Position numbers and translations under genes: made by a program | Part shown: positions 1-5,886 of the stretch, in pieces | Layout of the letters: every line of letters starts with the position of its first letter | Position numbering within the stretch: position 1 is the first letter of the stretch | DNA from: a virus | Virus record (IMG/VR): IMGVR_UViG_3300045988_004583 | Coordinates: 1 to 5,886 of that record | DNA: 5,886 bases | Strand: one strand, 5' to 3' | The notes under the pieces: generated by a model | Databases searched by the model: none | What the model saw: only the letters and a program-made list of their open reading frames with translations | What the model was told of the DNA's origin: nothing

Positions 1-141
1 GATACTATATGGATGGCACCCTGACGACTTAAAACCAATACACAAGCTGTCAAGACACGGTCATTACACAAGTGATAAGCTGATAAAAATCTGGGGACAA
101 GGGGCAGTCGACATCGCACAGGCAACACCAGAGACATATAA
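1..141. repeat. Terminal direct duplication, left copy (circular-genome assembly overlap)
   Basis: Base-by-base comparison shows 1-141 (gatactatatggatggcaccctgacg...caccagagacatataa) is identical to 5746-5886. The duplication lies inside one continuous reading frame (rep). Confidence 0.95.
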
Positions 142-529
142 TTACGTTGCGGGGTATGTGACCAAAAAACTGTACGGCAACGACAAAAAGCGTTACCAAA
201 AAATGGGTTTAATACCACCATTTTGCACAATGAGCCGAAAACCGGGACTTGGAGACAAATGGTTCCAAGAGCACCAAGAAAAACTCTGGCAGCAGGGATA
301 CATACAGCTCACCAACGGCAAGAGAGCAGCCATCCCAGAATACTACTGGCGAAAACTGGAAGCTGAAAATCCCGAAAAAGCATGGAGAATCAAAAAATAT
401 CGGCAGGAAAAAGCCATAGCGTCCTTAATCGAGAGAAACGCGGAAACCGATAAACCATACGCAGAGCAACTAAAGGACAAAGAAGCATCCATGTCCAAAA
501 AGATGAGCAAAGCCAAAGGCGTATTTTGA
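1..529 (+). CDS. VP4: Replication initiation protein VP4 (HUH rolling-circle endonuclease), C-terminal portion; continues from 5255..5745 across the circular junction
   Basis: The frame is open from position 2 (codons ata cta tat gga tgg...) with no stop until TGA 527-529. It is the same frame as track ORF 158..529, whose GTG 'start' is internal. It encodes ...ILYGWHPDDLKP...ETYNYVAGYVTKKLYG..., and YVAGY (Tyr codons 143-145 and 155-157) is the Y-x3-Y active-site pair known from phiX174 protein A. Joined to 5255..5745, the complete protein is 339 aa. Confidence 0.93.
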   Translation, partial: ILYGWHPDDLKPIHKLSRHGHYTSDKLIKIWGQGAVDIAQATPETYNYVAGYVTKKLYGNDKKRYQKMGLIPPFCTMSRKPGLGDKWFQEHQEKLWQQGYIQLTNGKRAAIPEYYWRKLEAENPEKAWRIKKYRQEKAIASLIERNAETDKPYAEQLKDKEASMSKKMSKAKGVF

Positions 530-587
530 CACATTGGTGTCACTCAGCCAAGTAACTATCAAGTAAGCTACTTGGCTGAGTATTTTT
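527..587 (+). terminator. Tandem hairpins plus T-tract: rho-independent terminator after VP4
   Basis: Hairpin 1 is TGACAC(527-532)/GTGTCA(537-542) with loop attg, and it includes the VP4 stop codon. Hairpin 2 is a perfect 13-bp stem, ACTCAGCCAAGTA(542-554)/TACTTGGCTGAGT(569-581), with a 14-nt loop, followed by aTTTTT (582-587). Confidence 0.75.
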
Positions 588-600
588 ACCATTTATTGGA

Positions 601-641
601 ACACGCACGCACGCGCACGAAATCGCGCACATGCGCGCGTG
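601..641. repeat. GC-rich alternating purine/pyrimidine island (two tracts)
   Basis: 601-619 acacgcacgcacgcgcacg (19 nt) and 624-641 cgcgcacatgcgcgcgtg (18 nt) both alternate Pu/Py perfectly and are separated by aaat. CGCGCAC is directly repeated at 612-618 and 624-630. CACGCGC(610-616) is complementary to GCGCGTG(635-641). Confidence 0.8.
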
Positions 642-684
642 ATTATTATTATTTATTATTTATTTGTTGTAGTCGTAGTAGTAG
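642..684. repeat. Simple trinucleotide-periodic repeat (ATT/TTA)n then (GTA/GTC)n
   Basis: attattattatttattatttatttgttgtagtcgtagtagtag, read directly from the sequence. Confidence 0.8.
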
Positions 685-695
685 GGAGTGTTGAA

Positions 696-779
696 ATGTT
701 GATAACAATGAATAATTATCCTTGGAACGATATTTTTTTACTGATTTTAATGTTGATACTCTTGTGGATAAGTTGTTGA
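696..779 (+). CDS. Candidate 27-aa hydrophobic peptide (MLITMNNYPWNDIFLLILMLILLWISC); hypothetical
   Basis: ATG 696 is preceded by the SD-like GGGAG (684-688) at 7-nt spacing, and the stop is TGA 777-779. It is below the ORF-track size cutoff. The hydrophobic core runs from I13 to I25. No dedicated promoter was found, and the region is T-rich and repeat-rich, so the ORF could be fortuitous. Confidence 0.25.
   Translation: MLITMNNYPWNDIFLLILMLILLWISC
763..771 (-). promoter_or_regulatory. Perfect consensus DnaA box (TTATCCACA on minus strand)
   Basis: The + strand reads tgtggataa, whose reverse complement TTATCCACA is the canonical high-affinity DnaA box. Neighbouring repeat copies differ from TTWTNCACA by 1-3 positions, for example 697-705 -> TTATCAACA and 847-855 -> TTTTCAACA. 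Confidence 0.6.
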
Positions 780-800
780 ATTGTTGAAAGTGTAGCAAAA

Positions 801-820
801 TGCACAAAACCATTTGTGCA
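801..820. promoter_or_regulatory. Perfect 8-bp inverted repeat (TGCACAAA-acca-TTTGTGCA): operator-like palindrome or ssDNA hairpin
   Basis: 801-808 TGCACAAA, loop 809-812 acca, 813-820 TTTGTGCA. It sits between the third and fourth repeat pairs. Confidence 0.6.
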
Positions 821-861
821 ACTTTTAGTGGAAAACTTGTTGAAAGTGTTGAAAACGCAAT

Positions 862-935
862 TAGAGGCAGCTCGGCAGCTGGCCGAAAAGTTGCGTCATG
901 CTCTTCGCACGGCGCACCGCGCCTAGCGCATGACC
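862..935. other. Second GC-rich structured island (tandem GGCAGCT, nested inverted repeats)
   Basis: GGCAGCT occurs twice, at 866-872 and 874-880. GTCATGC(894-900) is complementary to GCATGAC(928-934). The hairpin GGCGC(911-915)-acc-GCGCC(919-923) is nested inside that pair. The island is embedded in AT-rich surroundings. Confidence 0.6.
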
Positions 936-972
936 TACAAGGCAAAATTCTTCTAATTTTTTTCAAAAAACC

Positions 973-1001
973 TTGACTTTATCGAAAAAATATGGTAGAA
1001 T
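973..1001 (+). promoter_or_regulatory. Strong sigma70/SigA-type promoter P1 with extended -10
   Basis: TTGACT (973-978), a 17-nt spacer, then TAGAAT (996-1001) with TG at 993-994 (TGnTAGAAT). An A/T-rich UP-like tract (aattcttctaatttttttcaaaaaa) lies upstream. The first gene's SD is ~10 nt downstream. Confidence 0.75.
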
Positions 1002-1027
1002 AAATCATAGAAAGGAAGGTGCTAAAG

Positions 1028-1213
1028 ATGACACACTACTACGAACTTAGAAGTATTGAAGATGACGGAACAATAAAGATTGCGCTCAAAATCTCAGCAG
1101 AACCAAAATACGCAAAACAAAGAGCAAAAGAATACGCAAAACGAAACCCGGGGCTATACTCACTAGAAAGAGTCGAAAAAGTGGCAATGTACTTAACTGA
1201 AAAGGAGAACTAA
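1028..1213 (+). CDS. Hypothetical small protein, 61 aa (accessory ORF A)
   Basis: ATG 1028 follows the SD AAAGGAAGG (1011-1019) at ~8 nt. The track's GTG at 1019 lies inside the SD and is unlikely to be the start. The protein MTHYYELRSIEDDGTIKIALKISAEPKYAKQRAKEYAKRNPGLYSLERVEKVAMYLTEKEN matches no family I recognise. It is the first gene after P1 and is tightly packed with the next ORF. Confidence 0.6.
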   Translation: MTHYYELRSIEDDGTIKIALKISAEPKYAKQRAKEYAKRNPGLYSLERVEKVAMYLTEKEN

Positions 1214-1214
1214 C

Positions 1215-1403
1215 ATGGAAAACACATTCAAAGATTTCAGCACCGAAGAACTCAAAAAAATGAAATACGAATGGAAACACTGCAACGGACGTTGTGAAGA
1301 ATGCAAGTTCAAGCGAATAGACTACCACTGCAGAACGGTATACGACGAAATCAAAAAAGAAATAAAAAGGAGAGAATCCAGAGACGTAGAAAAGAGGGCT
1401 TGA
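1215..1403 (+). CDS. Hypothetical Cys-rich small protein, 62 aa (accessory ORF B; putative metal-binding)
   Basis: ATG 1215 follows the SD AAGGAG (1202-1207) at 7 nt, one nt after the upstream stop (taa c atg). The motif is H22-C23-x3-C27-x2-C30-x7-H38-C39, with charged Lys/Glu-rich flanks. A hairpin and T11 follow immediately. Confidence 0.65.
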   Translation: MENTFKDFSTEELKKMKYEWKHCNGRCEECKFKRIDYHCRTVYDEIKKEIKRRESRDVEKRA

Positions 1404-1421
1404 CAGGCCCTTTTTTTTTTT
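1391..1421 (+). terminator. Rho-independent terminator after accessory ORF B
   Basis: GGGC(1396-1399) pairs with GCCC(1407-1410). The inner pairs are T1400:G1406 and T1401:A1405, with loop gac. The stem can be extended by A/T pairs (1391-1395 with 1411-1415). An uninterrupted T11 run follows (1411-1421). The GC core is short, so strength is uncertain. Confidence 0.55.
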
Positions 1422-1429
1422 AGTATAAT
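1400..1429 (+). promoter_or_regulatory. Consensus sigma70-type promoter P2 (TTGACA-18-TATAAT) overlapping the terminator
   Basis: TTGACA at 1400-1405 is a perfect -35, an 18-nt spacer consists mostly of the T-tract, and TATAAT at 1424-1429 is a perfect -10. It lies upstream of the structural-gene block. Confidence 0.7.
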
Positions 1430-1510
1430 AAAGACAGTTAAACGGCGAGAAAGTGCTATCTTTTACAAACGCCATTTATACAAAATAATCTTAGAAAGAG
1501 GTGAACCGCT

Positions 1511-1633
1511 CTGACCTTCAAAGAAATCAACGCGCTGTTTAACCAAATCCGCAAGATCTTAGCTATGCTAGACAAGATTTATCACATGTTGGAGAACAAA
1601 GAAAACGAGTTCCAGACCTTCAACGGAGACTGA
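1511..1633 (+). CDS. Candidate 40-codon ORF with possible CTG start (…TFKEINALFNQIRKILAMLDKIYHMLENKENEFQTFNGD); hypothetical
   Basis: The strong SD AAAGAGGTGA (1495-1504) has no ATG/GTG/TTG at proper spacing. CTG 1511 lies 7 nt after GAGGTG and opens a frame that runs to TGA 1631-1633, 12 nt before the next gene's ATG. The only in-frame ATGs (1565, 1586) lack an SD. Confidence 0.3.
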   Translation: MTFKEINALFNQIRKILAMLDKIYHMLENKENEFQTFNGD

Positions 1634-1645
1634 GAGAGGCCAAAA

Positions 1646-1867
1646 ATGAAAACATGGAACGTAAGAGACCAGACCGATACGAACCTCATGGAGGAACTGA
1701 CGCGAACCTACAAGGAGATCGACGCCGCATACAAGCTGCTACGACAGGCCGCAAAGTACGACGACGCAAAATTTTACCTTGACATGATATTCCGTAAAAA
1801 GGCAAAAGCAACGGAAATTGAGGTGGAAATCCTCAGAAGGGAAATCAACCATGGGAAAGAGGAGTAA
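1646..1867 (+). CDS. Hypothetical protein, 73 aa (predicted helical)
   Basis: ATG 1646 follows the SD AGAGAGG (1633-1639) at 6 nt. Its end overlaps the next ORF by 17 nt. It is on the coding strand in a compact gene array. I recognise no family. Confidence 0.6.
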   Translation: MKTWNVRDQTDTNLMEELTRTYKEIDAAYKLLRQAAKYDDAKFYLDMIFRKKAKATEIEVEILRREINHGKEE

Positions 1868-1970
1868 AGTCCACAAGACCAAAGACGCAAAAATCTACAA
1901 CAAGACCGCACGAAAGACCAAGGCAATCAACCTTGGAAGCGGAGCAATGCGAGGAGGCATCCGACTGTGA
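1851..1970 (+). CDS. Small highly basic DNA-binding/packaging protein, 39 aa (phiX174 J / gokushovirus ORF8-VP8 analogue)
   Basis: It is not in the ORF track because it is too short. The span from ATG 1851 to TGA 1968-1970 encodes MGKRSKVHKTKDAKIYNKTARKTKAINLGSGAMRGGIRL, with 8 Lys, 4 Arg and a single acidic residue. From memory, the C-terminal MRGGIRL-type ending and the position upstream of VP3/VP1 match the small basic proteins of gokushoviruses. Confidence 0.7.
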   Translation: MGKRSKVHKTKDAKIYNKTARKTKAINLGSGAMRGGIRL

Positions 1971-2209
1971 GCACCAATGTATATGGCATCTTCGACACCT
2001 GCGTGATGGGCTATATCACCATCTTAACCGAACGCGAAGATAAAGTGGCAGAGCGTAACTTTAAGATCGCGCTGACCGACGAACACAACATCATGAGCAA
2101 AACGCCAAGCGACTACCGGCTTGTAAAGCTGGCAAAATTCGACGAAAAAACCGGCCTGTTTGAAAACGAAAAGGAGAACATCTTCGATGGCATTTCGCTC
2201 AATAAGTAA
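1967..2209 (+). CDS. Small nonstructural protein, 80 aa (VP5-like, putative)
   Basis: GTG 1967 follows the SD GAGGAGG (1951-1957) at 9 nt and overlaps the upstream stop as GTGA. The pattern ..YGIFD..(x)..AERNF......P.DY.LV.LA.FDE.TG.F resembles, from memory, a conserved small protein found between rep and VP3 in gokushovirus genomes. Confidence 0.6.
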   Translation: MSTNVYGIFDTCVMGYITILTEREDKVAERNFKIALTDEHNIMSKTPSDYRLVKLAKFDEKTGLFENEKENIFDGISLNK

Positions 2210-2681
2210 CTGGAGACAGACCGCAACGACGAAGCCGACCGAGGCCGGAGAAAGTGTAAGGCGAACATATCTCTGGGAACGCAACGAAAAAGGCGAAAAG
2301 GTGCTGAGGCTTGACCAGACGATTGACCAGCAGGCCGAAATCGACAGCTATCTCGAAGAAACCAAGCTGGAAAACATCATCCGGCGGGCAAGCATCGATC
2401 CGGACATTGCGGCACGACTCGTACCAGACATGGGAAACGGAATCCAAGACTACACCGAAGCACCGCAGACACTGGCGGAACTCCAAAACATCATGCTGAG
2501 GGCGGAACAGATTTGGGAAGAGGTGCCGAAAGACATCAAGCTCAAATTTGATAACGATGTCGATAAATTTATTGCATCGTTTGGCACAGTCGAATGGGCG
2601 AAAAATCTGGGCATCTACAAAGAAAAGCAGGCCGAAGCCGAAGGAACTAAGAAAGCAGAAGGAACGGAGGCCAAACAGTGA
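2187..2681 (+). CDS. VP3: Internal scaffolding protein VP3 (164 aa from ATG 2187)
   Basis: ATG 2187 follows the SD AAGGAG (2171-2176). The track's upstream TTG at 2160 has no SD. The protein is acidic and helical, and its C-terminal ...VPKDIKLKFDNDVDKFIASF... resembles the conserved VP3 C-terminal region. It lies directly upstream of VP1 and overlaps it by 4 nt, the typical gokushovirus synteny. Confidence 0.75.
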   Translation: MAFRSISNWRQTATTKPTEAGESVRRTYLWERNEKGEKVLRLDQTIDQQAEIDSYLEETKLENIIRRASIDPDIAARLVPDMGNGIQDYTEAPQTLAELQNIMLRAEQIWEEVPKDIKLKFDNDVDKFIASFGTVEWAKNLGIYKEKQAEAEGTKKAEGTEAKQ

Positions 2682-4369
2682 ACAGAAACAAAGACGCAGG
2701 ATTCAACCAAGTACCGCGGCTGGACATCACACGAAGTCGATTCAAAAGACGGCAAGATGTCAAACTGACGTTAAACGCAGGACAGCTTATCCCGTTTTAC
2801 GTCGATGAAGTGTTACCGGGTGATACCTTTAGCATCGACCAAGCAGCTATCATCCGCATGACAACGCCAATCTTTCCAGTCATGGATAACTGTCACATGG
2901 ACATTTATTACTTTAATGTCCCATGTCGCATCCTTTGGGAACACTTCAAGCGCTTTATGGGTGAGAACGACACTGGGCCGTGGGCACAAACTCAGGAGTA
3001 CACCATTCCGCAAATCAAAATAACTGGTACGGCGGAAAAACCAGCACCATACGAAGGAAGCATCATGGACTACATGGGCATTCCTACCAAAGTGAGCAAG
3101 GGGGAGGACACCGCCTTCAGCGTAAACGCACTTCCTTTCCGCGCTTACGCCATGATATGGCAGGAGTGGTTCAGAGACCAAAACGTGGACAATCCGGCCA
3201 TAAACAGCACCGCAGACGCGACCGTGAATTATACGGACGACGAAACCAAGGGAATGGACGCGGCAACACCGGATTTGGAGTACATTCTGCAAAACGCATA
3301 CACGGGCGGCAGGCCTCTGCCTGTCAATAAGTACCACGACTACTTCACATCGGCTTTGCCTTCCCCTCAGAAAGCGGGAGAACCGGTTACAATTCCACTA
3401 ATCGGAAATGCACCTGTGAAGATGTACGCCAACAAAGAACTAAGCAACCCAATGCCACTAACGGGAGGAAACACAGCCCACGCAGTAACAAATCTGAAAG
3501 CAAACGCCAAAAGTGTAATCGACACCACGCAGGACCCTATGAGCGGGCTCATTGCGAACATCGGCTCAATGGATTTTACGGGATACATGGGAGCGGAACT
3601 GAACAACGTTACAAGTGCAACCATCAACCAACTGCGGCAAGCATTCCAAGTACAAAAATATTACGAAGAACTCGCACGCGGCGGCAGCAGATACCGTGAA
3701 ATGATTTATTCGCTGTTTCATACCAAAATCAGCGATAAAACGGTACAGATACCGGAGTACCTAGGCGGCACGAGAATCACCATCAACATGAGTCAGGTTA
3801 TCCAGACCAGTGGCACGACCGCAGAGAGTCCGCAGGGCAACACGGCAGCAGTGAGCGTAACGCCGTACAATGGCAGTATGTTCACCAAGAGCTTCGAAGA
3901 ACACGGTTTTGTTATCGGTGTATGCTGCATCCGACATGACCATACATATCAGCAGGGTCTCGAACGGATGTGGAGCCGGAAAACCAATCTGGATTTCTAT
4001 TACCCGGTCTTCGCAAATCTGGGAGAGCAAGCTATCCTTAAAAAGGAGCTGTATCTCACCGGCACCGCAACGGATGAACAAGCATTCGGCTACCAAGAGG
4101 CATGGGCAGAATACCGTATGAAACCAAACAGAATCAGCGGCAAATTCCGCAGCAATGCAACGGGAACGCTGGACAGTTGGCACTACGGCGACAACTACAC
4201 GAAAACGCCAAGCCTCAGTCAGGCATGGATGAAAGAGGGAGACTCCGAAATTCAGAGAACTCTGGCAGTCGACAATGAACCTCAGTTTATCATGGACACG
4301 GTCATTGACAACACCAGCGTCAGACCTATGCCTATGTACAGTATTCCGGGACTCGTCGACCATCACTAA
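2678..4369 (+). CDS. VP1: Major capsid protein VP1 (F-like jelly-roll), 563 aa
   Basis: GTG 2678 follows the SD GGAGG (2666-2670) at 7 nt. The N-terminus NQVPRLDITRSRFKRRQDVKLTLNAGQLIPFYVDEVLPGDTF is the hallmark Microviridae capsid N-terminal signature, and its length is typical of gokushovirus VP1. It is the longest ORF and is followed by a strong terminator. Confidence 0.95.
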   Translation: MNRNKDAGFNQVPRLDITRSRFKRRQDVKLTLNAGQLIPFYVDEVLPGDTFSIDQAAIIRMTTPIFPVMDNCHMDIYYFNVPCRILWEHFKRFMGENDTGPWAQTQEYTIPQIKITGTAEKPAPYEGSIMDYMGIPTKVSKGEDTAFSVNALPFRAYAMIWQEWFRDQNVDNPAINSTADATVNYTDDETKGMDAATPDLEYILQNAYTGGRPLPVNKYHDYFTSALPSPQKAGEPVTIPLIGNAPVKMYANKELSNPMPLTGGNTAHAVTNLKANAKSVIDTTQDPMSGLIANIGSMDFTGYMGAELNNVTSATINQLRQAFQVQKYYEELARGGSRYREMIYSLFHTKISDKTVQIPEYLGGTRITINMSQVIQTSGTTAESPQGNTAAVSVTPYNGSMFTKSFEEHGFVIGVCCIRHDHTYQQGLERMWSRKTNLDFYYPVFANLGEQAILKKELYLTGTATDEQAFGYQEAWAEYRMKPNRISGKFRSNATGTLDSWHYGDNYTKTPSLSQAWMKEGDSEIQRTLAVDNEPQFIMDTVIDNTSVRPMPMYSIPGLVDHH

Positions 4370-4383
4370 ACACGAAAGGGGGA

Positions 4384-4414
4384 AAGCCCGGGGCAAAACC
4401 CCGGGCTTATTTTT
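4384..4414 (+). terminator. Rho-independent terminator/attenuator after VP1
   Basis: A perfect 10-bp GC-rich stem AAGCCCGGGG(4384-4393)/CCCCGGGCTT(4399-4408) with loop caaaa, then aTTTTT (4409-4414). It abuts the VP2 ATG at 4415. Confidence 0.8.
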
Positions 4415-5254
4415 ATGGGACTCTTAACAACGATAGGAATACCATTGCTCAAGCAAGCAATACCAACAATCGCAAGCTGGGGCATAAACAAGCTTTTAGG
4501 CGGCAATATGTCCGAAAGCAGCGGCGGCAGTACGCAGCACAACGAGAGCAGCAGCAGCGGCGGCGGACAGAGCCAAAGCGAGAGCGGAGTAAACCGAGAA
4601 CAAAACTTACAGGACTGGAACAATATGCTTGGAGCAATCCAAGAAAATATGAAAAGCCAGCAAAAATTTAACCGCCGAAGCATGTATGAGCAGATGGGGT
4701 ATAACACCATGGCAGCAATCACACAAGGTGTGTATAACCAGATAAGCAACAATGCAGCGATGAGCTACAACAGCGCAGAAGCGGCAAAAAATCGAGCATG
4801 GCAAGAGCAAATGAGTAACACCGCATATCAAAGAGCGGTGGAAGATATGCGCAAAGCGGGAATCAATCCTATCCTAGCATACCAGCAAGGCGGGGCAAGT
4901 ACACCGGGCGGAGCACAAGGCACTATCAGCGGGGCAAGTATGGGACTTGCAAGCAGTAGTGCAGCAAGCGCAAGCGCTCTTGGAGTAAGCCAAAACCACA
5001 ACAACACATGGAGCAAATCAGAATCGGCATGGTACAACGCGGCGCAAGCAGTCGGAGACGCAACAAGCTGGCAACACACAAGTGCAGACAAAGCGTTTAA
5101 CGCGTTCAAGAACATCTTCAATGACCTGAGCAGCCTCAATGCCGGAACAGGCGGCGCAGGAAGAAAACCAACCAAAGATGAGCTCGAATACAAGCCGGGA
5201 AGAGACTTCATCGGGAGCAAAAACGTCGAATTTTGGAAAGGAAAACTTAAATAA
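4415..5254 (+). CDS. VP2: DNA pilot / minor capsid protein VP2, 279 aa
   Basis: It has a hydrophobic Gly/Ile/Leu-rich N-terminus, a Ser/Gly/Gln low-complexity linker, and the conserved core ...AWQEQMSNTAYQRAVEDMRKAGINPILAY... typical of Microviridae VP2/H-type pilot proteins. It lies immediately after VP1. Confidence 0.85.
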   Translation: MGLLTTIGIPLLKQAIPTIASWGINKLLGGNMSESSGGSTQHNESSSSGGGQSQSESGVNREQNLQDWNNMLGAIQENMKSQQKFNRRSMYEQMGYNTMAAITQGVYNQISNNAAMSYNSAEAAKNRAWQEQMSNTAYQRAVEDMRKAGINPILAYQQGGASTPGGAQGTISGASMGLASSSAASASALGVSQNHNNTWSKSESAWYNAAQAVGDATSWQHTSADKAFNAFKNIFNDLSSLNAGTGGAGRKPTKDELEYKPGRDFIGSKNVEFWKGKLK

Positions 5255-5886
5255 ATGGGATGCAATAAACCGTTAATCCGGTTTTATGTACCTCATGACA
5301 GAGAGGCGAGTGGGCGGGTGTACTCACTCGCCTCTTTTAACGAGATACACAAGACCAAATTGACCTACGAAAATTTAATGTACCGCAAAGATGTAATGTT
5401 GATACCATGTGGACAATGCACCGGATGCAGACTACGCAAGCGAAAGGACTGGAGCACACGGATGGAGCTGGAAGCATACGGCCACAGCAAAGAAAGCATC
5501 TGGTTTATAACACTGACTTATGACGATGACCATGTGCCAACGCAGGACACAGAAACAGGCGAAATCTACAAAGGCGGTGTAAACGTCTGGAAAGGCACCT
5601 CAGAGCGTCCAAGAACGGCGCAAACACTGAGTATAGAGGAAACTCAACTATTTATCAAAAGGCTCAGAAAGGCCGTAAAAGATCCTATAAGATACTTTTT
5701 AGCAGGTGAGTACGGAGACAACACAGCAAGACCACACTACCACATGATACTATATGGATGGCACCCTGACGACTTAAAACCAATACACAAGCTGTCAAGA
5801 CACGGTCATTACACAAGTGATAAGCTGATAAAAATCTGGGGACAAGGGGCAGTCGACATCGCACAGGCAACACCAGAGACATATAA
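5255..5886 (+). CDS. VP4: Replication initiation protein VP4, N-terminal portion (runs off window; continues at 1..529)
   Basis: ATG 5255 directly abuts the VP2 stop (TAAATG). The frame stays open to the window end, so it is absent from the ORF track. It encodes MGCNKPLIRFY...IPCGQCTGCRLRKRKDW...IWFITLTYDDDHVP...YFLAGEYGDNTARPHYHMILYGWHP. CGxCxGCR, FxTLTYD and the HUH motif (HYH, 5735-5743) are the canonical Microviridae Rep motifs. Confidence 0.93.
   Translation, partial: MGCNKPLIRFYVPHDREASGRVYSLASFNEIHKTKLTYENLMYRKDVMLIPCGQCTGCRLRKRKDWSTRMELEAYGHSKESIWFITLTYDDDHVPTQDTETGEIYKGGVNVWKGTSERPRTAQTLSIEETQLFIKRLRKAVKDPIRYFLAGEYGDNTARPHYHMILYGWHPDDLKPIHKLSRHGHYTSDKLIKIWGQGAVDIAQATPETY
5302..5338 (+). 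promoter_or_regulatory. Terminator-like 11-bp hairpin plus T4 inside the 5' end of VP4 (attenuator or ssDNA structural element)
   Basis: AGAGGCGAGTG(5302-5312) is perfectly complementary to CACTCGCCTCT(5325-5335) across a 12-nt loop, and the sequence continues as ...CTCTTTT (to 5338). It begins 47 nt after the VP4 start codon. Confidence 0.55.
5746..5886. repeat. Terminal direct duplication, right copy (circular-genome assembly overlap)
   Basis: Identical to 1-141. The implied unit genome length is 5745 nt, within the Microviridae size range. Confidence 0.95.

Follow-up and report, generated by a model that had tools for sequence, protein, structure and literature searches.

In bacteria, the basal unwinding system (BUS) of the chromosomal replication origin combines DnaA boxes, DnaA-trios and an AT-rich region, as described for B. 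subtilis incC (Richardson 2016; PMC6669920; PMC8287927). It is recognised by at least three consecutive trios (3'-NAN-5', consensus 3'-GAT-5') no more than 16 bp from a box, those of the GAT type being closest to it, and by tandem boxes of which the better, upstream one is separated from the trios by 10-13 bp (PMC8287927). The experimentally validated B. subtilis scaffold oHM558 has the order TAGTAGAAGTAATAGTAG-GGCC-TGTGGATT-TGTGGATAA, and the origin of C. acetobutylicum is listed as 3'-AATAGTTGT-TTAGGTGT-GAGG-GATGATGAT, a layout with a 12-bp spacer that recurs in the phage described here (PMC8287927). Firmicutes also have a DnaD recognition element, which consists of at least two 5'-TnnT-3' motifs on the strand complementary to the trios (PMC10201434).

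The window that we analysed, a stretch of 5,886 nt, represents a circular gokushovirus genome of 5,745 nt, since positions 1-141 are repeated as 5746-5886. Microviruses serve in textbooks as the example of a minimal rolling-circle replicon, and few phages are more abundant in the human gut; to our knowledge, neither host nor lifestyle has been established for most of them. Downstream of the replication gene this genome contains a cassette (641-857) that, at the sequence level, has the architecture of a Firmicutes chromosomal-origin unwinding module.

The noncoding region and its flanking elements

VP4, the Rep protein with a Pfam REP_ORF2-G2P match, ends with its stop at 529, and the next supported start is at 1019 or 1028. 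The intervening gap of 489-498 nt amounts to 8.5% of the genome, and the noncoding region proper spans 530-1018 (489 nt). The earlier note had stated that this gap of about 490 nt holds no convincing gene, and this is borne out by the relatives, in which no open reading frame of the gap is conserved. The best frame, of 27 aa, is disrupted in 25 of 77 close relatives; a 58-aa frame is intact in 1 of 30, a 105-aa frame in none of 27, and searches of all gap frames against Pfam and PHROG gave no match. We therefore rejected the 58-aa (+) and 105-aa (-) frames as genes, being unconserved and without family matches. A lysis peptide encoded by the hydrophobic 27/46-aa frame (696/639-779) was discarded as well, because the frame is broken by a stop or a frameshift in numerous close relatives and substituted in distant ones. 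An Rfam search of the whole window (E <= 1) revealed no known RNA family, the sole match being a spurious lncRNA outside the region.

The hairpin, GC islands, simple repeats, 9-mers, palindrome and promoter listed in the earlier note are all present in 530-1018. Relatives retain the region, and its variation is not free. The features are as follows:

537-588, + strand: conserved hairpin just 3' of the VP4 stop (fold and homologue alignment)
600-640, no strand: GC-rich island 1, left boundary of the invertible cassette
641-663, no strand: AT-rich tract with ATT-type repeats, candidate DNA-unwinding element, 22/23 A+T
664-684, + strand: DnaA-trio-like repeats (GTA/TAG-type), TTG TTG TAG TCG TAG TAG TAG
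685-705, + strand: GGAG spacer and tandem DnaA-box variants, TGTTGAAA (689-696) and TGTTGATAA (697-705)
706-750, no strand: variable spacer, its short local palindromes changing from lineage to lineage (alignment of relatives)
751-790, + strand: second box cluster, all in one direction, TGTTGATAC (751-759), TGTGGATAA (763-771), TGTTGAAT (773-780) and TGTTGAAAG (782-790)
801-820, no strand: palindrome TGCACAAA-ACCA-TTTGTGCA (motif and fold)
827-857, + strand: third box cluster and cassette end, AGTGGAAAA (827-835), TGTTGAAA (838-845) and TGTTGAAA (847-854)
858-935, no strand: GC-rich island 2 with local hairpins, right cassette boundary, lineage-specific
973-1001, + strand: sigma-70/SigA-type promoter TTGACT-17-TAGAAT, TG-extended (motif reading)

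The hairpin downstream of VP4, the two GC boundary islands and the downstream promoter are elements separate from the cassette. The 16-bp stem of the hairpin (542-557/566-581) starts 13 nt past the VP4 stop. Both GGTGTCAC on its 5' side (537-544) and CTATCAAGTA on the loop side (557-566) are near-invariant, and TATTTTT, with the T-run at 583-588, lies 3' of the stem. Among 86 distinct homologues the stem covaries (CAGCC/GGCTG with CCGCC/GGCGG and CGGCC/GGCCG; CCAAG/CTTGG with CCCAG/CTGGG) and the loop motif is constant. The motif was found in 123 of the 160 genomes examined, on the gene strand in all carriers and usually 27-86 nt downstream of VP4 (maximum 477). A GC-containing stem-loop followed by a T-run 3' of a gene is the form of an intrinsic terminator. 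What had been described as a tandem-hairpin terminator is one strong hairpin, the second stem being a trivial one of 3 bp. The invariance of the loop suggests a role besides termination: the hairpin may be a terminator-shaped element under extra sequence constraint, serving as a recognition site for VP4 or for priming. A phiX-type nick site in the loop was provisionally rejected: the CTTGATA motif is present but lies on the strand opposite the genes.

Island 1 is built of alternating purine/pyrimidine sequence, (CG/CA)n, and includes a short A/T loop. Among relatives it retains its composition, with 49% pairwise identity and no invariant column. Island 2 shows 39% pairwise identity and is replaced by a different sequence in a clade with about 57% VP4 identity. 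The promoter is followed by a Shine-Dalgarno sequence, AGGAAGG, and then by the first small ORF (GTG 1019/ATG 1028); five distant relatives have an equivalent TTGACA...TAnAAT at the matching position.

The claim that the region is densely structured holds for the hairpin at 542-581 alone. The segment 530-598 is the only one that folds better as ssDNA than shuffled sequences (z = -5.8; hairpin -14.9 kcal/mol). Folding of the GC islands stays within the expectation from composition (z = -0.9 for 600-640, z = -1.6 for 858-935), and since their sequences are also unconserved, they were dismissed as conserved structures. The core (641-750) is less structured than its shuffles (MFE -1.2 kcal/mol, z = +1.3), which fits the expectation for an unwinding region, and 745-860 gave z = -0.7.

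Conservation and mobility of the cassette

The simple repeats and the 9-mers together form one cassette of 212-217 nt. Of 161 distinct genomes at least 147 retain it, among them some whose VP4 is only about 35% identical, and a scan of IMG/VR for the cassette gave at least 120 matches. Pairwise identity decreases from the trios (94%) through the boxes (84-89%) and spacers (55-57%) to the flanks (39-49%). The trio block, seven triplets in the polarity 5'-TAG-3' (equal to 3'-GAT-5'), is the most conserved part of the region, with 16 of 21 columns invariant. It includes CTTGTTGTAG, which is phage-specific and invariant. The second and third box clusters reach 86% (55% of columns invariant) and 89% identity, respectively. 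The spacer at 706-750 (57%) is wholly substituted in distant relatives, and the right arm of the palindrome, TTGTGCAA, is kept even where another small hairpin substitutes the left arm. Across 29 non-redundant modules the AT tract keeps 89% A+T at a sequence identity of 57%. From this ranking, together with the composition-only conservation of the AT tract, it appears that constraint tracks function.

The eight ordered 9-mer repeats of the earlier note correspond to TGTKGAWA, which occurs eight times in the window, seven of these in 689-854, and always on the + strand. The expectation is 0.78 copies, and none of 200 shuffles reached eight. Box direction is nearly uniform in the 29 modules (206 + versus 2 -). 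A k-mer analysis for a second repeat family, as iterons of the element's own Rep would form, showed none.

The cassette is kept independently of its orientation. In 139 of 147 genomes it is direct, so that the gene strand bears the 5'-TAG-3' trio strand, and in eight, from at least three lineages, it is inverted. It inverts as an exact 212-nt unit with collinear flanks, island 1 keeping its place, and the right breakpoint lies immediately past the last box of the third cluster. The breakpoints fall within GCGC-palindromic sequence; no long inverted repeat and, in the genome, no recombinase gene were seen. Furthermore, two genomes have the cassette on the opposite side of VP4. Inversion and relocation fit an element that works as a double strand, and the skew of 139 to 8, in a sample biased by clade, indicates that orientation may not be neutral. 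Orientation is constant within each lineage of noncoding regions, and the inverted type has spread through recombination. An active inversion switch seems unlikely: the nearest direct/inverted pair, L131 and L081 (92% identical genome-wide), differs over the entire noncoding region, which points to a recombinational exchange of types and no recent flip.

These results bear on the proposal of the earlier note that the region is a complementary-strand origin, in which structures of the packaged strand would prime the conversion of ssDNA into the double-stranded form, as in phiX174 PAS, G4 oric, M13 and sso. The covarying hairpin and the hairpin-prone GC islands do flank the core, and the predominance of the TAG trio strand on the gene strand would suit such a role. 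However, the conserved core is unstructured, its one-way boxes include no inverted copies with which to pair, and the islands fold at composition level with unconserved sequences. Moreover, a strand-specific ssDNA signal would not tolerate both orientations, and inverted cassettes occur in at least three lineages. For the core, which has neither a conserved structure nor a fixed strand, the proposal is therefore unsupported, and we consider it improbable as an account of the region. The hairpins beside the core, namely the one at 542-581, which is always on the gene strand, and those of the GC islands, may have a priming or ssDNA role.

Likeness to Firmicutes chromosomal origins

Phage positions 667-705, read as TTGTAGTCGTAGTAGTAG-GGAG-TGTTGAAA-TGTTGATAA, share the polarity and register of the trios with oHM558. 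Without gaps, 33 of 39 positions are identical to C. botulinum, 32 to C. acetobutylicum and 29 to B. subtilis. Three TAG trios (676-684) lie 4 bp from the proximal box, with four in-phase triplets upstream, and the distance from the upstream tandem box to the first trio is 12 bp (TGTTGAAA plus GGAG) in the B. subtilis polarity. The consensus box TTATCCACA (equal to TGTGGATAA) is perfect at 763-771 and has one mismatch at 697-705 (TGTTGATAA). The AT tract (641-663) takes the position of the AT-rich tract in bacterial dnaA-dnaN origins, and the trio-complement strand, CTACTACTACGACTAC, contains TACT twice and hence at least two 5'-TnnT-3' motifs of the DnaD recognition element type. It departs from a chromosomal BUS in location: the cassette sits in a microvirus, with VP4 on one side and the block of small ORFs on the other, away from dnaA/dnaN, and is therefore classed as an oriC-like element rather than a chromosomal origin.

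Most boxes are one position off TTATCCACA, and their reading as DnaA boxes rests on the position of the same variant in host origins. The R. albus origin box is listed as AAAAGTTGT, i.e. TGTTGAAAA, and the T-variant appears as origin box for Clostridium, Ruminococcus and others (PMC8287927), which makes it a genuine origin box in these taxa. The most frequent 8-mer is TGTTGAAA in all 29 phage modules and in 13 of 13 Oscillospiraceae-type origins. The ratio of T to G at box position 4 is 0.83:0.17 in the phage and 0.85:0.15 in the origins, and both favour box spacings of 9 and 11 nt. The second cluster (751-790) aligns with box clusters in Oscillospiraceae origins.

The likeness is specific to bacterial origins. 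A 31-nt signature, GTAGTAGTAGNNNNTGTKGAAANGTTGAWWA, had 35 matches in 596 Gb of bacterial genomes, all in Firmicutes and every one adjoining dnaN and/or dnaA; the flanking genes were verified by Pfam at four loci. The resemblance continues past the signature into the box clusters, with 68% similarity along 202 nt and 71-72% along about 130 nt. Judged only by this resemblance, the host would be of the gut Clostridia type.

Stretches of 36-40 nt with 92-97% identity to host origins could also act as a homology patch that permits recombination into the chromosomal origin region. We find this scarcely conceivable, as the homology is short, none of the 35 origin loci contains microvirus genes, and there is no other sign of lysogeny. 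A prophage or integration site was rejected likewise, since no phage genes were found at the 35 bacterial loci, and inspection by eye for a dif-like XerCD site showed none. A plasmid origin was dismissed after blastn against PLSDB (72,556 plasmids) gave no match.

A coincidental or secondary likeness would be expected if the TGTTGAAA repeats and CTTGTTGTAG..GTAGTAGTAGG were iterons, i.e. binding or nick sites of VP4 or a small phage protein. This 22-mer is more invariant than bacterial trios, which hints at another reader, possibly a phage protein. Most relatives have AACTTG at the boundary between AT tract and trios, which presumably recalls the phiX/pC194 nick motif CTTG|ATA. Yet the signature is specific to dnaA-dnaN origins (35/35) and the multi-part layout is common to both, so that coincidence is very unlikely. 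In addition, the cassette is near-constant while VP4 falls to 35-57% identity, which does not suggest co-evolving Rep-iteron pairs. The iteron explanation is thus highly improbable.

Possible function and relation to known replication systems

Taken together, these features suggest that the cassette most likely brings host DnaA to the replicative form, which is double-stranded. We propose that 641-857 is probably a virus-borne version of a host origin module of the dnaA-dnaN type (Oscillospiraceae, Ruminococcus, Clostridium) that would drive DnaA-dependent replication. DnaA binding, unwinding, helicase loading and a benefit to the phage are predicted by analogy with bacterial origins. Once the phage DNA had been converted to the double-stranded form, host DnaA would bind the roughly nine same-direction boxes. 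From the tandem boxes (689-705) it would nucleate an ATP-DnaA filament onto the TAG trios (664-684), which would open the AT-rich tract (641-663). The TnnT motifs on the opposite strand could then serve DnaD and thereby loading of the host helicase. The phage would gain a DnaA-dependent start or boost of double-stranded-form replication beside VP4 rolling-circle replication, and the cassette would also compete with the host origin for DnaA. The DnaA-origin-type parts lend substance to the earlier idea of a replication/regulation hub. That no equivalent was known in gokushoviruses agrees with our literature search on microviruses and DnaA boxes or oriC, which found no published report.

The exact role may be that of an extra origin, a DnaA sponge or a sensor. 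Microviruses are thought to need just Rep and the host helicase and polymerase; an extra origin would therefore answer no requirement that we know of, and a large part of these observations would also follow from titration by the boxes or from control of transcription by DnaA. As a sponge, the cassette would not fire; multicopy replicative forms would titrate DnaA, block host initiation and free replication resources. About nine same-direction boxes per genome suit this role, which would be independent of orientation and position. There is also precedent: when cloned, the DnaA-box regions incA/B/C of B. subtilis oriC inhibit initiation of the chromosome, and titration of the datA type is well known. 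However, titration requires double-stranded boxes alone, and a pure sponge fails to explain why the best-conserved block is an array of single-strand-binding trios that adjoins the AT tract and keeps an exact register to the tandem boxes. We regard it as unlikely. A sensor, in which bound DnaA couples the promoter (973-1001) or VP4 read-through to the replication or growth state of the host, would draw on the known role of DnaA as a transcription regulator and on the location of the cassette, which has the VP4 terminator on one side and a conserved promoter on the other. The -35 element, however, lies about 120 nt downstream of the final box, either orientation occurs, some genomes have the cassette across VP4 and away from the promoter, and regulation needs neither trios nor AT tract. 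A sensor is accordingly a poor candidate.

If the proposed origin-like function is true, microviruses would engage the host master initiator DnaA, outside the phiX174 paradigm, through the one noncoding region of appreciable size that they have, and this could account for the persistence of gut microviruses without an integrase. Hundreds of database genomes contain this gap without annotation, and it becomes a testable element. The match of phage box and trio variants to Clostridial origins could provide a sequence-based host predictor, and the cassette could supply studies of replication and the design of vectors with a Clostridial origin module that is natural, portable and minimal (about 212 bp). 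More tentatively, and with greater doubt than belief, one may imagine that gut gokushoviruses of a large clade bear a functioning copy of the host chromosomal origin and that the replicative form could replicate as a DnaA-dependent theta minichromosome timed by the host cell cycle. Microviridae would then have two modes of replication, with the VP4 rolling circle left for virion production, and the phage could persist like a plasmid, in a carrier state and without integration.

Among described systems, phiX174 PAS, G4 oric, M13 ori(-) and ssoA/ssoU are likewise noncoding replication signals of small ssDNA replicons, and the A site of the ABC-primosome, a DnaA-box hairpin, uses DnaA too. Complementary-strand origins are strand-specific folds, whereas the phage core is unfolded, lacks a paired box and is found direct as well as inverted. 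Loci that titrate DnaA (E. coli datA; B. subtilis clusters, PMC2533591) are also off-origin clusters of initiator-binding boxes, but they are chromosomal rather than viral regulators, without trio array and AT tract in the BUS register. The theta origins P1 oriR, pSC101, F and RK2 show that other mobile elements carry DnaA boxes by an AT-rich region. They are not copies of the chromosomal trio module and need their own Rep on separate iterons; in the phage no separate iterons were seen, and its sole initiator is a rolling-circle HUH-type nuclease. The closest likeness is to the BUS, with identical parts, order, polarity and spacing, 29-33 of 39 shared positions and opposite-strand TnnT motifs, and the dnaA-dnaN spacers of Oscillospiraceae contain further same-direction box clusters like those of the phage. 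In contrast to the BUS, the cassette, with its nearly unidirectional boxes and its own invariant CTTGTTGTAG, resides in a 5.7-kb ssDNA phage as a unit of about 212 nt that is bounded by GC islands, invertible and movable.

The noncoding gap after VP4

The first 141 bases recur at the end of the window, which indicates a circular genome of 5,745 nt with all genes on the + strand. By megablast, the nearest records are gut gokushoviruses of human, pig and monkey (about 81-86% identity). The features are as follows:

2678-4369, +, VP1
4415-5254, +, VP2
5255 through the junction to 529, +, VP4 (Rep; Pfam REP_ORF2-G2P)
1967-2209, +, VP5
2187-2681, +, VP3
530-1018, noncoding region (NCR)
542-581, hairpin
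about 600-640 and 858-935, GC islands
641-857, cassette: AT-rich tract (641-663), DnaA-trio-like repeats (664-684), GGAG spacer, tandem boxes (689-705), box clusters (751-790 and 827-857)
973-1001, promoter before the first small ORF

VP2 contains, near its N-terminus, a Ser/Gly-rich low-complexity stretch from an imperfect 33-nt direct repeat (73%; 4517-4585). A 62-aa ORF (1215-1403) with spaced cysteines and one histidine (CNGRCEECKFKRIDYHC) resembles a small zinc-binding protein; its sole PHROG match is marginal (E = 0.004) and of unknown function. Directly after it comes a second, smaller regulatory junction (1388-1429), where a promoter that fits the consensus perfectly (TTGACA-18-TATAAT, 12/12) and a terminator-like hairpin with its T-run overlap.

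The earlier note had described 530-1018 as a noncoding, densely structured hub, for instance a complementary-strand origin. The gap is indeed noncoding: its best ORF, a 27-aa frame, is disrupted in 25 of 77 close relatives, the remaining ones are intact in almost no relatives, and none of the ORFs in 530-1018 has a protein-family match. Each of the features listed was found, and the repeats far exceed chance, with eight copies of TGTKGAWA in the window against 0.78 expected, seven of them within 689-854 and all on the + strand. The dense structure, however, was not confirmed. As ssDNA, only the hairpin at 542-581 folds better than shuffled controls (z = -5.8). No excess structure was seen in either GC island (z = -0.9 and -1.6), and the core at 641-750 folds less well than random sequence (z = +1.3).

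Likeness of the cassette to bacterial origins

The layout of the cassette matches the 'basal unwinding system' of bacterial origins, i.e. DnaA boxes, DnaA-trios (3'-GAT-5') and an AT-rich tract (PMC8287927). Such systems have at least three trios no more than 16 bp from a box, most commonly tandem boxes, and a spacer of 10-13 bp (PMC8287927); the phage module has all of these, with a spacer of 12 bp. Phage positions 667-705 read TTGTAGTCGTAGTAGTAGGGAGTGTTGAAATGTTGATAA, in the polarity and register of the validated B. subtilis scaffold, TAGTAGAAGTAATAGTAGGGCCTGTGGATTTGTGGATAA (PMC8287927). Computed without gaps, the identities to published modules are 33/39 for C. botulinum, 32/39 for C. acetobutylicum (with the same upstream box and GGAG spacer), 29/39 for B. 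subtilis and 26/36 for S. aureus. The T-variant box of the phage is a listed origin box in Clostridium and Ruminococcus albus (TGTTGAAAA; PMC8287927), and the strand opposite the trios carries at least two TnnT motifs, the minimal recognition element of the helicase loader DnaD (PMC10201434).

Compared with Oscillospiraceae-type dnaA-dnaN spacers, phage cassettes are 68% identical over 202 nt, and the box clusters 71-72% over about 130 nt, so that the alignment reaches past the 31-nt signature described below. In an unbiased k-mer count, TGTTGAAA ranks first in 29/29 phage modules and 13/13 Oscillospiraceae-type origins. Both groups also have the same T:G ratio at box position 4, and both prefer box spacings of 9 and 11 nt. 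Whereas bacterial origins include some inverted boxes, phage boxes nearly all point in one direction (206 versus 2).

A 31-nt degenerate signature over trios, spacer and boxes was scanned across 596 Gb of bacterial genomes; judged by how many bases it specifies, well below one match is expected by chance. It matched 35 times, exclusively in Firmicutes (Oscillospiraceae, Ruminococcus, Clostridium, Lachnospiraceae, Selenomonas, Veillonellaceae and others). All 35 loci directly adjoin dnaN and/or dnaA, as confirmed by Pfam at four, and none has microvirus genes; therefore, the signature marks chromosomal origins and nothing else. IMG/VR gave at least 120 matches, and among those listed 80/80 are contigs of 4.2-6.2 kb. 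A canonical-box variant of the unwinding module, (TAG)n-NNNN-TGTGGATATGTGGATAA, was found in 10 larger IMG/VR contigs (8-275 kb), with no dnaA or dnaN nearby in the loci examined. Larger phages or phage-plasmids may thus have origin-like modules too, unless the contigs are host DNA that was mis-binned.

The stretches 973-1030 and 1195-1217 contain promoters of SigA type and strong Shine-Dalgarno sites (AGGAAGG, AAGGAG). Together with the likeness of the cassette to the origins at bacterial loci L090-L124, they suggest that the host belongs to the Firmicutes and is most likely one of the Clostridia (Oscillospiraceae, Ruminococcus or Clostridium type); this combination could help to predict hosts for the clade.

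Conservation and exchange

The region is present in 45 GenBank phage records, and in several it is the only segment that megablast still aligns. The comparison covered 161 distinct genomes, among them 80 VP4-anchored IMG/VR genomes and further ones from a pattern scan. Alignment, a check proposed in the earlier note, revealed two pieces kept at a VP4 identity of only about 57%, the post-VP4 hairpin and the core at about 650-855. In 29 non-redundant aligned cores the order is AT-rich tract, invariant TTGTTGTAGnnGTAGTAGTAGG, short G-rich spacer and tandem boxes (TGTKGAAA/WGTTGAWAA), followed by a free spacer and two more box clusters in the same direction.

Mean pairwise identity by element
Trios: 94%, 76% of columns invariant
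Box clusters: 84-89%
AT tract: 57%, composition kept (89% A+T)
Spacers: 55-57%
Flanks: 39-49%

This constraint is what would be expected of a working origin module. The cassette could instead titrate DnaA, but the most constrained part is the single-strand-binding trios, which argues against a mere box sponge. The distal part of the trio block, at 664-672 (CTTGTTGTAG; TTTGTTGTAG in the window), shows an additional, phage-specific constraint: phages keep it invariant, whereas bacterial origins do not and usually have AATAGTAG or similar there.

In a clade-biased sample, the cassette follows VP4 in the window's orientation in 139 genomes, is inverted at the same place in six, and lies inverted between VP2 and VP4 in two. 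Direct and inverted genomes differ by an exact 212-nt inversion from AT tract to last box with collinear flanks; the breakpoints lie in GC-rich, GCGC-palindromic sequence that lacks long inverted repeats. Differing backbones carry the inverted NCR type, and two relatives that are 92% identical genome-wide (L081, and L131 with direct cassette) carry opposite cassettes and NCRs that differ throughout (about 79-90%). NCR types are therefore exchanged by recombination. That the cassette occurs in either orientation and at more than one position is consistent with a double-strand element and contradicts a strand-specific ssDNA signal.

The hairpin at 542-581 shows compensatory changes in its stem, with near-invariant loop-side CTATCAAGTA and upstream GGTGTCAC. 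Where present (123/160 genomes examined), its motif is always on the gene strand, also when the cassette is flipped; a clade with about 45% VP4 identity lacks the exact motif but still has the cassette. Terminator-shaped, the hairpin is probably also a recognition site. On the strand opposite the genes, its invariant loop (557-566; CTATCAAGTA) becomes TACTTGATAG, which contains CTTGATA, the nick motif of phiX174 gpA and pC194-family Rep; the loop may be the place of the VP4 origin or of priming. The GC islands form the cassette boundaries and are conserved in composition only. Every clade inspected has a TTGACA/TAnAAT promoter ahead of the first small ORF.

Proposed role and known systems

Sequence comparison thus establishes the architecture, origin specificity, constraint pattern and modularity of the cassette. 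By analogy with established oriC biology, host DnaA would bind the boxes on the replicative form and then form a filament on the trios, the AT tract would open, and DnaD/DnaB/DnaI would load the helicase. DnaA-dependent regulation is another option, and so is help in exposing a VP4 nick site. Since trios and AT tract are kept in register, we favour an extra DnaA-dependent origin, which would serve replicative-form amplification or plasmid-like persistence.

We found no report in open-access full text in which gokushovirus, Microviridae or microvirus occurs together with DnaA boxes or oriC. Among the DnaA-trio papers listed, none seems from its title or abstract to deal with a phage-borne module, and none of 72,556 plasmids gave a match. 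DnaA-dependent origins are already a known kind; as far as found, a putative complete chromosomal-type unwinding module, invertible and carried by a rolling-circle ssDNA phage, is new.

Follow-up and report, generated by a model that had tools for sequence, protein, structure and literature searches.

The closest described counterpart of the element considered here is the basal unwinding system (BUS) of bacterial chromosomal origins, in which a DnaA-box pair (box 6/7), DnaA-trios and an AT-rich region are combined, as at incC of B. subtilis (Richardson 2016/2019; Pelliciari 2021, PMC8287927; Pelliciari 2023, PMC10721633). In B. subtilis a 9-nt box is followed by an 8-nt box, the gap CCGG and GAT trios, with a spacer of 12 (Table S1 of Pelliciari et al. 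2021, PMC8287927); the proximal 8-nt box is TTAGGTGT (written 3'->5'), and in S. aureus the gap at the same place is CGTG. The polarity of the BUS was obtained from cryo-EM and biochemistry, a 5' tail of trios being followed by G19 and G20.

The Microviridae replicate, in the textbook account, by means of a virus-encoded rolling-circle nuclease together with host elongation factors, and to our knowledge the host initiator DnaA has no known part in their replication. A literature search on DnaA, oriC and DnaA-trios in relation to Microviridae, gokushoviruses, microviruses and phages, in which subscription journals were thinly covered, returned no prior description of such a module. Here, a cassette in the non-coding region of a gokushovirus genome is described that has the architecture of a BUS and, judged from its sequence, is very probably a DnaA-binding element of this type.

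Genome context and extent of the cassette

The window (the whole stretch of DNA analysed, 5,886 nt) comprises a circular gokushovirus genome of 5745 nt with a terminal redundancy of 141 nt. Its source is a small ssDNA gut phage. The encoded proteins match the Phage_F capsid, Chlamy_scaf, ORF5 and Rep families, and the only Rep in the genome is, by protein family matches, an HUH rolling-circle protein. The DnaA module is a discrete cassette of ~215 bp, with boundaries in the window inferred by homology, and lies in non-coding DNA of the circular microvirus genome rather than in a chromosomal origin, which would typically adjoin dnaA and dnaN. The coordinates 689-855 given in the preliminary description cover the box array and omit positions 641-688, which hold the AT-rich tract, the TAG trinucleotide repeats and the GC gap and turn the array into an origin-like module (Table 1). 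An Rfam scan of 500-1700 returned nothing meaningful, and the small ORFs downstream of the promoter gave no family match hinting at a DnaA-interacting or DNA-binding regulator.

Table 1. Features of the DnaA module, with positions in the window.
Feature	Position	Strand	Remarks
Whole DnaA module	641-856	.	AT-rich tract, trios, box pair, spacer and box array
AT-rich tract GATTATTATTATTTATTATTTAT, candidate DNA-unwinding element	641-663	.	Low GC
TTGTTG hexamer, in trio register	664-669	+	Phage-specific, conserved; usually AACTTGTTG in relatives
DnaA-trio array TAG TCG TAG TAG TAG	670-684	+	3'-GAT-5' motifs read on the + strand
G-rich gap GGAG, 4 nt	685-688	+	4 nt in 95/105 distinct cores
Trio-proximal 8-nt DnaA box TGTTGAAA	689-696	+	Abuts the distal box, co-oriented
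Distal 9-nt DnaA box TGTTGATAA	697-705	+	TTATCAACA on the - strand, 1 mismatch to TTATCCACA
DnaA-box-like 9-mer TGTTGATAC	751-759	+	Mean conservation 0.85 vs 0.65 in the preceding spacer
Triple-box unit	763-790	+	TGTGGATAA, perfect (763-771); TGTTGAAT(T) (774-782); TGTTGAAAG (782-790)
8-bp-stem hairpin/palindrome TGCACAAA-ACCA-TTTGTGCA	801-820	.	Mid-array
Second triple-box unit	827-855	+	AGTGGAAAA (827-835); TGTTGAAAG (838-846); TGTTGAAAA (847-855)

The DnaA-box array

The preliminary description had reported a perfect DnaA box at 763-771 among eight TGTKGAWAN 9-mers of one orientation, arranged as four tight pairs. The perfect box, the exact reverse complement of TTATCCACA, is present and occurs once in the genome, and the expectation of 0.004 attached to it is arithmetically correct. 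Seven exact TGTKGAWAN 9-mers were found in 689-855, starting at 689, 697, 751, 763, 782, 838 and 847, whereas the eighth repeat (774-782, TGTTGAATT) deviates at position 8 and fits TGTKGAW. All eight are on the + strand and none is on the - strand, the pairing was confirmed as 689/697, 751/763, 774/782 and 838/847, and one further copy lies outside the array (5397). A ninth, weaker copy of the repeat opens the second triple-box unit. Mismatches to TTWTNCACA number 0 at 763, 1 at 697 and 847, 2 at 689, 751, 782 and 838, and 3 at 774, the majority of the boxes deviating from the classical consensus at the normally conserved C (TTATC-C-ACA -> A).

Shuffled sequences were used for comparison. Across the whole window TGTKGAWW has 9 sites against 2.27 +/- 1.43 in shuffles, 9 being reached in 0/200, and the non-coding region 530-1018 carries 8 repeats on one strand, where dinucleotide shuffles averaged 0.25 and never exceeded 3 (0/5000). 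The triple-box unit at 763-790 (conservation 0.87-0.91) recurs as a unit at 827-855 (0.83-0.89), forming the repeat families D1 and D2, and TTGTGCAA of the 801-820 palindrome was found in 59/64 loci.

The putative unwinding core

A BUS was defined by a box that has <=2 mismatches to TTATCCACA and is separated from the trios by 0-16 bp, by a further tandem box of the same orientation with <=4 mismatches at 0-3 bp from the first, and by an uninterrupted run of >=3 trios (NAN, preferably 3'-GAT-5') on the strand reading 5'-trios...TGTGGATAA-3'. Box, tandem box, trios, a short G/C-rich gap and an AT-rich region beyond the trios are all present, in the order AT-rich tract, trios, gap, TGTTGAAA, TGTTGATAA on the + strand of 641-705, and this arrangement recurs in 0-1/5000 local shuffles. 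Three consecutive TAG trios occupy 676-684, with TCG and TAG further 5', and the distance from the distal box to the first trio is 12 bp, equal to the spacer of B. subtilis, S. aureus, Listeria and B. halodurans. GC content over 640-669 is 10%, the lowest in the non-coding region; the AT-rich tract lies on the far side of the trios, where chromosomal origins also have theirs, and among relatives its sequence varies and its AT-richness is kept.

Order, strand, abutting 9-nt and 8-nt boxes, 4-nt gap, 12-bp spacer, TAG trios and AT-rich tract are thus shared with the B. subtilis BUS, and the polarity agrees. The phage copy differs in that it is carried on a 5.7-kb ssDNA virus genome and not between dnaA and dnaN, its boxes are mostly of the TGTTGAAA type, its trio 4 is often non-canonical, and the cassette contains the extra TTGTTG and is invertible. 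The phage element would work like a BUS, yet it is not a chromosomal oriC.

Among 105 distinct cores, conservation across the trios peaks at intervals of 3 nt; TAG stands at trio 3 in 96 cores and at trio 5 in 97, both positions being outside the search pattern, and trio 4 is variable (TCG, TAG, GAG, CCG or ACG). Where trio 4 is TCG, as it often is, the NAN rule is violated. Each of the two TTG triplets at 664-669 is retained in 95/105 distinct cores, and TTGTTG was found in 73/83 distinct microvirus modules against 2/118 of the chromosomal matches listed. Phage-specific, placed beside the trios and lacking a counterpart in the host origins listed, the hexamer may signal that the cassette has an additional or different function.

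One such function would be DnaA-assisted rolling-circle initiation, in which DnaA melts the AT-rich tract to give the HUH endonuclease VP4 the single-stranded substrate that it needs, VP4 nicks at or near (AA)CTTGTTG, and the cassette is the viral plus-strand origin. The conservation of (AA)CTTGTTG in 73/83 phage modules against 2/118 host origins favours this reading; the motif is similar to the 5' half of CAACTTG|A, the nick site of phiX174, and the VP4 tyrosine motif YVAGYVTKK to that of phiX174 A. However, the window has ATTTGTTG and not AACTTG, and inversion of the cassette, described below for relatives, would switch the nicked and hence the packaged strand with the flanking strand-specific hairpins unmoved. 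A more conventional candidate origin than the cassette is a separate hairpin that immediately follows VP4 (541-581) and has an invariant loop. Assisted nicking is accordingly regarded as improbable.

Occurrence of the core in bacterial origins

A pattern derived from the phage, TAGTAGN{3,5}TGTTGAWWN{0,1}TGTKGAWW, was scanned against bacterial genomes and matched at least 120 genome stretches, with ~13 expected from its information content. In 91/120 of the matches listed dnaA lies at a distance of 72-1113 bp, in every case on the side of the boxes and with its 3' end towards them, the canonical orientation, and 85/120, by record titles, belong to Bacillota, mostly Clostridia. TGTTGAWW occupies the trio-proximal box position in chromosomal origins adjoining dnaA, and the phage core is in this respect identical with genuine origins. 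The origins of Oscillospiraceae and Eubacteriales are full of TGTTGAAA and TGTGGAAA boxes. In the chromosomal origins listed, which are mostly from Clostridia and are predicted rather than experimentally mapped, TGTTGAAA is the most frequent enriched 8-mer even with the matched pair excluded, and it is from this enrichment that the use of such boxes by DnaA is deduced; in the phage cassettes it is the most frequent and the second most enriched. Scoring the repeats against TTATCCACA had therefore undersold them, since TGTTGAAA is the commonest enriched box type in many Clostridia origins and not a degenerate form.

The same boxes in the same geometry beside dnaA, together with the deep conservation among phages described below, strongly support the suggestion of the preliminary description that host DnaA is engaged, and the cassette very probably recruits host DnaA. 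That description had also considered iterons for a phage or host regulator. In such a case the repeats would bind a different protein, for instance Spo0A, some other factor of the host or one encoded by the phage, and resemble DnaA boxes by coincidence. TGTTGAA is one base off the Spo0A box TGTCGAA, and phi29 uses Spo0A-type boxes. Against such iterons stand the identical motif and geometry adjoining dnaA in bacterial origins, the occurrence of T and G alone at repeat position 4 across 105 distinct box-pair cores, and the content of the phage itself: the direct-repeat families in 530-1018 are box-based and AT-rich only, no second repeat family and no iterons for an element-encoded theta initiator were found there, and no phage DNA-binding regulator is recognisable. 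A coincidental likeness is very unlikely. A phi29-like Spo0A-box array in particular is excluded by the lack of TGNCGAA in 530-1018, the 3 copies in the whole window being not above chance.

The closest cores among the matches listed come from Oscillospiraceae and Eubacteriales MAGs (L141, L170, L192, L166, L198), and BLAST returned close cores also in two gut 'Alphaproteobacteria' MAGs (L095, L202) among these matches. A host in the Oscillospiraceae/Eubacteriales is only suggested, as boxes of the TGTTGAAA type are found in several phyla. A recent capture from a single host origin was rejected: similarity of the non-coding region to bacterial loci covers just the BUS core of 40-65 nt, with 80-92% identity and no extended homology beyond it, so that the cassette appears to be a case of mimicry or ancient capture rather than of recent transfer from any origin compared.

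Conservation and inversion among microviruses

The preliminary description had proposed to look for the same array in related microviruses, and the module was found in nearly all of 80 loci gathered through VP4 alone. At least 146 loci of gokushovirus size carry the cassette, down to 37% VP1 and 29% VP4 identity (best-matching segment), and conservation is 0.83-0.95 in boxes and trios against 0.57-0.70 in spacers and flanks. One divergent microvirus, L283, instead carries a canonical TGTGGATAA pair, as though adapted to a different host. No box cluster and no BUS were found in the cultured gokushoviruses SpV4, Chp2 and phiMH2K, and the module is therefore not essential to the family, nor do these three provide a convenient experimental system for it.

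The main rival to an origin-like role is a DnaA sink or decoy, in which the cassette on the multicopy replicative form (RF) would soak up DnaA, especially DnaA-ATP, with no replication starting there; host initiation would be blocked or delayed and DnaA-controlled genes deregulated, with replisome components thereby freed for rolling-circle synthesis. About ten co-oriented boxes within 170 bp would suit a sink, as would orientation independence, and one relative (L070) keeps the distal array with the BUS core deleted. There are precedents in datA of E. coli and in the multicopy DnaA-box regions that cause incompatibility in B. subtilis. Titration, however, needs boxes only, whereas conservation of trios, 4-nt gap, 12-bp spacer and AT-rich tract is no weaker than that of the boxes, and KT264799 retains a minimal AT-rich tract, trios and box pair with no array. 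Because trios and an AT-rich unwinding tract are present, recruitment of DnaA is likelier than its mere titration, and the sink is rated as unlikely, although it is taken more seriously than the other alternatives.

The cassette is orientation independent. Its ~210-bp equivalent is precisely inverted in L076 relative to L072 and in L081 relative to L064, with flanks collinear on both sides, and the module is on the non-coding strand in 20/137 carriers (15%). Precise inversion between unchanged flanks indicates that the cassette works on double-stranded DNA, which counts against the ssDNA-hairpin primosome raised in the preliminary description. There, the complementary strand would be primed on incoming ssDNA through a DnaA-dependent (ABC-type) primosome, for which the R6K A-site is a precedent, and the packaged-sense strand does bear the trio motifs, bound by DnaA as ssDNA, in 85% of carriers. 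In the other 15%, however, it is the opposite strand that is packaged-sense. In the predicted ssDNA fold (MFE and centroid) boxes and trios are unpaired and no box is in a hairpin stem, the + strand having no complementary box copy save a distant TGTTGAT inside the capsid gene (~3788), and formation of the DnaA oligomer in vitro needed duplex boxes. The hairpin form of this reading was rejected on the predicted fold and the inversions, and ABC-type priming as a whole can be given hardly any weight.

Inversion bears also on a transcriptional switch, in which the DnaA-ATP level, as a read-out of host growth, would repress or activate the first genes through the array. DnaA is a known transcription factor, and a strong extended -10 promoter that drives these genes is located at 973-1001, 118 nt downstream of the last box. 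Such a switch has no need for trios or an AT-rich tract, inversion would alter the polarity of the boxes and the end facing the promoter, and the array is far from the -35 element; the switch is thus considered less probable still than assisted nicking.

Proposed mode of action

The observations establish the architecture of the sequence, its identity with genuine origins, its conservation and its independence of orientation, and from them we infer that DnaA binds, that the DNA is unwound and a helicase loaded, and what the phage gains by it. On balance, 641-856 is probably an oriC-like DnaA module acting on the double-stranded RF. Host DnaA-ATP would bind the co-oriented boxes, namely the perfect one (763), those with 1 mismatch (697 and 847) and those of the TGTTGAAA type typical of Clostridia origins. 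The abutting pair at 689-705 would guide an oligomer of DnaA-ATP past the 4-nt gap GGAG and on to the trios at 670-684, and the oligomer would stretch the trio strand and melt the neighbouring 10%-GC tract (641-669), as in a BUS. Most simply, the open complex would be used as at oriC, with the host helicase loaded and theta-type replication of the RF primed, independently of and in addition to rolling-circle replication by VP4; the outcome could be amplification of the RF or episomal upkeep in step with host initiation. The chance that the cassette serves in origin firing or helicase loading is put at close to even. We know of no precedent for a second replication mode besides the complete rolling-circle system of microviruses. 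No partition or lysogeny functions by which episomal maintenance would be stabilised are recognisable in the phage.

Several known systems share parts of this scheme. Like oriC plasmids and minichromosomes, the RF would be a small circular dsDNA with DnaA boxes and an unwinding region as its theta signals and no theta initiator of its own; those plasmids are artificial, DnaA-only replicons derived in the laboratory from chromosomal origins, whereas the phage case would be natural, virus-borne and coexisting with an HUH rolling-circle Rep. Iteron origins (P1 oriR, pSC101, F, R6K, RK2) also combine DnaA boxes with an adjacent AT-rich region on a mobile element, but they require their own Rep on the iterons with DnaA as an accessory, whereas in the phage the DnaA box is the sole repeat family and trios are present. 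Titration loci (E. coli datA, the DnaA-box clusters of B. subtilis) are similarly dense in boxes away from the chromosomal origin, but are not defined by trios or an unwinding tract, which are the best-conserved parts of the phage cassette. The ABC primosome A-site (an ssDNA hairpin with a DnaA box; R6K) and the minus-strand origins of phiX174 (PriA) and G4 (primase) likewise let an ssDNA replicon recruit host initiation proteins, but the phage has neither a box-bearing hairpin nor strand specificity, which points to a different mechanism.

Significance

A conserved origin unwinding core in these phages points to a second replication mode, to hijacking or silencing of host initiation, or to a new way of opening DNA for the viral nuclease. 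Tentatively, and with the odds against it, a widespread group of gut gokushoviruses may be natural 'minichromosome viruses' with a DnaA-only, host-mimicking origin on the RF that fires with the host chromosome. If so, an ssDNA phage of lytic type would gain a theta mode and a plasmid-like carrier state in Clostridia, and its host range would be set in part by the fit to the DnaA-box dialect of the host. BUS-like elements were also found in unrelated larger viral contigs, which suggests that mobile elements may mimic origins more broadly. The compact, invertible cassette with its hundreds of variants would be a natural experiment on the minimal BUS, the box dialect would provide a sequence-based handle on host prediction, with the TGTTGAAA type indicating Clostridia such as Oscillospiraceae, and the finding, if true, would offer a concrete and testable account of the long-term persistence of microviruses in the gut.

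Genome and box repeats

The window represents a circular genome of 5745 nt written with a 141-nt terminal overlap (5886 bases in total), and its encoded protein set, listed in the table, identifies it as a gokushovirus. The relatives nearest to it in GenBank, 81-86% identical, are gut gokushoviruses recovered from faeces of humans, pigs and monkeys. The putative DnaA module sits in a non-coding region of 490 nt, which separates the VP4 stop (529) from the next downstream ORF (1019).

Features of the window and of L283, a divergent IMG/VR microvirus
Feature	Position	Strand	Remarks
AT-rich tract GATTATTATTATTTATTATTTAT	641-663	+	GC 10% over 640-669
TTGTTG hexamer	664-669	+	
Trios TAG TCG TAG TAG TAG	670-684	+	
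Gap GGAG	685-688	+	
Proximal box TGTTGAAA	689-696	+	
Distal box TGTTGATAA	697-705	+	
Phage_F major capsid protein	2678-4369		
Scaffold protein, Chlamydia-phage type			encoded by the window genome
ORF5/VP5 protein			encoded by the window genome
Pilot protein			encoded by the window genome
VP4, HUH replication protein	5255 across junction to 529		
L283 module	~3854 of L283	-	

The preliminary description had placed a perfect DnaA box at 763-771 among eight co-oriented, tightly paired TGTKGAWAN 9-mers (689-855). The perfect box was recovered, TGTGGATAA being the exact complement of TTATCCACA and present as a single copy in the genome, and all copies lie on the + strand in the same pairs. Seven of the eight repeats agree with the 9-mer, the eighth (774-782) fits TGTKGAW only, and a ninth, weaker copy, AGTGGAAAA, was located at 827-835. 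TGTKGAWW sites numbered 9 in the whole window against 2.27 ± 1.43 in dinucleotide shuffles, and 8 on one strand of the non-coding region against a shuffle mean of 0.25 (maximum 3; 0 of 5000 shuffles reached 8); the excess of co-oriented box-like repeats is confirmed. A higher-order repeat was also seen in the array, with a triple-box unit made up of one (T/A)GTGGAWAA box and a TGTTGA pair (repeat families D1 and D2) occurring at 763-790 and 827-855, the copies 64 nt apart. Binding of the repeats by a protein other than DnaA, including their earlier interpretation as iterons of another regulator, was not borne out, as neither Spo0A boxes nor a second repeat family was found in the non-coding region.

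Comparison with bacterial origins

The stretch 641-705, directly 5' of and through the first box pair on the + strand and overlooked in the preliminary description, has the anatomy of a basal unwinding system (BUS) of bacterial oriC. In a BUS, a DnaA oligomer opens the adjoining AT-rich DNA, and the trios form the 5' tail of a strand running on via G-G to the boxes (PMC8287927; PMC10721633); the polarity of the window is the same (trios 5', then gap, then boxes). Read 3' to 5', the B. subtilis element consists of AATAGGTGT, TTAGGTGT, CCGG and GATGATAAT..., with a spacer of 12 (Pelliciari et al., Table S1; PMC8287927), and its 9-nt, 8-nt and 4-nt layout also occurs in S. aureus, Listeria and B. 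halodurans (Table S1, PMC8287927). The phage element, in the same reading, consists of AATAGTTGT, AAAGTTGT, GAGG and GATGATGATGCTGAT, with a spacer of 12 as in B. subtilis, and the composite arrangement arose in 0-1 of 5000 local shuffles. The TTGTTG hexamer (AACTTGTTG in most relatives) directly precedes the TAG trios, in register with them, and is not canonical as a DnaA-trio.

The phage-derived pattern TAGTAGN{3,5}TGTTGAWWN{0,1}TGTKGAWW was searched in one genome per bacterial species and yielded at least 120 stretches, against about 13 expected by chance from the information content of the pattern. A tblastn search with E. coli DnaA as query located dnaA in 91 of the 120 matches listed, at a distance of 72-1113 bp; in every case the gene was on the side of the boxes and its 3' end was directed at them. 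These 91 conform to the canonical order, which is dnaA, boxes, gap, trios, AT-rich tract and dnaN. Almost all the matches listed have extra TAG/TAA trios and an upstream AT-rich tract, neither demanded by the pattern, and record titles assign 85 of the 120 to the Bacillota, with Clostridia in the majority. The dnaA-dnaN spacers of Oscillospiraceae and Eubacteriales origins (L089, L173, L166, L141, L170, L192, L198) are dense in TGTTGAAA and TGTGGAAA boxes, frequently paired at the same tight 8-9-bp and 11-bp distances. In an 8-mer enrichment test run without the matched box pair, TGTTGAAA was the most frequent enriched 8-mer beside the chromosomal matches (125 copies, 34 loci, 20-fold) and the commonest enriched word, second by enrichment, in phage cassettes (303 copies, 63 loci). 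TTATCAACA or TTTTCAACA are species motifs of some bacteria in DoriC-based entries of Table S1 (PMC8287927). The pattern matches beside dnaA and the 8-mer enrichment argue that the repeats represent a box dialect used by many predicted Clostridia origins, and not decayed TTATCCACA boxes, the chromosomal origins compared being mostly predicted from dnaA linkage in MAGs. A host among the Clostridia, possibly the Oscillospiraceae, is only suggested.

Among the matches listed, the phage BUS core was matched best, by BLAST, in two gut 'Alphaproteobacteria' MAGs (L095, 5974-6000; L202, 7333-7359), at 84-85% over 55-56 nt including TAG TTG TTG TAG TAG, with several TGTTGAAA boxes close by and a dnaG-like gene near. 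dnaA was absent from the 8-kb stretch fetched around this match, which may be a dnaA-unlinked origin or another replicon.

Conservation across viruses

Eighty IMG/VR loci were collected by VP4 alone, and are therefore unbiased for the DNA motif; VP4 identity splits them into a close (85-95%) and a distant clade (56-58%), and the module is present in nearly all. Members of the distant clade have TGTGGAAAA (= TTTTCCACA), a perfect TTWTNCACA fit, as trio-proximal box, and in them TGTTGAAAA replaces the perfect TGTGGATAA of the window, so that G and T are exchangeable at box position 4. A direct pattern search of viral contigs gave at least 120 further stretches, about three quarters microvirus-sized. 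In total, the module is carried by at least 146 microvirus-size loci with at least 105 distinct cores, and in the most divergent carriers identity to the window, over the segment that matches best, is down to 37% (VP1) or 29% (VP4). Trios 3 and 5, outside the search pattern, are TAG in 96 and 97 of the 105 cores listed and the gap is 4 nt in 95, while trio 4 is variable (TCG, TAG, GAG, CCG, ACG). In an alignment of 133 distinct modules, conservation was 0.83-0.95 for boxes and trios versus 0.57-0.70 for spacers and flanking hairpins, the boxes at 751-855 falling equally within the conserved class though outside ascertainment. The strong conservation of parts needless for titration speaks against the rival reading of a DnaA sink.

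Two natural deletion variants were identified: KT264799 is left with the AT-rich tract, five TAGs, GGGAG and the box pair only, and L070, where an assembly error is possible, has lost the trios and proximal pair and kept the distal box array. In L283 (37% VP1 identity over the segment that matches best), a pair of canonical boxes, TGTGGATAA TGTGGATAA, stands by TAG TAG, which suggests that the box dialect tracks the host. Inspection of SpV4, Chp2 and phiMH2K revealed nothing comparable to the module. The non-coding DNA of the window recurs at 70-90% identity in GenBank gokushoviruses whose genes show no nucleotide similarity.

BUS-like elements, in which extra trios and a G/C gap accompany a box pair of TGTGGATA type, were also observed in larger, non-microvirus IMG/VR contigs (9-109 kb where listed), comprising one family (L221, L222, L236, L255, L274, L288) and L219/L295, L265, L268, L269, L286, L300 and L304. 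A dnaA gene was not found in their fetched stretches; mimicry of origins may also occur in other phages, or in phage-plasmids.

Inversion and flanking elements

The module is opposite to the gene strand in 20 of the 137 carriers listed. In two pairs of close relatives (L076/L072 and L081/L064), the first ~195 nt after VP4 are collinear, the next ~210 nt, from AT-rich tract to last box, are inverted, and collinearity resumes beyond; the flanking hairpins keep their orientation and the DnaA cassette alone is flipped. Because the inversion covers exactly the cassette, it sets the limits of the unit (641-856 in the window), and because the flanks are unchanged, the cassette is independent of the packaged strand, as a discrete module of double-stranded DNA would be. 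Among the matches listed, 73 of 83 distinct microvirus modules contain the TTGTTG hexamer, versus 2 of 118 chromosomal matches; the same counts apply to (AA)CTTGTTG. DnaA-assisted melting that lets VP4 nick at this phage-specific motif is an attractive rival reading, but under it cassette inversion would switch the packaged strand. The ABC-primosome reading, with a DnaA box in an ssDNA hairpin, was rejected given this strand-independent inversion, a predicted ssDNA fold in which trios and boxes are unpaired, and the lack of complementary box copies on the + strand, save one distant TGTTGAT in the capsid gene (~3788).

Directly after the VP4 stop, a hairpin at 541-581 has a stem that covaries between clades, a constant loop, CTATCAAG(T/A)A(A)G, and a following T-run; the loop complement includes CTTGATAG, a nick motif of pC194/phiX174 type, on the - strand, and the hairpin could serve as plus-strand origin, as terminator or in both roles. 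An imperfect palindrome (CACGCACGCACGCGCACG...CGCGCACATGCGCGCGTG; 597-640), rich in GC and with purines and pyrimidines in alternation, adjoins the AT-rich tract, occurs in most relatives and is unchanged in orientation where the cassette is inverted. Mid-array, a palindrome with an 8-bp stem (TGCACAAA ACCA TTTGTGCA; 801-820) contains TTGTGCAA, which 59 of 64 loci retain; members of the distant clade have another hairpin, then the same TTGTGCAAC. The near-invariant hairpin at 885-935 (GCGTCATGC...CCTAGCGCATGACC), 79-85% identical in gokushoviruses without a DNA-level gene match (GenBank matches H12-H15), includes TAGCGC, which recalls the CS-6 element of ssoA-type single-strand origins, and is a candidate for the minus-strand origin. 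At 1388-1429, a strong terminator hairpin (GGGCTTGACAGGCCC and a T-run) contains a perfect TTGACA-18-TATAAT promoter in its loop and tail. Regulation by DnaA of a promoter at 973-1001 is a further rival for the function of the module.

Proposed function

The best-supported reading of the sequence is a DnaA-dependent unwinding module on the replicative form. Host DnaA-ATP would fill the co-oriented boxes, all pointing, as the BUS pair does, towards the trios, on the supercoiled replicative form; an oligomer that starts at the 689-705 pair would then extend over the TAG trios and open 641-669. We infer binding, oligomer formation and melting from equivalence to characterised and predicted origins. 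Helicase loading would follow and lead to DnaA-dependent theta replication, the simplest extrapolation because helicase loading is, to our knowledge, the next step in every characterised BUS.

At the sequence level the cassette has all the features that define a BUS; it would be BUS-like in working and not an oriC, being non-chromosomal. The P1, pSC101, F and R6K origins require an iteron-binding Rep of their own, trios and an unwinding tract are not defining features of datA-type clusters, and the minus-strand origins of the phiX174, G4 and ABC-primosome types act on ssDNA; the cassette differs from all of these. No such link of DnaA, oriC or DnaA-trios to Microviridae or other phages was found in the full-text literature, where subscription journals are poorly covered. 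The replicon class in which this known type of origin module occurs is unexpected, and the module has peculiarities of its own. Through theta replication the replicative form would be amplified, or kept in step with the host.

Follow-up and report, generated by a model that had tools for sequence, protein, structure and literature searches.

Organisation of the locus

The window, that is the whole stretch of DNA that was analysed (5,886 nucleotides), is a circular gokushovirus genome of 5,745 nt. Pfam and PHROG named VP5, VP3, VP2 (4415-5254) and J in it, and VP1 and VP4 were located through tblastn and precomputed Pfam annotation. Every gene recognised in it is encoded on the + strand. The region described here, further referred to as the slot, is placed between the conserved non-coding region that follows the replication gene VP4 and the block of structural genes. 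A first-pass annotation had described a cassette of two small genes with its own promoter and terminator at this place, followed by a second promoter, and we found all of the listed elements where it had put them. A strongly conserved non-coding iteron region adjoins the cassette. The features are as follows.

973..1001, + strand: promoter P1, predicted by consensus scan; conserved together with the leader before the first cargo gene in approximately 20 gokushovirus loci
1002..1027, + strand: leader with the SD sequence of ORF A (GGAAGG, 1014-1019)
1028-1213, + strand: ORF A, 61 aa; SD GGAAGG 8 nt upstream of ATG
1195..1214, + strand: linker between A and the next gene, ACTGAAAAGGAGAACTAAC; the same linker precedes different genes in other loci
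1215-1403, + strand: ORF B, 62 aa; SD AAGGAG 7 nt upstream of ATG
1382..1421, + strand: shared right flank with the predicted intrinsic terminator; 95% identical to L027, hairpin conserved across loci
1400..1429, + strand: predicted promoter P2; 12/12 match to the consensus, TTGACA loop invariant in 8 loci

The candidate promoter P1 consists of a -35 box TTGACT (973-978), a 17-nt spacer and an extended -10 box TGgTAGAAT (993-1001). A consensus scan detected 8 promoter-like sites in the window, while 7.1 were expected in shuffled sequences. Since consensus matches were at the chance level, the support for the promoters rests on conservation. P1 and the leader recur in approximately 20 loci and are retained whatever cargo follows. 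The leader AATCAcAGAAAGGAAGGTGCTAAAGATG is nearly identical in the window and in L018, L016, L017, L020, L026, L027 and L035. At the end of A, the last codons of this gene lie in the linker and double as the SD sequence of the downstream gene. Depending on the locus, we found the linker ACTGAAAAGGAGAACTAAC ahead of B, B', D, F or M15.

The terminator hairpin (1388-1418) has a GGGC/GCCC core, a TTGACAG loop and a calculated energy of -15.4 kcal/mol. A T11 run is present at 1411-1421, right after the hairpin. We observed this hairpin in 8 loci with compensatory changes in the stem and an invariant TTGACA loop, and the energies were from -15 to -18 kcal/mol in 7 of them. P2 is composed of TTGACA (1400-1405), an 18-nt spacer and TATAAT (1424-1429), so that the loop of the terminator hairpin serves as its -35 box. 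Downstream of P2 lies the block X-C-J-VP5-VP3-VP1. The hairpin with its T-run and the second promoter were present as claimed, and the stem covaries across loci. The right flank also encodes the final codons of B (DVEKRA*) with the TGA stop, which sits within the hairpin. In L027 this flank closes gene D, which is unrelated to B but shares its EKRA* ending; the unrelated cargo ORFs B, B' and D share one TGA stop in the hairpin loop. The slot is thus delimited by conserved flanks, ACTTGTTGTAGTAGTAGTAGTAG...P1 on the left and the TTGACA hairpin with X on the right. As judged from consensus and conservation, the cassette is predicted to be transcribed as a unit of its own, and it does not belong to the gokushovirus core, as had been proposed.

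ORFs A and B are conserved genes

A GTG at position 1019 was considered as the start of ORF A and rejected. This codon is not conserved (GCG in L028 and L019), therefore we assigned the start to ATG 1028. The A family comprises at least 73 clusters (90% identity), a count that comes from a word-indexed search and may be incomplete; almost all of them are on contigs of 6.2 kb or shorter. The dN/dS values of A were between 0.04 and 0.54. Relatives of B were drawn from large protein collections and form 23 clusters, with the longest contigs of 5.3-5.9 kb and dN/dS of 0.14-0.48. Only approximately 5 credible clusters of B were found among 1.84 billion representatives, and a scan of viral contigs (IMG/VR) for B gave zero confirmed matches. 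A and B are known so far essentially only from microvirus-sized contigs, nearly all of approximately 5.3-6.1 kb.

It could be argued that both reading frames are open by accident, within an A-rich regulatory spacer of which only the promoter and the terminator matter. All GenBank records with a homologue leave both ORFs unannotated, and the antisense strand carries a long open frame (1086-1475, 129 aa). Against this, the + frames are under purifying selection (dN/dS down to 0.04 at dS near 1), both ORFs have good SD sequences, and each family has invariant residues, including four cysteines in 24 of 24 sequences of B. Further, the fold of A is predicted with confidence (pLDDT 95), and the recognised genes of the window are all on the + strand. 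This explanation is effectively refuted. The antisense ORF was rejected as coding on account of the selection on the + frames and the strand of all recognised genes.

The profile scans (Pfam, PHROGs, NCBIfam, PADLOC) covered A, B and every member of both family alignments. Together with structure prediction they gave a confident fold for A and no known family. A was modelled as a β-β-α-β domain (AF2 pLDDT 95). There was no match to A in Pfam, PHROG, NCBIfam, PADLOC or the PDB sequence profile search, and Foldseek against PDB with the models of A and B gave nothing under E = 0.45. The sole significant fold match, in BFVD, was another uncharacterized microvirus protein. In topology A weakly resembles small phage proteins, including T4 Dmd (E = 0.27, TM 0.61). 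For B we obtained no family or fold match in Pfam, PHROGs, NCBIfam, PADLOC, PDB profiles or Foldseek (best Pfam E = 0.17). Hits to zf-CCCH_6, Myb_DNA-bind_4, DUF5417 and rSAM_ahbC in the family scans were discarded as sub-threshold noise. The PDB profile matches, to a sea-anemone toxin and a Kunitz-type seed protein, were chance cysteine patterns. Such patterns account for the spurious public-database labels 'trypsin inhibitor' and 'polyferredoxin'.

Profile and fold searches revealed no homology of A or B to structural proteins. Neither of them was assigned to the gokushovirus core (VP1-VP5, VP8/J), and both are missing from the closest relatives. Among the known anti-phage defence and counter-defence profiles of PADLOC none fit A or B, and 0 families were returned for A, B, C and B'.

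The cysteine cluster of ORF B

ORF B contains the motif H22-C23-x3-C27-x2-C30-x7-H38-C39, which had been put forward as a metal-binding signature. Only C23, C27, C30 and C39 (C-x3-C-x2-C-x8-C) were invariant in the family (24 of 24 sequences). Some members have Asn in place of H22, and H38 varies. As the two histidines are not invariant, the putative ligand set of B is Cys4; the cysteine part of the signature is consistent with metal binding, while the histidines drop out of it. The model of B shows a helix, a Cys knot and a long helix with moderate confidence (AF2 pLDDT 73). The protein is highly charged and net positive, with a basic helix after the Cys4 cluster. In this model B would be a helical hairpin clamped by four cysteines, which would probably form a Zn site.

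We found no profile or fold match of B to a known Zn-finger, and the model is helical, not a beta-ribbon. A match to radical-SAM proteins was rejected (15.6 bits to TIGR04546, with the cutoff at 650). The 62-aa B is predicted to form a helical hairpin, whereas the radical-SAM TIM-barrel core has typically more than 200 aa. The match is spurious and results from the CX3CX2C spacing alone.

Cargo of the slot in related genomes

We compared the slot in 26 loci and distinguished cargo families A, B, B', D, E, F and the M15 peptidase. Gene D has a similar β-β-α-β pattern and an 'A-D/E-P-x-x-A-R/K' motif, but it was rejected as a diverged A (hhalign probability 0.1%). In the closest relatives the flanking promoter and the terminator with P2 are retained, and the cargo is A+B, A+B', B, B', an A-like gene, D, E or decayed remnants. 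Relatives with 83% nucleotide identity over 85% of the genome are devoid of A and B, yet both flanks align. L018 has the same promoter, A and terminator, with the unrelated B' as the second gene. B' alone is present in L003 and an A-like gene alone in L001. The cargo of L002 is a decayed E gene, and in L008 the -35 box of P1 is fused to the 3' end of B', with nothing else kept. In more distant lineages the M15 peptidase is added to the slot. Since the closest relatives keep the flanks and differ in cargo, we conclude that the cargo is dispensable and turns over fast.

The order A-then-B was observed in 3 of approximately 9 distinct contexts of B, and beyond the window only in L028 and L035. 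A and B are more often apart than together; in most genomes each of them is alone or has other partners. They are therefore independent modules and do not form an obligate pair, which speaks against the earlier suggestion of a regulator pair or an A+B heterocomplex.

This turnover bears on the possibility that A and/or B, the latter in the manner of a small zinc-finger protein, govern transcription, translation or replication of the phage itself, for example by autoregulation of P1 and P2 or by binding of the iterons. The cassette adjoins the iteron region and lies between two promoters, and B is small and highly charged, with a Cys4 cluster followed by a basic helix. Ogr of phage P2 and Com of phage Mu are model cases of small phage zinc-finger regulators. 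Their cysteine pattern is C-x2-C...C-x2/4-C, and the C-x3-C-x2-C-x8-C spacing of B is unlike it. Neither was there any match to a DNA- or RNA-binding family (best Pfam E = 0.17). Moreover, same-genus relatives keep the promoters, iterons and core genes and yet lose or replace A and B. We regard such a regulatory role as quite improbable.

Exchange of modules between lineages

The cassette of the window is similar to three different genomes in its three parts. Positions 955-1222 are 88.5% identical at the nucleotide level to L016, in which VP1 is 44% identical in amino acids (dS of A 0.15). Positions 1199-1378 are 93% identical to L021, in which VP1 is 51% identical (dS of B 0.2). Finally, positions 1382-1420 are 95% identical to L027. 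Modules with 88% and 93% identity in spite of VP1 identities of 44-51% indicate that exchange between lineages took place recently, at linkers of conserved sequence. The 93% match to L021 begins at 1199 and the 88% match to L016 ends at 1222, both near the linker at the end of A, and 1195-1214 is a probable recombination junction, as judged from these edges. The distribution of the cassette among related microviruses is thus that of a slot which is hypervariable within the genus, with modules that move between lineages.

Gene exchange beyond the genus level was described as rare in microviruses, and their accessory repertoires as very limited (PMC9239249, Kirchberger et al. 2022). In contrast to that view, the slot of A and B shows beyond-genus exchange repeatedly.

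Possible functions of the cargo

In M15-bearing lineages the peptidase occupies the same slot, downstream of P1. Therefore we considered that the P1 unit may be a lysis operon, in which A and B would regulate, export or time M15, or, where the peptidase is missing, would themselves be soluble 'protein antibiotics' against cell-wall synthesis. A is directly upstream of M15 in many genomes and sometimes translationally coupled to it: it overlaps the start of M15 in L010 and L020, and in L017 and L026 a gap of 5 nt separates the two genes. B overlaps the start of M15 in L031 and L032, and the order in L035 is A, B, M15. Translations of M15 carry no obvious signal peptide, so a route across the membrane would be needed. 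To our knowledge, the gokushovirus clade has no known lysis gene. However, we detected no transmembrane or hydrophobic stretch in the sequences of A or B, both highly charged, which argues that neither is a holin or an E-like amurin. A or B is present without M15 in the window and in L018, L028, L029, L012 and L021. Conversely, both genes are missing in L003 and L005-L007, and only decayed cargo is left in L008 and L002; these relatives are recorded as complete genomes and must still lyse their hosts. A lysis function seems unlikely to us.

Another explanation is superinfection exclusion or competition between phages, in which the cargo would shield an infected or lysogenic cell from related microviruses. 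Arms races between phages yield hypervariability and rapid turnover, and a constitutive promoter of its own would fit a cargo that is expressed from a resident genome. A hypervariable region is used for exclusion by gokushoviruses, according to Kirchberger et al. 2021 (PNAS) as cited in later papers. The determinant reported there lies in the hypervariable portion of VP2, the pilot protein, and not in the slot of A and B. We also looked for signs that the lineage is temperate. When 185,579 reference genomes were scanned with the profile of A, no integrated copy came up; the single weak match was a 6.2-kb contig binned in a Planctomycetota MAG. The sole contig that joins gokushovirus to bacterial genes (L026, 19 kb) has the junction inside VP1 and a 121-nt terminal repeat. 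It was rejected as evidence of lysogeny, being a probable assembly chimera. We consider exclusion very unlikely as the function of the cargo.

The cargo proteins are most likely host-interaction factors, namely inhibitors of a host defence or of some other host process, that would act by binding a host target. We infer this role from the small size, fast turnover, separate promoter and dispensability of the genes. Among the roles named earlier, host takeover, anti-defence or exclusion are plausible candidates for A and B. The cassette had also been called early. Nothing in its sequence speaks to timing, and phiX174-type microviruses set expression by the strength of promoters and leaky terminators, with no temporal switch.

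A proposed model of the cassette

Altogether, we propose that the locus is an insulated accessory-gene cassette in a hypervariable slot of gut gokushoviruses, and that its cargo most likely consists of host-interaction factors. We give this explanation as a whole a probability of about 0.6. The conserved P1, of sigma-70 type with an extended -10 box, and the conserved leader would drive any cargo present, on the assumption that P1 is recognised by sigma-70. The conserved hairpin with the T-run would close transcription of the cassette, and its loop, as the -35 box of P2, would restart transcription into the structural genes. P1 would be expected to express the cargo from the double-stranded replicative form whenever this form is present. 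The cargo would be 0-3 small, mutually unrelated genes, which may be gained, lost and swapped via recombination at short conserved linkers, namely the leader, the SD linker at the end of A and the terminator. The cargo of the window appears to be chimeric, with three pieces: a module of P1 and A that very distant gokushoviruses also have, a B module that would derive from another lineage, and a right flank that supplies the last codons of B.

Comparison with known systems

Morons, a concept of Hendrix and Juhala, are extra genes of lambdoid and other dsDNA temperate phages with their own sigma-70 promoter and intrinsic terminator. The moron-type layout suggested by the first-pass annotation is borne out by the architecture of the cassette. 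Similarly to morons, A and B are extra genes between conserved core blocks, flanked by a predicted promoter and a predicted intrinsic terminator; they are dispensable to lytic growth and missing at the same position in close relatives with 83% nucleotide identity, and their history is distinct from that of the flanking genome (modules A and B versus VP1). Expression from a repressed prophage is a classical property of morons. In contrast, the carrier here is a 5.7-kb ssDNA microvirus in which no sign of lysogeny was seen. The promoter and the terminator, the activity of which is predicted, belong to the slot and stay irrespective of the cargo, and the terminator is fused to the next promoter.

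Hypervariable accessory and anti-defence loci are also present in lytic phages; anti-CRISPR loci and the plastic early-gene regions of T4- and T7-like phages are examples. The proteins they encode typically have a single domain and bind host proteins. The slot resembles them in very small unrelated ORFs, rapid turnover, fixed position, conserved flanks and shuffling among relatives. It differs from anti-CRISPR loci in that there is no aca-type marker gene at the slot, and from anti-defence loci of lytic phages in that no slot member matches a known anti-defence or defence protein.

The layout of phiX174 comprises constitutive promoters and leaky intrinsic terminators. In both cases a succession of promoters and terminators along one coding strand governs the expression of gene blocks, but phiX174 has no swappable cargo unit. 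We know of no description, in phiX174-type phages, of a terminator loop that serves as the -35 box of the next promoter.

Within gokushoviruses, a defensive hypervariable region inside VP2, which blocks DNA entry, was described by Kirchberger et al. 2021, as cited in later papers. It concerns the same virus group, and its variability is likewise thought to be driven by conflict. Unlike that region, the slot is a separate transcription unit with stand-alone genes between VP4 and the structural block. We considered whether the two are the same and rejected it, since the region, as described there, lies within VP2. Accessory M15 peptidase genes of Microviridae and occasional recombination between families were also reported (Roux et al. 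2012, PMC3394797; PMC9239249). In other lineages the peptidase occupies the same slot, while the window is without it, and A and B are unrelated to peptidases.

Significance of the slot

Microviruses are among the most abundant gut phages, and their accessory genes are almost unstudied. The slot would represent a compact, reusable design, made of a promoter with a leader, SD linkers and a terminator that is joined to the promoter after it. Such a design would let unrelated genes of 55-65 aa plug in, drop out and cross between lineages with capsids 44-51% identical. It gives a defined locus in which host-interaction or counter-defence genes of microviruses can be sought, and it adds two new, well-delimited protein families, A with a confident fold and B with an invariant Cys4. 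It is also a natural insulated expression cassette, potentially usable for engineering small ssDNA phages.

More tentatively, the slot could be a counter-defence or host-manipulation island, in which A and B would be founding members of two new families of small inhibitors swapped between gokushovirus genera. We hold this possible but doubtful. If it were true, B, as a Zn-clamped helical hairpin, would bind a component of host defence or transcription, A would be a minimal β-β-α-β binder, and cassettes would be traded with a common 'grammar' of promoter, linker and terminator. A modular arms-race locus would then exist even in phages of 5-6 kb, and microviruses would be more mosaic than has been held.

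Should the proteins prove unremarkable, the locus is still a record of mosaicism through recombination in a group that has been regarded as largely non-mosaic.

Genome organization

The window represents a complete gokushovirus genome, circular and 5,745 nt long, whose ends overlap by 141 nt from assembly. Four metagenome contigs carry the identical genome (e.g. ENA ERZ27272146 k141_174744), and the nearest GenBank entries are gokushoviruses from human, pig and monkey faeces (80-85% nucleotide identity over 83-92% of the genome). All mapped genes lie on the + strand.

Features of the window
5255 wrapping to 529, +: VP4 (replication)
530-1018: conserved non-coding region
973-1001: P1 (TTGACT 973-978, 17-nt spacer, extended -10 TGgTAGAAT 993-1001)
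1028-1213, +: ORF A
1215-1403, +: ORF B
1388-1421: terminator (hairpin 1388-1418, -15.4 kcal/mol, then T11 1411-1421)
1400-1429: P2 (TTGACA-18-TATAAT, 12/12 consensus match)
about 1511-1633 (frame of 1502), +: ORF X, small, conserved
1646-1867, +: ORF C
1851-1970, +: J/VP8-like DNA-binding peptide
1967-2209, +: VP5
2187-2681, +: VP3
2678-4369, +: VP1
4415-5254, +: VP2

P1, both ORFs, their Shine-Dalgarno (SD) sites, the terminator and P2 were all located where the first-pass annotation had placed them. The SD of ORF A is GGAAGG, 8 nt 5' of the ATG; that of ORF B is AAGGAG, 7 nt 5' of an ATG that lies one base past the ORF A stop.

The window was compared with loci of related phages (L001-L036). 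For VP2, comparison with L003, L008, L028, L029 and L030 showed that relatives with 84-95% identical VP1 and VP4 can have a VP2 only ~51% identical, while in others VP2 is 80-87% identical. This bimodal pattern fits the published account of a hypervariable pilot-protein region related to exclusion. One 19.1-kb contig (L026, ENA ERZ27271783 k141_34196) joins a full gokushovirus genome with A and an M15 peptidase to the bacterial genes Meth_synt_2, SDF and RelA_SpoT. The junction lies at about 7018, inside VP1, and the final 121 nt of the contig are repeated at 7018-7138; an assembly chimera is more likely than a prophage.

ORFs A and B

ORFs A and B are real genes, as had been proposed from the sequence. 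Clustering at 90% identity gave no fewer than 73 clusters for A, nearly all from contigs no longer than 6.2 kb, and the family alignment has many invariant columns. B is less common: when 1.84 billion representatives were scanned exhaustively with HMMER, about five credible clusters emerged, and profile search gave 23 clusters at 90% identity (longest contigs 5.3-5.9 kb). Pairwise Nei-Gojobori dN/dS in the annotated frames was 0.04-0.54 for A, with some values near 0.05 at dS near 1, and 0.14-0.48 for B, which indicates purifying selection on both. The antisense frame 1086-1475 (129 aa) was rejected as a consequence of A-richness in the coding strand.

AlphaFold2 predicted a confident fold for A (pLDDT 95; β1(3-10)-β2(16-24)-α(26-39)-β3(43-49)) and a moderate one for B (pLDDT 73; helix 10-21, Cys-rich knot 22-38, long helix 39-61). 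The profile and structure searches suggested earlier did not assign either to a known family or fold: Pfam, PHROGs, NCBIfam, PADLOC, PDB sequence profiles and Foldseek against the PDB returned nothing or sub-threshold matches only. The sole significant BFVD match of A (E = 1.6e-5) was to a Microviridae protein that is itself uncharacterized. Small phage proteins, likewise uncharacterized, and T4 Dmd matched more weakly (E = 0.07-0.3, TM 0.6-0.76), which indicates a common small α/β topology and nothing beyond it. A and B represent two new protein families.

Of the Cys/His metal-binding motif that had been noticed in B, the four cysteines (C-x3-C-x2-C-x8-C) are invariant in the family; the histidines are not, H22 being sometimes Asn and H38 variable. 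B has 52% charged residues and no signal peptide, and no hydrophobic segment was found in A or B. Most simply, the invariant cysteines of this cytoplasmic 55-62-aa protein would form a structural Zn site that holds two helices together, the alternative being an Fe-S cluster. The public labels 'polyferredoxin' and 'trypsin inhibitor…Kunitz' were rejected as artefacts of the Cys pattern.

Flanks of the slot

The number of promoter-like sites found by consensus in the window (8 against 7.1 expected) is at chance level; the case for the promoters rests on comparison between loci. In about 20 loci, P1 and its leader (…TTGAC(T/A)-17-TGnGTAnAAT…AATCACAGAAAGGAAGGTGCTAAAGATG) precede whichever cargo gene comes first. 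The terminator was found again in eight loci, with an invariant TTGACA loop and compensatory stem changes (GGGC/GCCC, GGGGC/GCCCC, GAGGGC/GCCCTC, CAGGGC/GCCCTG, GAGGGT/ACCCTC, GGGGAC/GTCCTC); predicted folding was -15 to -18 kcal/mol in 7/8. Two features were absent from the first-pass annotation: the terminator hairpin has the P2 -35 hexamer as its loop, and the TGA stop of ORF B sits within that hexamer. The cargo ORFs B, B' and D, which are unrelated to one another, share this TGA as their stop. The tail DVEKRA* is common to the window ORF B and D of L027 and is part of the right flank; B orthologues elsewhere end …RRE(K). Judged by these signals and their conservation, the unit looks insulated, and its flanks work as fixed 'sockets'.

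In a separate lineage, L034 (5573-5626 wrapping to about 1-70) and L036 (1036-1110), B is the only gene between a P1-like promoter (TTGACA-17-TGTATAAT) on one side and, on the other, an 11-bp hairpin with a T15 run after it; the T-run block is duplicated in L034. The insulated design with a single gene is thereby shown to recur independently.

Cargo of the slot in related phages

In same-genus relatives (VP4 91-95%, VP1 80-86% identical), the left-hand alignment to the window ends at 857, 936 or 1031, and the right-hand one resumes at about 1380 or 1437. Between these flanks the relatives hold different cargo.

Slot content in close relatives
L018: P1, A (83% identical), unrelated 65-aa gene B', same terminator
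L003: only B'
L001: only an A-like gene (39% identical)
L028: diverged A+B pair (56% and 55% identical)
L029, L030: only B
L004: E-like gene + D
L005-L007: E
L008: P1 -35 box fused to the B' 3' end (deletion remnant)
L002: E gene, decayed

In distant lineages the cargo was A+M15 peptidase, A+D, A+F+M15, B+M15, A+B+M15 or B alone. The distribution among related microviruses, which had been named as a check, thus revealed a hypervariable slot with kept flanks and replaced cargo. Since relatives swap, lose or decay its content, the cargo is dispensable, and no other part of the genome turns over as fast. The view of A and B as a pair did not hold: they are separate modules, and A-then-B was seen in 3 of about 9 distinct B contexts, which is unsurprising as A is the commonest first gene.

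Four further small cargo families occupy the slot: D (56-61 aa; L004 4442-4612, L027 890-1060, L016 747-932), E (59 aa; L005 1551-1730, L006 and L007 1566-1745), B' (65 aa; L018 2872-3069, L003 4020-4217) and F (55 aa; L009 1708-1875). All are unannotated, each has a good SD, and no known homologue of any was found. D was rejected as a homologue of A: the predicted β-β-α-β pattern is alike, but hhalign gave no homology.

Horizontal exchange of modules

Parts of the slot are close to those of phages with distant VP1.

Slot segments shared with distant phages
955-1222 (P1 + A): 88.5% nt to L016; VP1 44% aa, VP4 41%; dS of A 0.15
1199-1378 (B): 93% nt to L021; VP1 51% aa; dS of B 0.20
1382-1420 (terminator): 95% nt to L027; VP1 43% aa

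Elsewhere these three loci match the window just in short islands (65-84%). The slot modules have been transferred horizontally. The breakpoints fall at three short conserved sequences, namely the leader, the 'ACTGAAAAGGAGAACTAAC' linker (in which the final codons of A are the SD of the following gene) and the hairpin, which are likely sites of homologous exchange. This exchange contrasts with the published view of little exchange beyond genus level in microviruses (PMC9239249), where one peptidase exchange and ~65-aa small proteins linking families were noted.

Conserved non-coding elements and small ORFs

A conserved non-coding element of ~215 nt (window 655-860) has a core at 661-684, invariant ACTTGTTGTAGT(A/C)GTAGTAGTAG, followed by at least five GTTGAAA iterons (about 689, 773, 781, 837, 846) and a small hairpin (801-820). 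Copies occur in L016 4930-5141(-), L019 5543-5744(-), L020 3902-4112(-), L010 5373-5583(-) and L031 3678-3882(-), there between VP2 and VP4 on the strand opposite to all genes. The element is 72-77% conserved in nucleotides among gokushoviruses with VP1 just ~43% identical. It had no Rfam match and is a candidate origin or protein-binding array. Inside it lies a 27-aa hydrophobic ORF (696-779; MLITMNNYPWNDIFLLILMLILLWISC), also kept in L001 and L018, which has an SD-like GGGAG. That the element is inverted in other clades speaks against the ORF being coding, but a tiny membrane peptide is still conceivable and could matter for the phage lysis mechanism.

A conserved hairpin at 542-581 (16 bp, 94% complementary), ~12 nt past the VP4 stop, is probably the VP4 terminator. 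A second conserved hairpin, at 895-934, is a GC-rich inverted repeat (GTCATGC…GCATGAC) ~40 nt 5' of P1. Distant lineages retain it too, and it is visible there as the recurrent pseudo-translation 'SSHGAPRLAHDL'.

ORF X (about 38-40 aa; …LTFKEINALFNQIRKILAMLDKIYH…) occurs unannotated in essentially all related genomes. It has no in-frame ATG, GTG or TTG in the window, L001, L003 and L008, and the GTG behind its SD is 1 nt out of frame relative to L018. Judging from the invariant GCTCTGAC, translation may start at a CTG 7 nt past GAGGTG.

Possible function of the cargo

Comparison of the loci directly supported real genes, an insulated-looking unit, a hypervariable slot, dispensability and modular horizontal transfer. 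We propose that P1 would fire from the double-stranded replicative form, the hairpin would halt most transcripts and P2 would restart transcription for the structural block, while the cargo proteins would act on host targets. The 'early' timing proposed previously found no support. The strong SDs and TGn-extended -10 suggest a Firmicute-type host; promoters and ribosome-binding sites of Bacteroidota look different.

We favour the cargo being host-interaction or counter-defence factors: the genes are small, unrelated ones replace each other at a single locus, they are gained and lost rapidly, and they spread laterally, which in combination is a signature of conflict genes in other phages. The main rival is an accessory role in lysis, as an M15 peptidase occupies the same slot, often translationally coupled to A or B. 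However, A and B are not membrane-active, each is also found in genomes that lack M15, and relatives without A and B have been deposited as complete genomes. Phage-internal regulation by the cargo is less likely. So is superinfection exclusion; the determinant published for gokushoviruses sits inside VP2.

Conceptually, the slot is a variant of known phage morons and accessory plasticity regions, no new category. In summary, the results go beyond two hypothetical ORFs: this 5.7-kb ssDNA phage has a plug-in accessory site whose regulatory grammar is compact.
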